Shown piece by piece: positions 1 through 58,798 of a stretch of DNA of 58,798 nt. The position numbers and the translations under genes are program-made. Position 1 is the stretch's first letter, and each line of letters starts with the position of its first letter. The notes beneath the pieces were generated by a model. That model had not been told where the DNA came from. It saw only the letters and a list, made by a program, of their open reading frames with translations, and did not search any database. Origin of the DNA: a virus (lineage: Duplodnaviria; Caudoviricetes); IMG/VR virus record IMGVR_UViG_3300031939_000002, positions 1 to 58,798 of that record; one strand, written 5' to 3'.

Positions 1-582
1 GCTGTCTCTGCGGCACACCAGGGCGTCCGGGTCATCCGAGGGTGCCTGAAGGCTGTAGCCGTCCGGGCAGGTCTGCCCGTCCTTCCCGTCTACGCCATCC
101 CTGCCGTCCCGCCCTGCAGCACCGGCGGGGCCGGGCGGCCCCGCCGGCCCCCGGGGCCCAGCCGGACCGACCGCCCCGGCGCTCCCGGCCGCCCCGGACG
201 GGCCCACCGCGCCAGGGACCCCCGTCACGGACGCACCGGTGGGCCCGGCAGAACCGGTCCGCCCGGGCGAGCCGGCAGGCCCGCGCGGTCCTGGCGGACC
301 CGTGGCACCGGGTGGCCCGCTGGGGCCGACGATGCTCTTGCCCGGCTCGCCGCGGCTGCCGGGCGGCCCCGCAACCGGCGAAGCGCCCAGCCGCTGCACC
401 TGCGCGGCCAGGGCATCCCGGGCCTGGTTCGCCGTCTGCAGGTCCTGATGCAAGCCGACGAACTGGACCGCAAGGAACGCGATCCCGGCGACGACGACCA
501 CGATCAGGCCCGCGATGACCCCCTCAGCGCGCGGCAGATGCAGCTCCCGCCGGCTACTCGTGCCGTGCTTGGCGTCACTCAC
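1..582 (-). CDS. Collagen-like (Gly-X-Y) membrane-anchored protein, 3' end outside window
   Basis: Absent from ORF track; read manually. GTG at 582 overlaps upstream [26 protein letters not shown] segment, [16 protein letters not shown]..., ...[30 protein letters not shown]. Confidence 0.85.
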
Positions 583-938
583 TTCGCCACCACCGCCCAG
601 ATCGCGATGACGCTGGAAATGATGCAGATCGCCACCGGCACAATCAGCTGGTACAGGCGAGCTTGCCGCTCAGCGTCCCTCCGCCTGGCCTCTTCCCGCT
701 GGTACGCCTCGATGTCGTCTTCGACCTTGGCGATCGCATCCATGCAGCGCTGAGTCTCCGTCTGCAGCTGTGCGATGCGCTCGCCGACATGGGTCGTCTG
801 GATCGTGTACACATCCAGCGAGACCATCTTGTCCAGGCGCGTGTTCAGCTCGCCGAATCGGGAGTCCAGCGTCGCCCGGACGTCACCGATGAGCCGCCCC
901 AGCTCGCCATTCGACGGCCCATCGGTCACGGCAGTCAC
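579..938 (-). CDS. Coiled-coil protein with C-terminal TM, lysis cassette
   Basis: 119 aa, C-terminal hydrophobic helix, follows holin. Confidence 0.75.
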
Positions 939-942
939 CCGG

Positions 943-1149
943 TCACAGAGCCTGCGGCGGCTCGGTAGCGGGCGGCTGCTCCTGCCGGTTCGGCACGGCC
1001 CACGTCACCCCGTACGACGCCAGCACGGCGAGGACGATCGTGAGGATCTCCCCCGTCGTGACCTTGCCGTCCTGTACGGCTGTGACCGCCGAGGCCGCGC
1101 CCGCGGCGACACCGCCGGCGACGGCCTTCCACGTCTTCGAGATCTTCAC
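943..1149 (-). CDS. Holin
   Basis: 68 aa, two hydrophobic segments, directly after endolysin. Confidence 0.75.
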   Translation of the reverse strand: MKISKTWKAVAGGVAAGAASAVTAVQDGKVTTGEILTIVLAVLASYGVTWAVPNRQEQPPATEPPQAL

Positions 1150-1152
1150 GGG

Positions 1153-2007
1153 TCAGCTCTCCTTCAGCGCGTCGGCGAGCTTCTCCAGTGCGGCCTGTGC
1201 ACCCGCCTCGGCGGCCGCCTTGATCTCGCCGGCGTCCAGGCCGCCGCCCTGGGCCATCTTGCCAACGGCCGCGGTGAGCGCACCGACCTGAGCCGTCAGC
1301 GTCTGCACGGCGGCGCGGGTGGTGCGCAGGTACGCGTAGGCGTCCTCGGTCTCCTTGCCGCCTGCGAGGGTGGTCTTGGCCTTGTAGGCCCACACGTCGA
1401 CGGGGTCCATGGTGTCCTCCTGGGGGGTCGTGCCGCGGGCCCAGTCGGCGAGCGCGGCTCGGGTGGGGAAGTTGGCGACGTCGCGGTCGAGGCCGTCGGC
1501 GTCGCTGTACTGGTGGAAGGTCCATGGCGCCTTGATGCCGGGCTGGCCGGCCAACTTGCCGCCGGTGGCGATCCACAGGAAGTCACCGCAGTTGCCGGTC
1601 TTGTCGATGCGCTGCCAGTAGTTGACGTTGCAGTACATGCCGACGCGGTGGCCGGGCAGTGCGGCCTTGACGTACGTCAGCCAGGCGTCGCGGTACGCCA
1701 GCTTGCGGGCGTCCGAGACGCCGGCGTTGGCCTTGTCGTAGCCCTCCCAGTCGAGGACGACCAGGTCTCCGGGCGCCCACGCCACCTGCTTCAGGAAGTA
1801 GTCGGCCTCGGCCTTCGGATCGTTGCCCATGTGCGGGTAGTGGTAGGCCCCCCACACCAGGCCCTTGCCCTTGACGTAGTTGCGCTGCTGCACCCACTTC
1901 GGGTTGACGTACGACAAACCCTCGGTGATCTTCGTGAAGACGAAGTCGAGGCCGCTCACATCGAAGGTGGCCGACTGGAAGTCGGAGACGTCGATGCCCT
2001 TGATCAT
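1153..2007 (-). CDS. Endolysin, GH25 muramidase
   Basis: MIKGIDVSDFQ..KITEG..GAYHY..LDWE..HQYS..DRD motifs; ATG at 2007 overlaps upstream stop. Confidence 0.92.
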   Translation of the reverse strand: MIKGIDVSDFQSATFDVSGLDFVFTKITEGLSYVNPKWVQQRNYVKGKGLVWGAYHYPHMGNDPKAEADYFLKQVAWAPGDLVVLDWEGYDKANAGVSDARKLAYRDAWLTYVKAALPGHRVGMYCNVNYWQRIDKTGNCGDFLWIATGGKLAGQPGIKAPWTFHQYSDADGLDRDVANFPTRAALADWARGTTPQEDTMDPVDVWAYKAKTTLAGGKETEDAYAYLRTTRAAVQTLTAQVGALTAAVGKMAQGGGLDAGEIKAAAEAGAQAALEKLADALKES

Positions 2008-2195
2008 GAGTCCTCCGATCGGGGCGGGGTGGTGACAGCCTGGGCGACCGCGATCGCCGCGGCGATCCATGCCTGCTGGATGAGCTCGCCCAGGTCCTCC
2101 CAGGCGGGCATGGGCTTGCCCAGGTGGTTGCGGCCGCCGGTGGTCTGCCCGTAGGCGGCGTACGCGGTCCGGGCGAGGCGGGCAGGGTCGGCCAT
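2004..2195 (-). CDS. Hypothetical phage protein
   Basis: 63 aa, RBS upstream, coupled to endolysin start. Confidence 0.75.
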   Translation of the reverse strand: MADPARLARTAYAAYGQTTGGRNHLGKPMPAWEDLGELIQQAWIAAAIAVAQAVTTPPRSEDS

Positions 2196-2210
2196 GTCGG
2201 CTCCTCTGAG

Positions 2211-2543
2211 TCAGGCGGGGATCCACTCGCCGCCGCGGACGAAGCCGTGGGTGCCACAGCAGGGCCACAGCAGCGACGGCTCCAGGTGCAGCGGCTGTGC
2301 GGATACGAGGGTGTGGTCGGGCGCAGCCTGGGCCATCCAGCGGCCCTGCTGACTGCACCAGTGCCAGAACCACGGGTTGGGGTCATCCGGGTCGGCCCGC
2401 AGGTGTTCGGGCACCCAGCCGTAGGCGATTTCCGGGGTGAGCTGGTGCACCTCGGTCCACCAGTCGCACCACACCGCCGGCGGCTCACTGCGGTGGGTGT
2501 AGGCCACGTCAGGCTCCGGTCCAGCGGCGGCCGCCAACTGCAC
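2211..2543 (-). CDS. Cys/His protein, DUF6527-like C-terminus
   Basis: LEPSLLWPCCGTHGFVRGGEW; WHWC. Confidence 0.6.
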   Translation of the reverse strand: MQLAAAAGPEPDVAYTHRSEPPAVWCDWWTEVHQLTPEIAYGWVPEHLRADPDDPNPWFWHWCSQQGRWMAQAAPDHTLVSAQPLHLEPSLLWPCCGTHGFVRGGEWIPA

Positions 2544-2555
2544 GGTGGCGGGCGG

Positions 2556-3026
2556 TCACCACGGGTGGATGGACAGCTTGAACTGGGCGTAGGTCACTTT
2601 CCTGGAGACCTTGTCGTTGTGCCAGACCATCACGCCGAGCGACGTCCCGGGATACACCGCGATCTCGTGCTGCTTGGCGAAGAGCTGCAGGCCTGGCGAC
2701 AGGGCACGGTGCTCGAGAGCAGTCGCGTTGTTCGGGTCGTCGGTGAAGCTCAGCGGGTCCCGCACGAACTGGTCGCGGATCTCCGTGTAGTCGCCGGCCT
2801 CCCAGGTGAATTCGGCCGTGAGGCTGCCCCAGCCTGTGCTCGACGGCCAGATCAGGCCTGCCCGGGAGCTGCTGCTCGTCGCGGTGAGCCCGTCCGGCTG
2901 CGACGGCTGGTGCATGGACCACTTGTCGATCTGGTTTTCCTCGAAGGGGAACCGCAGCAGCGTCATCGTCTGGGGCTGGATGAGCTGGTCCGGCGATGCG
3001 GACAGGGAGCACACGTAGACGGTCAA
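2556..3026 (-). CDS. Hypothetical beta-rich tail-region protein
   Basis: 156 aa, tightly packed in operon. Confidence 0.65.
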   Translation of the reverse strand: MTVYVCSLSASPDQLIQPQTMTLLRFPFEENQIDKWSMHQPSQPDGLTATSSSSRAGLIWPSSTGWGSLTAEFTWEAGDYTEIRDQFVRDPLSFTDDPNNATALEHRALSPGLQLFAKQHEIAVYPGTSLGVMVWHNDKVSRKVTYAQFKLSIHPW

Positions 3027-3027
3027 C

Positions 3028-3501
3028 TCAGCCTCCGGTCGGGGGTGGGTCGGTAGGGGGCGGATCTGAAGGCGGTGGGTCGGGCGGTGGATCGCTTGGC
3101 GGCGGTGCCGGCGGGTCGTTGACCTGGTCGAGGAGGTCGGCGCCGACGGTCAGCCGAATGAAGCCGAAGGCCTGCCGAGTGAGCGTCGCAACCTGGGCGA
3201 CCGCATCATCGGTGGTGGCTGTGCCCGCGGCCACCAGGTCGAGGTACGCCTGATCGGTGGCGAGGTCGGCGCGGGCCTGCTCCATGAGCTCGGCCTGCGT
3301 GGCACGGCGTGCTTCGTCGGCGATCTGCTGGTCGGCGGTCGTGTTCTCGGCATCGGTGAACGGCCTCTCTTCCACCAGCTGGCCACACTCGTAGCGGCGG
3401 TAGGTGCGGGAGGGCACGTCCCACTGCTGGACGATTGACGAGTCGCGTACCTCGGTCGTGAACGGGGCCGGGTCTTGGCCGTCTGCGAGCTGGGAATCCA
3501 T
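3028..3501 (-). CDS. Hypothetical protein with Pro-rich tail (possible tail fibre accessory)
   Basis: 157 aa; DPPP repeats at C-terminus. Confidence 0.65.
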   Translation of the reverse strand: MDSQLADGQDPAPFTTEVRDSSIVQQWDVPSRTYRRYECGQLVEERPFTDAENTTADQQIADEARRATQAELMEQARADLATDQAYLDLVAAGTATTDDAVAQVATLTRQAFGFIRLTVGADLLDQVNDPPAPPPSDPPPDPPPSDPPPTDPPPTGG

Positions 3502-3512
3502 CGTGCGGTCGT

Positions 3513-4277
3513 TCAGAAGTACGTGGTCACGATGACGAGGCCGTCGCCGCCCTGGCCGCCCGCCTGCGCGCTGGCTGCGTCGGTGCCGGCGAGGGCCCCG
3601 CCGCCGCCACCGCCGAAGCGGAAGCCACCGCTGGCGCTGGTGCCCGAGCCGGATACCGTGGTGCCGGAGGGGCCGCGCCGCTGGTTGCCCATGAATCCGG
3701 TGCCGCCGTAGGCCTGAGCGGTGGGAATTCCGGAGACGACGATGCCGTTGCCGCCGTCGCCGCCGGCTATCTGAAGGTCACCGGCCAGTCCCGTACCGGC
3801 CGCGCCGCCCGCAGCACTCTGGTTGCCGGTCGTGGAAGTGCCGGCCCCGCCACCTCCGCCTCCGCTGGCGGCCACCGTACCCCCGAAGCCGGAGGAGCCG
3901 CCCGCGGTTCCGGCATTCGCTCCGGCGGCCGCCCCGGCGCCGCCAATGCCGACGGAGACGGAGACGGTGCTGCCCAGGCTGGACGCGGCGATGATGCTCT
4001 CGGCGTAGCCACCGCCTCCGCCTCCACCCGCGACGGCCGCCTGCCCGGCCGCGCTCGTCGGTGTCCCGCCGCCGCCTCCGCCAGCGCCGACGACCTGGAC
4101 CCGGACCCACTTCGCGTTGCTGGGCTTCGTCCACGTGCCGCTGGCCGTGAAGATCGCCCGCTGAGGCATGTTCAGCTGCGGGTCCACGTTCTGGGCCAGC
4201 GTCTGCATGTGCTCCCAGATGCGGGTGTGGTCGTTGCTCTCCGGGTACGTGAGCCCGTTCGGTGTCTTCTGGCTCAA
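3513..4277 (-). CDS. Glycine-rich tail fibre protein
   Basis: FTASGTWTKP..VQVVGAGGGGG..GGDGLVIV glycine-rich domain; TTG start overlaps upstream TGA. Confidence 0.85.
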   Translation of the reverse strand: MSQKTPNGLTYPESNDHTRIWEHMQTLAQNVDPQLNMPQRAIFTASGTWTKPSNAKWVRVQVVGAGGGGGGTPTSAAGQAAVAGGGGGGGYAESIIAASSLGSTVSVSVGIGGAGAAAGANAGTAGGSSGFGGTVAASGGGGGGAGTSTTGNQSAAGGAAGTGLAGDLQIAGGDGGNGIVVSGIPTAQAYGGTGFMGNQRRGPSGTTVSGSGTSASGGFRFGGGGGGALAGTDAASAQAGGQGGDGLVIVTTYF

Positions 4278-5095
4278 CTCGATCTCCTCCAGTACAGCGT
4301 GAGCGTCCACGCAGCGGACCAGGACGCGCGGCCCGCGAGCCGCATGTAGGGGTCGTCAGAACTGACGGTGATGCCCAGGCCGCCGCGGGAGCCGTCGACC
4401 ATGGCCTGACCCCACGACGTGGGCAGGGTGAAGGTGGCCTCCGACGGCGACACGTGGCCCTGGACGCCGAGGGCCGGCCCCGGCGACGTCTCGTTCAGCG
4501 TCGGCAAGGAGCTGGGCCGGGTGGACTCCGAGACCAGGCGCAGCGTGGGGCTGCGCGTGCCGTAGTCGCCGGACGTCAGCCGCCGCAGCCGGACGGTCAC
4601 CTTCGTGACGGAGGCACCCGCGATCGACCTCGGCTTCGAGCCGTAGAACGCGAACCCGCTCATCCGTCCGTACCCGCTCCCGGCGTATCGGCCCTGGAAG
4701 GTGTCAGCCGAGGTGGAGCTGCCGATGTCGGTGCGCCAGTGCCCGTCCCGCCACGTCGAGGTCGCTACCGGCGAGCACACCAGAGTGCCCGTGGTCGTCG
4801 TCGGTTTCGGCGCCGGGGCCGGATCGCTGGTGGACACGCTGTCATCGGGTGGTGGTGGCGCGGGCGGGACCGCTGGCGGTGCCGTGAGGACGCTGATCGC
4901 CCAGTAGGTGGAGCCCTTGCGCAAGATGAGCAGGCTCTGCTTCGCGGTGACGGTCAGGCTGGGTGGCACGCGGACGGTGACGCGGATGCCGCCGATGTCG
5001 GCCAGGCACGCCCCGGACGCGGACGCTGTCGCGGAGACGCCGATGAGGGCACCCTGCCCGGCGAGAGAGACCCGGGTATCTGCGAAGTCGGCCAT
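4274..5095 (-). CDS. Minor tail protein
   Basis: 273 aa; synteny after hub protein. Confidence 0.7.
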   Translation of the reverse strand: MADFADTRVSLAGQGALIGVSATASASGACLADIGGIRVTVRVPPSLTVTAKQSLLILRKGSTYWAISVLTAPPAVPPAPPPPDDSVSTSDPAPAPKPTTTTGTLVCSPVATSTWRDGHWRTDIGSSTSADTFQGRYAGSGYGRMSGFAFYGSKPRSIAGASVTKVTVRLRRLTSGDYGTRSPTLRLVSESTRPSSLPTLNETSPGPALGVQGHVSPSEATFTLPTSWGQAMVDGSRGGLGITVSSDDPYMRLAGRASWSAAWTLTLYWRRSS

Positions 5096-5096
5096 G

Positions 5097-6185
5097 TCAG
5101 AGCACCCTCACGGTGAGGTTCATCTCGCCGGGCGAGTACGGCAGCGACAGCGTCTCGATCACGCACGGCGTGTCGGTCAAGCCGGCGCCAGTGGCGGCGA
5201 TGATGTCGCCAGTCATCAGGCCCGGATGCGGGACCATGCTCACCGCCAGGCGACGCGATGCAGTTCGTCGCAGTTGCAGCAGCTTGGCGGCCGCCGCCTT
5301 GCGGCACTGGGCGACGGTCGTCATCAGCGGTGAGCTGAACGGGTACGGCACGGGAAGCGGGTTGAACGGTCCACCGAGCCGGAACGGGCTCGCGGTATCG
5401 GTGTCGTAGGCGACGCCCTGGATCTGGTTGCCCGCGCTGTCCTCGCCCTGGGCTACCACGCAGTTGAACGCGCCGTCCCGGCTGCTGCTCCCCTGCCAGC
5501 GCATCACCGTGCCGCCGAGGCCGTCTGTCAGTGACAGCACCGGGCTGCCGTCGTCCGTGAGCGGTTCCACAAGCAGGGTGCCGTCCGCGGTCACGACTGC
5601 GTCTGCAGCCCACGCAGCGAGGACTTCCGCCAGGCCAGCCATCCGGTCGCTGTCCCACTGCATGCCGACCGGCACTGACCGGTCGATGAGGGTGCCGTCG
5701 AGATTCACGGTCAGCGCGGGCTCGACCAGGGAGCGGATCGTCGACGCGAGCGTGCCCGACGGCTGGAAGGGCGCCGCGAATTTCGCTTCATCGACCCAGG
5801 TGAGCAGGCCCTGCAAGGTGACGCTGACCGTCGTGTCGTCCGTCGCACCCGACTCAGTGATCAGGAACCATCCGCGGTCGATCCACTCGAAGTCGCCACC
5901 GATGTCGACCCCATAGCTGATGTGCAGCTGCTGCCCGTACGCGGCCAGCGGGTGGTCCGGGTCGGCGCCCGGGTTCCAGTCGAAGCCGCGGTCCCGGCGG
6001 GGCACGGTCAGGCTGACCCGCTCCGGCACGGCGAGCGACCGGTCGCGGTCCTCGCTGCCGTCCGCGACCGGGATGTCCGCGGCGAGCAGCTCGCCGTCGC
6101 GCCAGGACTCGGCGCGGACCTGCATGGTGAAGGAGCGCTGCACGACATCCAGTGCGACGTTCGACATGTCCAGCACGTCAGCCAC
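5097..6185 (-). CDS. Minor tail / baseplate hub protein (DUF5047-like)
   Basis: HPLAAYGQQL, FNCVVAQGE, FGxVP-like and PHPGLMTGD motifs typical of actinophage minor tails. Confidence 0.8.
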   Translation of the reverse strand: MADVLDMSNVALDVVQRSFTMQVRAESWRDGELLAADIPVADGSEDRDRSLAVPERVSLTVPRRDRGFDWNPGADPDHPLAAYGQQLHISYGVDIGGDFEWIDRGWFLITESGATDDTTVSVTLQGLLTWVDEAKFAAPFQPSGTLASTIRSLVEPALTVNLDGTLIDRSVPVGMQWDSDRMAGLAEVLAAWAADAVVTADGTLLVEPLTDDGSPVLSLTDGLGGTVMRWQGSSSRDGAFNCVVAQGEDSAGNQIQGVAYDTDTASPFRLGGPFNPLPVPYPFSSPLMTTVAQCRKAAAAKLLQLRRTASRRLAVSMVPHPGLMTGDIIAATGAGLTDTPCVIETLSLPYSPGEMNLTVRVL

Positions 6186-7647
6186 CCCAGTCGAACAGGG
6201 CGATCGCGAGCAGCGTCACGAAGTCGGTAGCGAGGTCGGACAGCGTCGAGTAGTTGTTGGCGATGTCCTGCAGGGTGAAGCCGGCCGCCTCCAGGCTGTC
6301 CGGCCAGGCCTCCGCCTCTGCGGTGGACAGGTCCCAGATCCGGTACGGGATGGACCAGGTACGGCGTTCGTCGTCATCGATCAGCGCCAGGTAGCCGTCA
6401 ACACCCGCGAGGGTGACCTGCTTGCGGATCAGGATGACGCCCTCGGTGGCGTTGGCGAGGACCTCCTGCAGGGCGTCGCCGGCGTCGTCGGTGTCGGTGG
6501 ACACGCTGACGGTGCCCTGCGCGCCGGAGCGCGGTTTGCCGACGACGACCAGGCGCCCGCCCACGTTGAAAACCGTCGCGTCCCGGGTGCGCTTCTTGTC
6601 GTCCCAGGCCTCGATGAAGACCTTCGCGCCGGTGCCCTGGACAGCGTCGGAGATGACGTCACCGTCCACGGTGGACGTGATCGGCCCCGAGTAGACCGTC
6701 CAGGAGATGCCGTTGACGTCCGTCAGGGTGGCCGCGTAGTTGACGGCCACGCCGAAGGGCTGCTCGGCATCCACCCGGAGCAGAACGTCCGCGCCGGTGG
6801 TGTCGACTCCCGACGCGGCCCGCACCCCAGTGAGGTCGGTGCCCTGCTGCCGGAACATGCTCACGCTGGTGATGTCGTCCGCTTCCAGCCCGGTCACGGA
6901 CACGAGGTTCCTCGGTGGGAACACTGACTGGGGACTGACCGCGATCCCGCTCTTGGCCTCCCGCACCCGCAGTACGCCAGCGACGCCTGTCGAAGCCGTG
7001 TTGAGCGTCGATGTGACTGTGGGCGCGACCGTGGCCGAGCCCGCGGTCACGGATGCGCTGGCCGCTCCGGAGCGAGCGCCGTTGCCGGTTGCCGCCCCGG
7101 CGGAGAACCGGCCTGTGGCCGTGTCGAAGGTGACGCCCGCTGCGGTGATGCCCACCGACGGGAAACCGTCGGTCGACACCGGCAGAGCGTAGCCCCACCA
7201 CGCGAAGTCGCCCACGGCCCAGGTCAGGGCAGTGGCACAAGGCGCCGAGAACGCGGTGCCCGACGTCGTGTCCTCACCCGCCGCCCATGCCCACCGCCAG
7301 CCGGTACCCGTCGTCCGGGACAGCAGGGCGATCGTGCCTGCGATGACGGAGCCCGTGCTCCCGGAGGGGATGGACGTGGTGGGCTTCGCGTCCCCGCCGA
7401 CCATCTCCCGCACGAACATGGTGATCCTGCGTGGCCCCGTCCCGGCCCCGAGCGTTCCGCCGCCACCGGAGAAGCTGCCGGCCAGCGTCCAGCCAGACGG
7501 CGTGGACGGGGTGGAGAAGTTGGGGTGCGAGGAGACGACCTGCAGAATGCCAAGCTGCCCTGCTGACGGGGTCACCGAGTACGACGGCGTTACGGTGGCC
7601 GCGTCTGTAGCCGTCCCGCCCTGGCTCAGGTAAGAGATCGTCATCAA
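6178..7647 (-). CDS. Distal-tail-like minor tail protein with N-terminal beta-rich extension
   Basis: Immediately after tape measure; DAEQPFGVAVNY motif. Confidence 0.7.
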   Translation of the reverse strand: MMTISYLSQGGTATDAATVTPSYSVTPSAGQLGILQVVSSHPNFSTPSTPSGWTLAGSFSGGGGTLGAGTGPRRITMFVREMVGGDAKPTTSIPSGSTGSVIAGTIALLSRTTGTGWRWAWAAGEDTTSGTAFSAPCATALTWAVGDFAWWGYALPVSTDGFPSVGITAAGVTFDTATGRFSAGAATGNGARSGAASASVTAGSATVAPTVTSTLNTASTGVAGVLRVREAKSGIAVSPQSVFPPRNLVSVTGLEADDITSVSMFRQQGTDLTGVRAASGVDTTGADVLLRVDAEQPFGVAVNYAATLTDVNGISWTVYSGPITSTVDGDVISDAVQGTGAKVFIEAWDDKKRTRDATVFNVGGRLVVVGKPRSGAQGTVSVSTDTDDAGDALQEVLANATEGVILIRKQVTLAGVDGYLALIDDDERRTWSIPYRIWDLSTAEAEAWPDSLEAAGFTLQDIANNYSTLSDLATDFVTLLAIALFDWGG

Positions 7648-10600
7648 CGCCTCCCGACGTTCGCCCGGTAGGCCTGCCGGTCCGCACTCGCCTTGATCAT
7701 CGGTGTGGTGGTGACGCGGATCAGATCCTTCAGCGTCGGGTCGTCGAAGTGCACGTGGACCTCGCTGCCGCCGAGCTGGCCGCTGTTGATGAGCTGCGCG
7801 AGGTAGCCGAAGGCGGCGTTGGCGCGCGCGGAACTGCCGCCGGCCGATGCCGCATAGGCGGTCGTCGCCAGGCGGCGGCCGGCGGCAGCTACGTGGGGCC
7901 GGTGCCGGTCCATGCCGACGGCCATGCCGAGCGCGACCTGCTTGCCCACCTGGTCCCGCATCACGACGGACGGGCTCTTGATCTTCAGGCTCTTCTTGAT
8001 CTGGTCGACCAGGGCCTTGGCCAGCACGTCCATCTGCTTCTGGAGCGCCTTCTGCTGGGCTTTCAGCCCAGCGAGGAAGCCCTTGCCCGCGTCCTTGCCG
8101 CTGTCGAACATCAAGTCCGCCATGTCCTTGCCGAAGGACGTGGCGAGCTTCCCGCCCGACTTGACCAGGCCGTTCAGTTTGGCGATGTCCGACTGCTTGA
8201 CGTTCTTGTCGCCGAGGATCGTCGCGAGCTGGCTGCCCGGGCCCGCGTCCTCCAGCTGTTGCAGCAGCTCCTTCGACGCACCGCGCGCCTTCAGCGACTT
8301 CGTCAGGGCCACGAAGTTGCTCGCGGTCTTCTGCTGGCCCGTCATCTGAGAGATGAGGCCGCCCACCGACGTGGCAGAGGTCCCGCTGATGCTGAGGAAG
8401 TCGTTGATCTTCGTCGTCTGATCCGAGGCATACTGGTTCGCCGCGTTGATCGTGCTCTGGATGCTGGCCCGCTTGTTCGCGAGCGTCTCCAGCTGGCTGC
8501 CCTTCTTCTGGATCGCCGAGGCGGTCTTGTTGTAGCCAGCGTTGAGGAGCTTCGTCGCCAAAGACTTGATCGCGCTGGCGATCGACGACGACGTCCCGGT
8601 CTCCAGAGTCTTCAGCAACCCGGTGTTGATCGTGTTCGAGATTGATGTCTTCGCCGACCTCTTGGCGTTGGACAGTGCGATCTCGGCGGCCTTCAATTCC
8701 TTCTCGGCCGCCTCGAGCTTCTTCTGCGCGGCGGCCTCGCCCTTGTGGCGGCGCTTCGCCCGCGAGAGAGCGTCCTTGGCGTCCTCGACCGCCTGCCGGT
8801 CCCGCTTCACCCGGTCAGCTGCGTTGAGGATCGTGCCGGATGCGTAGCCGGGCAGCCGGATCCCGTGGGCCTGCGCGAAAGCCACGGAGTCGGGGTGGCT
8901 GAGGACGTCCTCGCCGCCGCTGAAGTTGACCAGCTCGGGACCGCGCTCGCCGACCCAGGCCAGACCGCGGGCGGCGCCGCGGGTGCCCCTGGCGTAGCCA
9001 CCGGGCCGGGTCATGACGTTGATCCAGTTGGACCCGTAGGCATGCATCGCGTAGTTGATGCCGGCGTACACGTTGGCGAGCGGGTCGTAGATGCCGCGTG
9101 ACCGGAACGGGCCGGCGTAGGCGTTGAAGGTGCTGCCGATGGTCTGCATGAGGCCGCGGGAGGGGTCACCGCGCTGCGCGTTGATGTCCGTGAGGTTGAT
9201 CGCGGTGGGGTCGCCGCTGGATTCCATCTCGATGCGCTTGAGGACGGCGGGCAGCGCGCTCGCCGGCGCGCCGAGCAAGCCGAGCGCCGTGGCAACGGTC
9301 TCAGACCATCGGCTGACGCCCTTGCTGTCGCCTCCGCCGCCGAACAGGCCCTTGAAGAGCCCTCCCAACTTGCTGCCCAGGCCTGCCAACGCGTTCATGG
9401 CCTTGCTGGGCAGCTTGGACACGGAGATGAGGCCCTTGCCGACGATGGAGCCGAGCGCGGACGGCAGGTCGCCGAACACGGTCGTGGCGATCTGCTTTCC
9501 GTTGGTGGTCGCCATGCCCTTCATCAGGCCGCTGATGAGGTGACCGCCGATGCCCATGAAGACGCGGCTGGGGCTCTTGATGCCGAAGAACGTCTTCACC
9601 GCGTCGACGACCGGGTCAACGATGTTCTGCTTGGCCCACTTTCCGATGCCCTTGATCTTGTCGACGATGCCGTTTTTCATGCCGGAGATCAGGGCGCCGC
9701 CCTTGTCGCGCAGCCACGATCCGGCGTTCTTGAACGCGTCGAGCTGCGGCTTCGCGATCTTGTTCCAGGCCCACGAGCCGATGCCCTTCGCCCCGTTGAC
9801 GACGCCCGAGCGGATACCGGAGACGAGGGAGCGGCCCTTCGAGACCAGCCACGATCCGGCGTTGCGGAACATGTCGAGCTGCGGCTTCGCGATCCGGTTC
9901 CAGGCCCACGAGCCGATGCCCTTCGCGCCGTCGACGACGCCCGTACGGACGCCGGAGACAAGTGCCTTGCCCTTGCTGAGCAGCCAGCTGCCGGCGTTCT
10001 TGAACGCGTCCACCGCGGGGCGGCCGGTCCGGGCCCAGATCCAGCTACCGATTCCCGACGCCCGCTCAGCGATGCCCCTGGTCAGGCCGAGGATCAGGTC
10101 CCGGCCCTTGCCGAGCAGCCAGCCGCCGGCCTTCGCGAACGGGCTGACGACAGCCTTGCCCAGGCCGAGGGCCTTCTCAGTGACCCAGGAGATGCCTCTT
10201 TCGATGCCGGAGCCGAGGGCGCGGGCCGCCTTCGATCCCGTGTCGAGCAGCTTCAGCCCCCACAGGCCCAGGCGCGTCGTGATCAGGCCGGCTTCCCGTT
10301 CGAGCGCCGCGGCCGCCTCGGGGAAAGCCCTGCGGAAGCCATCGACGACACCCCGCTTGAAGGGGCCGAAAACCTTGCTCAGCCCCTTCTCGATCCAGCC
10401 TCCGAGCTTGCTGATCCCGGACAGCACCGGCTCGAAAATCTTCAGGATCGGAATGTGCTCGAAGATCTTGGCCAGTCCCCCGGCGAGACGTCCGATCGGG
10501 ATGACCGAGATCACCGCGATGATGGTGTCCAGCCAGTGCTTCTTCCAGAAGTCCAGCGAGAACAGCGGCGAGAAGAGGTTCGTGATGAAGCCGATCGCGA

Positions 10601-12374
10601 GGGGGATCGCGGCGCCGCCGAAGCTCTTGCCGATCTCAACGAAATCGATCTTGGAGAGGGCGCCGACCAGGCGCTTCGTGAGGTCGGCGGTGTGCTGGCC
10701 GAGCCAGCCGATCGCCGTGGCCAGGCCGGATCCCAGCTTCGGCCCCAGCTTGCCCCAGTCGACGCCTTCGATGCCGCCGGTGACCGCCTTGCGGACGCTC
10801 TCCCCCAGCTGCTGCGCAGCCGACTTGGGAGGTGCCGCCTTCGGCTGCTTGACGAGCGGTGCGGCCAGCCCAGACCCGCCGTGTGGCATGGGGGCCAGCG
10901 CCGGGCCCCGCACGCCGGTCACGGGCGCGACCTGGCCGACACCGTAGTGCGGCCGCGGGGCCAGCGCCGTCCCGGGTCCCTTCGTCGCCGACGTCTGCGC
11001 CGATCCGAGGTGCGGCGCCCCGCCGTGCGGCTGCAGCACGGTCGTCGGGAATTTGTCCAGCGGCGACGCCGGCTTCTTCGCCTGGCCGCCGCCGGTGAGG
11101 CCCTTGAGGAACCCGCCGATACCGTTCCCGCCGGTCACCCCGGACAGGAAGCCGCCGACGGTCGACTGGACGTCGGCGATGCTCTGCTTGATCTTGCCGA
11201 CGGGTACCAAGCTCCCCATCGTCCGGCCGAAGCGGGCCGCGGTGGGGATCGCCTTGTCGTTGATGAACCCGACGAAACCGGTGATGGGCGGCAGGATGAC
11301 CAGGCCCAGCCGCACCGACGCCGACTCCAGGCCGGTCGTCAGCCGCGCCCACTCCGCCTGCGCGGTCTTCCTCTGCTGCTTGACCGCGTCATCGAACTTG
11401 CCGATGGAGTGGTTGATCTGCTCCTGCTTCTTGACCAGGACGTCCAGGTTGTTGAGCATCAGCAGGATGCCGGAGCTGGACCGGCCGCCGCCGAACGCCC
11501 GGGACAGCAGCTGCGACTGCTCGGCCGCGGACATCCCCGACTCGTCGAGGTGGTCCTTCAGCAGCGTCAGCGCGCCGATCAGCCCGTCCTTGCCGCGCAT
11601 GGCGTTGGCGAGCTGCAGCCCGGACAGACCGATCTTCTTCAGCTGCTTCTCGGCCGCGCCGGAGGGCGCGCCGAGCAGACTGAAGGACATGCGCAGCCGG
11701 GTCGCGGCGGACGCCGAGTCGATGCCCTCGTCGGTCATGAGGGCGAGTGCGGCGCCGACCTGCTGCATCGACAAGCCGAATGTCTTCGCGCTGGGCAGGA
11801 TGCCGGTGCCGATAGCGAGGTTGAACTGCTCCATCGACATGTTGCCGGCGCCGATGACCGCGTTGACCGTCGAAACCGCCTCATGGAAGGACGTGGCGCC
11901 CTTGATGCCGGTGCGCCAGGCGCCCGCGAGTGCGTTGGTGGTCTGCTCCAGGTCGGCGTGACCGACCGCGGCAAGGTCAGAGGCTTCGCGCAGCGCCTGC
12001 ATGGCCTGGACGTTGTCCATGCCGACGCTCTTCAGGTGGTACAGCGAGTCGGCGAGGGCCTTCGGCCCCTGCTGGACCTTTCCGCCCAGCTTGAGGACCT
12101 GGTCCGAGAGGACCCTCACGTCCTTCGTGGTGCCGCCGGCCTGGGTGGAGATGCGGGTCATCTCCGCCTGGAAGTCGGTGGCGGCCTTCGCCGACACGGC
12201 ACCGATGCCGGCCACGGCCATCGTGCCGACGGCGAGCCCCTTCTTGATGGCCGCGCCAACGGCGACGCTGGCCTTCTCCAGCTTCGACGCCGAGCTGCCG
12301 ACCTGCCCGAAGGTCTTGCTCGCCCGGTCGCGCGCGACCAGGTCGTACAGAACGCGAGTGGTCGTCGACGACAT
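7644..12374 (-). CDS. Tape measure protein (TP901-like) with SLT lytic transglycosylase domain
   Basis: 1576 aa; IEMESSGDPTAIN..SRGLMQ..YDPLANVYAGINY; AWVGERGPELV. Confidence 0.95.
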   Translation of the reverse strand: MSSTTTRVLYDLVARDRASKTFGQVGSSASKLEKASVAVGAAIKKGLAVGTMAVAGIGAVSAKAATDFQAEMTRISTQAGGTTKDVRVLSDQVLKLGGKVQQGPKALADSLYHLKSVGMDNVQAMQALREASDLAAVGHADLEQTTNALAGAWRTGIKGATSFHEAVSTVNAVIGAGNMSMEQFNLAIGTGILPSAKTFGLSMQQVGAALALMTDEGIDSASAATRLRMSFSLLGAPSGAAEKQLKKIGLSGLQLANAMRGKDGLIGALTLLKDHLDESGMSAAEQSQLLSRAFGGGRSSSGILLMLNNLDVLVKKQEQINHSIGKFDDAVKQQRKTAQAEWARLTTGLESASVRLGLVILPPITGFVGFINDKAIPTAARFGRTMGSLVPVGKIKQSIADVQSTVGGFLSGVTGGNGIGGFLKGLTGGGQAKKPASPLDKFPTTVLQPHGGAPHLGSAQTSATKGPGTALAPRPHYGVGQVAPVTGVRGPALAPMPHGGSGLAAPLVKQPKAAPPKSAAQQLGESVRKAVTGGIEGVDWGKLGPKLGSGLATAIGWLGQHTADLTKRLVGALSKIDFVEIGKSFGGAAIPLAIGFITNLFSPLFSLDFWKKHWLDTIIAVISVIPIGRLAGGLAKIFEHIPILKIFEPVLSGISKLGGWIEKGLSKVFGPFKRGVVDGFRRAFPEAAAALEREAGLITTRLGLWGLKLLDTGSKAARALGSGIERGISWVTEKALGLGKAVVSPFAKAGGWLLGKGRDLILGLTRGIAERASGIGSWIWARTGRPAVDAFKNAGSWLLSKGKALVSGVRTGVVDGAKGIGSWAWNRIAKPQLDMFRNAGSWLVSKGRSLVSGIRSGVVNGAKGIGSWAWNKIAKPQLDAFKNAGSWLRDKGGALISGMKNGIVDKIKGIGKWAKQNIVDPVVDAVKTFFGIKSPSRVFMGIGGHLISGLMKGMATTNGKQIATTVFGDLPSALGSIVGKGLISVSKLPSKAMNALAGLGSKLGGLFKGLFGGGGDSKGVSRWSETVATALGLLGAPASALPAVLKRIEMESSGDPTAINLTDINAQRGDPSRGLMQTIGSTFNAYAGPFRSRGIYDPLANVYAGINYAMHAYGSNWINVMTRPGGYARGTRGAARGLAWVGERGPELVNFSGGEDVLSHPDSVAFAQAHGIRLPGYASGTILNAADRVKRDRQAVEDAKDALSRAKRRHKGEAAAQKKLEAAEKELKAAEIALSNAKRSAKTSISNTINTGLLKTLETGTSSSIASAIKSLATKLLNAGYNKTASAIQKKGSQLETLANKRASIQSTINAANQYASDQTTKINDFLSISGTSATSVGGLISQMTGQQKTASNFVALTKSLKARGASKELLQQLEDAGPGSQLATILGDKNVKQSDIAKLNGLVKSGGKLATSFGKDMADLMFDSGKDAGKGFLAGLKAQQKALQKQMDVLAKALVDQIKKSLKIKSPSVVMRDQVGKQVALGMAVGMDRHRPHVAAAGRRLATTAYAASAGGSSARANAAFGYLAQLINSGQLGGSEVHVHFDDPTLKDLIRVTTTPMIKASADRQAYRANVGRR
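9690..10135 (-). repeat. 135-bp (45-aa) tandem repeats in tape measure protein
   Basis: cagccacgatccggcgtt at 9711 and 9846; units start KAGGWLLGKG / NAGSWLLSKG / NAGSWLVSKG / NAGSWLRDKG. Confidence 0.85.
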
Positions 12375-12446
12375 GCCGCGGCACCTCCCCTCGAGGGGTC
12401 GTGACGCGGCACGGGCCGGTCAGTGGGTCAGTCGGTCAGGGGTGGG

Positions 12447-12929
12447 TCAGGAGATCTTCTTGGCCACACGGTCGATGGCCTTGTTGACCTGCACCCGAGA
12501 GGCGAGCCCCAGCGGGCGCACCGTCTTGAAGAAGTAGGGCTTCGGGTCCTGCTTGACCCAGTTCTCGCGGTTGCCGTACACGGGGTGCCGCCAGGGCTTC
12601 TTCAGGCCCTCCATGTACGCCTGGACCGCCCGGGCCCGATTGGGCATCTTGCGGCCGTCGACGCGGATCCGGACGCCCGCGTCCCGCCCAGCGGTCCGCA
12701 CCTCGAGCTTCACGGCCTTCGACATGTGCCCGCGCAGCCCGGAGGCGCTGTAGCCGCGCTTCGAGGGGATCTGCCGGATCGCCTGTCGCACGGCCGGCAC
12801 CATCGGCCTGGCTGCCGCTCGCAGCTCCTTGGTGAACTCCTGCTTGAGTGCCTTGTTGTTCATCCGTCGCAGCTCGGCGCCGATCCGCTTCAGGTCCTTG
12901 CCGGTACGGAGCTCCAAATCGGCGACCAT
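12447..12929 (-). CDS. Putative tail completion protein (HK97 gp10-like)
   Basis: Basic 160 aa; WRHPVYGNRENWVKQ..PYFF; AAGGAGG RBS. Confidence 0.7.
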   Translation of the reverse strand: MVADLELRTGKDLKRIGAELRRMNNKALKQEFTKELRAAARPMVPAVRQAIRQIPSKRGYSASGLRGHMSKAVKLEVRTAGRDAGVRIRVDGRKMPNRARAVQAYMEGLKKPWRHPVYGNRENWVKQDPKPYFFKTVRPLGLASRVQVNKAIDRVAKKIS

Positions 12930-13014
12930 ACGCGCCCTCCTTGATCGAGTTGACCGGGTATGAGGGCGGTGGGACCATCCCGCCAACTACGCACGGAAAC
13001 AGGGGGGATGAGGC

Positions 13015-13485
13015 ATGCGCCTGCGAGACGCCAAGGAGCAGATCGAGCGTGAGCGACCGGACCTCACCGGCAACGCCAAGCTGGAAGCGATCAAGGCGCT
13101 GCGCGCATCGGCGGCGGGTCGTGAGCAAAAGGGCGGCGGCGCAGCCGGTACTCACTGTGTGCACTGCGACCAGGCGGTGAAGCCGATCCAGCACAGGGGA
13201 TGGATGTTCCTCGCCTGGCTCACTCTGTGCGAGCTGGGCGCCGTGATCGCGGCGGTCGTGGCCGCCGTGCGCCCGTACGCCCCCGAGGACGCGAGCGCGG
13301 GTGGTGTCGGATGGCTGCTGGTGTGGCCGGCGGCCGTCCACCCCGCGGGGCTGGGGCTGGCGGCTGCAGTCGCCGCATTCCTCGCGGCCGCCGCGCTGAC
13401 GGGTGCGGCCAGCGGGCGCGCGGAGAAGAACGCCACGTGTCCCCTGTGCGGCCGGCGCCTGGGGGCCGAGTCCCCGGCTTCCTAG
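13015..13485 (+). CDS. Membrane zinc-ribbon protein (split CxxC...CxxC), opposite orientation to tail operon
   Basis: HCVHC, hydrophobic segments, CPLC; GAGG RBS. Confidence 0.75.
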   Translation: MRLRDAKEQIERERPDLTGNAKLEAIKALRASAAGREQKGGGAAGTHCVHCDQAVKPIQHRGWMFLAWLTLCELGAVIAAVVAAVRPYAPEDASAGGVGWLLVWPAAVHPAGLGLAAAVAAFLAAAALTGAASGRAEKNATCPLCGRRLGAESPAS

Positions 13486-13670
13486 GTGAGGGACTCGGCT
13501 TCCTTGGCGAGGTGGTCGCACAGCTCGGCGAGCACGTCGAACTCGTCGAGCGTCAGCTCTCCGACGTCTCGGGGGCGGTACTTGAACTGGTAGGCGAAGG
13601 ATCCGAGGTAGGTGAAGTATCTGACGTCGGGGTCGTCGGCCCACTGTCGCCAGACACGGGAGTAGGGTCC
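13482..13670 (-). CDS. Frameshift extension (T) of tail assembly chaperone
   Basis: -1 frame from GGACCCTAC reads GPYSRVWRQWADDPDVRYFTYLGSFAYQFKYRPRDVGELTLDEFDVLAELCDHLAKEAESLT*. Confidence 0.7.
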   Translation of the reverse strand, partial: GPYSRVWRQWADDPDVRYFTYLGSFAYQFKYRPRDVGELTLDEFDVLAELCDHLAKEAESLT

Positions 13671-13984
13671 GGCTGTTCCCCGGCCGCCTGGCCGTCACCG
13701 CTCTGCTCGTCGGCGTCGTCCTCGGCGTCCGGGTCCGTCACTTCGAAGTCGAAGTCGTGGTAGTCCAGGGTGTCGAGGTCAGAGAACCGGAGGTTCTCGC
13801 CGGCGCGCTTCTTGGCCAGGTAGATCAGTGCGGCGCAGGCGTCGGGGTCCCCCTCATCGAGTGCGGCCAGCCACCGCGGCGGCGTGAAGCCGGTGTACGT
13901 CTTGAGTTCGCGGGCCTCCGCGACCAGGAGCCGGTCGCTGTCCCACTCGTACTCGGTGCCCTCGACCTTGAGCTTGATGATCAC
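13553..13984 (-). CDS. Tail assembly chaperone (G)
   Basis: After major tail gene; acidic; low-complexity S/T/P tail after QPDPT. Confidence 0.8.
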   Translation of the reverse strand: MIIKLKVEGTEYEWDSDRLLVAEARELKTYTGFTPPRWLAALDEGDPDACAALIYLAKKRAGENLRFSDLDTLDYHDFDFEVTDPDAEDDADEQSGDGQAAGEQPDPTPVSGDSGPTTPTSDTSPTSDPSPTSSSTAPETSES

Positions 13985-15012
13985 AGTGTTGCGTCTCCCG
14001 AGACGATGCGGACCTGGATGGGCGGGTTGGACTCGTCGCTGTAGGCCTCGAAGTCGGTGCTCATGCTGACGATGTCGGGGCCGCCGACGTTCGGGCTGGC
14101 CGACTTCAGCTTCACCGCCGGCAGGATGACTTCCACCAGGTCGTTGCTGCCCGAAGCGCCGATCGGGTCACCGGTGAGGGTGAGGACCAGGGGCAGCGTG
14201 TCGTTGGCCGTGAAGTGGTCGTAGAGCTCAGACTTGCTGAATTCGGCGTTCAACGACCCGGTGATCGTGGGGGTGTCGTTCTCCAGCTGCTCCGACTTCA
14301 GACCGCTGTTGCCGATGCCGTAGCGGTCCGTGGCCATCGGCGCCGCACCCTGCACGCTGACCTCGGTGACGACGGTGGCCACCGCCGTGCCGCCGGTGAC
14401 TGTGGTCTTGCCGGAGGCCGTGGCCGCGGTCCCGCCGAGCGTGAGCGTCGCCTTGGCGAAGGTGAAGACCTTCGCCCCGCTGGGGTAGCTGGCGGCGGCC
14501 AGCGCAGTCGCTGTGTCCTCGCTGCGGCCATCGAGGGTGAGCTTCAGGGTGGGGATCGCGTTGTCGGAGACCGTCAGCTCCCACTGCGACACCTTGCACC
14601 CTGCATAGGTGAACGGCCGTACGGTGCCCGTGGCCGGCTCGGGCCGGCCCACCTGGATCGTGAGGCCCTTGCCGCGGAAGTCACCCGGCGTGTGCACTTG
14701 CTCGGTCGCCGGGGATGTGAGCGTGGTCGGCGTGCTCACCGACGAGCCGAGGGCGTGCTTCCACAGCAGGCCCATGCCCTTCGTGGAGTGCTCCAGGGTG
14801 ATATCCCCGGACACGCTCCGGCGGGAGATGGACACGCGAGAGGCCCGCTTGTACTTCTGGCCGGCGCGCAGCCCGGTCGGCTCCAGGAAGGACGGGTCGA
14901 GCTTGAGGCCCTCGTCGTTGAACTCGTACGCGTGGTCGGGCGTCACCGCGGTGCCCCACGTGGACTCCGTGCCGACCATCAGCTGTGCGTCCAGACCCGA
15001 TCCGGTCGCCAT
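13981..15012 (-). CDS. Major tail tube protein
   Basis: 343 aa; LMVGTESTWGTAVTP, LTIQVGRP, FTYAGCKVSQWEL. Confidence 0.88.
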   Translation of the reverse strand: MATGSGLDAQLMVGTESTWGTAVTPDHAYEFNDEGLKLDPSFLEPTGLRAGQKYKRASRVSISRRSVSGDITLEHSTKGMGLLWKHALGSSVSTPTTLTSPATEQVHTPGDFRGKGLTIQVGRPEPATGTVRPFTYAGCKVSQWELTVSDNAIPTLKLTLDGRSEDTATALAAASYPSGAKVFTFAKATLTLGGTAATASGKTTVTGGTAVATVVTEVSVQGAAPMATDRYGIGNSGLKSEQLENDTPTITGSLNAEFSKSELYDHFTANDTLPLVLTLTGDPIGASGSNDLVEVILPAVKLKSASPNVGGPDIVSMSTDFEAYSDESNPPIQVRIVSGDATL

Positions 15013-15272
15013 CAGCTGTCACCACCCTTCTCTTCGGCCGAGTCCGCGGCAGCCGCGGCCTTCCTCGTGCTGGACTTCTCGAGCGCCCAGCGGCTCTTCG
15101 GGAAGGCGCGGGCGCGGTCGCCCTCGCCGAGGATGTACGCGTCGTCGGTCTCCTCAACGGGTCCGGCGACGGTCACGATCTGCCCCTCGTCGACGGGCAG
15201 GCTGTTGGGGCTGTCCGGGGGCGCGTACAGGTGCACGGCCTCCCCGAGGTTGCGCAGGCGTACGGCGCCCAT
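15012..15272 (-). CDS. Hypothetical virion-module protein
   Basis: MGAVRLRNLGE...; AAGGAG RBS. Confidence 0.7.
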   Translation of the reverse strand: MGAVRLRNLGEAVHLYAPPDSPNSLPVDEGQIVTVAGPVEETDDAYILGEGDRARAFPKSRWALEKSSTRKAAAAADSAEEKGGDS

Positions 15273-15295
15273 GCGGGTCTCCTTCGTGGGGCGGG

Positions 15296-15760
15296 TCAGA
15301 TGCGGGTGGAGCAGGCCAGAGTGAAGGGCATGCGCCCCTGGACCCCGTTGGTGGTCTGCTCGGTGTGGAAGCTGGTCTCCGAGATGGAGCACACGGTGGG
15401 CGGCGGCAGGCCGAGTGCCGGATCCGCGCGCACCGCGGCCTCGACAGCGGCGAAGATCTGGAACACGCGACTGCGGCAAGGCTTCACGTCGGTGCTGCCG
15501 CGCCGCACGAGGATGGCGCAGGTCAGGAGGATGTCCTCGTTCTTCGCATGCGCGCCGAGCCCGGCCCACTGCTGGGTCGTGGACGTGGTGGCGAACTCGC
15601 CATCGGGGTCGCCGTCGTAGCCGACGAACACCCAGTCGCTCGCGGCGGAGTCGGTGACGAGGGGCCCGTCGACGATGCGAACGCCGCCCAGGTCGGCTGA
15701 GGCCTGGAGGGCAGCCACGACCGCGTCGATCAGCTCGGGCACGCGCGAGGGCGCCGTCAT
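15296..15760 (-). CDS. Tail terminator
   Basis: VEAAVRADPALG motif; synteny. Confidence 0.75.
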   Translation of the reverse strand: MTAPSRVPELIDAVVAALQASADLGGVRIVDGPLVTDSAASDWVFVGYDGDPDGEFATTSTTQQWAGLGAHAKNEDILLTCAILVRRGSTDVKPCRSRVFQIFAAVEAAVRADPALGLPPPTVCSISETSFHTEQTTNGVQGRMPFTLACSTRI

Positions 15761-16303
15761 CTACGCCACCCCCGGCAGTGGTGTGTCCAGCAGCTCGGCA
15801 GCCCGGTTCGGGATGGCGTAGCCGGCCGGGACCGGTATGTCGCCGCCGCCCGGCATGGCGCCGGACCGGCCTCGCTGGGTCTCCCACAGGTGCTGGATGA
15901 CGATCAGCGCGGCGAGCTGGATGTTCGCCGGGATCACCGCCATGCCGGCTTGGTAGATGGCCACGACGGTGCCGGTGAACGGCGGGCCGGACAGCAGGGT
16001 GACACGGCCCGATTCCGGGTCCAGGTGCGTCACGGTCGGGTCCACGCTCCAGGTCTGCGCTCCGTCGGCTGAGATGAGCGACGTCAGCGACACGACGGGC
16101 ACCGACTGCAGCAGGAACGAGGCGCGGCGGCCAGTGACGGCGATCTCGTCGGTGACCGTGCGAGGCTCGACGACCCGGCCGAGCTCCCGTTCGATGGGGG
16201 CCGTGACCGCGTCGATGTACCGCTGCAGCTCCACATCGGCGCTGGTGTCGTCAGCGTCGAGGTTCAGCTGCAGCTTCGCATCGGCCAGCGTCACGATCGC
16301 CAC
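15761..16303 (-). CDS. Head-tail connector (gp6-like)
   Basis: IVTLADAKLQL..IPANIQLAALIVIQHLWETQR. Confidence 0.85.
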   Translation of the reverse strand: MAIVTLADAKLQLNLDADDTSADVELQRYIDAVTAPIERELGRVVEPRTVTDEIAVTGRRASFLLQSVPVVSLTSLISADGAQTWSVDPTVTHLDPESGRVTLLSGPPFTGTVVAIYQAGMAVIPANIQLAALIVIQHLWETQRGRSGAMPGGGDIPVPAGYAIPNRAAELLDTPLPGVA

Positions 16304-16330
16304 ACGTCACCTCCAGGCAGTTGGGGCTGG

Positions 16331-16687
16331 CTACTTGCTGTCGCCCTGCGGCTTCGCCGCGGCTGTCTTCGCCGCCGTCGTCTTCCGCGCAGTCGTCTGG
16401 GAGGTCGTCTTCTTCGCCGCCGCGGGCGCCGAGTCGGTTGTGAGCGGCTTCTTCTCGCCGTCCTCCTCCGACTTCTGCTGCTCCTGCTTCGGTTCCTGGC
16501 GCTTCTCGGCGTCGTCCGCCGGCGTCGCGGTCTCGACCTTGTGGTCCTTGTCGCCGACGGGCTCGGCGATGCCGGCCGCGCACATGTCGGCGGCTTCGGC
16601 GGCGGGGACGTCGACGGTCTCGCCGCGGCGCGGCCACGGCTTGCCGTTGCGGGACCCGGAGACGTCGGCCTTCATGCGGATCTTCAT
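16331..16687 (-). CDS. Hypothetical head-module protein
   Basis: MKIRMKADVSGSRNGKPWPRRGETVDV; K/T/A-rich tail. Confidence 0.75.
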   Translation of the reverse strand: MKIRMKADVSGSRNGKPWPRRGETVDVPAAEAADMCAAGIAEPVGDKDHKVETATPADDAEKRQEPKQEQQKSEEDGEKKPLTTDSAPAAAKKTTSQTTARKTTAAKTAAAKPQGDSK

Positions 16688-16696
16688 GATGGGCTC

Positions 16697-17179
16697 CTAA
16701 GCGATCAGCTCGGCGTCGCGCATAGCGGCGAGCGCAGCGTTCAGGGCAGTCCGCAGCTGGTCGTCGGCGCTGCCGTCCACGGCCAGGTCGGCGATCGCGG
16801 CTCCGGCCGCCCACTGGTGTTCGGTGTCGTCCAGCACGAGCGACGGGCCGGTGGTGCCGCCCGCGATGATGCCGGTGGCGCGCAGCACGTTCAGCACGTT
16901 GCCGATCGCGGTACGCGCGGCGGTGTCGGTGGTGGTGCCGCCTGTGGGGCCCGCGATGGCCGGGCCGAGGACGACCTTGCGCATAGAGGCGTTCCACTGG
17001 TGGCCGATGTTGACGTGCGTGCCGCCGGCGATGACGCCCGCGTTGCGCAGCGCGGCCAGGATCGATGACACAGCGGTGCGCGCCTGGCTGTCGGTGGTGG
17101 TGCCGCCGGACGGGTCGGCGATGGCCGCGTGATGCACCCATTGCCCGGTCGCCTGGTTGAACACCTTCGGCTGCGGCAT
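16697..17179 (-). CDS. Putative head decoration/fibre protein with three internal repeats
   Basis: AIAxPxGGTTTDxxARTA..L..LRxxGxIA repeated three times; directly after capsid gene. Confidence 0.7.
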   Translation of the reverse strand: MPQPKVFNQATGQWVHHAAIADPSGGTTTDSQARTAVSSILAALRNAGVIAGGTHVNIGHQWNASMRKVVLGPAIAGPTGGTTTDTAARTAIGNVLNVLRATGIIAGGTTGPSLVLDDTEHQWAAGAAIADLAVDGSADDQLRTALNAALAAMRDAELIA

Positions 17180-17244
17180 CGGCGGTCCTTCCTGCTGAAG
17201 AGTGGACGGCGCGGGCGCCCGCCGGGACGCCCGCGCCGTGTGTG

Positions 17245-18519
17245 TCAGCTCGCGCCGCCGCGGAACGTCTTGACGGCGCCGGTGAGGTCGACCAGGGCGC
17301 CGTCCGCGCGCATCAGCGCCCGGAAAGTGACGAGGTCGGTGTCGAAGGCGAACTCGTCGGAGCGCTCGAAGCGGACGCCGCCCGCGAGGCGGACGAAGTA
17401 CTGGGCCATGTCGCCGAAGATCACCGACTTGGCGTTCAGGCCGACCGCGGCGACGTTCGGTTCGGTCAGGACCGGCTTGCCGAGGATGGTGTCCGGCACG
17501 CCGACCTGGAGGCCCGGCTGCCACAGGTACTGGCCCGTGGTGTCCTTCAGCTTGCGGACCGCGGCGATCGAGGTGTCCGCCATCATCCAGCGCGCTGCCG
17601 GCGAGTTGCGGTACGGGGCGATCACCGAGAAGAAGAGGTCGATGATGTCGTCCGGGGTGAACCCGCCGGTGACGCCGGTCCCGCCGGTGACGCCCACGGT
17701 GGCGTCGGTGACGAGGCCGCGTGGCTTCGAGGTGCCGTCACCGGTGATGGCGTGCGCCCCGAAAGCGTTGCCCAGGGCCCGGCCGGCCTGCATAGCGAGG
17801 TAGCCCTCGAGGTCGACGCCCGTGTCGTCCAGCAGCTCGCGGCTGATCTGGATCAGGCAGCCGTACTTGTAGGCGCCGAGCTCGACCTGACCGAACGCCG
17901 GGTCGGACTCGGGGATCTGGCCGCCTTCGGGGGTGATCGACGCCGTGCTGTGGGCGGTGGTCTTCGGGACCTGGATGGTCTCGCCGCCGTCCGTGTTCAG
18001 GACGGTCGCACCCGACTGCAGGATCGCGCTGTTCTGGATCAGGTGCACGATCAGGCGGTCGTAGAAAGTCGTCGGGACCGTGTCGCCGCCGGCGGTGGCG
18101 GTGCCGACGGTGAGCGCGCGCTGCTGGAGCGAGCGCCAGTCGATGCGGCCCTTCGGGCGCACGTCGAAGAAACGGCTTCGGGTCTCGCCGCGCATCCACG
18201 CCCGCAGCTCGGCGTTGTCACCCTCGGCCGGGGCGCTGCCACGCTTTCCGTCGCCCGGACCGCCGTCGCCCGGGCCGCCGCCGCGGCCGCCGTGCAGCCG
18301 GTCGAAGGCCGCGTCGGCGTCCTTCGCGCGCTGCTCGGTGTCGAGGGCCGCCTTGATGCGCTCGTCGAGCTTGTCGAGCTCCTCGCTCATCACGTCCCAC
18401 TGGCCCTGTTCCTCGGCCGTGAGGTTGCGGTTCTCCTCGGTGCTGCGGTCTGCGATGCCCTTCATCTGCTCCCAGACCTGGCCGCGGCGCTCCCGCAGCT
18501 TCTTCACCATGTCCGACAT
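17245..18519 (-). CDS. Major capsid protein, HK97 fold
   Basis: Coiled-coil delta domain; GGDTVP, ISRELLDD, GDGTSKPRG, LKDTTGQYLW, FGD. Confidence 0.95.
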   Translation of the reverse strand: MSDMVKKLRERRGQVWEQMKGIADRSTEENRNLTAEEQGQWDVMSEELDKLDERIKAALDTEQRAKDADAAFDRLHGGRGGGPGDGGPGDGKRGSAPAEGDNAELRAWMRGETRSRFFDVRPKGRIDWRSLQQRALTVGTATAGGDTVPTTFYDRLIVHLIQNSAILQSGATVLNTDGGETIQVPKTTAHSTASITPEGGQIPESDPAFGQVELGAYKYGCLIQISRELLDDTGVDLEGYLAMQAGRALGNAFGAHAITGDGTSKPRGLVTDATVGVTGGTGVTGGFTPDDIIDLFFSVIAPYRNSPAARWMMADTSIAAVRKLKDTTGQYLWQPGLQVGVPDTILGKPVLTEPNVAAVGLNAKSVIFGDMAQYFVRLAGGVRFERSDEFAFDTDLVTFRALMRADGALVDLTGAVKTFRGGAS

Positions 18520-18806
18520 GGGTGGACTCCCGTCCGATCGAATTCGAGATCTCGACCGGGAGCCCTCGCGGTCCCGCACCCCTGGGGGTGCCGGTGGCCG
18601 GCGCCTCTTCGCAACCGGCGGTCCGCTGATCCCTCTCCGTGTCACACGCGGCCCGTTGTGTGCTTCGCCGCACCCAGAGCGGACGCCGACCGGGGGTTGC
18701 CCAAGTCGGCGCCGTGGCGGTGTGGTTACGCGGTCCAGGACGGTCGTGCCGCCCCCGTGTGTGCGGGGGTCTTGGTGGTGCAGTGCGTACGTAGCCCGCG
18801 GGGGGC

Positions 18807-19520
18807 TCAGACGTACGGGTCTTCGCGGCGGGCGAGGAGTGCCGCCGCGGCGGCGTGTCCTGCCATGCCCTTCTTCGCCTTGCGCTGCGGGGCGGGCCCG
18901 TCGGAGCGGACGAAGAACTTGCGGAGCTCGTCGGCCTCGGCGAGTGAGCGGACTTCCTCGAGCGGCGCGTCGAACTTCTCAGCGAGCGAGCGCAGGCCGG
19001 CCGAGGTGTCTGCGTAGGCGGGGGTGTTGACCGGGGCTACGTCGACGACCTGGGCGCCGAGCAACCGCCGCAGCGGGTAACCCTGCTCGGTCATCGTCCA
19101 GTCGTCGTCCAGGGTCCGGAACGCGAACGAGCTCTTGCGGACATCGCCGCGCTCGACCAGCTCGACCACGTGCGACATCGACCCGGGCGGGAGCACGTCG
19201 TACGAGAGGCCGTACTGGTCGATGCTCATGCGCAGGGTGCCGGCCGCGGTGGTGCCGAGCAGCTGGTTGTCGTCGTGGTTGTAGCGGGCGATCACGTCGG
19301 GCCAGCCGTCGCCCCTGGACTGGTTGAAGGCGATGGGGTCGACGACCTCGATGAAACCGCCGAGGTTCTTCGACTGCCGGTTGAAGACGGCCGCGTATCC
19401 CCCGATCCTTTTCTGCCCTTGGTCGGCGCGCAGTTCGGCCTTGCCGGTGTCGCCGGAGGTGTACCGGCGTTCGATCTCCACAGTGCCCTCCAGCGGGGTG
19501 GTTGTGTCCTGCTCAGCCAT
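18807..19520 (-). CDS. Prohead protease, HK97 family
   Basis: GGYAAVFN, YNHD, SSFAF, VAPVNTPAY. Confidence 0.93.
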   Translation of the reverse strand: MAEQDTTTPLEGTVEIERRYTSGDTGKAELRADQGQKRIGGYAAVFNRQSKNLGGFIEVVDPIAFNQSRGDGWPDVIARYNHDDNQLLGTTAAGTLRMSIDQYGLSYDVLPPGSMSHVVELVERGDVRKSSFAFRTLDDDWTMTEQGYPLRRLLGAQVVDVAPVNTPAYADTSAGLRSLAEKFDAPLEEVRSLAEADELRKFFVRSDGPAPQRKAKKGMAGHAAAAALLARREDPYV

Positions 19521-20934
19521 GCTGTTGTTCGCTCCCCCGAACGAGCCGCAGCCGGGGGTCGTCGCCCTCGCTGCGGATCGTCGGCGGAGTGATCGAGACG
19601 CCGGCCTGGATCGGCAGCGGCGTGTAGTCCTGTCCCTGGCCGTCCGGCAGGGGCGGCAGGTTCTCCTTGTTGCGCACCTCGTCGATGTTCATGCCGCCGA
19701 TCAGGCGGGCCTTCTCCCACATCGACCAGCGGGTCAGCGGGTCCAGACGGATCAGCGAGTCGGCGTCGAACTTCACGCACTGCCCGCGCGGGATGAGCAT
19801 CGACAGGTGCGACTCCAGCGTGCTCATCCACGGCAGCAGCGTCAGCTGGATCAGCTCGATCTCCCGCTGCTCCGGGCTGCTGTAGGACATCGACCCGCCG
19901 GTCTCGCCGCCGATCAGCTCCGGTGGCACGCCGTAGATCGCGGCGACCTGCGTCGCTCCCAGCTTCAGGGTGGCGATGAACTGCGCCTCGTACGCGGGGA
20001 CCGTGATGGCCTCGTAGTCCCAGTCGGCGCCGTGCACGATCGGCTGCCGGCTGCGGATGGCCTCGACCAGACGGGCCTTGATGACCGCGGCCTCTTTCTG
20101 GTCGACCTTCTTCGCCGTGTTCTTGAACGTGCCCGGCGGGACCCCGCCCGTGCTGTGCCAGGCCTCCATGTACTCCTGCGCGGCCAGGCTCGTCGACGCC
20201 ATCGAGGCGAAGGCCCCGATCGGCGACAGCCCGAGGACCTTGCCCGGCACCGTGAACCAGGGGATGTGCACGATGTCGTTGGGGTCCTGCACCCGGTTGC
20301 CGAGGATGTACCAGATCGGGTTGACGAAGCTGCCCTCGCCGTACGGCATCGAGTCGACGACCTGGACCCAGTCCATCGGCAGCCACTCGACCATCGTGGG
20401 GAAGCCGTAGAAGTCCCTTGCGGTGACGTAGCCGACGGCGTTGCCCCGGTAGACCATTGACAGGACGGCCCGCTTGATCCAGTCGTGCAAGTTGCCCTGC
20501 GTCGACGGGCTCGAGAACAGGCTCGCGAGCGGCAGCTGCTGCACTCCACTGCTGGTCTCCCGGAACTGGCGCAGCGGCGCAGCCGCCAGGTTGGACGCCA
20601 GGATCCGACCGGCCGCGTACACCGGCGCCAGGCGCAGCGCCCGGTCGACGCTGACCGCGCCGCCGGATGCGGGCGAGCCGCCTACGTTCCAGGGCACCGA
20701 CGTGATGGACCGCCGCTCAACCGCGCTGCGGGACTCGACACCGACGAGCCACCCGCCGGCGCGGCGCACGCCGCGCACCGCCAGGCCGAGCCGCCGCCCC
20801 CACGTGGCGCGCGCCGTCGACCGCCAGCTGCTCGCCACACGGCCGCGCGCGTCCATCCACATGTCGCCGACGAGGACCGGGCCCGCGTCGTCGTCCACGC
20901 GGCGGGATCGCTTGCGCCAGGGCCACAGCTTCAC
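19513..20934 (-). CDS. Portal protein, HK97 family
   Basis: YRGNA, GLSPI, VAAIYGVPPELIG, IDEVRNKENLPPL. Confidence 0.93.
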   Translation of the reverse strand: MKLWPWRKRSRRVDDDAGPVLVGDMWMDARGRVASSWRSTARATWGRRLGLAVRGVRRAGGWLVGVESRSAVERRSITSVPWNVGGSPASGGAVSVDRALRLAPVYAAGRILASNLAAAPLRQFRETSSGVQQLPLASLFSSPSTQGNLHDWIKRAVLSMVYRGNAVGYVTARDFYGFPTMVEWLPMDWVQVVDSMPYGEGSFVNPIWYILGNRVQDPNDIVHIPWFTVPGKVLGLSPIGAFASMASTSLAAQEYMEAWHSTGGVPPGTFKNTAKKVDQKEAAVIKARLVEAIRSRQPIVHGADWDYEAITVPAYEAQFIATLKLGATQVAAIYGVPPELIGGETGGSMSYSSPEQREIELIQLTLLPWMSTLESHLSMLIPRGQCVKFDADSLIRLDPLTRWSMWEKARLIGGMNIDEVRNKENLPPLPDGQGQDYTPLPIQAGVSITPPTIRSEGDDPRLRLVRGSEQQHG

Positions 20935-20940
20935 TGTTGC

Positions 20941-21213
20941 CTACCAATCCTCTTCGGGCCGGTAGCCGGCGATCCAGAAGCCGATGCGCTCACGCAGGCG
21001 GCGTACGGCGTCCAGGTATGCCCATCGCCAGCGCCGGTACAGCGGCGGCCGCGGCGGCGCCGGCGGCCTCTCCACGCCCGGCGGAAGCGGGATCCCGGCG
21101 TCGAGCAGCTGCTGTGCGCTCATGGGCACGACGTGCGCGATCCTCTTGACGGTGGCGACGTGCGCCGCCAGCGCCTCGTCGGGCTGTTCCGGATACTCCC
21201 AGTGGGTCTGCAC
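20941..21213 (-). CDS. Hypothetical protein
   Basis: 90 aa between terminase and portal; AGGAGG RBS. Confidence 0.65.
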   Translation of the reverse strand: MQTHWEYPEQPDEALAAHVATVKRIAHVVPMSAQQLLDAGIPLPPGVERPPAPPRPPLYRRWRWAYLDAVRRLRERIGFWIAGYRPEEDW

Positions 21214-21224
21214 CGCGTCACCTC

Positions 21225-22754
21225 CTAGAAGATCGAGTCAAGGACGTCGTATTCGGCGTCGGCGAGCAGGTGGGATCGGGCGGTGTAGGACCAGCGGGCG
21301 AGGCTCATGGCGACGAGCGGGGTGATGTCGACGTCGCTCTTGGTCGGCGTCCACGCGATCGTGTCTCCGGAGGCCTTCGTCTTGGCTCCGGCCACGGCGA
21401 CGTCGAGGTGCCGGTTCGGGACCACGCGGAAGGCCTGCTCGCGTACGCCGTCGAGGACCTGGCCGGTGGCGGCCGCCATGTCGAGTGCACCGGTCACGGC
21501 GAGGTCGCCGGGCTCCGGCTCGTCCGAATCCTCCGGGAGCTCGAAGTCCGCCTTGTCGAGGGCGGTCTTCAGGAACGCGAAGGTGCCGCGGCCCATGGCG
21601 ATCGCGAGGGGCTCCAGGGCCTCCCGCAGCTCGACCAGGCGCGGGATGAGCCACTTGGTGCCCGGCCGGTAGTCGGCGAGCTGGGCGTGCCCGACACCGT
21701 CCGCGCGGAGCCCGTACACGCAGATCGCCGAGGAGTCCCGCAGGGGGCTGATGTCCACGCCGAGCGCGAGGCCGGCGTCCCGGTCGCGCTGCGAGTGCTC
21801 GTCGAGCATCTGCGCCCACTTGGCGGGGTCGATGACCGTGGACCCTTCGGCGCGCTTGGGCCAGATGCCGAGGATCTCGCGGGCGAAGCCCTGGTCCGAC
21901 ATGCCGCGCCGGTCGCGCGCTGTGGCCTCTTCAGTGACGCGGCGGCCCCATGCCGGGTTGGTGGCCTGCCACAGCGTCGGGTCGTCGAGGTCGACGTCGG
22001 CGAGGTGCTCCAGGTCGCCGCCGAGGCCCCAGTCCCGGTAGCCGAGCGAGCTGTCCCCTCCTGCTTCAGCTCGCTCGCGCAGGTGGTACATGACGTCGCC
22101 GGAGTCGCCCGAGAGCGGCGGCGTCGACGTGTAGATGATCTGGGGGTTCTCGACGGCCCGCATCGTCGGCATGAGGGCTTCGTTCTGGTCCCAGGTGTAG
22201 GCGAAGGCCTCGTCGATGATGTTCACGTGGCCCGTGAAGCCGCGACCGGATCCCTTGCTCCTGGCGATGAACTTCAACTCGGCGTTGGTGTCGAGGCGCT
22301 CGAAGCCCTCTTCACCGTTCGTGTTGATGACCTTGATGCGGATGCCGTCGACTTCGAGGAGGTTCTCATTCGCACCGACCTGCTTGCCGAGCCGCTTGAA
22401 GAGGGCCTTCATGCGCCGGAACGCACGGATCGCGGTCTTGTACTCGTGGGCGGACCACATCAGCAACTGCTCGCCCAGGAGCAGGAACCCGGCGAGGGCC
22501 CGGATCTCCAGAATGGCGCCCTTGCCGTTCTGGCGGGGCACCCACTCGGCGAACTCGAAGCACGCCCACTTCCCGTCCGCGCGCCGGGACATCATCAGGT
22601 CGAGGCTGTCGGCCTGCCACGGGTCCGCGATGAGGCCGGCGCGCCTGGCGAGTTCGCAGGCCTCCGGGCCGAGCGTGTACGCCGACGGCGGGGCGAGCTC
22701 AACCCTCGGCTTGCTTCCGAGCGATCCGCGCGGTGAGGTCCGAGACACCCGCAC
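21225..22754 (-). CDS. terL: Terminase large subunit
   Basis: VPRQNGKG Walker A, NIIDEA Walker B, NPAWG, LGVDIS, DITPLVA. Confidence 0.93.
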   Translation of the reverse strand: MRVSRTSPRGSLGSKPRVELAPPSAYTLGPEACELARRAGLIADPWQADSLDLMMSRRADGKWACFEFAEWVPRQNGKGAILEIRALAGFLLLGEQLLMWSAHEYKTAIRAFRRMKALFKRLGKQVGANENLLEVDGIRIKVINTNGEEGFERLDTNAELKFIARSKGSGRGFTGHVNIIDEAFAYTWDQNEALMPTMRAVENPQIIYTSTPPLSGDSGDVMYHLRERAEAGGDSSLGYRDWGLGGDLEHLADVDLDDPTLWQATNPAWGRRVTEEATARDRRGMSDQGFAREILGIWPKRAEGSTVIDPAKWAQMLDEHSQRDRDAGLALGVDISPLRDSSAICVYGLRADGVGHAQLADYRPGTKWLIPRLVELREALEPLAIAMGRGTFAFLKTALDKADFELPEDSDEPEPGDLAVTGALDMAAATGQVLDGVREQAFRVVPNRHLDVAVAGAKTKASGDTIAWTPTKSDVDITPLVAMSLARWSYTARSHLLADAEYDVLDSIF

Positions 22755-23067
22755 CTCCTGCCGGATCGACCGAAGACGGTGAAGCGCCGTATTGGCCTTG
22801 CCGGATCTCTGCCAGAAGTGCCTTGAGAGCCGCCGATTGCTGCCGAGACTCGCTCAACAGGGCCGAAATATCAGCGAATTGAGCGACGTCGACGTTGACA
22901 TCAGCCGAGGATCCCCGCAGTATGGAGTCAAGAAGTTCAAGCCGGTCCGCGATCCGACAAGCCTCCTCCAGCAGCACCAGATGTGCCGGAGTCAGAGACC
23001 AGATCGCCAGGGATTCCCGCCACATCCGGCGGCCCCGCTCACCGAGGCCGGCAGGCTCCTCAGCCAC
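22699..23067 (-). CDS. terS: Terminase small subunit
   Basis: GLGERGRRMW..LLEEACRIADRL..ESRQQ, actinophage TerS pattern. Confidence 0.8.
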   Translation of the reverse strand: MAEEPAGLGERGRRMWRESLAIWSLTPAHLVLLEEACRIADRLELLDSILRGSSADVNVDVAQFADISALLSESRQQSAALKALLAEIRQGQYGASPSSVDPAGGAGVSDLTARIARKQAEG

Positions 23068-23079
23068 TCGTCCCCCTCT

Positions 23080-23200
23080 CCTCCCGTGATCATTTGCGCT
23101 GCCCGAAAAATCGCGGGGGGAGAGGGAGGGTCAGGTGGGGGCGGGGTCAACCACCCCTTGATCAAAAAACCCGATCTTGCCCAGGAATTCGGGCATATGG
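23080..23200. other. Probable cos/packaging region
   Basis: Non-coding gap between HNH and terS with G-runs and A-tracts; position typical of HK97-like cos phages. Confidence 0.45.
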
Positions 23201-23289
23201 GTGCGTTTGCGGACGAACGCGGTGATCAACTGGGCTGAGAGATCTCGGGCAGGCAACCGCAGCGACTACCGGAAGGGCATACCTGCAGG

Positions 23290-23616
23290 TCAGAGGCTCG
23301 CTGCGTCCACTGTGAAGCTCGGGCGCGGGCGGTGCGCAGCGCGCATCTGGTTGTTGCGGATCGTGTTGCAGCGGCGGTGGGCGAGCCGACAGTTGGCCCG
23401 GTCGAGCGGGTCACCACCGAGCCAGAGCGGAGTCACGTGATCGACGGTGCGTGCCATGGGATGCGTCGTGCCTGGTAGCGACTGGTCTACGTACCGATGG
23501 CACAGCCAGCAGTGGGTCTCCTGTGCGAACACCAGTGCCTGGACCCTGCGCCAGGGCCTGCCGCTGCGGGCCTGCCTGGTACGGCGCTGGATCTCCTGCT
23601 CACTGAGCTGAGACAT
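23290..23616 (-). CDS. HNH endonuclease, terminase-associated
   Basis: CWLC..TVDHVTP..GG..NCRLAHRRCN. Confidence 0.9.
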   Translation of the reverse strand: MSQLSEQEIQRRTRQARSGRPWRRVQALVFAQETHCWLCHRYVDQSLPGTTHPMARTVDHVTPLWLGGDPLDRANCRLAHRRCNTIRNNQMRAAHRPRPSFTVDAASL

Positions 23617-23884
23617 GAGCAGGAGGGGGCCGTACGGCGCTGCCGTGGGCGTCGCACCACTCCCATCCGAGCACAGACACAGCGCCCTGGGAGCTGCGCT
23701 GGAGGATAGGCACGGCGTTGGTGACACCAGCCGGGGCGTGGGGGTGGTGTACCAGATAGGTGCGCCAGAAAGGGTTGGCCGACGGTGTCTCGCCGACCAC
23801 CGTGGCTGGCGCGAGCAGGTGCCCGTGCGCCTCGAAGGCGTCGGCGAGTTCGGTGCTCACGGTGATGGTCAAGGTTTGGGTCAT
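23600..23884 (-). CDS. Hypothetical protein
   Basis: MTQTLTITVSTEL... Confidence 0.55.
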   Translation of the reverse strand: MTQTLTITVSTELADAFEAHGHLLAPATVVGETPSANPFWRTYLVHHPHAPAGVTNAVPILQRSSQGAVSVLGWEWCDAHGSAVRPPPAHVSAQ

Positions 23885-23993
23885 GGTGGCCACCCCCGGA
23901 CATGCGGAAGCCCGGCGCTCTGGCCGGGCTCGTGATGCTGCTGGTGGCATGGTGTGGTGGGAGACCTTTGCGACAGCGCTGCCACCGTCTCAC

Positions 23994-24023
23994 AGAATGA
24001 GCGTCACGCTGATCATCTGTCAA
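23994..24023 (-). promoter_or_regulatory. Candidate promoter for packaging/structural operon
   Basis: TTGACA-18 bp-CATTCT on - strand. Confidence 0.55.
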
Positions 24024-24034
24024 GCCTGGGCTGA

Positions 24035-24274
24035 TCAGGTGTGATGGCCTACGGGGTTGCGTATGGACTGGTGGCGTACGGCGTCGGCGATGTCGGCGAG
24101 GTCCCACAGGGCGAGGGCCTGCCCGCGTGAGGGGTTGGGCCGGGAGCCGGCCGGGGCCAGGGCGCGCCGTCGCGCCCAGTCGCGGAATCGCTTGGGCTCC
24201 ATGCCGAGGGAGTAGGCGGCCTGAGGGGTGGTGACGAGGGGCCGGCCGTCACGTCCGGTATCGGTGCGGGTCAC
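24035..24274 (-). CDS. Small HTH (MerR/excisionase-like) DNA-binding protein
   Basis: LVTTPQAAYSLGM..FRDWARRR..WDLADI. Confidence 0.65.
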   Translation of the reverse strand: MTRTDTGRDGRPLVTTPQAAYSLGMEPKRFRDWARRRALAPAGSRPNPSRGQALALWDLADIADAVRHQSIRNPVGHHT

Positions 24275-24328
24275 CGGTCCAGTGTGCCTGGCGGCTGGTC
24301 TTCCGCCGCCGCCCTAAGATCCCTGCGC

Positions 24329-24598
24329 GTGGCACACACCCTTGAGGAACTTGTGGAGATGCAGCGTGCGGCCGACCGGGCGCAGGCGCAGGTCGAGCAG
24401 CTGCGGGACCAGTACGGGCCGCCCACCGCGCAGGCCTGGAGCGAGCAGCAGAGCCAGACGTATGAGACTGCATGGCGTGCCTGGCGGGACCTGGCCCGTG
24501 ACGTCCAGGCCGCGGTCACCGAGCACGCCCAGGAGGAGGGGCAGGCGCGGAACGACGTCGAGGACCTCGTGAAGAAGGCAGCTCGGCACGCGGAGTAG
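24329..24598 (+). CDS. Hypothetical helical protein
   Basis: MAHTLEELVEMQRAAD...; opposite strand. Confidence 0.7.
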   Translation: MAHTLEELVEMQRAADRAQAQVEQLRDQYGPPTAQAWSEQQSQTYETAWRAWRDLARDVQAAVTEHAQEEGQARNDVEDLVKKAARHAE

Positions 24599-24639
24599 CC
24601 CGGCGTGCGGTTCGCGGGCCGCCGGGCAAGGCTGGTGGC

Positions 24640-24855
24640 ATGGCCAGTGCCCGCATCGTCGTCTACCCGCCCAGCGAGACCGGCGGGCGGCGGGTGCGTG
24701 TGGACGGCGCGATCCTCGGCACGGCGTACTCGCTCCACGATCTCGCGGTCTTCCTCGAGCGGGCCGGCCTTGAGGGCTGGGATGAGCTGGACGTGGCGCA
24801 GCATGCCGAGCTGTTCGAGTGGCGCGGCGGCGGCCCGGACGCGTGGGAGCACTGA
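24640..24855 (+). CDS. Hypothetical protein (Streptomyces-type)
   Basis: VVYPPSETGGRRV..EWRGGGPDAW. Confidence 0.75.
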   Translation: MASARIVVYPPSETGGRRVRVDGAILGTAYSLHDLAVFLERAGLEGWDELDVAQHAELFEWRGGGPDAWEH

Positions 24856-24877
24856 CGGGCGTGTGAGTGCAGCGCGG

Positions 24878-25303
24878 TCAGAGGCTCGGCTGTTCGTCGC
24901 CGTGGCCGTCATCGTTGTAGGCGTTGACGTAGGCCAGCCGCGCCCGCTTGCCGCAGTGGCCGCTGACGTCGAACAAGCGCGTGTCACCGATGATTCCGTG
25001 GGCCTTCACGGCGAAGACACCTCCAGCCGAACCCACGGTCTTCCCCTGGGCGTCGACGAGGTTGTACTTGATGTCGTAGGCCATGGAGTGCGACGAGTGA
25101 TTGGTGATCCACAACGTCAGATAGGGCTCGTTATCGGAGTCGCAGTCTGCGGTGACCCTTGAGAGGTCACGGTTTGGGTGCAGGTAGGACCGAGTGCTCG
25201 ACGGGGAGGGCGCAGCCTTCGCCGGCTTCGATGATGAGCAGCCGCTTTCGCAGGCGAGGGCGAGTAGGGGCACGCATAGGGCCCCGATGACGCGGTATCT
25301 CAT
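24878..25303 (-). CDS. Putative lipoprotein
   Basis: Signal peptide with LALAC lipobox-like motif; beta-rich domain. Confidence 0.7.
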   Translation of the reverse strand: MRYRVIGALCVPLLALACESGCSSSKPAKAAPSPSSTRSYLHPNRDLSRVTADCDSDNEPYLTLWITNHSSHSMAYDIKYNLVDAQGKTVGSAGGVFAVKAHGIIGDTRLFDVSGHCGKRARLAYVNAYNDDGHGDEQPSL

Positions 25304-25422
25304 GGGCCGAGCTTCCCATGTGATGACCTGCTCGATGCTCCGCGGACCCGCCAGACGTGGTGGATGTCGTCAACGATGACGGGGCGACAGCCGAGGTTCC
25401 CCGCCGCTGGCATCGAGGGCGG

Positions 25423-25821
25423 TCACGACTGCTGCGCCCAGTCCTGCCGCGCCCCGGCGGTGTTGGCGCTCGGCGTACAGAGGCGGCACGGCGCGGCCTT
25501 GCGGCAGCCCAGGAGATGCGGCTGCTCGGTCCAGCGGCGGACGGCTGCCAGCTCCGGGCGTACCCCGTTGGCGATCAGGTGGTCCCGTGCGAAGTCGGCG
25601 TCCTCGCGGTCGAAGGGGCCGAGCTCGACGCTGCCGCCGATGATGAGCGTGGTGAGGTGGCGGAGGCGTCCGTTGCGACGGAACTGGGCGGCGCTGGCGG
25701 TCCACCACTCGGTGGGGCTGCCGCCGATGCTGTAGAGCCGGGCCTCGTCGACGACGACGCCCCACTTCTCGGGGGCCGGTGCCGTCCCGGTGATGGCAAG
25801 GGCGAGTTGCGATGCGGCCAT
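25423..25821 (-). CDS. Hypothetical protein
   Basis: ORF in packed operon. Confidence 0.65.
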   Translation of the reverse strand: MAASQLALAITGTAPAPEKWGVVVDEARLYSIGGSPTEWWTASAAQFRRNGRLRHLTTLIIGGSVELGPFDREDADFARDHLIANGVRPELAAVRRWTEQPHLLGCRKAAPCRLCTPSANTAGARQDWAQQS

Positions 25822-25823
25822 GA

Positions 25824-26276
25824 TCAGGCCTCCAGATCCGTTGCTGCGGCCTCGGCCTGCTGCGCTTCGGCGGCGGGCTCGTCGTCGGCCAGGTCCTGGC
25901 GCGCCGGGCCAGAGGCGGGGCCGAGGGTGCCGTGGACGCAGCGGTCCATGCCGTCGTCGCGGAGGTAGTGGGCAGGTGGGATGACGAGCTGCAAGGTGAG
26001 GGCGCCTGCTCGCACCAAACGCAGCGCCAGCGAGCGGAGGGCCCCGATCGGATGGCGAGCGAAGCCGGCGCAGATTGCGGGTGCCGGGGTGCCGATGGTG
26101 GTGTGGCAGACGACGTGCCCCTCATTGGCGATGGCGGCCTGGGTCAGTTGCTGGAGCCGGCCGGGCGCGAGATGGGCCAGGTTGTCGGGCCGGTAGATGC
26201 AGGTGTCGCAGAGGACGACGCACTGACGCACGATGCCCGTGCGCGCGTCGGCGACGTCGAGGTTGTGGTGCGTCAT
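25824..26276 (-). CDS. Hypothetical Cys-rich protein
   Basis: CDTCIYR..VCH..ICAGF. Confidence 0.7.
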   Translation of the reverse strand: MTHHNLDVADARTGIVRQCVVLCDTCIYRPDNLAHLAPGRLQQLTQAAIANEGHVVCHTTIGTPAPAICAGFARHPIGALRSLALRLVRAGALTLQLVIPPAHYLRDDGMDRCVHGTLGPASGPARQDLADDEPAAEAQQAEAAATDLEA

Positions 26277-26677
26277 CGGACGTCCTTTCGGGCATGCGCC
26301 AGGATTTCGGGGCAGACGCCAGCGTGCTCGCAGAAATCGGCACCGAGGTAGCTGCCGTGGACGCAACGTGGACGGTTGTGCTCTGGATCCTGGTCGCGGC
26401 GCGGCGCTCGCCGTATGTCACCGCCTGCACGCTTGTGCCAGCCAAGCGGCTCGTCCTGGGTGTCGGGCTCGAAAAGGGTGGCGGACACGGTGAGCGCCGC
26501 CATGCTGCGGTAGCACCAGCCGTGCGTCTCAGCCCTGAACGGGTCACGGCTGTCGGGCACGCAGATGAGACGGTGGTTGAACAGCATGCGGACGGCTATC
26601 CACCGGGAGCGGGACTCATGGGCGATGACGAGACCTTGCCACAGTGGATCGCTCTCTGGCTTCTCGCAGAGCTTCAC
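26273..26677 (-). CDS. Hypothetical protein
   Basis: MKLCEKPESDPLW..HGWCY..EPLGWHKR; overlapping start/stop. Confidence 0.7.
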   Translation of the reverse strand: MKLCEKPESDPLWQGLVIAHESRSRWIAVRMLFNHRLICVPDSRDPFRAETHGWCYRSMAALTVSATLFEPDTQDEPLGWHKRAGGDIRRAPRRDQDPEHNRPRCVHGSYLGADFCEHAGVCPEILAHARKDVR

Positions 26678-26895
26678 ACTCGGCCACCGGTCTTGTGCTG
26701 GGTGATGTGGGCGCTGGCGGCCGCCATACAGGCCTCCCAGCCTGCGCGGTCGAGCCGTGCGGACCGGCCGATAAGCAGGCCGGTGATGTCGCGCCCGCAC
26801 GGGCGGCACCAGGCTGCCCAGGCGCGGACGGGCGGGGCCGTACTGAAGCCGACCGGTGGGAACGTCGTCGGACGGATGTGAAGGGGTGCGCTCAC
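26674..26895 (-). CDS. Hypothetical protein
   Basis: GTGA-coupled. Confidence 0.6.
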   Translation of the reverse strand: MSAPLHIRPTTFPPVGFSTAPPVRAWAAWCRPCGRDITGLLIGRSARLDRAGWEACMAAASAHITQHKTGGRV

Positions 26896-27545
26896 CTGGT
26901 CCTCGTCTTCTGCTTCGGCTCGTCGTCGCTGTACCACTTCGGGATGTGGGTGATGTGCCAGGCCCGGTCATCGTCTGGGCAGCGGTAGACGCGCCGTTCG
27001 GACTGGATGCCGTGCTCCTTGACGACGCGGCGGATCGTGATGTCGACGATGGCCGCCTTCGCCGTGGCTTCGGTCGGATACCGGCGTTTGGTGCAGGTGC
27101 AGCCGCTGACCGGGTAGTGGAAGCCTCTGATCTTGCGGCGCCGCAGGAAGTCCTCGAGCGTCGAGGCGTTGACGGCGCGCCAGCGAGGGGTCTTCCTGCC
27201 TGTCGGCGGGAGGACGTAGACATAGACCTTGCGGCCGCGCATGGCGGTGAGCATGACCGCGGCGCCGTCGGCGTGGAACCCGTCGAGTCGTGCCCGGTCT
27301 TCGCCCACGACGAGGACCGCCTTCCATCCGGCCCGTTCGATGCGGGACTGGTACGGGGCGAGTCGGCGTTCGACGGGCCAGTTGATGGGGTCGTCCTCCG
27401 GCAGCGGCGGTGCTGCCGTCGGGGGTTCGAGCTCCGCCTGGGTCGCGGTGACCGCGGCACGTGCGGCGGCCTCCTCCGGATTCAGGCGGCTGTCCCGGGC
27501 GATCGCGCGCCATAGGCCCGGTGGACGGGGTATCGGCGTGGTCAT
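26892..27545 (-). CDS. Hypothetical protein with C-terminal C2H2-like zinc motif
   Basis: CTCTKRRY..RVYRCP..WHITH. Confidence 0.7.
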   Translation of the reverse strand: MTTPIPRPPGLWRAIARDSRLNPEEAAARAAVTATQAELEPPTAAPPLPEDDPINWPVERRLAPYQSRIERAGWKAVLVVGEDRARLDGFHADGAAVMLTAMRGRKVYVYVLPPTGRKTPRWRAVNASTLEDFLRRRKIRGFHYPVSGCTCTKRRYPTEATAKAAIVDITIRRVVKEHGIQSERRVYRCPDDDRAWHITHIPKWYSDDEPKQKTRTR

Positions 27546-27952
27546 GGCCGCTCCAGCAGGGTGATCCGCTCGCCGTCCCACAGCAGGGTGTCTCCGAGGC
27601 CGGCGACGATCGGGGTCTCGTAACCGCGCTGCACGATGACGCCTCCCATGGTGGGCAGGCAGCGGTAGCCGTGGCGCCGAGCCCAGCGGGCGGGCGCGTC
27701 GGCGGGCAGGCTGCCGACGAGCGTGAGCCGCTTCGGGTCGACGGCCGCCCGGGCGGCGACCTGCTCGATCTCGTCGACCAGGGCCTCACGGATGGCCGCG
27801 ATCTGACCCTGATTGCGCTGGCGTTGCACAAGCTCGGACACCGAATTGGTGACCGCGTTCGCCTGGGCGTCGCCGACGTCGTGGCGGGCGGGGCGGGCGA
27901 GCTGCGCCGCCCACCAGTCGGCGGCGGCGACGGCTTCGGGGCGAGGGCTCAC
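27542..27952 (-). CDS. Hypothetical protein
   Basis: AAADWWAAQL; coupled. Confidence 0.65.
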   Translation of the reverse strand: MSPRPEAVAAADWWAAQLARPARHDVGDAQANAVTNSVSELVQRQRNQGQIAAIREALVDEIEQVAARAAVDPKRLTLVGSLPADAPARWARRHGYRCLPTMGGVIVQRGYETPIVAGLGDTLLWDGERITLLERP

Positions 27953-28503
27953 GGCGTGGTGCCTTCCTGGGTGTGCTGCCGCATGTCGAGGACGGTGTCC
28001 GCCATGGCGCGGATCGCGGCCCGGGCGGCGCGCTGGTTCTGCTCGGGAGTGTCCGGCCCACCGCGGGTGGACCGCAGCACGGCGAGGGCCTGGCGCAGCG
28101 GCTCGTCGAGGACGAGGACGAGGGTGTCGCGGTCTCCGTCGTCAGGCGCGGCCGGTGTCTCGTCGGCACCGTCGGTCGTCTCCTGCGACGTCTCGGCGCT
28201 GTCGCGCACCGTCTCGGCGGCGGCCTGGGCCGCTTGGGCTTCCTCGAGCTTGGCCGCCTTGATGTCGCGCGACGCGGCGTCCTTGCTGATGCCGAGTCGC
28301 TTGCCGATGTCGCGGAGCGACAGGCCCTCGTCGCGCGACAGCCTCAGCGCCTCGGCGCGACGTTGCGCGCCGGTGAGGGGCTCGGGCGACGGTTCCTCAG
28401 GCGCGGCGGTCAGGCCCGGCCGCAGCGGTATCACGGGCGTCTCGTGCGACGTCTCGTTCCTGTCGCGCGACTGTCGCGCGACGCTGTCTCGTGCGGTGCT
28501 CAC
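27949..28503 (-). CDS. HTH DNA-binding protein
   Basis: EGLSLRDIGKRLGISKDAASRD. Confidence 0.8.
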   Translation of the reverse strand: MSTARDSVARQSRDRNETSHETPVIPLRPGLTAAPEEPSPEPLTGAQRRAEALRLSRDEGLSLRDIGKRLGISKDAASRDIKAAKLEEAQAAQAAAETVRDSAETSQETTDGADETPAAPDDGDRDTLVLVLDEPLRQALAVLRSTRGGPDTPEQNQRAARAAIRAMADTVLDMRQHTQEGTTP

Positions 28504-28610
28504 TGCGTCCCCCTGCTGTCGCACCTGGTGTGCGACGTCTCGCGGCCGTCGCGCGGCGGCGTCTCGTTCGTGGTCGGGTGGGTGGGCGTGGTGTCGCGCG
28601 TCGCGCGGTC
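28100..28610. repeat. Dense cluster of GTCGC/GTCTC short motifs in both orientations
   Basis: e.g. cgtctcgtgcgacgtctcgttcctgtcgcgcgactgtcgcgcgacgctgtctcg from 28438; gcgacgtctcg three times. Confidence 0.65.
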
Positions 28611-28766
28611 GGCGGGGCAGAGGTCGCCGGCCTCATCGCACCGCCAGCCGTGTCGAATGCGGGCCGCCCGGCGGGCGTGGGCGGCATGGCGGGTCCCCTC
28701 AACGGTGACCTTGGCGCGGCAGCCGCGGCGGTCGCAGAACAGGGTGTGGGCGTAGCCGATCGCCAT
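28500..28766 (-). CDS. Hypothetical zinc-binding protein
   Basis: FCDRRGC..GWRC..DLCP. Confidence 0.65.
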   Translation of the reverse strand: MAIGYAHTLFCDRRGCRAKVTVEGTRHAAHARRAARIRHGWRCDEAGDLCPADRATRDTTPTHPTTNETPPRDGRETSHTRCDSRGTQ

Positions 28767-29467
28767 TACGAGCCCCCGGTGGCGGAGTCGGTCCAGCCGT
28801 CGGCCCAGTCCTCTGCCGTCAGCGACACGACGTGGGACCGGGCGCGGTCCCGGGTGCGTGAGCTCGCCAGGCGCAGCCAGCCGATCGCGGTCCGGTCGCC
28901 GGTGTCCGGGTGCGTGGATACGGCGTCGCAGCGGTAGATCCAGCTGCCGTCCGTGTACGTGTGGCCGGGCTGGAAGAAGTGCGGCGGGGCCGGAGTGGAC
29001 TCGCCGGCGGGCGGCTGGTCGCCGTCGCTGGTGTCCTTCTCCGGTCCCCCGGCGCTGGCGTGGGCCTGTACCCGCGCCCGGCAGTCCTGCCAGGCCTGCG
29101 CGTACGAGCCGGCGTACAGCGTGCCCTGCAGGTACTCCGGCAGCGTCATCGTCGCCAGGTCCTCGTCGATCTCCTTCAGGACCGCGAGACGGTCCAGGCG
29201 GCGCAGCTCGGCGACGATGGTCTCGGTGGCCGGCATTCCCGTGTCCACGAAGGAGACGTCGGGGTCGATGAGGGCGGCCGTCCACACCGACCAGCCCTTC
29301 GCGGCGCCGACCTCGCGGATGCACTGTGCCCAGCGGATGCGCTGTGCCCAGTGGCGGTCACGCTGCGCGCCTTCCTCGGCGACGACGCCGGCGAGGATCT
29401 CGCGGGCGATCTGCGCGCTGTATCCGGCGTTGGTCAGGGACGTCACAGCGTCGTCGCGTGCGCTCAC
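28766..29467 (-). CDS. Hypothetical phage protein
   Basis: MSARDDAV..FFQPGHTY. Confidence 0.65.
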   Translation of the reverse strand: MSARDDAVTSLTNAGYSAQIAREILAGVVAEEGAQRDRHWAQRIRWAQCIREVGAAKGWSVWTAALIDPDVSFVDTGMPATETIVAELRRLDRLAVLKEIDEDLATMTLPEYLQGTLYAGSYAQAWQDCRARVQAHASAGGPEKDTSDGDQPPAGESTPAPPHFFQPGHTYTDGSWIYRCDAVSTHPDTGDRTAIGWLRLASSRTRDRARSHVVSLTAEDWADGWTDSATGGS

Positions 29468-29835
29468 GGCAGCTCTCCGTTCTCGTCCCGGTCGAGGGCT
29501 TCGCGGTCCTCGCAGTCGGGGCAACCGCAGTTGGTCCACGAGCCGTCGATGAACTCGGCGTGGCAGCCGCCGTCGTCGGGTTCGTCGTCGATCAGCTGCC
29601 CATCGGCGGCGCGTGTCGGCGCGTACGGGGCACGGCGGGCGACGGTCGAGCCGTCCCGGCCGCACTGGGGGTGCAGGCATCGGGTGACCGTGCTCCCGTG
29701 GGGGCGGTACCACTGTCCGGCGCAGTGCGGGCAGAACATCAGGTCCTGCTGGTTGTGGTCGTGGGGGCAGCCGCAGGCGTCCGCAGCGCCCCCGCACTTC
29801 GGGTTCGAGCAGAAGTCGCTCGGGTCGGTGGCCAT
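29464..29835 (-). CDS. Hypothetical Cys-rich protein
   Basis: Multiple CxxC; WTNCGCPDC. Confidence 0.65.
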   Translation of the reverse strand: MATDPSDFCSNPKCGGAADACGCPHDHNQQDLMFCPHCAGQWYRPHGSTVTRCLHPQCGRDGSTVARRAPYAPTRAADGQLIDDEPDDGGCHAEFIDGSWTNCGCPDCEDREALDRDENGELP

Positions 29836-30215
29836 CAGGTGCCTCCGCCGGGCAGTTCGATGAGCGCGGGGTCCCAGCCGTCCGGCAGCAGCTTGGCCAG
29901 GACGTCGGTCAGCCAGTCGGGCCGGATCGCCTCGGGCCGGTATCCGTCGCCTCGGGCTTGCTGCCATCCGCCCGAGGTGATCCGCTGGCCGGCGGCGCGG
30001 GACTTCAGGCGGCGGGGACCGGTGACTCCGGCGTACGCGCGTTCGCGGAGGCCGCCGGGCACGCCCTCCTCGCGCCGCAGGTGCAGCTCGACGAGCGCGG
30101 GGATGACGACGCGTCCGGTGATGGGGTCCGTGAGGTCCGGGCGGCCGATAACCGGGACGACCCGCTGAACGACAGTGACCCGGGTGAAGACGCTGGGAAG
30201 GAGCAGGTCACTCAT
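29835..30215 (-). CDS. Hypothetical protein
   Basis: GPRRLKS motif; coupled. Confidence 0.65.
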   Translation of the reverse strand: MSDLLLPSVFTRVTVVQRVVPVIGRPDLTDPITGRVVIPALVELHLRREEGVPGGLRERAYAGVTGPRRLKSRAAGQRITSGGWQQARGDGYRPEAIRPDWLTDVLAKLLPDGWDPALIELPGGGT

Positions 30216-30474
30216 CGGTCGCGCCGCCGTCCGCGGGCTGTACGGCAAGGGTCCTGGTCCAGTCCCGCCACACGTCAGTGCTCATGCCGGGCTCGCATCC
30301 GTCCACCGGCGCCGACGTGGCGGTGACCGCGACGTGGGCGAGCAGAGCGTGGCCGATGGCGGCGGAGGCGAGGGCATTGCCCGTGACCGGGTCCGCGCCG
30401 TCACCGTAGGTGTAGTGGTAGGCCTGCTTCAGCAGGCGCTCAGCCTCGCGGTAGTGCTCGGGTCCGGTAGCCAT
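30208..30474 (-). CDS. Hypothetical protein
   Basis: MATGPEHYREAERLL. Confidence 0.7.
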   Translation of the reverse strand: MATGPEHYREAERLLKQAYHYTYGDGADPVTGNALASAAIGHALLAHVAVTATSAPVDGCEPGMSTDVWRDWTRTLAVQPADGGATDE

Positions 30475-31055
30475 CAGGCGGACGCTCCCTTCGTGGCCTC
30501 TCGCGGCGTGCAGCGGGGCGCGCCGGGGCAGGGGCCGAAGCCGTCGTGCTGGGAGCACTGGAGTTGCGACGGGTACGGGCCGCCGTCCTTGGCCGGGTCG
30601 ATGTGGTCGGCGCTGTCGATGTGGCCCTGGACGTAGTCCGTGGACACCGGGCTGCCGGGGATGTCGGCGTCATCGACGCGCTCGCGCGCGTCCTGCGCCG
30701 CTTCCTTCACGGCCTGGCCGCCGATGGCCTGCTGGTAGCGCAGGTAGGTGTCCTCGGCGAGGATGCGGCGCAGGTGCTGGTCGATCTCGGCCGGGGTGGC
30801 GTCGAAGCGTCCGGGAAGGGTGACCGGCGGGGTCTGCGGCCTCTGCTGGTTGGCGCGGGCCACCCAGGAGCCGATGGTGGCGACGGCCGACCACTCCCAC
30901 TGGGCGAGCCAGGCGATGACGCTGTTGTCGTGCTGGCCGAGGTCGACGCCGGCGGCGGCGAGGACGTCGCGGAGCGCGGCGGCTTGCGCGTCGGCCAGGT
31001 AGAAGCCGGCGGGCGGCTGTTCGGCGGGCCCGGCCGGGATGTCGGTGAGGGTCAT
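30474..31055 (-). CDS. Hypothetical protein
   Basis: 193 aa, GGAGG RBS. Confidence 0.65.
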   Translation of the reverse strand: MTLTDIPAGPAEQPPAGFYLADAQAAALRDVLAAAGVDLGQHDNSVIAWLAQWEWSAVATIGSWVARANQQRPQTPPVTLPGRFDATPAEIDQHLRRILAEDTYLRYQQAIGGQAVKEAAQDARERVDDADIPGSPVSTDYVQGHIDSADHIDPAKDGGPYPSQLQCSQHDGFGPCPGAPRCTPREATKGASA

Positions 31056-31093
31056 GGGGTGGTGCCTCCCCTGCGGTGCGTGTGGTCGTGGTG

Positions 31094-31468
31094 TCAGTCG
31101 TCGAACCCGGGCAGGCCCTGGGTGTCCAAGCCCATGGGGGCGGTCGCGGCGTGCACGCGGTCGATGGCCTGGGCGAGCTGCTCGGCGGCCTGGACGGCGG
31201 CGTCCAGGGTCTGCTGCAGGTGTTGCACGGCCCGGTGGGCGTCGTTGCCACCGTCGATGAGGAGGCGGCCCAGCCGGTGCGTGTGCTGCGCCGGCAGGGC
31301 GGACTGCTCGATGGCCTGGGGCAGCATGCGGATCAGGTGGGCGAGCTGTCCCACTGCACGGTAGGAGTGCGGGGGGAACTGCCAGTCCTGACCGGTGTTG
31401 ATCGTCGCGTGGTTGAACGCCCGTACGTGGTCCGCGGCCTGGGACATTTCCCGGTCGGGTGTCGTCAT
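31094..31468 (-). CDS. Hypothetical protein
   Basis: AADHVRAFNHAT. Confidence 0.65.
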   Translation of the reverse strand: MTTPDREMSQAADHVRAFNHATINTGQDWQFPPHSYRAVGQLAHLIRMLPQAIEQSALPAQHTHRLGRLLIDGGNDAHRAVQHLQQTLDAAVQAAEQLAQAIDRVHAATAPMGLDTQGLPGFDD

Positions 31469-31562
31469 CGGTCTCTCCGGTGGCGGGTTGGGGCTCGGCG
31501 GCGGGGCGCGAGTCGGTGCGCGATGCGCGGTCGCATGTCCAGCCGCCGGGCGGTCAGTGGGC

Positions 31563-31985
31563 TCAGGACGTGGGGCGCAGCCGGTATGGCCCAGCCAGGC
31601 GAGTCCTGCAGGTCTGGTTGTTCTTCGCGGGTTCGACGCGGAGAGCGAAACGGTCGCCGTGGCACTCGTCGACCGGCACCCAGAAGAAAGCGTTGGTGTC
31701 GGGGTGATAGGCGACGAAGGCTTCGATCTGCCCGTGGTACCGGGTCTTCTTTCCGGACAACGGGTGGATGCTCGACGTGTTGAACTCGATCGTTCCGGCT
31801 CTGAAGCCGTTCCGAGCGGTCTTCACCTGGACGCGGTACAGCTGCCGCGAGTCGTCCACGATCATGTCGTAGCGGGCGTTGTCGCCGAAGGGGAGCGAGA
31901 CGCGGTAGCCGTACTCGATGAGCTTCGCGAGAACTATGACTTCGGTCAGCTCACCACGTGCCTTGGGGCTGAGTTTCTTCTCCAC
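31563..31985 (-). CDS. PD-(D/E)XK endonuclease, I-Ssp6803I / group-I-intron-associated type
   Basis: KARGELTE..GYRVSLPFGDNARYDMIVD..RVQVKT..Y..IEAFVAY..FFWVPV. Confidence 0.85.
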   Translation of the reverse strand: MEKKLSPKARGELTEVIVLAKLIEYGYRVSLPFGDNARYDMIVDDSRQLYRVQVKTARNGFRAGTIEFNTSSIHPLSGKKTRYHGQIEAFVAYHPDTNAFFWVPVDECHGDRFALRVEPAKNNQTCRTRLAGPYRLRPTS

Positions 31986-31986
31986 G

Positions 31987-32060
31987 TAGTGCTGACAGGA
32001 CTCGAACCTGCGACACGACCCTTATAAGTGAGTCTGCTCTGCCAACTGAGCTACAGCACC
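31987..32060 (-). tRNA. tRNA gene, Ile(UAU)-like, 8-nt anticodon loop, no encoded CCA
   Basis: GGTGCTG TA GCTC AGTTGGCA GAGC A GACTC ACTTATAA GGGTC GTGTC GCAGG TTCGAGT CCTGT CAGCACT A folds as a cloverleaf; isotype uncertain. Confidence 0.85.
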
Positions 32061-32077
32061 TTGGTGTTGAGTTGTGC

Positions 32078-32150
32078 GGGCCGCGCCCCGCCGGGGCGTG
32101 CGGGGCGCGGCCCTGGGTGGCGGCCGGCCGGGGGGTAGCCGGGCCGCCGG
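32078..32150. terminator. GC-rich hairpins upstream of the tRNA
   Basis: gggccgcgccccgc / gcggggcgcggccc perfect 14-bp inverted repeat, plus a second ggcggcc..ggccgcc hairpin. Confidence 0.55.
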
Positions 32151-32152
32151 TC

Positions 32153-32380
32153 TCAGGTGAAGACGGGGAAGTTGAAGGTGACGTCGTCGCCGTGCTGGTT
32201 GGTGACGGCGATGCCCCAGACGTCTCCGCGGTCGGCCTGCCGGTTGAGGATTCGGCCGATGGTGGCGACTCCGCGTTCGGTGACGGTGCGGGTCTGGCGT
32301 CCGTCGCTGTTGTGGAAGCTGATCGTGAAGGCCTTCGTGAAGCGGCCGGTGCGCCGGTCGCGGAGGGGGGTGGTTGTCAT
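32153..32380 (-). CDS. Hypothetical protein
   Basis: MTTTPLRDRRTGRF; AGGAG RBS. Confidence 0.65.
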   Translation of the reverse strand: MTTTPLRDRRTGRFTKAFTISFHNSDGRQTRTVTERGVATIGRILNRQADRGDVWGIAVTNQHGDDVTFNFPVFT

Positions 32381-32394
32381 GGGGTGCGTTCTCC

Positions 32395-32640
32395 TCACGA
32401 GCAGGCGGCGGAGCGGGTGATGGATTCCCGGCGGGCGTGGTACGGGCCGGACCGCTCGCGCCAGGGGTCGATGAGCGCGAAGCGCACGTCGGCGAGGCCG
32501 AGGGCGTCGATGGCGCGGCAGATGTGGCAGGGGCAGGGGATGGCGAGCCACAGGCCGTGGGATGCCTGGATGCTGCCGTGGTAGAGGACGAGGTCGCCGG
32601 GTTCGATCAGTTCTGCGGAGCGGAAGAGCGTGTCCGCCAC
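32395..32640 (-). CDS. Hypothetical protein
   Basis: GDLVLYHGSI..CPCHIC; GGAGG RBS. Confidence 0.7.
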   Translation of the reverse strand: MADTLFRSAELIEPGDLVLYHGSIQASHGLWLAIPCPCHICRAIDALGLADVRFALIDPWRERSGPYHARRESITRSAACS

Positions 32641-32692
32641 GGCTACCTCCCCACGGGTGGCGGGTCTGGGCGAGTCCCTGACCCCTGCTTCG

Positions 32693-32721
32693 AGAGTACG
32701 AGAATGTACTACTAACCACAA
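32693..32721 (-). promoter_or_regulatory. Candidate promoter in AT-rich gap
   Basis: TTGTGG-17 bp-TACTCT on - strand. Confidence 0.4.
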
Positions 32722-32823
32722 GGTTTCAGTCACACTTTCTTTGACAACTGCCGCCATACTCGCGCCCATTGATCGTTTTCACCCCGGCGCGGGCAGGGCC
32801 TCGCCGCGCCGGAGCATCTGCGG

Positions 32824-33390
32824 TCACGAGACGCGGGACTCCGTGAGCAGGTAGAGGCGCTGGCCCTCGTACCGGGCCGGCGCGCCCGTGTCGCCGTCCA
32901 CGCATTCGTCGTTGACGCACCAGGCGCGCGGCCGGTCGTCGTCGGCCCGGCCGTACACGGTGCGTAGTCCGCATGCCAGGCACAGGGCGTGCCGGAAGTG
33001 GACGGACGGGCCGCGCAGGCCGAGGACGGTGAGGAAAGTGCCGTGCCAGCGGCCGACGATGCGCCGCACCTCTGCCTCCCGGTTGGCGTTCTCCGCGCCA
33101 GGCGGGATCGCCCTCAGCGCGCGCGCCCACGGCTGGATGCGGACCGAGCCGCGCAGGTCGGCGTCGAGGCGTACCGCGTCCGTCTTGATGCGCTGGGACC
33201 AGGACATGGCCTCTAGCGACGTCGGCGGGCGGGAGCCGGGCGGGGCGTGCCCGCCGGCAGCCGCAGGCCGGGTGCGCAGCGCAAGGTCGTCCATGCGGTG
33301 GATGAGGCCGGGGCCGCCGTCGCCGGGGTACGTCTCGTCGCCGGTGTACCGGTCGAGGAGGTCGGCGATCAGGTCGTCAAGCGTCTGCAC
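32824..33390 (-). CDS. Hypothetical zinc-ribbon protein
   Basis: PGSRPP..CLACG..AWCVNDEC. Confidence 0.7.
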   Translation of the reverse strand: MQTLDDLIADLLDRYTGDETYPGDGGPGLIHRMDDLALRTRPAAAGGHAPPGSRPPTSLEAMSWSQRIKTDAVRLDADLRGSVRIQPWARALRAIPPGAENANREAEVRRIVGRWHGTFLTVLGLRGPSVHFRHALCLACGLRTVYGRADDDRPRAWCVNDECVDGDTGAPARYEGQRLYLLTESRVS

Positions 33391-34117
33391 TGTGATCGCC
33401 TCCCTCTCCTTCGGCTGCCTCTGCGTCTGGATCGAGCGGGTAGTTGGATCCATCGCCGACGGCATCGGCAGCTTCGGCGGCGCGCTCGGCGACGTCGTAG
33501 CCCAGGTACGCCGTGCCCCGGCCGAGGACGGCTCGGGCGGCTTCGCTCAGAGCTGGGGCGTCGGCGGCTGCGGTGGGCGTCCCCGCTACCTCGGCGACGA
33601 TGCGCGCCAGTTCCTCGATCAGCCAGGTGGGCACCAGCTGGTCCCCGGGCCACTCGACTCGTGCGCCGTGGTAGCCCTTCCGCAGCTCTTCCATCGACGA
33701 TGCGACCGTGGCGAAGCCGTACTCGGGGTCGTCGAGGAGGCAGATGCGGCCGGAGGGGAACTCGGCGCCGTCGAGATACCGGCCGTTGTGGTGCAGGCGG
33801 AAGCCGCGGGTGAAGGAAGGTCTCATCCGGTTCTCTTTCGCTTTGCGGGCTCGCCAGACGCGCAGGCACCAGCCGCACACGTCCCCGGCCTCTGGGTACA
33901 GGTGGCCGATGCCCGCGCGGGGCTGCTTGCCGGCGGGCAGCGATCGGCGCAGGGCGGGGCAGGTCGGATAGACGTGGTCAGCGACGTCGCCGAGGTACCA
34001 GGGGCGTATGGCGTTCTCCGGGCCGTACCGGTCGCGGTGGGTGGCATCGGCGATGGCGAGTGCGGTCTCCAGGACCGTCGGGTGCTGGGCGATCACGTCG
34101 GCGGGGTGCGCGGTCAT
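33377..34117 (-). CDS. Hypothetical protein (possibly two genes fused in frame)
   Basis: MTAHPADV..VCGWC..ENR then MRPSFTRGF from internal ATG at 33826. Confidence 0.55.
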   Translation of the reverse strand: MTAHPADVIAQHPTVLETALAIADATHRDRYGPENAIRPWYLGDVADHVYPTCPALRRSLPAGKQPRAGIGHLYPEAGDVCGWCLRVWRARKAKENRMRPSFTRGFRLHHNGRYLDGAEFPSGRICLLDDPEYGFATVASSMEELRKGYHGARVEWPGDQLVPTWLIEELARIVAEVAGTPTAAADAPALSEAARAVLGRGTAYLGYDVAERAAEAADAVGDGSNYPLDPDAEAAEGEGGDHSADA

Positions 34118-34317
34118 CGGCCGCACCTCACGCAGAGCCGAGGGGCCAGGTCCAGGCAGACGATGCAGTCGACGTCCTCTTCCTCGGTGGCCCAGCTGAA
34201 GCCGGCGACATCGGCGCCGCACAGGGCCACGTCGTCGTTGCACGGACACACCGCGTGCGTGAGGGAGTCGTCAGAGTCCTGTCCGGGAGCGGCCTGTTCC
34301 GGGGCAAGGGTGGTCAC
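34114..34317 (-). CDS. Small zinc-binding hypothetical protein
   Basis: HAVCPC..ALCG..CIVC..CVRC. Confidence 0.7.
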   Translation of the reverse strand: MTTLAPEQAAPGQDSDDSLTHAVCPCNDDVALCGADVAGFSWATEEEDVDCIVCLDLAPRLCVRCGR

Positions 34318-36242
34318 CGCTTCTCCCCCTTCGGCGCGAGCGGCTCGCTGCTCCGGTTGGGGCAGGTGTCCCAGTGCATGCCGGTGTCAGACCACGTGCC
34401 GCAGCCGCCGAGGTCGCCCGTGCAGGAGCCGGGGTTGCGATGGCAGAGGGCACACCGTTCGAAGCCGTGGGCCGAGCAGCGGGCGCCGGCCTCAGGAAAG
34501 CACAGGCCGTCGTGCTCCCCACACGCGGCGGGCTGCTCGGTGCCGTCCAGAGCGGCGCGCAGTCGATCAGCGATCGCTCGCACGGCGTGGGTCGCCACTG
34601 CGGGGCCAGACTGCGCGATGACCTTCTCGACGTAGCTCGGCACCGTGCGCACGCGCTCGGTGGTGGCCTCGGCCTGCTTGGCCTGCTTGTGTGCGGTGTC
34701 GGCGTCGCGGATCTCGGCTTCGGCCAGGTCCCGGAGCGCAGCGACTTCGCCCGGGGTGAGGTTGGCCCGGTCGGCGCGGGCGAGCAGGTTGCGCAGCCGC
34801 GCGCGGCGAACGGTGCGCGCTTCGTCCTCGTCGGCGGCTGGCGCCGGGCGCATGTCAGCGGGGTACTGGGTGCAGCCGCCGCAGATGCCGCCGATGACCG
34901 GGCCCTCTGGGTGCTGCGCGCACGGCCCGGTCATCTCCCGTACGGCCACGTCAGCGAGCGCGTCGAGCGCCTCGCGGGCGGTCGGGCTCATGCCGGAGTC
35001 GCCGTGCACGGATACGGCAGACCGCACCTCGCCGGCGTACACCGATGCCACGTACCGTTGGCCTCGCCGTACGGCGGCAGTCGGGCTCTCGCGGAGCGTG
35101 CCGTCGCTGGCCGGGTAGACCGCGATGGTGTCGGACCAGTGGAAGCCGCTCTCGTCGATGTGGTCGCCGCGGTGCTGCGCGGCGCGGATGCACTGGCGCG
35201 CGCTGTCGGTGAAGCCGTGGTGCTGAGCGGAGCACTCGGCAGCGGGCGGCAGGGGCTCTGAGGGGGCGCCAGTGCAAGCCTCACCGGCCCAGAACCTATG
35301 CGCAAGCTCGCAGCGGCGGCATGTCAGGCCGGACAGCGGCGTCCTGTGGTGCCAGTCGTGATCCTTGTCATCGAGGAGCTGCGGCGCCCACCGGGCGGCG
35401 ACTGCGCGCACGCGCTCGATGGCGGCCTGCGCCTGCTCCAACTCGGCGAGCACGACGGCCCGCTGGTCGCGATCCCGTTGAACTCCTTCGGCGCGCTTGC
35501 CCGCATCAACCACGCGACCGTTGACCGTGATGTCCCGGCCGCGGGTGTCGACGCCGACGTGCTCCAGCAGTCCGCGGATGCCGGTGACGCCCTCGCAGGT
35601 GCTGGTGCAGGTGTGCTCGGTCGCTTCGGTCGCTCGGGGGGTCGGCGCGGGGGGCTCGTCATCCAACTCGTCGCGGAGTTCGGCGCCGGCGGCCCGTACG
35701 AGGAACATCGACGTCCCGTGCGCGGCCTCCCAGCGGTCGGCCAGCTGGTATGCCCGGCCGGCAGCGGCCCGCGCGCGGTCCCGCTGCTCCAGCAGCTGGC
35801 CGACAGTCGGCATCACGGCCTCGACGATCCGCCCGTCGCCGACCTGCACGGGCGCTGCTTCGCCGTCCTGCACCGCTTGAACCGCAGCTTCCAGCTGCCG
35901 GTGCAGGTGTGCGCGTTCCGCCTCGGGCCCGCACATGTCCGCCGGGACCGCGAACGCGTTGACGACGCTGGTGAGGACCTGGCGGCGTAGCTTGTCCTCG
36001 TCGGTCCAGACGATGCGGGTGGCGCCGCCGTGACCGTGGATTTTCGTGATCGGGCCTGTGCCCTTGTGGTGCCAGACGTCCGTTTTCGGTTCGTGCATGG
36101 GGGGCTGGTCGAGCCAGTGGGTGACGACCCAGCCGTCGGAGAACTGGGCTCCCTCGGCGATGACTCCTTCGCCGGAGATGCCGCTGACGTCGTGGTCGCG
36201 GACGAGGTGGAACGTGGTCAGGGTGGGGCGGGCGCTGTTCAT
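34314..36242 (-). CDS. Large mosaic hypothetical protein
   Basis: MNSARPTLTTFHLVRDHDVSGISGEGVIAEGAQFSDG; several Cys/His modules; ATG overlaps GT2 stop. Confidence 0.7.
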   Translation of the reverse strand: MNSARPTLTTFHLVRDHDVSGISGEGVIAEGAQFSDGWVVTHWLDQPPMHEPKTDVWHHKGTGPITKIHGHGGATRIVWTDEDKLRRQVLTSVVNAFAVPADMCGPEAERAHLHRQLEAAVQAVQDGEAAPVQVGDGRIVEAVMPTVGQLLEQRDRARAAAGRAYQLADRWEAAHGTSMFLVRAAGAELRDELDDEPPAPTPRATEATEHTCTSTCEGVTGIRGLLEHVGVDTRGRDITVNGRVVDAGKRAEGVQRDRDQRAVVLAELEQAQAAIERVRAVAARWAPQLLDDKDHDWHHRTPLSGLTCRRCELAHRFWAGEACTGAPSEPLPPAAECSAQHHGFTDSARQCIRAAQHRGDHIDESGFHWSDTIAVYPASDGTLRESPTAAVRRGQRYVASVYAGEVRSAVSVHGDSGMSPTAREALDALADVAVREMTGPCAQHPEGPVIGGICGGCTQYPADMRPAPAADEDEARTVRRARLRNLLARADRANLTPGEVAALRDLAEAEIRDADTAHKQAKQAEATTERVRTVPSYVEKVIAQSGPAVATHAVRAIADRLRAALDGTEQPAACGEHDGLCFPEAGARCSAHGFERCALCHRNPGSCTGDLGGCGTWSDTGMHWDTCPNRSSEPLAPKGEKR

Positions 36243-37753
36243 CGTGCGGCGGCGGTCCCTTCGGTCAGGGGCGCGGCGGTGCGCTGGCGTGGGATGGGCA
36301 GGGTGAGGGTGGTCTCGGTGTCGGGGTCGAGGAGCTTCGCGAGGGAGATCTGCTCGGTGTCGTCGTCCGGCAGCGCGGCGGCGACGCCGGCGGCGGGCGG
36401 GCTGGCGAGGGCGACTTCGGCGCCGTTCTGGCGGGTGCCCCAGCCGGTGCGGGCGCAGGTGGCCATGCCGTACCAGCGCATGGCGCGCAGGATGGTCCAG
36501 CCGCCGATGACGGCGAGCGGCATCATCAGCCAGGTGGTCAGCCGGCCGAGGGTGGTCTCGTCGGTGCGGGTGATGGAGAGGTAGCGCAGGGCCTGCGCCC
36601 AGCCGATCTGGAACGGGACGACGAGGAACGATGCGGGCGGGGTGCGGCCGTAGACGGTGGGTTCGACGATCAGGAGCCAGCCGAGGACTGTTGTCGACAA
36701 GGCGACTTGGAACCAGCGGAGCAGGTGTGCCCAGTAGGCCCATCCGGTCAGGGGCAGATACCTGAAGCGCCACACGGAACGGATGGTGGAGCCGCGCATC
36801 CAGCGCAGGTACATGCGCAGGAAGTGGTACGGCCGCTCGGGCAGGGCGGTGAAGACGATCGCGGTGGGCTGCTGGACGGTGCGGCCGCGGAGCAGCGCGT
36901 AGAGGGTGAGGAGGCTGTCGTCGGAGAACATGACCGGCCGGCCGAGGAACGTCTCGGTGAGGTAGGAGCCGAGGTTGTCGCGGACCAGGGCTGCCCGGTA
37001 GGCGGCGAGGGGGCCGGAGTTGACGAGGACGGCGCCCATCGAGGAGAGCGCGGACCGGTCGGTGAGCTGGCCGGTGGTGAACCACAGGTCGGTGACGCGG
37101 GTGAGCAGGTTCCGGCGGGCGTTGGTGGCGAGGACGATTCCGGCCACGGACTGCACCCGCGGGCTCGTGAGCGGCAGGAGCAGTTCCTCGAGGGCCGTGG
37201 GCGCCAGGCAGGAGTCGGAGTCGACGGTCACGTACACGTCGGCGGCGGGGCTGGCGTGGACGGCGGCGGCCTGGGCGTGCCGCTTGCCCGCGTTGGTGGT
37301 GCGCTGCCATGTGGTGGCGATGCCGGCGGCGCGGGCGGCCTGTGTCCACCAGGTGCGCACGTCGGTGTAGTCGCTGCTGGTGGAGCCGTCGTCGACGACG
37401 TGGACGGAGTCGGGGCGGCGGGTCTGGGCGAGGAGCGATTCCAGGCCGAGCCGCAGGTAGCCGGGATCCTCGTTGTAGACGGGCAGCAGGATTGCGGTGT
37501 GCAGGGCGTCGAGCTGGCGGCGGGCCCGGACGGTGGTGCGGCGCGGGCGCTCGCAGTGGTAAATGACGGTCTGGGTGATGAGGAGCAGGAAGGTGGTGGC
37601 CCAGACGGCGGCGAGGCGGCTGCCGGTGTGGCCGCCGTAGTGGGCGGCCTGGGTGCCGTGCTGGACTGCCCAGGCGGCGGCCAAGGTGAGACATATCGCG
37701 CCGGTGAGGAGCACGCCGGAGCGGTGCCGGCGGGCGGTGAGAGGTCTGGTCAC
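36239..37753 (-). CDS. Processive GT2 glycosyltransferase, hyaluronan synthase/NodC-like
   Basis: PVYNED, VVDDGS, NAGKRHAQ, TVDSDS, SGPLAAYR, FSDDSLLT, LRWMRG; N- and C-terminal TM helices. Confidence 0.9.
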   Translation of the reverse strand: MTRPLTARRHRSGVLLTGAICLTLAAAWAVQHGTQAAHYGGHTGSRLAAVWATTFLLLITQTVIYHCERPRRTTVRARRQLDALHTAILLPVYNEDPGYLRLGLESLLAQTRRPDSVHVVDDGSTSSDYTDVRTWWTQAARAAGIATTWQRTTNAGKRHAQAAAVHASPAADVYVTVDSDSCLAPTALEELLLPLTSPRVQSVAGIVLATNARRNLLTRVTDLWFTTGQLTDRSALSSMGAVLVNSGPLAAYRAALVRDNLGSYLTETFLGRPVMFSDDSLLTLYALLRGRTVQQPTAIVFTALPERPYHFLRMYLRWMRGSTIRSVWRFRYLPLTGWAYWAHLLRWFQVALSTTVLGWLLIVEPTVYGRTPPASFLVVPFQIGWAQALRYLSITRTDETTLGRLTTWLMMPLAVIGGWTILRAMRWYGMATCARTGWGTRQNGAEVALASPPAAGVAAALPDDDTEQISLAKLLDPDTETTLTLPIPRQRTAAPLTEGTAAAR

Positions 37754-37923
37754 TGCTCGCCCGCCGTCCGGCCGCGGCGGAAACCGAGACGGATGCAGAC
37801 GGCGCCGAGGGCGACGACGGCGAGGGCGGCGGCGAGCAGCCACCAGCCGGTGATGACGGTGGTACCGATGACGAGGGCGCCGGCGGCGGTACCGGTGCGG
37901 GCGAGCTGGGCGTGGTCGGACAC
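37750..37923 (-). CDS. 57-aa LAXTG-TM-basic-tail micro-protein (not in ORF track)
   Basis: MSDHAQLARTGTAAGALVIGTTVITGWWLLAAALAVVALGAVCIRLGFRRGRTAGEQ; stop overlaps GT2 GTG. Confidence 0.75.
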   Translation of the reverse strand: MSDHAQLARTGTAAGALVIGTTVITGWWLLAAALAVVALGAVCIRLGFRRGRTAGEQ

Positions 37924-37934
37924 AGGGGCTCGAT

Positions 37935-38171
37935 TCAGTGCGTGGGGTGGTCGGGGTCGCGAGTGGTGCCGAGCGCGTCGATGGCCCGGCAGGTGTCGAG
38001 GTCGGTTACGGCCTGGCGCTCGTCGTGCTCCTGACGGCGGTCCTCGCGGGCCTGGAAGAAGTGGTGGGCGCCGACGTACAGGGCGGCGCCCAGGACGAAG
38101 ACGACGATCACGCTGAGCAGTGCGGCCAGACCCCCGAGCGCGGCCACAACGAGGACCTGATGCGGCGTCAC
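37935..38171 (-). CDS. Small membrane protein
   Basis: N-terminal TM helix. Confidence 0.65.
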   Translation of the reverse strand: MTPHQVLVVAALGGLAALLSVIVVFVLGAALYVGAHHFFQAREDRRQEHDERQAVTDLDTCRAIDALGTTRDPDHPTH

Positions 38172-38410
38172 TGCCATCTCCGCTCGCGGGCGGTGGCGTA
38201 GGCGGCGTGGACGGAGGCTCCGGAGAGCCCGGCTGCCAGGATGAGCAGGAGGATCAGCCAGAGCCGTCGGCCGCTGACGGCGGCGTCCATGGATCCGAGG
38301 AGGCTTGCGAGGGCGAGCAGCGCGCAGAACCAGTGGTCGGAGAGGTTGAGCGCGAGGCTGGCCACGGCGATCAGGGTGATCGCGATGGCGGCGAGACTGA
38401 GTGTGGACAT
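38168..38410 (-). CDS. Small membrane protein
   Basis: 80 aa, three hydrophobic segments. Confidence 0.65.
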   Translation of the reverse strand: MSTLSLAAIAITLIAVASLALNLSDHWFCALLALASLLGSMDAAVSGRRLWLILLLILAAGLSGASVHAAYATARERRWQ

Positions 38411-38454
38411 CAGGATTCCTGGGTGGATGGTGGGTGTTGAAGAGGCGGGGACGG

Positions 38455-38997
38455 TCAGGCCGAGTCGCCGAAGATGTCGGCGTAGAGGGCGTCCAGGCGC
38501 TGCTCGCGGGCGGCTTCGGCCTTCGCGCGCTCCCGCTCAAGCGCCCGGGCCGCCCGCTTCCGGCCACGCACCCACGCTCGGGTGACAGCGGCCTTCGCCT
38601 CGGCTCGCTTCCGGTCAGCGCGGTCGGCGTGGTGACCGGGCATCACGCAGCCGTCGCGCCCGCAGGACGGCAGCGCGTATCCCTCCGGCTCCCGACCGTT
38701 GGCGATGCGGAACGCGACCCGGTAGGCGCTCGTGAGGCGGCCTTGGTGCCGCAGAGCAGGCGTCGTATGGGCGACGTACCCGGTCCACTCCATGTGACCG
38801 CCCTCCGTCGGCGCCACCCGTTGCTGGAAGAGGTCTTCGACGGTGGCCGCGGGCTCAGGGCCGCGCGGGTGCTTCGGGATGCTCAGGGCCGCGCGGGCCT
38901 TGGCCACGGCCTTGCGGTCGACGTGGAGTCCGCGGGCCACCTCAGTGTCGGAGTGGCCGGCGCGCAGCATCTCGGCGACATCGGTGCGGATCTTCAT
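38455..38997 (-). CDS. HTH fused to degenerate HNH (His-Me finger) domain
   Basis: GHSDTEVARGLHV; HMEWTG..AYRVAF..GREPEG..LPSCGRDGCVMPGH. Confidence 0.7.
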   Translation of the reverse strand: MKIRTDVAEMLRAGHSDTEVARGLHVDRKAVAKARAALSIPKHPRGPEPAATVEDLFQQRVAPTEGGHMEWTGYVAHTTPALRHQGRLTSAYRVAFRIANGREPEGYALPSCGRDGCVMPGHHADRADRKRAEAKAAVTRAWVRGRKRAARALERERAKAEAAREQRLDALYADIFGDSA

Positions 38998-39455
38998 GAC
39001 GCCGCTTTCAGCGGTCGGGTGACGGCGCGGGTGGTGCGGATGAGACGTTCGCGGCGGACCTGCGCACTCCAGCAGCCGGGGTCGACGGCTTCGCCGAGCC
39101 ACAGGTGCCGCAGCAGTGCGTTGTAGGTGCCGCACTCTGGCGGCTCGCCGCTGAGGTCGAGTCCGGGCTTGTCCTTGGCGTGGCCGGAGGCGGTGGTGTC
39201 CAGCCGCCACCGCTCATGAGCGGTGAGGCCGGCGACTACCCCGTCCCGCCGGTCCAGGGCGGCGCCCTGCTCCAGGCGCTTGACGTTGGTGAGGCACTGG
39301 GAGCGGACGGGGCAGCGGACAGCGCAGATGATCCGCGCGTCCTGCTCGTGCACCGACTCGGAGAACAGGTCCGGGCTCTCGTCGCGGCAGGCCATGCGCG
39401 CCATCCAGTCGAGGCGGCGGACCGCGGTGTCGGGTACGGCTCCGGTGTAGGTCAT
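38994..39455 (-). CDS. WhiB-family transcription factor
   Basis: W..MAC..PDLF..IC..CPVRSQC..GVVAGLT..ER. Confidence 0.88.
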   Translation of the reverse strand: MTYTGAVPDTAVRRLDWMARMACRDESPDLFSESVHEQDARIICAVRCPVRSQCLTNVKRLEQGAALDRRDGVVAGLTAHERWRLDTTASGHAKDKPGLDLSGEPPECGTYNALLRHLWLGEAVDPGCWSAQVRRERLIRTTRAVTRPLKAAS

Positions 39456-39458
39456 GGG

Positions 39459-39827
39459 TCACTCCGAGGCCTTCGAGGTGCCCTTGGGGGCCTTGCGGAT
39501 GCTGGCCTTGCGGTCGCGGCGGCGCACGGCGTCGGCGAGGGTCGGCGACACGCGGAAGCGGACCTTCTGGTGGGGGGCCACGATCATCGGCTCGTCGGTC
39601 CGCGGGTCCCGGGCGTTGCGTCGCGCGGTGCGGTACGAGATCCAGGTGCCGAAGTTGGTGATTGCCACGTCGTGACCGGAGGCGCCGGCGCGGGCGATGG
39701 CGTCGAAGGTGGCCATCACGGTTGTGTGGGCCAGCTCAGGGGAGATGTCACAGTCAGCGGCGACGATGGCGATCAGGCTCGTCGTCGTCAGACGCTCGGT
39801 GATCGGGATGGGGCGCTTCTTCTTCAC
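39459..39827 (-). CDS. HU/IHF-family DNA-binding protein
   Basis: VAITNFGTW..RTARRNARDPRT..VRFRVS. Confidence 0.88.
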   Translation of the reverse strand: MKKKRPIPITERLTTTSLIAIVAADCDISPELAHTTVMATFDAIARAGASGHDVAITNFGTWISYRTARRNARDPRTDEPMIVAPHQKVRFRVSPTLADAVRRRDRKASIRKAPKGTSKASE

Positions 39828-39843
39828 GTCTGGCTCCGGAGGG

Positions 39844-40218
39844 TCAGTTGCCGCAGTAGTCCGCGGCGGCGATGCGGTCGGGCAGATGAGCCGGCGTCCA
39901 GCCGCGGGACGCGTCGGCGTTGTACCGGACGGCGTGCTGGCGGCAGGTGCGTTGTGCGCGGGCGTAGTGGGCGCGGTCGCGTGCGGTGGCGTGGTCGGCC
40001 TCGGCGGCCCGCCGGAGGATGACGACGATCTCCTGGTCGGCCTGCAGCTGAGTGAACTCGGCGTCGAGTGTCTGCGCGCGCGCGTGCTCGCTGACGCCGG
40101 CGTCGTCCTGGCCGGTGCCGAAGGCGCCGAATGCCCGCAGCAGCGCCGTCAGCGCGAGGACGGTCAGGAAGCCGGCCCCCGCGGCGGCAGCGCGGCCGTG
40201 GTCGGCCGGGCGGATCAC
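39844..40218 (-). CDS. Membrane-anchored hypothetical protein
   Basis: TM then C..YNADA..LPDRI..C. Confidence 0.6.
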   Translation of the reverse strand: MIRPADHGRAAAAGAGFLTVLALTALLRAFGAFGTGQDDAGVSEHARAQTLDAEFTQLQADQEIVVILRRAAEADHATARDRAHYARAQRTCRQHAVRYNADASRGWTPAHLPDRIAAADYCGN

Positions 40219-40462
40219 GGCCGCCTCGTGCAGGCGTGGCTGCTGCCGTGCTTCAAGCAGGGGAACGAGGCACCGCAGATCGGGCATCCGGTCATCACAG
40301 GATGCCCTTCGCGCGGGCGGCGGTCAGCCAGGTCGCCGTCGTGGGCGGGGTCGCCGCGGGCGCGGGCTGGGTCTTCTTGAAGCGGTCGAACATGGGTACT
40401 CCTTGGTGGTGGTGCCGTCCTGCCGCCCGGCCGGGACACATCCGGACGGCAGGGCGGGGTCT

Positions 40463-40942
40463 TCAGGCGCGGGTGCGCCAGGCGGTGGCGGTCTGGTCGG
40501 CGAACTCCTGCGCGTCGTCGGGCAGGGCGCTCGCGTCGTCCGCCGGAGGCTGGCTGGCCAGCAGGGGCCGTACGGCCGTCGCGTTGGCCAGCTCGGACCG
40601 CAGCCGCGTGTTCTCATCGCGTACGGCGCCGTGGCTGGCCGCCTCCGCTTCGAGGTCGGCGATCCGCTTCGTGGCCTGCACGAGCTGCGTGCTCCTGCGC
40701 TCCAACTGGGCAGACAGGTCCCGCCGGTCCTGCTCAAGCCCGTGGATGTACTGGCCGGCGCCGGCCAGCTCGTGCCGGGTCAGCCGCAGCTCGTGCCGCA
40801 GCTGGCGGGCGGTTACGCGGCGGGCACCGCTGCCGTCTACGAGCTTTCGGGCGACGTCGACCGGGCTGTGGCCGTAGCGGACGGCAGCCCCGAAGAGACC
40901 GACGCCCAGGCCGCTGACGCCCAGGAACGCGTACTCGATCAC
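40463..40942 (-). CDS. Coiled-coil hypothetical protein
   Basis: MIEYAFLGVSG; coupled. Confidence 0.6.
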   Translation of the reverse strand: MIEYAFLGVSGLGVGLFGAAVRYGHSPVDVARKLVDGSGARRVTARQLRHELRLTRHELAGAGQYIHGLEQDRRDLSAQLERRSTQLVQATKRIADLEAEAASHGAVRDENTRLRSELANATAVRPLLASQPPADDASALPDDAQEFADQTATAWRTRA

Positions 40943-41199
40943 TCCGGGCCGCCCTTCAGCGGCAGCGAGCCGAGCTTGCGGGGCTCCCTGCCGAACGGGC
41001 GGTCCTTGTCGAAGCGGGCTCCGCCGGTGGCCTGCTCCAGCTCGCGGTATGCGCCCTCGTTCGCGGCCTGCAGGTCGGCCACGCGCTGCTCCAGGAGCCG
41101 CACCCGGTGCTTCTCCGCGGCGAGCTGCAGGCGCAGCCGGGCCTCTCGGGCGTCGGCGGAGGGCTGCTGCGAGCGGCGGGCGTAGCTGGGCGGCTTCAT
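40939..41199 (-). CDS. Hypothetical protein
   Basis: LQAANEGAYREL. Confidence 0.65.
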   Translation of the reverse strand: MKPPSYARRSQQPSADAREARLRLQLAAEKHRVRLLEQRVADLQAANEGAYRELEQATGGARFDKDRPFGREPRKLGSLPLKGGPE

Positions 41200-41489
41200 G
41201 CGGCACCGTCCTGGATCTCGCTGACGTGGACCAGGTGGCCGAGCCCGCGGTCACACTTGCCGTAGACGACTTCGTTGTCCGTCGGCAGGCCGCCCACGGC
41301 GGAGCGCATCGCGTAGCCGAGCGAGGCGGGGTGTCCCTCGTAGGTCATCCAGGACTGGCCGAAGGTGCGGTCGTTCCAGTCCTCGACGCGGAACTCGATC
41401 GGCTCCGTGTCCTGGTAGGAGTACAGGGCGGCCGCGGGGGTGATGGTGACGGTCTGCCCGGCGAGCGGGTGCGGGGTGGCGTGGTTCAT
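41196..41489 (-). CDS. Hypothetical protein
   Basis: HPLAGQTV..FRVEDW..DNEVVYGK..LGHLVH. Confidence 0.75.
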   Translation of the reverse strand: MNHATPHPLAGQTVTITPAAALYSYQDTEPIEFRVEDWNDRTFGQSWMTYEGHPASLGYAMRSAVGGLPTDNEVVYGKCDRGLGHLVHVSEIQDGAA

Positions 41490-41788
41490 CAGCTGTCCTT
41501 GCGGGTGGTGTTGGTGGCTGATGCGTCGTGGCAGGAGCCGTCCTGGGGGCGAGCGGGGTAGCAGACCCACAGGTCGGCGCCGACCTGTGTCAGCTCGGTG
41601 CGGGCCTGGAAGGACCCGGCCGGCCGGTAGGCGGGGATGTGCTCGCCGGTGCGGACCTGCAGCGCGGCGGACACGGCGCTGGCGCGGCTGTTGTAGGTGC
41701 CGGCGAGGACCCACAGGCCGGGCATCTGCCGGGCCTGCTGGGCGGCGTGCTGGTGGTCGGTGCGTGCCTTCGTGGTGTGGCCGTTCAC
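41489..41788 (-). CDS. Hypothetical protein, paralogous to C-terminus of 47007-47666
   Basis: AYRPAGSFQAR. Confidence 0.7.
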   Translation of the reverse strand: MNGHTTKARTDHQHAAQQARQMPGLWVLAGTYNSRASAVSAALQVRTGEHIPAYRPAGSFQARTELTQVGADLWVCYPARPQDGSCHDASATNTTRKDS

Positions 41789-42135
41789 GGCTGCTCACCT
41801 CGCAGGCATGTGGGCATCTGCACCAGGTGCTCGCGCAGGACGCCGGCGGTGACGTCGTAGTCCTGGGCCGTCGCCCAGTTGGCGTGCGGGAAGGTGTCGC
41901 GGAGCAGCAGCGCGATCTCGTGGTGCAGGCTGCCGTCGGCGAGCGGGATCTCGCGGTGCCCGAACGGCGGCCGCGGGTCCACGGCCAGGGCGAGCGCCAC
42001 CCAGTGCAGGCCGTCGTCCCAACGGACGCGGGTGATGCGCACCTCGGCGACGTCGCGGCTGGTGATCCTCCGCAGGCTCCGCGCCAGGTGGCGGCGGAGC
42101 CGCTTGGACGCGCGCTGCTGTGCGGGCTCGGTCAT
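41785..42135 (-). CDS. Hypothetical protein
   Basis: FPHANWATAQDYDV. Confidence 0.65.
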   Translation of the reverse strand: MTEPAQQRASKRLRRHLARSLRRITSRDVAEVRITRVRWDDGLHWVALALAVDPRPPFGHREIPLADGSLHHEIALLLRDTFPHANWATAQDYDVTAGVLREHLVQMPTCLRGEQP

Positions 42136-42554
42136 GACGTGCCGCCGGCGTGGAAGCAGAAGCGGACGCCGGTCATCAGCTGGTCGTAGGTGGCGGCTGT
42201 GCGCGGACTCCAGCCGTTTTCGGGACCGTGGGCGTTGCGGAACCAGGCGTCGCAGGTGGCGAGCAGCAGCTGCTCGCGGTCGTTGTCGCGGGCGCTGGTG
42301 CCGCCGTCGGCCGGTGTGACCGTCTCGGGGTGGTCAGCTGCCAGGCGCATGAAGGCGTCCTCGAGGGACGGGGACTCCATGTCGTGGCGGTCGGGTGCGG
42401 GCAGCGGCAGGGCGTCGTGCAGGCGCTGGAACTCCGCGGCCTGGGCGCGACGGGAGTGGCGCAGCTGGAAGGCTTCCCAGCGGGCGCGGAGCCCGGTGAG
42501 CGTGTGGTGCTGGGTGACGCGACGGCTGATGTTCAGCATTGTGGTCATCGCCAT
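42132..42554 (-). CDS. Hypothetical protein
   Basis: GGAGG RBS; coupled. Confidence 0.65.
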   Translation of the reverse strand: MAMTTMLNISRRVTQHHTLTGLRARWEAFQLRHSRRAQAAEFQRLHDALPLPAPDRHDMESPSLEDAFMRLAADHPETVTPADGGTSARDNDREQLLLATCDAWFRNAHGPENGWSPRTAATYDQLMTGVRFCFHAGGTS

Positions 42555-42569
42555 CGCCTCCCTTCGGGG

Positions 42570-42875
42570 TCAGTCGGATTGGGGGTGGTGCAGGGCCGCG
42601 CGTGCGGCGGCGGCTCCGCGCTGGGCGGTCTCGGGGCTCGGTGGCCGGCGGCGCTGCCGCCATGGCTCCGGTGTGCTGTCGAGCAGGTCCGGCGGCTCGG
42701 CGTCGGGGTCGGCAATCAGCTGGGCGACAGCGACGACCAGGCGGCCGAAGTTCATGGCTTCGCGGCAGCGGATCTGGGCGAGGACATCTCGCAGCTGGTC
42801 GGTGGACCAGTCCGGGCGGGCTGTCGACGCGAGGGCGAGCAGCTGCGTGGTGGCCGGGCGAGGCAGGTCGGTCAT
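42570..42875 (-). CDS. Hypothetical protein following initiator
   Basis: LLALASTARPDW. Confidence 0.65.
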   Translation of the reverse strand: MTDLPRPATTQLLALASTARPDWSTDQLRDVLAQIRCREAMNFGRLVVAVAQLIADPDAEPPDLLDSTPEPWRQRRRPPSPETAQRGAAAARAALHHPQSD

Positions 42876-44119
42876 CGCGGCCCCCCGCACGGCTCCGCGG
42901 GCTGCTGCCGGGTAGTGGCTGCGGGCAGCCGGTAGGGCGTGTGGATGCCCATCTGCCGCTCCCGCTTGTCGAGTTCGGCCTCGAGGCGGTGGAGCGCGGC
43001 TGTGGCCGCCCGGTTGTCGGCGCAGGTGGCGCAGGGCTGCCCGGTGTGCCAGTTCCGGCCGGACTCGCAGTCGATGAGCCCGCAGCTGCGGCGGACCATG
43101 GCCGTGCCGAGGAGCCACCGGCCGGGGTCGCGTATCTCCTGGGTCGAGGCGAAGCGGAACTGCAGCCGGGCGCGGATCCGGGCGGGCTCCTGGCCCTGGT
43201 CGAGCTGGCGGCCGATTTCCCGGGCCAGCTCACGGACCACGTACGGCGACAGGCCCGGCAGCAGGCCCTTCACCGGTTCGAGGACTCGCCAGATCCGCGG
43301 AGCGAGAGTCAGCTCAGGCCCGGTGTACGGGCGGCGCAGCGACGGCGGCAGCTGCGGGTTTTCCACAGGGCCACGCGCTACTTCCTGCTCTCGCCTACGG
43401 CGGATGACAGAGGCGGCAGTGGGCGGATCATCAGGTGAGTCAATCGGGTGGTCTTCCTCTGTCGCGAGGGATCCCTCACCAAGATCCGCACCCGATCCCT
43501 CGTCAATGTCCGCGGTCAGCGGCTCCTGGAGGGGCTCGTCGTGGACGGTGTAGAGGTGGCGGCCGCGGTATCCGGCCCGCCGGTCGACGCTGATCCAGCC
43601 CAGCGCCTCCAGGTCCTGCAGGATTCTCCGCACCGAGCGGGCGGCGAGGGGCTGGCCGGCTGCCTTCCCGGACCGGTGCCGCAGCACCTGGCCCAGGTCT
43701 GTGAGGCTCATGTGGTGGCCGGTCGCTGTGCCGTACGCGATGGCGGCGAAGGCGCGCAGCTGGCGGGGGCTCAGCGCCTCGGCGGCCCGGGTGGGTACCC
43801 ACGCGCCGTGCTCGGCTCGGCCGGCGGCCCGCACCCGGCGGACGGCGGTGTGCCCGCGGCCCCCGCGGTGCGTGCGCCGGTGGCTCGTGACCTCGGCTAT
43901 GTCGTCGTCCGGGGCCGGCCGCATCAGTTCGGTCAGCGCCCGCTCGACGGTCGAGCGGCCCAGACCGAGCAGCCCGGAGAGGTAGGCGACCCCGGCCTCG
44001 CAGCCCGTCTCTCGCCGCGACAGGGCGGCGATCTTCACATACACCGGCACCGCGGCGTCGGCGTAATAGCCAACGATGACACGCAGCGGCACGCGGACTC
44101 GCTGAGGCATCAGGATCAC
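42872..44119 (-). CDS. Putative replication initiator with tandem wHTH domains
   Basis: LSGLLGLGRSTVERALTEL; RSVRRILQDLEALGWI; RDPGRWL..CG..CESG..CATC. Confidence 0.7.
   Translation of the reverse strand: MILMPQRVRVPLRVIVGYYADAAVPVYVKIAALSRRETGCEAGVAYLSGLLGLGRSTVERALTELMRPAPDDDIAEVTSHRRTHRGGRGHTAVRRVRAAGRAEHGAWVPTRAAEALSPRQLRAFAAIAYGTATGHHMSLTDLGQVLRHRSGKAAGQPLAARSVRRILQDLEALGWISVDRRAGYRGRHLYTVHDEPLQEPLTADIDEGSGADLGEGSLATEEDHPIDSPDDPPTAASVIRRRREQEVARGPVENPQLPPSLRRPYTGPELTLAPRIWRVLEPVKGLLPGLSPYVVRELAREIGRQLDQGQEPARIRARLQFRFASTQEIRDPGRWLLGTAMVRRSCGLIDCESGRNWHTGQPCATCADNRAATAALHRLEAELDKRERQMGIHTPYRLPAATTRQQPAEPCGGPR
43359..43517. promoter_or_regulatory. Candidate origin: iteron-like repeats plus DnaA box
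   Basis: gatccctc..aa..tccgc at 24-bp period (43470, 43494); TTTTCCACA at 43359-43367. Confidence 0.45.
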
Positions 44120-44176
44120 CTCCTCTCAGGGGCGGCAGGGGCGGGTCATGCGCGTCTCATGGGCGCGTCATGGCGG

Positions 44177-44347
44177 TCAGGAGCGGCGGTCGCGGCGTTC
44201 TTCGGCGATCAGGTAGGCGCAGCCGACCCAGGTGAGGGCGACCGCCGCGCCGCCGGTGATGGCGGCGAGCTGCACGTCGAGGGACATGCCGTACGTGACG
44301 AGCGCCGAGAGGGCGCCGAGCAGGAGTCCGGCCAGGACGACGGGCAT
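44177..44347 (-). CDS. Small membrane protein (not in ORF track)
   Basis: MPVVLAGLLLGALSALVTYGMSLDVQLAAITGGAAVALTWVGCAYLIAEERRDRRS. Confidence 0.6.
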   Translation of the reverse strand: MPVVLAGLLLGALSALVTYGMSLDVQLAAITGGAAVALTWVGCAYLIAEERRDRRS

Positions 44348-44350
44348 CGG

Positions 44351-44863
44351 TCAGTCCTCGCCGTCGTGGTCGCGGGCGGTGTAAAGCACCGCGGTGAGGC
44401 CTTCGGCCAGGGCCTGCATCTCATGCCGGACCTCGGTCACGGTCAGCTCGGGGCCGTGGACCAGGCGCTGCGCGTACTCCCGCCAGTGCTCAAGGCCGGC
44501 GCGCAGCCGCGCGGTCTCGATGTAGGCGAGCATCCCGCCGGTCAGCCGCAGGGTGCTGTCCGACAGTTCGAGCTGGCCGTCGTCGTCGAAGGTTCCGCGC
44601 GCGGTCCGCTGGAGGTGCAGGAAGCGCTGAGCCTCGCGGACGGACCCCTCCTGCTCCTTGTTGGGGAGTTCCAGACCCACGATCCTGACCTTGACGCTCG
44701 GCTCCTTCTCAGTGCCGGGCGCGGGCTCGGTGCGCTCGATCGCGGCGAACTCGATGATGGCCATGCGGCGCCCGCCGGGCTGGTCGTACAGGGGCCGCAC
44801 GTGCGGTTCCAGGGCTTCCTGGGCGCTCGCCGACACCTTGGCGTCGAACTTCAACTGGGTCAC
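44351..44863 (-). CDS. Hypothetical protein
   Basis: MTQLKFDAKVS; AAGGAG RBS. Confidence 0.7.
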   Translation of the reverse strand: MTQLKFDAKVSASAQEALEPHVRPLYDQPGGRRMAIIEFAAIERTEPAPGTEKEPSVKVRIVGLELPNKEQEGSVREAQRFLHLQRTARGTFDDDGQLELSDSTLRLTGGMLAYIETARLRAGLEHWREYAQRLVHGPELTVTEVRHEMQALAEGLTAVLYTARDHDGED

Positions 44864-45348
44864 GGCTGGGGCTCCTTGTGGAGGTCGTTCCAACGCCAGA
44901 CCTTGATGACGGCGCCGGGAGTGCGGAGAGCGTCGCCCCAGAGCACGTAGACCTTGGCGGCGGTGAGGGTGGCCACGACGCTGTCGTCGTGCAGCACGCC
45001 GGCGTCCGTGAGGGCGTCCTGGGTGGAGCGGACCAGCTTGTCCAGGTCGGGCTTGCCGGTCGGGATGTGGGGCGCGGAGGGCTTCAGCCGTCCCGCGTTC
45101 TTGCCCGTGCCGAAGTGGTGCTTCGGACGGCGCAGAGCGAACTGGATGTCGACCCAGACGGGGCCGTCGAGGGCCGTCCAGGCATCATCGTGGTGCAGGG
45201 TGTCGAGCGCGACCGACTTCACGGCATCACGCCACGGCTTCACCTTGGCTGACGACTCATACAGCGCTCCGGCGGCGTTGCGGTTCTTCGAGCCCTGCGG
45301 GCCCGGCGTGCCGTAAACGGTGATCTCGAAAGCAGGCTTGACCTTCAC
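44860..45348 (-). CDS. rusA: RusA Holliday junction resolvase
   Basis: GTPGPQGSK..KPWR..KPDLDKLVRSTQDALT..DDSVV. Confidence 0.92.
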   Translation of the reverse strand: MKVKPAFEITVYGTPGPQGSKNRNAAGALYESSAKVKPWRDAVKSVALDTLHHDDAWTALDGPVWVDIQFALRRPKHHFGTGKNAGRLKPSAPHIPTGKPDLDKLVRSTQDALTDAGVLHDDSVVATLTAAKVYVLWGDALRTPGAVIKVWRWNDLHKEPQP

Positions 45349-45707
45349 GTCTGGTCACCGCCGTCCGCTTGCTGGTCCAGCTCGTCAGCGGCGTACTGGA
45401 GGAGTGCAGCGAGCGGTGTGCCGCAGAGGCCGTTGACTTCGGCGATCGCTCCGCCTGCTCCGCCGGCCGCGATCAGCACGGTGGCGATGTCGGCCGGGGG
45501 CAGGGCGACCACGTCGGTGAGGTCGTCGGCGAGGCCTCGGGCCAGCCGGCCGAGGAACTGCACCTGCGGGTCGTAGCTGTTGCGGCGGCGGCTTTCCCGC
45601 ACCGCGTCGAACATGCCCTGCCGGGTGTATTGCTTGGCGGTGAACACGCGCAGGCCTGGCCTGGTGAACTCGCGGGCGACGGCGTCGCGGTGGTCTTCGG
45701 TGCTCAA
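45345..45707 (-). CDS. Hypothetical protein; probable TTG start (ORF is open back to 46151)
   Basis: CCAGGAGACCTC-TTG RBS/start; upstream in-frame region coincides with RNA repeats. Confidence 0.6.
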   Translation of the reverse strand: MSTEDHRDAVAREFTRPGLRVFTAKQYTRQGMFDAVRESRRRNSYDPQVQFLGRLARGLADDLTDVVALPPADIATVLIAAGGAGGAIAEVNGLCGTPLAALLQYAADELDQQADGGDQT

Positions 45708-45785
45708 GAGGTCTCCTGGGCGAGGACTGTGGTCGGGGGCGGCCGGGCTGAAGGCGGCGGAGCGCGCATCCAGCCCGGCCCGGGG

Positions 45786-46142
45786 CCCGTACGGCGCAGG
45801 TGGGGTCACTGGGGCCTCGGTTGACAGCCCCTCCCCCGCCTTCGCTCCCCTGGCGGGCACGCGCGGTCCCGGGGGTGGCGTTGACGCCGTACGGGTGGTG
45901 TTGGGCTCGCCCGGAGCAGGCCGGGTCGTGGGAGCCGAAGCAGATTGCGGCTCCTCGCTGGCCTTCGCTCCCGCAGCCGTGCAGATGGCGTCTGCGGGTG
46001 ACGTTGACTCCGGGCGAGTGGTCGGGGACCCGCCCGGCGCAGGCAGGGTCACCGGGGTGGAACGGACCGGCCCCTCTCCTGCCTTGGCTTCCGCGGCAAC
46101 CTCGTGCGGGGCTGCCGCGGGCGGCTTTGACGCCGGGCGGGT
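45786..46142 (-). ncRNA. Three tandem structured RNA units (three-way junction with kink-turn)
   Basis: Units 45786-45895, 45906-46018, 46028-46142; covarying 11-bp closing stems; conserved junctions; k-turn consensus in each. Confidence 0.7.
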
Positions 46143-46147
46143 GGTCT

Positions 46148-46636
46148 TCATCGCAGCCTCACCGAGCGGATCGTGAGGCCTGGCGTGGGGGCGGTACGGA
46201 CGTGGTCGGCGATCTCCCGCATCGACTCAGCCCAGGACGGGGAGAGGTCGCGCGGGGTCTGTCCGGCGAGCGCCTTGAGGATGTCGCCGTGCACGGTGTC
46301 GAGGAACGTGACGGGCTCTGGCAGGTTGCAGATCTCCGACAGGCCGACCTTGGTCCACTCCGGGTTCCATCCGGTGACCACGACCGGCCCGGCGTACGGC
46401 TGGACGGCGGCGCCGAACGCGGCGAGCAGGCACGAGCCGACGATGTTGCGCGGGTATCGGCTTGGGTCCAGCAGGCCGACGTCGTTGACCCAGCCGGTGG
46501 CGGCCAGGTCGCTGCGCAGGCTCACGCGGGCCTTGCCTTCGACGCCGATGACGGCGTCCCAGTCGACGTCTTCGGTACCGAAGCGGTCGCCGTGGTGGGC
46601 GAGTTCGCCGCTCGGGGTGATGACCGCGTACCTCAT
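46148..46636 (-). CDS. Hypothetical protein
   Basis: GWVNDVGL..YPRNIVGS..QPYAGPVVVTG. Confidence 0.7.
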   Translation of the reverse strand: MRYAVITPSGELAHHGDRFGTEDVDWDAVIGVEGKARVSLRSDLAATGWVNDVGLLDPSRYPRNIVGSCLLAAFGAAVQPYAGPVVVTGWNPEWTKVGLSEICNLPEPVTFLDTVHGDILKALAGQTPRDLSPSWAESMREIADHVRTAPTPGLTIRSVRLR

Positions 46637-47010
46637 CGCCGGCCACCTGCCGTCCCTGCCACTGTGGCGCGGTTGCCGGGCCGGTTCACGGTCGCCTCGG
46701 GACGGCTGCGGAGCTTGGCGACGGGCACCCATGCCCGCCAGGTCAGATCCGCGTCGTTGTCCCAGCTGACGAACACCATCGGGATGTGGTGGAACTCGCC
46801 GCCCAGGCACACGGTGGTGGTGGCGTAGTAGGCGCCGGGCACGTGCACGGGCTGGTCGGGCACGACGGTGCCTTCGCGGCCGGCGACGTGGGCGACACGG
46901 CTGCCCTGCGGGAACTGCGCGGCCAGAACCAGCAGGTGGTGTCGGCGCTCGGAGTCGTGCGGGCGGGTGCCGGCGTCGTAGCCCTGGTAGTCGAGCGTGC
47001 GGGCGCTCAT
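46633..47010 (-). CDS. Hypothetical protein
   Basis: Coupled ORF. Confidence 0.65.
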   Translation of the reverse strand: MSARTLDYQGYDAGTRPHDSERRHHLLVLAAQFPQGSRVAHVAGREGTVVPDQPVHVPGAYYATTTVCLGGEFHHIPMVFVSWDNDADLTWRAWVPVAKLRSRPEATVNRPGNRATVAGTAGGRR

Positions 47011-47666
47011 GATTGAGTCCCTTCGGTGATAAGGATGGGGGCGGCGCTGCCGCCGAGGAAGGCGGCGAGGATGCGCCAGTGGTCGTCCTCACGGACGGCG
47101 CGGGCGGTGAATGTTCCGGCCGGCCGGAACGACGCGTACTGACCCTCACGGATACGCCGGGCTGCTCTGGATGCCCCGCCGTAGGAGGTGTAGGGGCCGA
47201 TCGGGATTTGCGCGCCGGGCTGCTTCCGCATCCGGGCCGCGTGCGCCGCGTACCTGGCGTGCTGAGGCTTCGCCGCGCTGTGAGGCACCGCGTAGCGGAA
47301 GCCGGACAGCCACCGGTAGTGCGCGCCGATGGCGACCGCGTTCGCCATGTTCCTGGCGTTCAGTCGTGCGCGGATGTTCAGGCACAGGGTGCGCACCGTG
47401 TGCCCGGAGATCCCCAGGGTGCGTCCGATGCTGTCCTTGGTCTCACCGCTGGCGTACAGGGTGAGGACCTGGATCTCGCGGGGGGTGAGCGGGCACTTGG
47501 GCGCGGCAGGTCTGGAGGGGCCGTGTTCCGCGATGACCCTCTCGATCGCGTCGAGCGTCTTGAGGTCGCCGTCTCCCGACGCAGCGCCCCACAGGTCATC
47601 GATGAACGCGCTCAGCTGGTCGACGTCGAGCTTGGCGGCCCAGGGGAAGACGCGGGTGTCAGCCAT
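47007..47666 (-). CDS. LuxR-type HTH regulator with extra C-terminal domain
   Basis: PLTPREIQVL..GET..IGRTLGISGHTVRT..IRARLNARN. Confidence 0.85.
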   Translation of the reverse strand: MADTRVFPWAAKLDVDQLSAFIDDLWGAASGDGDLKTLDAIERVIAEHGPSRPAAPKCPLTPREIQVLTLYASGETKDSIGRTLGISGHTVRTLCLNIRARLNARNMANAVAIGAHYRWLSGFRYAVPHSAAKPQHARYAAHAARMRKQPGAQIPIGPYTSYGGASRAARRIREGQYASFRPAGTFTARAVREDDHWRILAAFLGGSAAPILITEGTQS

Positions 47667-47961
47667 GACGACCACCGCCCTGGCTGTCCTCCAGCCGGTG
47701 CAACTGCTGCTGCAGGAAGCGGATCTCGTTGCGCTGGCGGGCGACTTCGCCGACGTAGCGGGGCAGCGCCTCCCGGGCGTGCGCCACGAAACGGATGACA
47801 GGGACCTGGTACTCGTCCGAGGCGGTCTCCAGGAAGCTGATCGGCCCGACGCCGTCGGGCGCGCCGTAGTCGTTGGTGATCGGCTCCCAGGGGCCGTTGG
47901 GCACGGCCGCGATGTGCCGCTGCGTCTCGCGCAGGTAGTCAGAGGCCAGCGGCTCAGGCAT
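47659..47961 (-). CDS. Hypothetical protein
   Basis: PNGPW..FVAHAREALP. Confidence 0.65.
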   Translation of the reverse strand: MPEPLASDYLRETQRHIAAVPNGPWEPITNDYGAPDGVGPISFLETASDEYQVPVIRFVAHAREALPRYVGEVARQRNEIRFLQQQLHRLEDSQGGGRHG

Positions 47962-48187
47962 CTCGGCCGTCCTCGGCATCGAGAGCATCGAGGACGTGGC
48001 GGAGCGACTCGCACACGCCGCCGAACTCGCTGGCGAGACGGAGGGAGTGAGCGGTGGTCAGGTCAAGTGCGAGGGCCCGGTCGAGTGCCTCGCGCGCCAG
48101 AGCGCGAGCGATGTCGAGGGGCGGAACGAACGCCGGCAGGGTCGGCGGTCGGTCGGCTTGTGCGATGCTGGAATGCATCAGGCCCAC
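47954..48187 (-). CDS. Hypothetical protein
   Basis: Operon position. Confidence 0.55.
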   Translation of the reverse strand: MGLMHSSIAQADRPPTLPAFVPPLDIARALAREALDRALALDLTTAHSLRLASEFGGVCESLRHVLDALDAEDGRDA

Positions 48188-48249
48188 CTCGTTTCAGGTT
48201 GGTGGTTGGGCCGAGGGCTCGCCGGGTGCACGGCGGGCCCTCTTCGCTT

Positions 48250-48435
48250 TCAGGCGGCGGCCGGCATGTCCGGTCGGGCGGCTCCGCGATCGGCGGATTC
48301 CTCGGGTCCGATGGGGAGCAGGGTCCGGATCCGGTCAGCGGCGGCCGGCGTGAGCCGAGGGGCCGTGTCGGCGATTCGGCGGATGAAGTCCTGGACGGAC
48401 TCACCCGGCTGGATCTGGAGGGCCCGGTCGCTCAT
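48250..48435 (-). CDS. Hypothetical protein downstream of Cro
   Basis: IADTAPRLTP..DRIRTLL. Confidence 0.6.
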   Translation of the reverse strand: MSDRALQIQPGESVQDFIRRIADTAPRLTPAAADRIRTLLPIGPEESADRGAARPDMPAAA

Positions 48436-48470
48436 CGCGCGCCGACCCTCAATTCCGGCCGGGGTGCGCA

Positions 48471-48704
48471 TCAGGCGACCTTGGTGGTGGCTGGGCGGTC
48501 TTCCGACTCGGGGAGCAGCAGGTCACGGATCGCACAGCCGAGGGCGTCCGCGATTGCCTTGAGGTTCTTCGGGGAGAACCCGGCGCGGCCCTGCTCGACT
48601 CCGGAGATGTGGCTCTTACTGACCCCGGCCCTGTGTGCGAGGTCGGTCTGGCTCAGACCGGCCTCTATCCGCAGTCGGCGGAAAGCCCTTGGGTCTTCGT
48701 TCAT
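48471..48704 (-). CDS. Cro-like XRE HTH protein
   Basis: AGLSQTDLAHRAGVSKSHISGVEQG. Confidence 0.88.
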   Translation of the reverse strand: MNEDPRAFRRLRIEAGLSQTDLAHRAGVSKSHISGVEQGRAGFSPKNLKAIADALGCAIRDLLLPESEDRPATTKVA

Positions 48705-48851
48705 GTGCACGACTGTACGAGGTGTCATCACTTTTCACAAGTGAGCTGTCCTGAATACGACTGCTCAGTGTGAAGGACTCGTGCACGCTCTCGCGTGACC
48801 TGCTGCCTTTCACTAAAGTTCGAGAAAATACAAGTGATTACGAGGGGCGCG
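48705..48851. promoter_or_regulatory. Divergent genetic-switch region
   Basis: AT-rich; ACAAGTGA twice; gtgaagg/cctttcac imperfect inverted repeat. Confidence 0.55.
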
Positions 48852-49358
48852 ATGAAGGAAGAAGATCAGGACCTCAGTCCACCGACACCCGGCTACGGGG
48901 CACTCATCAAGCTCGCCCGCGAGGCTCAGGGCATCAGTCCGGAGACCGCGGCTGCCCGCATGCCCTACCCCTTCTCCGGCTCCAGCTGGCGCCAGATCGA
49001 GGCCGGCTACCGGGGGCGCGGCGCCAACCGCAAGGCGGTCCCAGGTCGGGCGTCCACGGTGGCAGCCATGGCCCGTACAGTCGGCGTGACTGCCGACCGA
49101 CTCACAGATCACCACGTCGAGGCGGCTGCGGTCCTGCGCGAGATGGAGCGCCAGGAGGCGCAGCGCTCGCCGGTCATGCCTGAGGCGCTGCGCTCGGCCC
49201 CGCCTCACGTACGCCGCCTGATCGAGGCAGCCCTCGAGGACGTGGATCCGCGCGATCGGCCAGAGCTACTGCGCGAGCTGGCGGCCGACTACGAGGCCAC
49301 GGAGAAGCGACGTGCTCGAAATCCCGGACAACAGCAGCGCTCTCGTCACGCAGGTTAG
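48852..49358 (+). CDS. Immunity repressor (XRE HTH)
   Basis: LIKLAREAQGIS..AAAR..SSWRQIEAG..TVAAMARTVGV; divergent from Cro. Confidence 0.82.
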   Translation: MKEEDQDLSPPTPGYGALIKLAREAQGISPETAAARMPYPFSGSSWRQIEAGYRGRGANRKAVPGRASTVAAMARTVGVTADRLTDHHVEAAAVLREMERQEAQRSPVMPEALRSAPPHVRRLIEAALEDVDPRDRPELLRELAADYEATEKRRARNPGQQQRSRHAG

Positions 49359-49500
49359 ATGCCCTGGCCAGAGCTTTATAACGGAACAGTCACGTCCCCT
49401 GTCAGATGCGTGACGACAGCACGTTTTCGGACGCACGATCAAGGACCTCGTACAAGAACGAACAAGTACGAGACCGTGCGCACAAGTAAGGGGACGTGGC

Positions 49501-50445
49501 ATGACCTGGGTCATTGTCACGGGTGCGCTCGGCGGCGTCACCGTCACTGGGGGTCTGTTCTTGCGGCGCCTCCTCGGTGAGCTGGCTTATTTGCGTAGCC
49601 AGCTCACCGAGACCGGGCGACAGATCACAGGGATCGACAGGCAGATGCGCGCCCAGCGAGCCCGAGTGAACTTCATCAGACAACTCATCATCGAAGGCAC
49701 CATCGACGACGAGCAGCTCCCCCCAGAGACTGCTGTCGTCAACGGAGACCCTGCAACCGAAGCAGGTGAACCCCACGGCGACCGGCCTGAGCCCGTTCGC
49801 CGGAAGAGGCATCTGGGCCTCTACATCGGCGGAGCCGTAGCTGCCGTCGGCACCTTCAGCACCGCCGCGCGCCTTACGGCGCGCGTCCACCGCGGCGCCG
49901 TCGCGGGCGCCACGGCTGCTGCCGCGATCACCGCGGCGACGGTCAGCATGGTCACGGTCGAGCCGTGGACGCACAGCATCAGCCACCGGCCGCCACCATC
50001 GACAGCGCCCTCCATGGGCAGCACAGCGACTGCGCCCTTGGCCGCCAGTACGCCTTACGGTGGCCGGCCACCGGGCAGCGCCTCGTCCACTGCCAGGCCC
50101 TCACCGGCGGCCAGCAGTCCGGCACCCGCAGCCAGTCCGAGCATGGTCCCCAGCCGGCCTGCCGGACCGTTCAGCCGTGCACCCGTCATCGTGTGGTTCC
50201 CCAGCGCCGCACGGCCGGCCCAGCCCGCGCCTACGGTGTCGGTAGCCTCAGCCACCACGGAAGAGGTCGTTCCCGAGGACGGTGGTGCGAGCTCACCACC
50301 CGAGAGTCCACCGCTGTCGCCTGTACCCGACGACCCATCGGCGCCGATGGAGTCACCGCCCTTGGGCACACCCAGCTCTTCCGCAGCCTGCCTCAGCGCG
50401 GACACGGGGCAGGTCCAGCAGACGAGCACCTGCCCCGGCGGGTAG
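49501..50445 (+). CDS. Membrane protein with Pro/Ser-rich tail
   Basis: Two hydrophobic regions; low-complexity C-terminus. Confidence 0.6.
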   Translation: MTWVIVTGALGGVTVTGGLFLRRLLGELAYLRSQLTETGRQITGIDRQMRAQRARVNFIRQLIIEGTIDDEQLPPETAVVNGDPATEAGEPHGDRPEPVRRKRHLGLYIGGAVAAVGTFSTAARLTARVHRGAVAGATAAAAITAATVSMVTVEPWTHSISHRPPPSTAPSMGSTATAPLAASTPYGGRPPGSASSTARPSPAASSPAPAASPSMVPSRPAGPFSRAPVIVWFPSAARPAQPAPTVSVASATTEEVVPEDGGASSPPESPPLSPVPDDPSAPMESPPLGTPSSSAACLSADTGQVQQTSTCPGG

Positions 50446-50452
50446 GCCACGG

Positions 50453-52135
50453 CTACGGGTTCCGCCGCCAGACCATCCGCTCGGCGACCGGGGCTGCATT
50501 CCTCTGGACCGGTGAGCGTGTGAAGCGCACCTCGCCCAGCCAGTCGGGTGTGAGAAGCAGCGCGGCGATGGCGCGCTGCTTCTCCACGCCCGCCGCCTTC
50601 CACCAGCCCACGATGTCCGTGACTGGCTCGTCTGGGAGCAGATGAGCCAGCGGCAAGGGTGTGGTGTACCTCTTCAGCTTCGTCTCCGCCGCGGCAATGC
50701 TCGTTTCGTACTCCTCGATGTCCTTGGTCCGCTCGATCCGGGCCAGCGCCGTCGATGGCCGGGGCGCATCCTGCAGTTGCTTCAGCTCACCGCCCAGACG
50801 CTTCAGCTCGGCCCGCAAGACCTTCTCTTCCTGACCGGCTTCGGGCCGGTGCTGCAGCGCCGCGTAGTGGTCGGGACTGGCCAGGTAGTGCAGGATCACG
50901 CCGGGCAGCGGCGGGAGTCGGGTACCGGTCTCTATGTCGAACCGATCCACCTCGCCGATGATGATCCGGTCCACCTCCGCCTTCGACACCCACACGTGTC
51001 CCCTCGCCGCGCACTGATAGCCGACGGCGTCTTTGGCACCCTGCTTCCTGCGGGTAATGACCACCATCCCCGCTCCGCACACGTCGCACTTGAGCGTCAT
51101 CGTCAGCGCGTGCTTGATGTACTCGCCGGTGTAAGTCCGCCGGCTCGGGTCGGAGAAGATCTCCTGCACTCTGTCGAAGAGCGCACGGGAGACGATCGGC
51201 GTCCAACCGGGCCACCGCAGCGGCACGATCTGCCCGTTGTGCTTGCGCAGGCCTGCGTAGGCCGGGCGAAGCAGCATGGAGCGGAGATTCTGCGGACTGA
51301 ACCGGATGCCGGGAATGAGCTCGCCGTCCACGGTCTTGTCCCGGCTGACGATGCCGCGCTCTTCCCACTCTATGGCGATGCCGTACATCGGCTCAGGCAG
51401 GTACCCGCCACCGCCCGAAGCGTTGTTGGAGTACAGCAGCGGGACGGTCTCGCCGTCAGCGAGCCCGTACTGGTTGTCCTCGACGCCGGCCACTCTGACG
51501 AACAGCTCGGCCACCAAGGGCCCCTCGTCCGTGTCCGGGTACTGGGCGGAGGGCCGAGGCCGGCCGTCGATGACTTCGTACGCGCGGGCGTACCCGAAGG
51601 GCACCTGCCCCTGGGGACGGCCTTCACGGGCCGCGGAGTTGAGGCCTCGCAGCGTCCGGGCGGAAAGCCGGCGGGCTTCCTTCTCGGCATCAGCGATGCC
51701 AGAGATCAACTCGTGTCTATCGTTGTAGTTGCGCGGGTTGTACGGCGGCCGCTCATGGCTGGTGACGTGGATCAGGTAGCCGCCGGCTTCGCACAGGTCG
51801 ATGATCTCTACGCCTCGACCGGTCTCTCGTGACAGGCGGGAGATCTCCCACAGCACGAGGACGTCACCGGGCTTGCCGAATGCCCCGCTCCGCAGGTCGC
51901 TGAGCATCACCTCGAAGTCGTCGCGGATCTTCCTCGCAAACTTCGACGCCGAACCGGTGTCCCTGTAGGGCTCGCCCCACGTCCACGGCCCGTACTCTCG
52001 CTCGGCGTCCACGTTCTCGGTGTGCTGGTCTCGGATACTGCGCGCATCGCGCCCCCGCCCCTTGGACACTCGCAGGTACTCGCGCGCCGTTCGAGTGACG
52101 GCCTGGTCGAGTACCTCTTCAATGAGTGCGGCCAT
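50453..52135 (-). CDS. int: Large serine integrase
   Basis: EYLRVS catalytic Ser; DTGSAS; EISRLSR; VPFGY; PAYAG; CDVCG..YQC zinc ribbon; coiled coil. Confidence 0.95.
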   Translation of the reverse strand: MAALIEEVLDQAVTRTAREYLRVSKGRGRDARSIRDQHTENVDAEREYGPWTWGEPYRDTGSASKFARKIRDDFEVMLSDLRSGAFGKPGDVLVLWEISRLSRETGRGVEIIDLCEAGGYLIHVTSHERPPYNPRNYNDRHELISGIADAEKEARRLSARTLRGLNSAAREGRPQGQVPFGYARAYEVIDGRPRPSAQYPDTDEGPLVAELFVRVAGVEDNQYGLADGETVPLLYSNNASGGGGYLPEPMYGIAIEWEERGIVSRDKTVDGELIPGIRFSPQNLRSMLLRPAYAGLRKHNGQIVPLRWPGWTPIVSRALFDRVQEIFSDPSRRTYTGEYIKHALTMTLKCDVCGAGMVVITRRKQGAKDAVGYQCAARGHVWVSKAEVDRIIIGEVDRFDIETGTRLPPLPGVILHYLASPDHYAALQHRPEAGQEEKVLRAELKRLGGELKQLQDAPRPSTALARIERTKDIEEYETSIAAAETKLKRYTTPLPLAHLLPDEPVTDIVGWWKAAGVEKQRAIAALLLTPDWLGEVRFTRSPVQRNAAPVAERMVWRRNP

Positions 52136-52169
52136 ATTTTCCCTCCCTGCCGGACTGCCTAAGAAGATA

Positions 52170-52209
52170 CAAGGACTAAGGCATTTCCGTGGAAGTGCCT
52201 TAGTCTTTG
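52170..52209. other. Putative attP
   Basis: caaggactaaggcatttcc-GT-ggaagtgccttagtctttg: 19-bp arms, 2 mismatches, 2-bp centre, 34 bp upstream of int start. Confidence 0.7.
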
Positions 52210-52229
52210 GAACGCCGTGACCAGCAAAG

Positions 52230-52273
52230 AGCCCGCCCCGCCCGAGGCTTGCGGACCTCGGAGCGGGGCGGGC
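52230..52273. terminator. Hairpin terminator
   Basis: gcccgccccgc-ccgagg..cctcgg-a-gcggggcgggc. Confidence 0.6.
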
Positions 52274-52365
52274 GATCAAGGCAGCCGGACAGAAGCTGAC
52301 GGGCAGTCAGCAAAAGCCCCAGGGCTGGTGCTGACATCTGAACATGCACCGTACAACTTTGTCGA

Positions 52366-52596
52366 GTGCCTCGCGATCACCCGGACTGGATCATCGACCG
52401 GCGCCGCGAGCTGGGGGAACGCATCGCGGACCTGCGGACCGCCGCCCATTACACACAGGAGGGCTTCTGCGCGGCCACCGGCCTGAGCCGCAGTAACTTG
52501 CAGCGCATCGAGTCGGGTGCGGCTGATCCCCGCTACGGCGAGCTGTTACGGATCGCTGCGATTCTCAGCATCCCAGTGTCCGAGCTCGTCGAGTGA
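52366..52596 (+). CDS. Small XRE HTH protein with in-frame TTA codon
   Basis: LGERIADLR..TQE..GLSRSNLQRIESG; TTA at 52546. Confidence 0.85.
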   Translation: MPRDHPDWIIDRRRELGERIADLRTAAHYTQEGFCAATGLSRSNLQRIESGAADPRYGELLRIAAILSIPVSELVE

Positions 52597-52666
52597 CCCG
52601 GGACATGGGAAGACCCCGCCCGTCCGCCACGGGGAGAGCAGACGAGCGGGGCCGCTCAGGAGACGG

Positions 52667-53842
52667 TCAGCTGATCAGGTTCCAGCGTGTCCCGTCGGGG
52701 AGGTACCAGGCGAAGGCACTGCCGTCCGGATCCTGGGCGTAGCCGAAATGGTCCTGTTCCGGGCGCCCGGCGCCGGTCCACCACTCCCAGGCTTCCTCAG
52801 CCTGCTTCCACAAGCCATCGTCGCCGCCGTACGTCACCGTGCCCATGTGTTCCCCGGCGAGCGGTACCCGGGCCCATGAGCCGTCACCGCGCTGCAGCTG
52901 GAGCGCGGTCCCCTCCTGGTCGACGTTGTAGACGACCTCGGTGCCGGGCAGCTGGAAGGCGAGCAGGAGGCGCAGCGGGTAGTGCGCGCGGATCTCACTG
53001 GCGGTGAGCGTGGTTGGCCGGCGGCCGGTCGTGGGTGCCCTGTCGGGGCGCTGCGGGGCCGGGTAGGTGCTGGCGTCGGTGCGGGCGGGCATGAAGCGGC
53101 CGCCGTTTGCGGTGAAGAAGCCACGGAGGCGGCCGTCGGCGCCGCGGGAGAGTTGCACGAGGCCGCCTTCGACTCCGAGGGTCACATCACCCACGAAGAC
53201 ACCACCAGGCCGCAGCTGCTCGACCCACGCGGCGGGGATGGCGGGCACTGAGCAGGTGGCGATGATCCGGTCGAAGGGCTCCCCGGTCGGGTAGCCGAGG
53301 GTGCCGTCCCCGGGGAGCAGCTGGGGCTCGTAGCCGAGGCGGGCGAGACGCTTCTGCGCGGTGTCGGCGAGCGCCTGGTCGATGTCCATGGAGTGGACGA
53401 CGGCCTCGCCGAGGCGGGCGCAGAGCAGCGCGGCGTTGTAGCCGGTGCCCGTGCCGATCTCCAGCACGCGGTGGCCGTCCTCAACCGCCAGGTCCTCGAG
53501 CATCCCGGCCATGAGGCTGGGCAGGGTGCTGGACGAAGTGGGGATGCCCGTCCACGCCGTGTCGTCGACCTGCTCGGCGGTGGCCGGGTCCAGGGCTGTC
53601 ACGAGGGTCACGTCCCGGTACACGGCCGCGAGGCCGCCCTCGTCGGTGGCGTGCCGCTGCCGCCACACGGTGATACCGCTGTCGCTGGTCTCCTGCTCGT
53701 ACCAGGCCGGGACGAACAGGTGGCGCGGCACGGAACCGAAGGCGGTGGCCCACGGCCAGCTGCGGATCGCGCCGGCCTGCTGGAGCTCGCGGGTGAGCAC
53801 GGCCAGGTGCGGGCGGGCCGCTTCGCGGACGGAATCGCTCAT
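52667..53842 (-). CDS. PIMT-like methyltransferase of ATP-grasp RiPP system
   Basis: VPRHLFVP, TSSSTLPSLM, VLEIGTGTGYNAALL, FDRIIAT, FMPAR. Confidence 0.92.
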   Translation of the reverse strand: MSDSVREAARPHLAVLTRELQQAGAIRSWPWATAFGSVPRHLFVPAWYEQETSDSGITVWRQRHATDEGGLAAVYRDVTLVTALDPATAEQVDDTAWTGIPTSSSTLPSLMAGMLEDLAVEDGHRVLEIGTGTGYNAALLCARLGEAVVHSMDIDQALADTAQKRLARLGYEPQLLPGDGTLGYPTGEPFDRIIATCSVPAIPAAWVEQLRPGGVFVGDVTLGVEGGLVQLSRGADGRLRGFFTANGGRFMPARTDASTYPAPQRPDRAPTTGRRPTTLTASEIRAHYPLRLLLAFQLPGTEVVYNVDQEGTALQLQRGDGSWARVPLAGEHMGTVTYGGDDGLWKQAEEAWEWWTGAGRPEQDHFGYAQDPDGSAFAWYLPDGTRWNLIS

Positions 53843-54804
53843 GCGGGCACTCCCTGAAGCTCGTCGGCGATGGCCTGGGCGATGGGCAGGCCGGTGGCGT
53901 GCTCGATCCAGTCCCACTGCCCGCACGGGTTCGCCTCGAGGAACGTCCACGCGCCGTCGGGGCTGACGATGAAGTCGAGGGCGGCGAAGCGCAGGCCGAG
54001 GTCGCGCATGTAGCTTCGCACGCCTGCGGCGACGTCGTCAGGGACTTCGGTGGTCCGGTAGGTCAGCGAGGCGTAGTCGGCGCGCCAGTCGGTGTGTGCG
54101 GTGTCGCTGCCGGCGTGGACCTCTGCGGCCAGGAGCCGGTCCCCGACCACGGTGAGGCGTACCTCGTACGCTTTGTCGACCCAGCCCTGGAACAGATGGG
54201 CGGTGGTCTCGATGCCGCGCAAGTCGTCGATGTCGGCCACGGAGACGCGGTGGGTGTAGACCGTCTTCAGCTGGTCGTCCTCGATGAGCACGGGTGAGGC
54301 GACAGGCTTGCAGATGACGTTGCCGTGCAGGTCGTCGACGAACCGGCGGACGGCGTCGGAACAGTTGGTGAGGAGAGTGGGCGGGATGGCCAGCCCGCAG
54401 GCTCGCGCGGTGGCGAGCTGGAGCGGCTTGTACTCGGCCCGGGACATCATGCTGGGGTGGTTGACCCATCGGCAGTTGAGGGCGGTGATGATGCCGCCGA
54501 GGCCGGCGCGAGCCTGGGCGGCGGCGAAGCGTTTCTCGGGCTCCGACATGCCGGCGGGCAGGTCGAAGGGGTTCGGGGCGCGGTAGTAGACGGCGGTGAT
54601 GTCGGCGAGGTCGACGGTGCGGTGGGGAGTGGCGAGCTGGCCGGCCCACCCTCGCCGGGCGTCGATGCGCCCGGCGAGGGTGAGGTCCTGCGGGAACTCG
54701 CTGGTGTCCATGCGGAACACCTCCGCACCGCCGTCGGTGAGGGCCTTGATGACGCGGTCGGTCGGCCAGTCGTCATGGGCCGCGATCACGAGAACGGCGG
54801 GCAT
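53839..54804 (-). CDS. ATP-grasp RiPP maturase
   Basis: VYYRAP, WVNHP, EYKPLQL, PPTLLTN, ICKP, LFQ..VDKAYEVR, DWR, FLEANPCGQW. Confidence 0.93.
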   Translation of the reverse strand: MPAVLVIAAHDDWPTDRVIKALTDGGAEVFRMDTSEFPQDLTLAGRIDARRGWAGQLATPHRTVDLADITAVYYRAPNPFDLPAGMSEPEKRFAAAQARAGLGGIITALNCRWVNHPSMMSRAEYKPLQLATARACGLAIPPTLLTNCSDAVRRFVDDLHGNVICKPVASPVLIEDDQLKTVYTHRVSVADIDDLRGIETTAHLFQGWVDKAYEVRLTVVGDRLLAAEVHAGSDTAHTDWRADYASLTYRTTEVPDDVAAGVRSYMRDLGLRFAALDFIVSPDGAWTFLEANPCGQWDWIEHATGLPIAQAIADELQGVPA

Positions 54805-54811
54805 CAGGGCA

Positions 54812-55102
54812 TCAGTCCTTCGTGCCCTCGTCGAGCGGCGGGGGATTCTTCACATTGCCGTCGGGAACGGTCGGGCTGTGCGTCTGCATGAAGGGCAGCG
54901 GCCCATCGAACAGGCCGACCGACATCTGCAGGGTCGGGTCGTATACGGCGAGCGGCAGCACGGTCGCCTGAGAGGCGTCCGGGGTGCGGGCGAAGCGCAG
55001 AATCCACGGCCGGCTGTCCGGGCCGGTCGGGGGCTCGGTGCTGTGAGGGATGCGCCCGCCCTCGGGTGCGAGCGGGAACGCGTCCCGCATGTCCACCGTC
55101 AT
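54812..55102 (-). CDS. Graspetide (graspimiditide-type) precursor peptide
   Basis: Leader RPWILR..YDPTLQ; core THSPTVPDGNVKNPPPLDEGTKD. Confidence 0.85.
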   Translation of the reverse strand: MTVDMRDAFPLAPEGGRIPHSTEPPTGPDSRPWILRFARTPDASQATVLPLAVYDPTLQMSVGLFDGPLPFMQTHSPTVPDGNVKNPPPLDEGTKD

Positions 55103-55286
55103 CGGTAGTCCTTTCATCGGTGGGTGAAGGGCCCGCGCCTTCGCCGGGGTACGGGGCGAAGACGCGGGCGCTGGGGGCCCGCCCCACCGGAGGCTTGTGG
55201 AAGCTCTGGCGGGGCGAGCGGGCCCGTCACGCCGGGATTTGCGATGCCACCGGCGAGACGGGAGTCTGACGAGCCCTGCCAGCGCG

Positions 55287-55574
55287 CTACGAGCTGCTGG
55301 CCGCGCCGGGCGGCATGAACAGGCTGCGGGCGCGGTGCTCTGCCCACAGATCGATGTCACCGTGCTTGGCGTAGTGCGTGCACAGGGCGCAGTCTGCGCC
55401 GTGGGTCTCCGGCACCTCGTCGGGGTGGTCAGTCGTGATGTGCCGGGCGAGCGTCATCTGCTCGTGGGAGGAACCCGGCTCCGTCGTCGAGCGCCTGATG
55501 AGCCGGTCAAGCAGGATGGTGCATCGACCGCATCGCCACATGAACGGCGGCGGTAAGGGCCACGGAGAGTCCAT
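55287..55574 (-). CDS. Small Cys/His protein with TTA at codon 7
   Basis: CGRC..LARHI..H..CALC; ATG GAC TCT CCG TGG CCC TTA. Confidence 0.7.
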   Translation of the reverse strand: MDSPWPLPPPFMWRCGRCTILLDRLIRRSTTEPGSSHEQMTLARHITTDHPDEVPETHGADCALCTHYAKHGDIDLWAEHRARSLFMPPGAASSS

Positions 55575-55715
55575 CAGTGTCGGCCTCGCTGAGGTCTTGG
55601 AACCCGTCCTGCCAGAGGTCTTGCGGAGCCTCCGGCAGGACGGGCGTGTAGGTGCGGCCCTATCCCGAAGCGGCCGCCATGGGGCCCCGTTACGCCGGGG
55701 CAGACGGGGTGTGGC

Positions 55716-56186
55716 TCAGCGACGGACAGTGTCCGCGCACGTGATGTGCACTCGGCCGGGCTGGGCCGGCCCGCCGCGCTCGAACGGCTCCCAGGCGTCC
55801 TCAAGGGGCTTGTCGCAGAGCAGGCACATCCGCAGACCGGTCAGGACGTCGTAGTGATCGCACGCGGCGAGCACCGACGCGGCGAGCAGCTTCACCCGCT
55901 TCACTTCGCCCTGGAGCCCCGGAGCCTCGGCTGCGCCGAGCCGGTGGCGCGCCTCGGCGAGCGCGGCCAGAGCCACCTTCGCGGGCACGTCGTCGTCGGG
56001 CTGGCCGGCGGCCAGTTCCTCGACGAGCGGGAGCAGCTCGCCCAGCGTCGCGCGGAAGTCCTTCTCGAAGCCCTGCACGGTGCCGTGGCGCGGTAGCGTC
56101 TTCTGGTCGAGGAACCAGCTCGCTGCGGCGCGCACGGTGACTCGGGTGAGGGTGCTGCTTTCCGCTTTCGTCCGGACGTCGTTCAC
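55716..56186 (-). CDS. DUF6415-like protein
   Basis: LRATLGELLP-like, DDVPAKVALAA..EARHRL..LAASVLAACDHY. Confidence 0.7.
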   Translation of the reverse strand: MNDVRTKAESSTLTRVTVRAAASWFLDQKTLPRHGTVQGFEKDFRATLGELLPLVEELAAGQPDDDVPAKVALAALAEARHRLGAAEAPGLQGEVKRVKLLAASVLAACDHYDVLTGLRMCLLCDKPLEDAWEPFERGGPAQPGRVHITCADTVRR

Positions 56187-56395
56187 CGGGCGCCCTCGGT
56201 CACCACACGGTGGATGGGGCAGCAGCATGGCGGATAGCCGACGCTGAGCGGGATGGGCACCGGCTTGTGCCGGTAGGGCACGGTCACGGTGGCGCGCGCC
56301 GGGGTCTGCGCGCCCTCGCTGGTCACCGTGTAGACCCGGATGGTCATCTTGGCACCCTCTGGGCGCTGTCGGCCCGGGGCGGTACGGTTCTTCAT
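56183..56395 (-). CDS. Small hypothetical protein
   Basis: MTIRVYTV..YPPCCCPIH. Confidence 0.65.
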   Translation of the reverse strand: MKNRTAPGRQRPEGAKMTIRVYTVTSEGAQTPARATVTVPYRHKPVPIPLSVGYPPCCCPIHRVVTEGAR

Positions 56396-56474
56396 GTCGA
56401 CGCTCCTTCGAAGCGTTGGCCATGCCCCCGGGCCGGTCGCACGGTCGCGGGGGTCTGTCTTCTCGCTGCGCTAC

Positions 56475-56672
56475 TCACGCGACGGCCGCTCTGGCCCTGC
56501 ATCCGCATGTGACGATCTGCCACACGCGGGCGCCACCGCGGACCACGACGTGGCCCGCCGCGCGCAGGGTCTTGGTGACGGCTCCGCAGTCGAAACAGGC
56601 TTCACCGTGCAGTCGGGCGATGCTCACGCCGCCCTCGATCATCGTGGGCGCGGGTGGGATTGCGTCGTTCAT
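56475..56672 (-). CDS. Small zinc-binding hypothetical protein
   Basis: LHGEACFDCG..LRAAG..VTCGC. Confidence 0.6.
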   Translation of the reverse strand: MNDAIPPAPTMIEGGVSIARLHGEACFDCGAVTKTLRAAGHVVVRGGARVWQIVTCGCRARAAVA

Positions 56673-56768
56673 CCCCCGCTCCCATCTGCTCGGCGTTCTG
56701 TGCGTGAGACAGATGGTGGGGGCTGGCGTGCACAACAAGTACCCCGGCTAGGGGTAGTTGGGAGCGGC

Positions 56769-57956
56769 TCAGGTGGCGGAGCACCATTCGGCGAAGTTCG
56801 TCAGACTCTCGGAGTCCGCCCGCTTCAGCCGGCGTAGCGTGGACGCGTCCTCGCGAACCCACGGGTGCTCCCGTGTGTGCTGGGGCGCGATGTGGCGGGC
56901 GACCTTCAGCGACTCGAAAGCATCGCTGGCGAGCCCGGACCACAGCTGGGCACGCGCGAGCTCGATGTAGAAGCCGCTGCGGCGCTCCGCCGTTAGGTCC
57001 TTACCGGGCTTCCATTCGCGGGCGACGTCGAGGGCCCGGCCGACGTGATCACCGCCGAGGCTGACTGCCACGGACACTTCGTGGACGCGTACCGAGTCCG
57101 GGCCGAACGCCGTACCGCCGTACACGCCTTCGGGCACCCGGTCAGCCAGGACCTGCGCCTCGCCGAGGTGGATGGTCACCGCCGATGCGTCGCAGGCCCG
57201 GCCGGCGACGACCGCGGCCCGCATGTGCAGTGCTCCGCGCGCCGCGATCTCTCCCGGGGTGGTGGGGGCCGGCGCGAGGTCGAGGGCCTGGTGCAGAGCA
57301 CGCAGGCCAGCATTGTGGGCGCGGGCGGCGAAGAAGGTCTCGGTCCGCACGTACGCGACGGTCGCGGTCAGCAGCGGGTCGTCCGCCTCGGGGGCGGCCC
57401 ACCGCATGAGGTCGACGAGCCGCGCGGACAGGTCACGGGCGCCGAACTTGTAGGCGACGGCGTCCGCGCTGCGGTAGGCCCTGACGAGTAGCCCGGCCAG
57501 TTCAGCCCGGTCTGCGACGGCAGCGTGGTAGGCGCGCGCCAGTTCGGCCAGCAGGTCCGGGAGCTCACAAGCAATGCGCGTGTACTGGGCGGCCAGTCGC
57601 CACCGGGTCGCCTCAGCGACCGCGGTGCGTAGCTCCTGCACAGGGCGCACAGGCCCCTCTTCGGGCAGGTCGTACGTGGCGATCGCTGCGGACAGCGCGG
57701 GCAGCGCCTCGTGGACCCGGGTCTGAGCGGTGCCGCGGTCCGTACGAAGCCGGGACGGGTCGATGCCCAGAGCACCGGCGATCGCTTCCAGCGTGTCGTC
57801 GGTGACGCCGCGCTCCCCGCGCTCGATCTTGCGGATCGTGCCCAGCGCTACGCACGCCGCATCCGCGAGCTGCTGCTGTGTCATCTTCGGGCGTACGACA
57901 CTGCGGTAGTAGGCGATCCGCCGGCCCACGCCGCCGTCGTTGGTCTCTGCGGGCAT
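56769..57956 (-). CDS. XRE HTH regulator with helical C-terminal domain
   Basis: VGRRIAYYR..MTQQQLADAA..IRKIERGER; TAFGPDSVRVH; ARHIAPQHTR. Confidence 0.88.
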   Translation of the reverse strand: MPAETNDGGVGRRIAYYRSVVRPKMTQQQLADAACVALGTIRKIERGERGVTDDTLEAIAGALGIDPSRLRTDRGTAQTRVHEALPALSAAIATYDLPEEGPVRPVQELRTAVAEATRWRLAAQYTRIACELPDLLAELARAYHAAVADRAELAGLLVRAYRSADAVAYKFGARDLSARLVDLMRWAAPEADDPLLTATVAYVRTETFFAARAHNAGLRALHQALDLAPAPTTPGEIAARGALHMRAAVVAGRACDASAVTIHLGEAQVLADRVPEGVYGGTAFGPDSVRVHEVSVAVSLGGDHVGRALDVAREWKPGKDLTAERRSGFYIELARAQLWSGLASDAFESLKVARHIAPQHTREHPWVREDASTLRRLKRADSESLTNFAEWCSAT

Positions 57957-58056
57957 ACTGGCTCCAGTTCGGTGCGTCCACTCCGAACCGTACTCGCGTC
58001 GAGACACTGCGTGTACGCGAACGGCCCCATCCGCTTCAGCTGATGGGGCCGTTCGG

Positions 58057-58716
58057 TCACCTGCCAGTGATCCGGGTGAGGTCCGTGAGACTGTCGACCC
58101 GCCAGTCCGCGGCCGCCACCACGTCCGGATCATCCGCCCACAGGTGCCCCCACGGGCCGCGGCGCAGGTGCGCAGTCCGCAGGCCCGCCGCCCGAGCCGG
58201 GAAGAGGTCGTTCGCCGGGTGGTCGCCGACGTACACCGTCCGGTCCGGGGCCGCCTGCGCCACCTCCAGCACCCGCCGGAAGAACGCCGCCTGCGGCTTG
58301 GCCACGCCCCACTCCCCTGACGTTACGATCAGGTCCGCCGGCAGGCCCAGGGCGCGCAGCAGCACCGAGGCCCGGACGGTCTGGTTGCCGGCGATGACGA
58401 CCCGCACACCCTGGCCTCGCAATGCCGACAGCGCCGGCCGCACGTCGTCGTACAGGTCGCCCTCGTCCAGCTGCTCGCCGCGCCCGGCCGCGTCCCGGGC
58501 CCGGTACTCGGCGGCGACGTCGATGCCTGGGCGCACGAGCCGGAGGGCTTCGGAGTTGTCCTGCCCCTGTGCGACGACGGCCCCGACGAGCGCGGAGAGC
58601 GTGTGTCTCGGAACGTTCAGCCAGTCAGCCCAGGACGCCCAGTAGCGATCGTCACGAGTGATCGTCTCGCCGACGTCGAACACGATGGTCTCAATGGTCT
58701 CAATGGTCGCAGTCAC
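58057..58716 (-). CDS. HAD-superfamily hydrolase
   Basis: FDVGET, AGNQ, WGVAKP, YVGDHPAND. Confidence 0.9.
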   Translation of the reverse strand: MTATIETIETIVFDVGETITRDDRYWASWADWLNVPRHTLSALVGAVVAQGQDNSEALRLVRPGIDVAAEYRARDAAGRGEQLDEGDLYDDVRPALSALRGQGVRVVIAGNQTVRASVLLRALGLPADLIVTSGEWGVAKPQAAFFRRVLEVAQAAPDRTVYVGDHPANDLFPARAAGLRTAHLRRGPWGHLWADDPDVVAAADWRVDSLTDLTRITGR

Positions 58717-58798
58717 TCCCCGACCCTACGGTGCCGTCACAGTCGCCTGGGGAACCGAACGGGACCGTAGGCTGGCCGCGCAGTTGGGCCCCCGGTGA

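What the first reader, a model, noticed from the sequence alone, without database searches (positions are those of the whole stretch)
45786..46142. Tandem array of three kink-turn-containing structured RNAs hidden inside an apparent ORF
Seen: three ~110-nt units spaced 120 and 123 bp apart. On the - (operon) strand each has a perfect 11-bp closing stem whose differences are all compensated (CCCGCCCGGCG/CGCCGGGCGGG; CTCGCCCGGAG/CTCCGGGCGAG; CCCGTACGGCG/CGCCGTACGGG). Each then has a conserved junction UCAA(A/C)G(C/U)C, a sequence-variable hairpin P2, a conserved AGC(G/C)AAGGC, and an arm P3 with NGA-stem...stem-NNN-GAC (bulges GGU, CAC, AGU) capped by a variable loop. Established: a C-stem, 3-nt bulge and tandem GA/AG pairs is the kink-turn consensus. 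A further hairpin (45741-45780) and an AGGAG-TTG start (45707) follow. Inference: a conserved scaffold with two variable loops per unit, in the early operon upstream of rusA and the initiator. It could be a processed small-RNA array (guide, antisense or decoy), a put-like antiterminator, or an anti-defence RNA. I do not recognise it as a known family. Both spacings are multiples of 3 and the ORF is open from an ATGA at 46151, so dual coding is possible.
Basis: partly seen in the sequence, partly recalled or inferred. Interest (0 to 1): 0.9.

Follow-up and report, generated by a model that had tools for sequence, protein, structure and literature searches.

The report
In-frame tandem structured RNA modules
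Three copies of a conserved Y-shaped nucleic-acid fold lie head to tail inside an early gene of a Streptomyces-type phage, and relatives keep both the base pairing and the reading frame, which points to an uncatalogued phage RNA element whose role is still unknown.

Summary
Window 45779-46144 (- strand) holds three 120-123-nt units. Each has a perfect 11-12-bp closing stem, a P2 hairpin and a P3 arm with a kink-turn-like loop. A conserved 36-nt hairpin (45743-45778) follows.

A covariance model found 68 units (67 distinct) in phage, prophage and soil-metagenome DNA. Pairing is 89% against 71% in shuffles, and 31 of 36 pairs change on both sides. No Rfam family matches.

The module occurs in two settings:
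- **Single copies.** These are intergenic and not frame-constrained. The upstream gene was a major capsid gene in 10 of 10 loci tested.
- **Arrays of 2-4 copies, as here.** They start just after a start codon that overlaps the upstream stop. They stay in one open frame: 37 of 39 unit lengths are multiples of 3. The frame either stops soon after the array or continues into YqaJ, RusA or a 120-aa protein.

Substitutions in array units show no codon-position pattern. Pairing and frame are conserved; the peptide is not.

Best reading: a new cis-acting structured RNA module, dual-constrained in arrays. Its function is unresolved. There is no RNA evidence, and no G-U excess to prove that RNA rather than DNA is the active form.

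The parts
46149..46151 (-). ATG start of the array ORF. It overlaps the TGA stop (46148-46150) of the upstream 162-aa gene, and a GAGG Shine-Dalgarno-like box lies 5 nt upstream.
   Evidence: Sequence read. An [A/G]TGA overlap at this position is seen in every array locus whose start was read.
46022..46144 (-). Unit 1 (123 nt). P1 arms 46131-46142 / 46028-46039. Junction UCAAA 46126-46130. Kink-turn-like loop: AGA 46075-46077 opposite GGU-GAC 46048-46053.
45899..46021 (-). Unit 2 (123 nt). P1 arms 46008-46018 / 45906-45916. Junction UCAAC 46003-46007. Loop: CGA 45955-45957 opposite CAC-GAC 45925-45930.
45779..45898 (-). Unit 3 (120 nt). P1 arms 45885-45895 / 45786-45796. Junction UCAAC 45880-45884. 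Loop: GGA 45832-45834 opposite AGU-GAC 45805-45810.
45743..45778 (-). Terminal 36-nt GC-rich hairpin directly after the last unit. It is conserved at this place in 11 arrays.
   Evidence: In one search, 92.8% of cells are paired and 5 of 14 pairs change on both sides.
45705..45717 (-). AGGAG (45713-45717) and TTG (45705-45707). This is the likely independent start of the 120-aa protein.
   Evidence: Most homologs of the C-terminal part are stand-alone proteins of about 120 aa that align from residue 1.
45345..46151 (-). 268-aa ORF: array (codons 1-148) plus a 120-aa domain of unknown family (45345-45707).
   Evidence: GC by codon position is 0.72/0.76/0.77 in the array part and 0.76/0.50/0.87 in the C-terminal part.
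46148..46636 (-). Upstream gene (162 aa, no family). Its stop overlaps the array start, and its own ATG overlaps the stop of the 125-aa ORF before it.
   Evidence: PHROGs found nothing for residues 9-162.
44860..45348 (-). RusA Holliday-junction resolvase gene, next downstream.
   Evidence: Pfam PF05866, E 2.9e-12.

Best explanation
**What it is.** The three units are copies of a conserved Y-shaped structured RNA module carried by phages and prophages of Streptomyces-like actinobacteria. The parts, 5' to 3':
- a closing helix P1 of free sequence
- a CAA junction
- hairpin P2
- a single A
- helix P3a, which stacks on P1
- a kink-turn-like loop
- helix P3b

**How it most likely works.** The module acts in cis on the mRNA that contains it, at a junction between genes. 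It begins within a few nucleotides of the stop codon of the gene before it.
- In many phages one untranslated copy follows the major capsid gene.
- In the window's lineage, 2-4 copies plus a closing hairpin lie between an early gene of unknown function and the recombination/replication genes.
- There the whole array is kept as one open reading frame. It starts at an ATG or GTG overlapping the upstream stop, so ribosomes that finish the upstream gene can reinitiate and read through.

**Inferred mechanism.** Ribosome traffic decides whether the modules fold. A folded module is recognised through its conserved junction and kink-turn by a host or phage factor. That sets how much of the message upstream versus downstream is used, by 3'-end protection, processing or termination.

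**Shown versus inferred.**
- Shown: the fold, the family, the two contexts, frame conservation, and lack of peptide conservation.
- Inferred: RNA rather than DNA as the active form, actual translation, and the regulatory outcome.
For: **Fold**
- 68 units, 67 distinct: 89.4% of cells paired against 71.2% in shuffles and 34-44% with slid partners.
- 31 of 36 pairs change on both sides.
- P1 is 96.6% paired, with 10 of 12 pairs covarying. P1 was not part of the search patterns.
- The loop sequence NGA / NNN-GA-C between G-C-rich P3b and P3a is kept in nearly all units (alignment).

**Direction**
- Strong flanking ORFs within 600 nt are co-directional 26 to 1.

**Single copies**
- They are intergenic. 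Lengths are multiples of 3 in only 13 of 27, and many have stops in all frames.
- They start 13 nt or less after the upstream stop in 13 of 23 loci.
- The upstream ORF is Pfam Phage_capsid in 10 of 10 tested.

**Arrays**
- 37 of 39 unit lengths are multiples of 3, P = 7.5e-16.
- The frame is open from a start codon through all units in 13 of 15 complete arrays.
- It is fused to YqaJ (4 of 4 tested) or RusA, or it ends 56-68 nt after the array (L078, L334, L310).
- 16 Streptomyces proteins in public databases carry the repeat N-terminally: 14 YqaJ, 1 RusA, 1 with no family.

**Peptide not selected**
- Column diversity at codon positions 1/2/3 is 0.36/0.40/0.41 unpaired and 0.21/0.24/0.28 paired.
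- Stem changes swap G, E, Y and D freely to keep pairs.

**Independent folding**
- Cognate P1 arms pair 11 of 11; non-cognate arms pair 8-10 of 11.
- The whole array folds as three units plus the hairpin.

**Not a genome-wide repeat**
- 1-2 hits per genome in 7 of 151 genomes of the genus of G001, the genome holding L205, titled Streptomyces echinoruber.
Against: - There is no expression or structure-probing data.
- G-U pairs do not outnumber A-C mismatches (46 against 40), and the + strand folds about as well. The pairing itself therefore does not say RNA rather than single-stranded DNA.
- Ribosomes reading the array would unfold the very structure that is conserved, so the two constraints are in tension.
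- Two arrays (L177, L163) carry a +1 insertion in a P3 loop that breaks the frame.
- Downstream hairpins after single units are no more common than in random windows: 9 of 27 against 45 of 156. No U-tract terminator lies near the window's array. A termination role is therefore unsupported.
- No trans factor is identified.
- The alignments were fitted to the model, which inflates pairing in the distal parts of P2 and P3b.
Confidence: 0.5

Rival explanations
1. It is an ordinary protein repeat: a disordered Pro/Ala/Thr/Gly-rich N-terminal extension or linker of early phage proteins, and the palindromes are incidental.
For: - The ORF is open with a good start and Shine-Dalgarno-like box.
- Unit lengths are multiples of 3.
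- Public annotation calls the fusions lambda-exonuclease/YqaJ proteins of 440-485 aa.
Against: - Compensated changes occur at 31 of 36 pairs.
- The same fold occurs untranslated, with stops in all frames, after capsid genes.
- Substitutions show no third-position excess.
- GC3 in the array is 0.77, against 0.87-0.90 in neighbouring genes.
- Most homologs of the 120-aa domain lack the extension.
Confidence: 0.05
2. It is purely non-coding RNA: a processed sRNA array, protein sponge, put/nut-like antiterminator or tandem aptamers. The open frame is an accident of high G+C.
For: - Covariation, a conserved junction and a kink-turn-like loop.
- Single copies are non-coding.
- Modules followed by a strong hairpin resemble an sRNA or riboswitch layout.
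- Other frames are also open in this G+C-rich DNA.
Against: - 37 of 39 array units are multiples of 3, against 13 of 27 singles.
- In the 16 units first examined, P2-arm and P3-arm lengths each vary only in steps of 3.
- A start codon overlapping the upstream stop is conserved.
- The frame continues into three different gene families.
Confidence: 0.17
3. It is a DNA-level element: hairpins or cruciforms in single-stranded or supercoiled DNA, for example a replication or recombination site next to the YqaJ, RusA and initiator genes.
For: - No G-U over A-C excess.
- Both strands fold similarly.
- Arrays sit in the recombination/replication module.
Against: - The orientation is fixed relative to transcription, 26 to 1.
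- Conserved asymmetric loops fit an RNA kink-turn.
- The commonest context, right after the capsid gene, is not where origins are expected.
- P1 differs between units, so no single double-strand binding site exists.
Confidence: 0.1
4. It is a selfish palindromic insertion element of the Rickettsia-palindromic-element kind. It lands at gene ends and survives inside genes only when in frame.
For: - It appears in scattered contexts in unrelated phages, with a nucleotide-level conserved core.
- Translated in-frame copies exist.
- The size is similar: RPEs are described as 100-150 bp and present in both intergenic and coding regions (PMC1779305, passages).
Against: - There is one locus per prophage and 1-2 hits per genome.
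- The ends (P1) are the least conserved part, so there are no common terminal repeats.
- I read the unit boundaries in the window and saw no target duplication, but I ran no systematic test for one.
- Inner helices are kept by compensatory change.
- Units in arrays keep positional identity across phages, for example the CGUACG-type P1 in the last unit.
Confidence: 0.13

Closest known systems
Kink-turn (k-turn) RNA motif
   Same: A G-C-rich canonical stem (P3b), a 3-nt bulge, tandem G-A/A-G positions, then a second helix (P3a). The sequence pattern is kept in nearly all of 67 units.
   Different: Only the sequence consensus was tested. No kinked geometry, metal- or protein-induced folding or L7Ae-type binder is shown. 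Some of these positions are also codons (G-E, V/E/K-T). The consensus itself is recalled knowledge, in line with the abstract of PMC5435971 (search listing).
Rickettsia palindromic elements (RPEs)
   Same: Palindromic repeats of about 100-150 bp found both between genes and in frame inside protein-coding genes (PMC1779305, passages).
   Different: RPEs are many interspersed copies per genome and are regarded as selfish. Here there is one locus per prophage, copies are tandem, the ends vary and the interior is conserved, and all helices covary strongly.
Coding palindromes in Nematomorpha mitochondrial genes
   Same: Stringent secondary structure and an open reading frame are preserved together (PMC6649704, abstract).
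   Different: There both arms encode conserved amino acids under strong protein-level selection. Here the peptide shows no such selection, and the fold is a three-way junction rather than a long perfect inverted repeat.
Conserved RNA motifs next to phage structural or recombination genes (Rfam's Mu-gpT-DE, recalled; csRNA candidates of Fremin et al. 2023)
   Same: Structured elements tied to a major head gene or to RusA. PMC10690425 mentions six candidates upstream of RusA and five upstream of a major capsid protein (passage).
   Different: No Rfam 15 family matches at E <= 1 or, meaningfully, at E <= 10. I could not check whether this module is among the >10,000 candidates, because supplements are closed. 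Mu-gpT-DE is recalled from memory, not from a call.
Tandem riboswitch aptamers, and lambda nutR / HK022 put elements (recalled)
   Same: Highly conserved junction nucleotides with free helix sequences. Tandem copies. Placed after one ORF and before a strong hairpin and the next genes.
   Different: Those elements are untranslated, and translation through nut is reported to interfere (recalled). No ligand, N-like protein or U-tract terminator was found here.
Type III toxin-antitoxin RNA arrays (ToxI-like, recalled)
   Same: A tandem RNA repeat array followed by a hairpin and then a protein gene.
   Different: ToxI-type repeats are about 34-45 nt pseudoknots ahead of an endoribonuclease toxin. 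Here units are 120 nt, and the downstream genes are YqaJ, RusA or a 120-aa protein with no PADLOC-type evidence sought. The same module also stands alone after capsid genes.

Membership tests
Kink-turn motif | Canonical (C) stem closed by Watson-Crick pairs next to the bulge | tested here: met
   The first two P3b pairs are G-C in 65 and 62 of 66 units (pairs 169/222 and 170/221).
Kink-turn motif | 3-nt bulge followed by tandem sheared G-A / A-G positions | tested here: met
   NGA on the 5' side and NNN-GA on the 3' side in all three window units and nearly all aligned units. Exceptions seen include ACA in L058 unit 1 and L086 unit 1.
Kink-turn motif | Kinked three-dimensional geometry, A-minor contacts, and folding with Mg2+ or an L7Ae-type protein | not testable with these tools
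   No RNA 3D prediction or binding assay is available.
Any Rfam 15 family | Covariance-model match at or near the gathering score | tested here: not met
   Window 45300-46500: the best hits are chance-level, far below gathering. Ten single-unit loci: 0 matches at E <= 1.
Structured RNA (general) | Compensatory base changes beyond what shuffled and slid controls give | tested here: met
   For example, 342 cells with double changes against 96 in shuffles, 0 of 500 shuffles as high, and slid partners 34-44% paired.
Structured RNA (general) | Strand-specific signature: G-U tolerated more than A-C | tested here: not met
   G-U 46 against A-C 40 across helices.
Structured RNA (general) | A transcript exists and adopts the fold | not testable with these tools
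   No RNA run is listed for this DNA.
Protein-coding sequence | Reading frame preserved across indels | tested here: met
   37 of 39 array-type units are multiples of 3. Loop lengths step by 3 in the 16 units examined.
Protein-coding sequence | Purifying selection on amino acids (third-position excess of change, codon bias) | tested here: not met
   Diversity is 0.36/0.40/0.41 unpaired and 0.21/0.24/0.28 paired. GC3 is 0.77 against 0.87-0.90 in neighbours.
RPE/MITE-like selfish palindromic element | Many dispersed copies per genome with conserved termini | tested here: not met
   1-2 hits per genome, in 7 of 151 genomes of the genus of G001. P1 termini vary. Only a limited number of candidates per genome were scored.
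Intrinsic terminator | G+C-rich hairpin followed by a U-tract | tested here: not met
   No such site lies near the array. The terminal hairpin is followed by CCGCCCCC. Actinobacterial terminators without U-tracts cannot be excluded (recalled).
Type III TA antitoxin array | Short (about 34-45 nt) repeats directly upstream of an endoribonuclease toxin gene | tested here: not met
   Units are 117-135 nt. Downstream genes are YqaJ, RusA or a 120-aa protein without a family.

The most novel reading that the evidence does not exclude
The module is a sensing aptamer or factor-binding switch that is read by ribosomes: a 'coding riboregulator'. In the early operon, tandem copies plus the closing hairpin would form a checkpoint between immediate-early genes and the recombination/replication genes. 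Ribosome passage, and a ligand or protein bound at the junction and kink-turn, would compete to decide termination, processing or read-through. The single copy after the capsid gene would set the capsid-to-tail expression ratio by the same means. This would be a new class of phage gene-timing device that works inside an open reading frame.
Probability: 0.12. Interest if true: 0.85.

Novelty: new variant of a known kind. Interest (0 to 1): 0.66.

Why it matters
- **A well-supported new RNA family.** Candidate structured RNA families in actinophages are few. This one has 67 distinct members, covariation in all four helices and a recognisable kink-turn-like loop. It is ready for R-scape, structure probing and submission to Rfam.
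- **An unusual double constraint.** In a dsDNA phage, the fold and the reading frame are both conserved while the peptide drifts. That gives a clean system for asking how translation and RNA folding are balanced. It may also explain why public Streptomyces annotations show YqaJ and RusA proteins with odd low-complexity N-termini.
- **A possible expression control.** The tie to the 3' end of major capsid genes suggests a general way that phages of high-G+C hosts set expression ratios within long operons.

Tried and rejected
- **Phage GenBank search.** blastn of the ORF against the GenBank phage collection found no match.
- **Protein-based locus search.** The search for related loci with the 120-aa domain in IMG/VR confirmed no relative.
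- **Genome contigs pattern scan.** Prevalence in genomes is therefore under-sampled.
- **Sequencing runs.** No RNA holder is listed; the four rows are soil-metagenome DNA runs.
- **Strand from wobble pairs.** Inconclusive: G-U 46, A-C 40.
- **Terminator after single units.** A hairpin of -20 kcal/mol or stronger starting within 25 nt was found in 9 of 27 loci, against 45 of 156 random windows. There is no enrichment, so the idea is dropped for single units.
- **Promoter and terminator scan.** No promoter-like site in 45300-48300, and one terminator-like site at 48213-48242 on the + strand, none at the array.
- **Recoding at the capsid stop.** I considered frameshift, readthrough and ribosome hopping across units. 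I rejected them because the capsid frame has no fixed phase relative to the unit and arrays are open anyway.
- **Hammerhead-like ribozyme core.** I compared it by eye with the recalled consensus and found no match. No Rfam ribozyme hit.
- **tRNA-like.** ARAGORN finds nothing at the array.
- **Tools and files not available.** One literature search failed on term length and was not repeated.
- **Prior description.** Three literature searches found no description of this element. That covers only the held library.

Full report
**1. The observation**

On the - strand the window has three head-to-tail units. A covariance model built from them (R1) finds exactly these three in the whole 58.8-kb window: 46022-46144, 45899-46021 and 45779-45898, at E <= 3e-20. 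The next match is 18.8 bits at E 0.057 (filters off).

The repeat finder gives three pairs of perfectly complementary arms of 11-12 nt, 88-91 nt apart. RNAalifold on the three units predicts a three-way junction with 36 pairs. Eight of those pairs have both sides changed, and four of the eight are in the closing stem.

Each unit folds better than all 200 shuffles: z -4.2, -3.5 and -2.8. The opposite strand folds about as well. The 426-nt stretch folds into three separate Y-shaped units plus a hairpin, z -3.6.

So are the hairpin at 45741-45780, AGGAG-TTG at 45707 and the ATGA at 46151. Only the spacing needs a small correction: the closing arms are spaced 123 and 123, and the 120 applies to the inner block and to unit 3.

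**2. The ORF and its neighbours**

The window is an IMG/VR virus record, linear and about 75% complete. The four DNA runs that hold it are soil metagenomes.

On the - strand the order of genes is:
- a GerE/LuxR and sigma-like regulator
- a 125-aa ORF
- a 162-aa ORF with no family (46148-46636)
- the 268-aa ORF with the array
- RusA
- a phrog_15058 protein
- an O-like replication initiator

The C-terminal 120 aa of the ORF has 29 relatives at E <= 1e-3. Most are stand-alone proteins of 119-122 aa that align from residue 1. Three (P0001, P0004, P0024) have N-terminal extensions made of the same repeat.

GC by codon position is typical of coding in the C-terminal part (0.76/0.50/0.87). It is flat in the array part (0.72/0.76/0.77).

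**3. Relatives**

DNA pattern scans of IMG/VR, of one genome per species and of JGI metagenomes were followed by covariance-model searches. Together they gave 68 units, 67 of them distinct. The patterns covered only the P3 arm, so P1 and P2 in the new hits are independent evidence.

On the final alignment:
- 89.4% of cells form standard pairs, against 71.2% in shuffles and 34-44% with slid partners.
- 31 of 36 pairs change on both sides. That is 342 cells against 96 in shuffles, with 0 of 500 shuffles as high.
- P1 is 96.6% paired, with 10 of 12 pairs covarying.
- P2 has 10 of 10 pairs covarying, P3a 5 of 7, and P3b 6 of 7.

Smaller alignments gave the same picture. These alignments are fitted to the model, which favours pairing in the distal parts of P2 and P3b. 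P1 and P3a are unambiguous.

The conserved unpaired sequence is GCGUCAAC, UCACC, GGGAG, AAGGC, GAGG and GACCC..CCUGCGC.

No Rfam 15 family matches the window's array or ten single-unit loci at E <= 1.

**4. Two contexts**

*(a) Single copies.* I examined 27 loci.
- Lengths are multiples of 3 in 13 of 27. Many have stops in every frame, or are bracketed by nearby stops.
- Of 23 loci examined for flanks, the unit starts 13 nt or less after the stop of a same-strand ORF in 13, and 60 nt or less in 16.
- All 10 upstream ORFs that I tested are Pfam Phage_capsid, E 1e-13 to 1e-57, with quite different sequences.
- Other copies lie ahead of a small terminase subunit (L338) or near HNH genes (L317, L141).

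*(b) Arrays of 2-4 units, plus a few single early-operon copies.*
- They always begin 1-2 codons after an ATG or GTG that overlaps a TGA. A stop at that position in the upstream-gene frame is listed in 6 of 6 arrays whose start lies within the fetched stretch.
- They are followed in 11 arrays by a 36-nt hairpin at the same place. Its 14 pairs are 92.8% paired, and 5 change on both sides.

In genomes of the genus of G001, the model finds 1-2 units in 7 of 151. G001 is the genome that holds L205, titled Streptomyces echinoruber. In the two genomes checked on their own, it finds only the prophage array. Only a limited number of candidates per genome were scored. Flanking strong ORFs are co-directional with the unit 26 to 1.

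**5. The frame is kept, the peptide is not**

Frame conservation:
- 37 of 39 array-type units have lengths that are multiples of 3. The binomial P is 7.5e-16.
- In the 16 units first examined, the P2 arm and the P3 arm each vary only in steps of 3.
- The frame that starts at the ATG or GTG is open through all units in 13 of 15 complete arrays.

What the frame runs into:
- the 120-aa protein (window, L114, L121/L250)
- a YqaJ exonuclease (L035, L086, L058, L027, L137, L330; Pfam confirmed in 4 of 4 tested)
- RusA (L205)
- a stop 56-68 nt after the array (L078, L334, L310)

A protein search for longer proteins found 16 Streptomyces proteins with the repeat at the N-terminus: 14 with YqaJ, 1 with RusA and 1 with no Pfam family. 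Several are annotated by NCBI as lambda-exonuclease family proteins.

The two exceptions, L177 and L163, each have a +1 insertion in the P3 loop of the third unit. In L177 the fourth unit and YqaJ remain in phase with each other.

Against protein-level selection:
- Column diversity in 37 array units is 0.36/0.40/0.41 at codon positions 1/2/3 in unpaired columns, and 0.21/0.24/0.28 in paired columns. Whether a column is paired matters more than its codon position.
- Stem changes pair a synonymous change on one arm with a radical one on the other (A to E, G to E, G to Y, G to D).

**6. RNA or DNA?**

For RNA:
- the fixed orientation with transcription
- the pattern of free helices with conserved junctions and loops
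- the kink-turn-like loop
- placement in mRNA right behind stop codons

Not for RNA:
- G-U pairs (46) do not outnumber A-C mismatches (40).
- Both strands fold.
- No RNA data exist.

I give RNA the lead, but this is inference.

**7. Mechanism**

What fits all the features is a cis-acting mRNA module placed at a gene junction. It folds as soon as the terminating ribosome leaves.

In arrays, an ORF coupled to the upstream stop lets ribosomes traverse, and so transiently unfold, the modules and the closing hairpin. The distinct P1 of each unit favours independent refolding: cognate arms pair 11 of 11, non-cognate 8-10 of 11.

What the folded module does is not shown. Possibilities are 3'-end protection, a processing site, an attenuator, or a binding site for a host or phage factor. 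A simple terminator role is not supported.

Rivals:
- Pure protein repeat: disfavoured.
- Pure non-coding RNA: contradicted by frame conservation.
- DNA-level site: possible.
- RPE-like selfish element: possible, but copy number and variable ends speak against it.

**8. Comparison and novelty**

The closest analogues are:
- Rickettsia palindromic elements, which are 100-150 bp and found both between and inside genes (PMC1779305, passages)
- coding palindromes of Nematomorpha mitochondria (PMC6649704, abstract)
- conserved RNA motifs beside phage head or RusA genes (PMC10690425, passage; Rfam's Mu-gpT-DE, recalled only)

None combines a covarying three-way junction, tandem in-frame copies and a drifting peptide. 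Three literature searches found no description.

I rate it a new variant of a known kind, with interest 0.66.

Noticed in passing
window 31986-32060 (-): ARAGORN reports one tRNA-like gene with an undetermined identity and an odd two-base anticodon call '(ta)'.
   Followed up: no
window 45345-45707 (-): The 120-aa protein belongs to a small family with no Pfam or PHROG match. It has 29 relatives at E <= 1e-3, mostly stand-alone proteins of about 120 aa. Its function is unknown.
   Followed up: partly
L121 709-900 (+) and L250 (same sequence): The linker between the array and the 120-aa domain keeps a remnant of the YqaJ N-terminus (GPAAPTARLLPPVSNPED). This looks like an in-frame recombination scar between the two array contexts.
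   Followed up: no
L177 8307-8433 (-) and L163 6892-7018 (-): Both 127-nt units have a single extra base in the P3 loop that shifts the frame. Downstream units and genes continue in the new phase in L177. This could be a sequencing error, decay or tolerated change.
   Followed up: partly
window 46633-46636 and 46148-46151 (-): Two consecutive ATGA start/stop overlaps chain the 125-aa ORF, the 162-aa ORF and the array ORF. This suggests tight translational coupling along this early operon.
   Followed up: partly
window 48213-48242 (+): This is the only terminator-like site (12-bp stem plus T-rich tail) in 45300-48300. It is on the + strand, near the divergent junction upstream of the regulator gene.
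   Followed up: no
L329, L315, L319, L326, L302 (just after the unit): A related group of capsid-downstream units is followed by one or two further conserved hairpins (for example CCCCNGCCGCGAGCNGGGG, then a longer stem) before the next gene. Overall, hairpins after single units were not enriched over random windows.
   Followed up: partly
L163 downstream of the array: After the array lie a Cys-rich small ORF and a RuvC-like ORF (VLGLDLSMTASG...) instead of YqaJ, RusA or the 120-aa gene. That would be another downstream partner. I read it by eye only.
   Followed up: no
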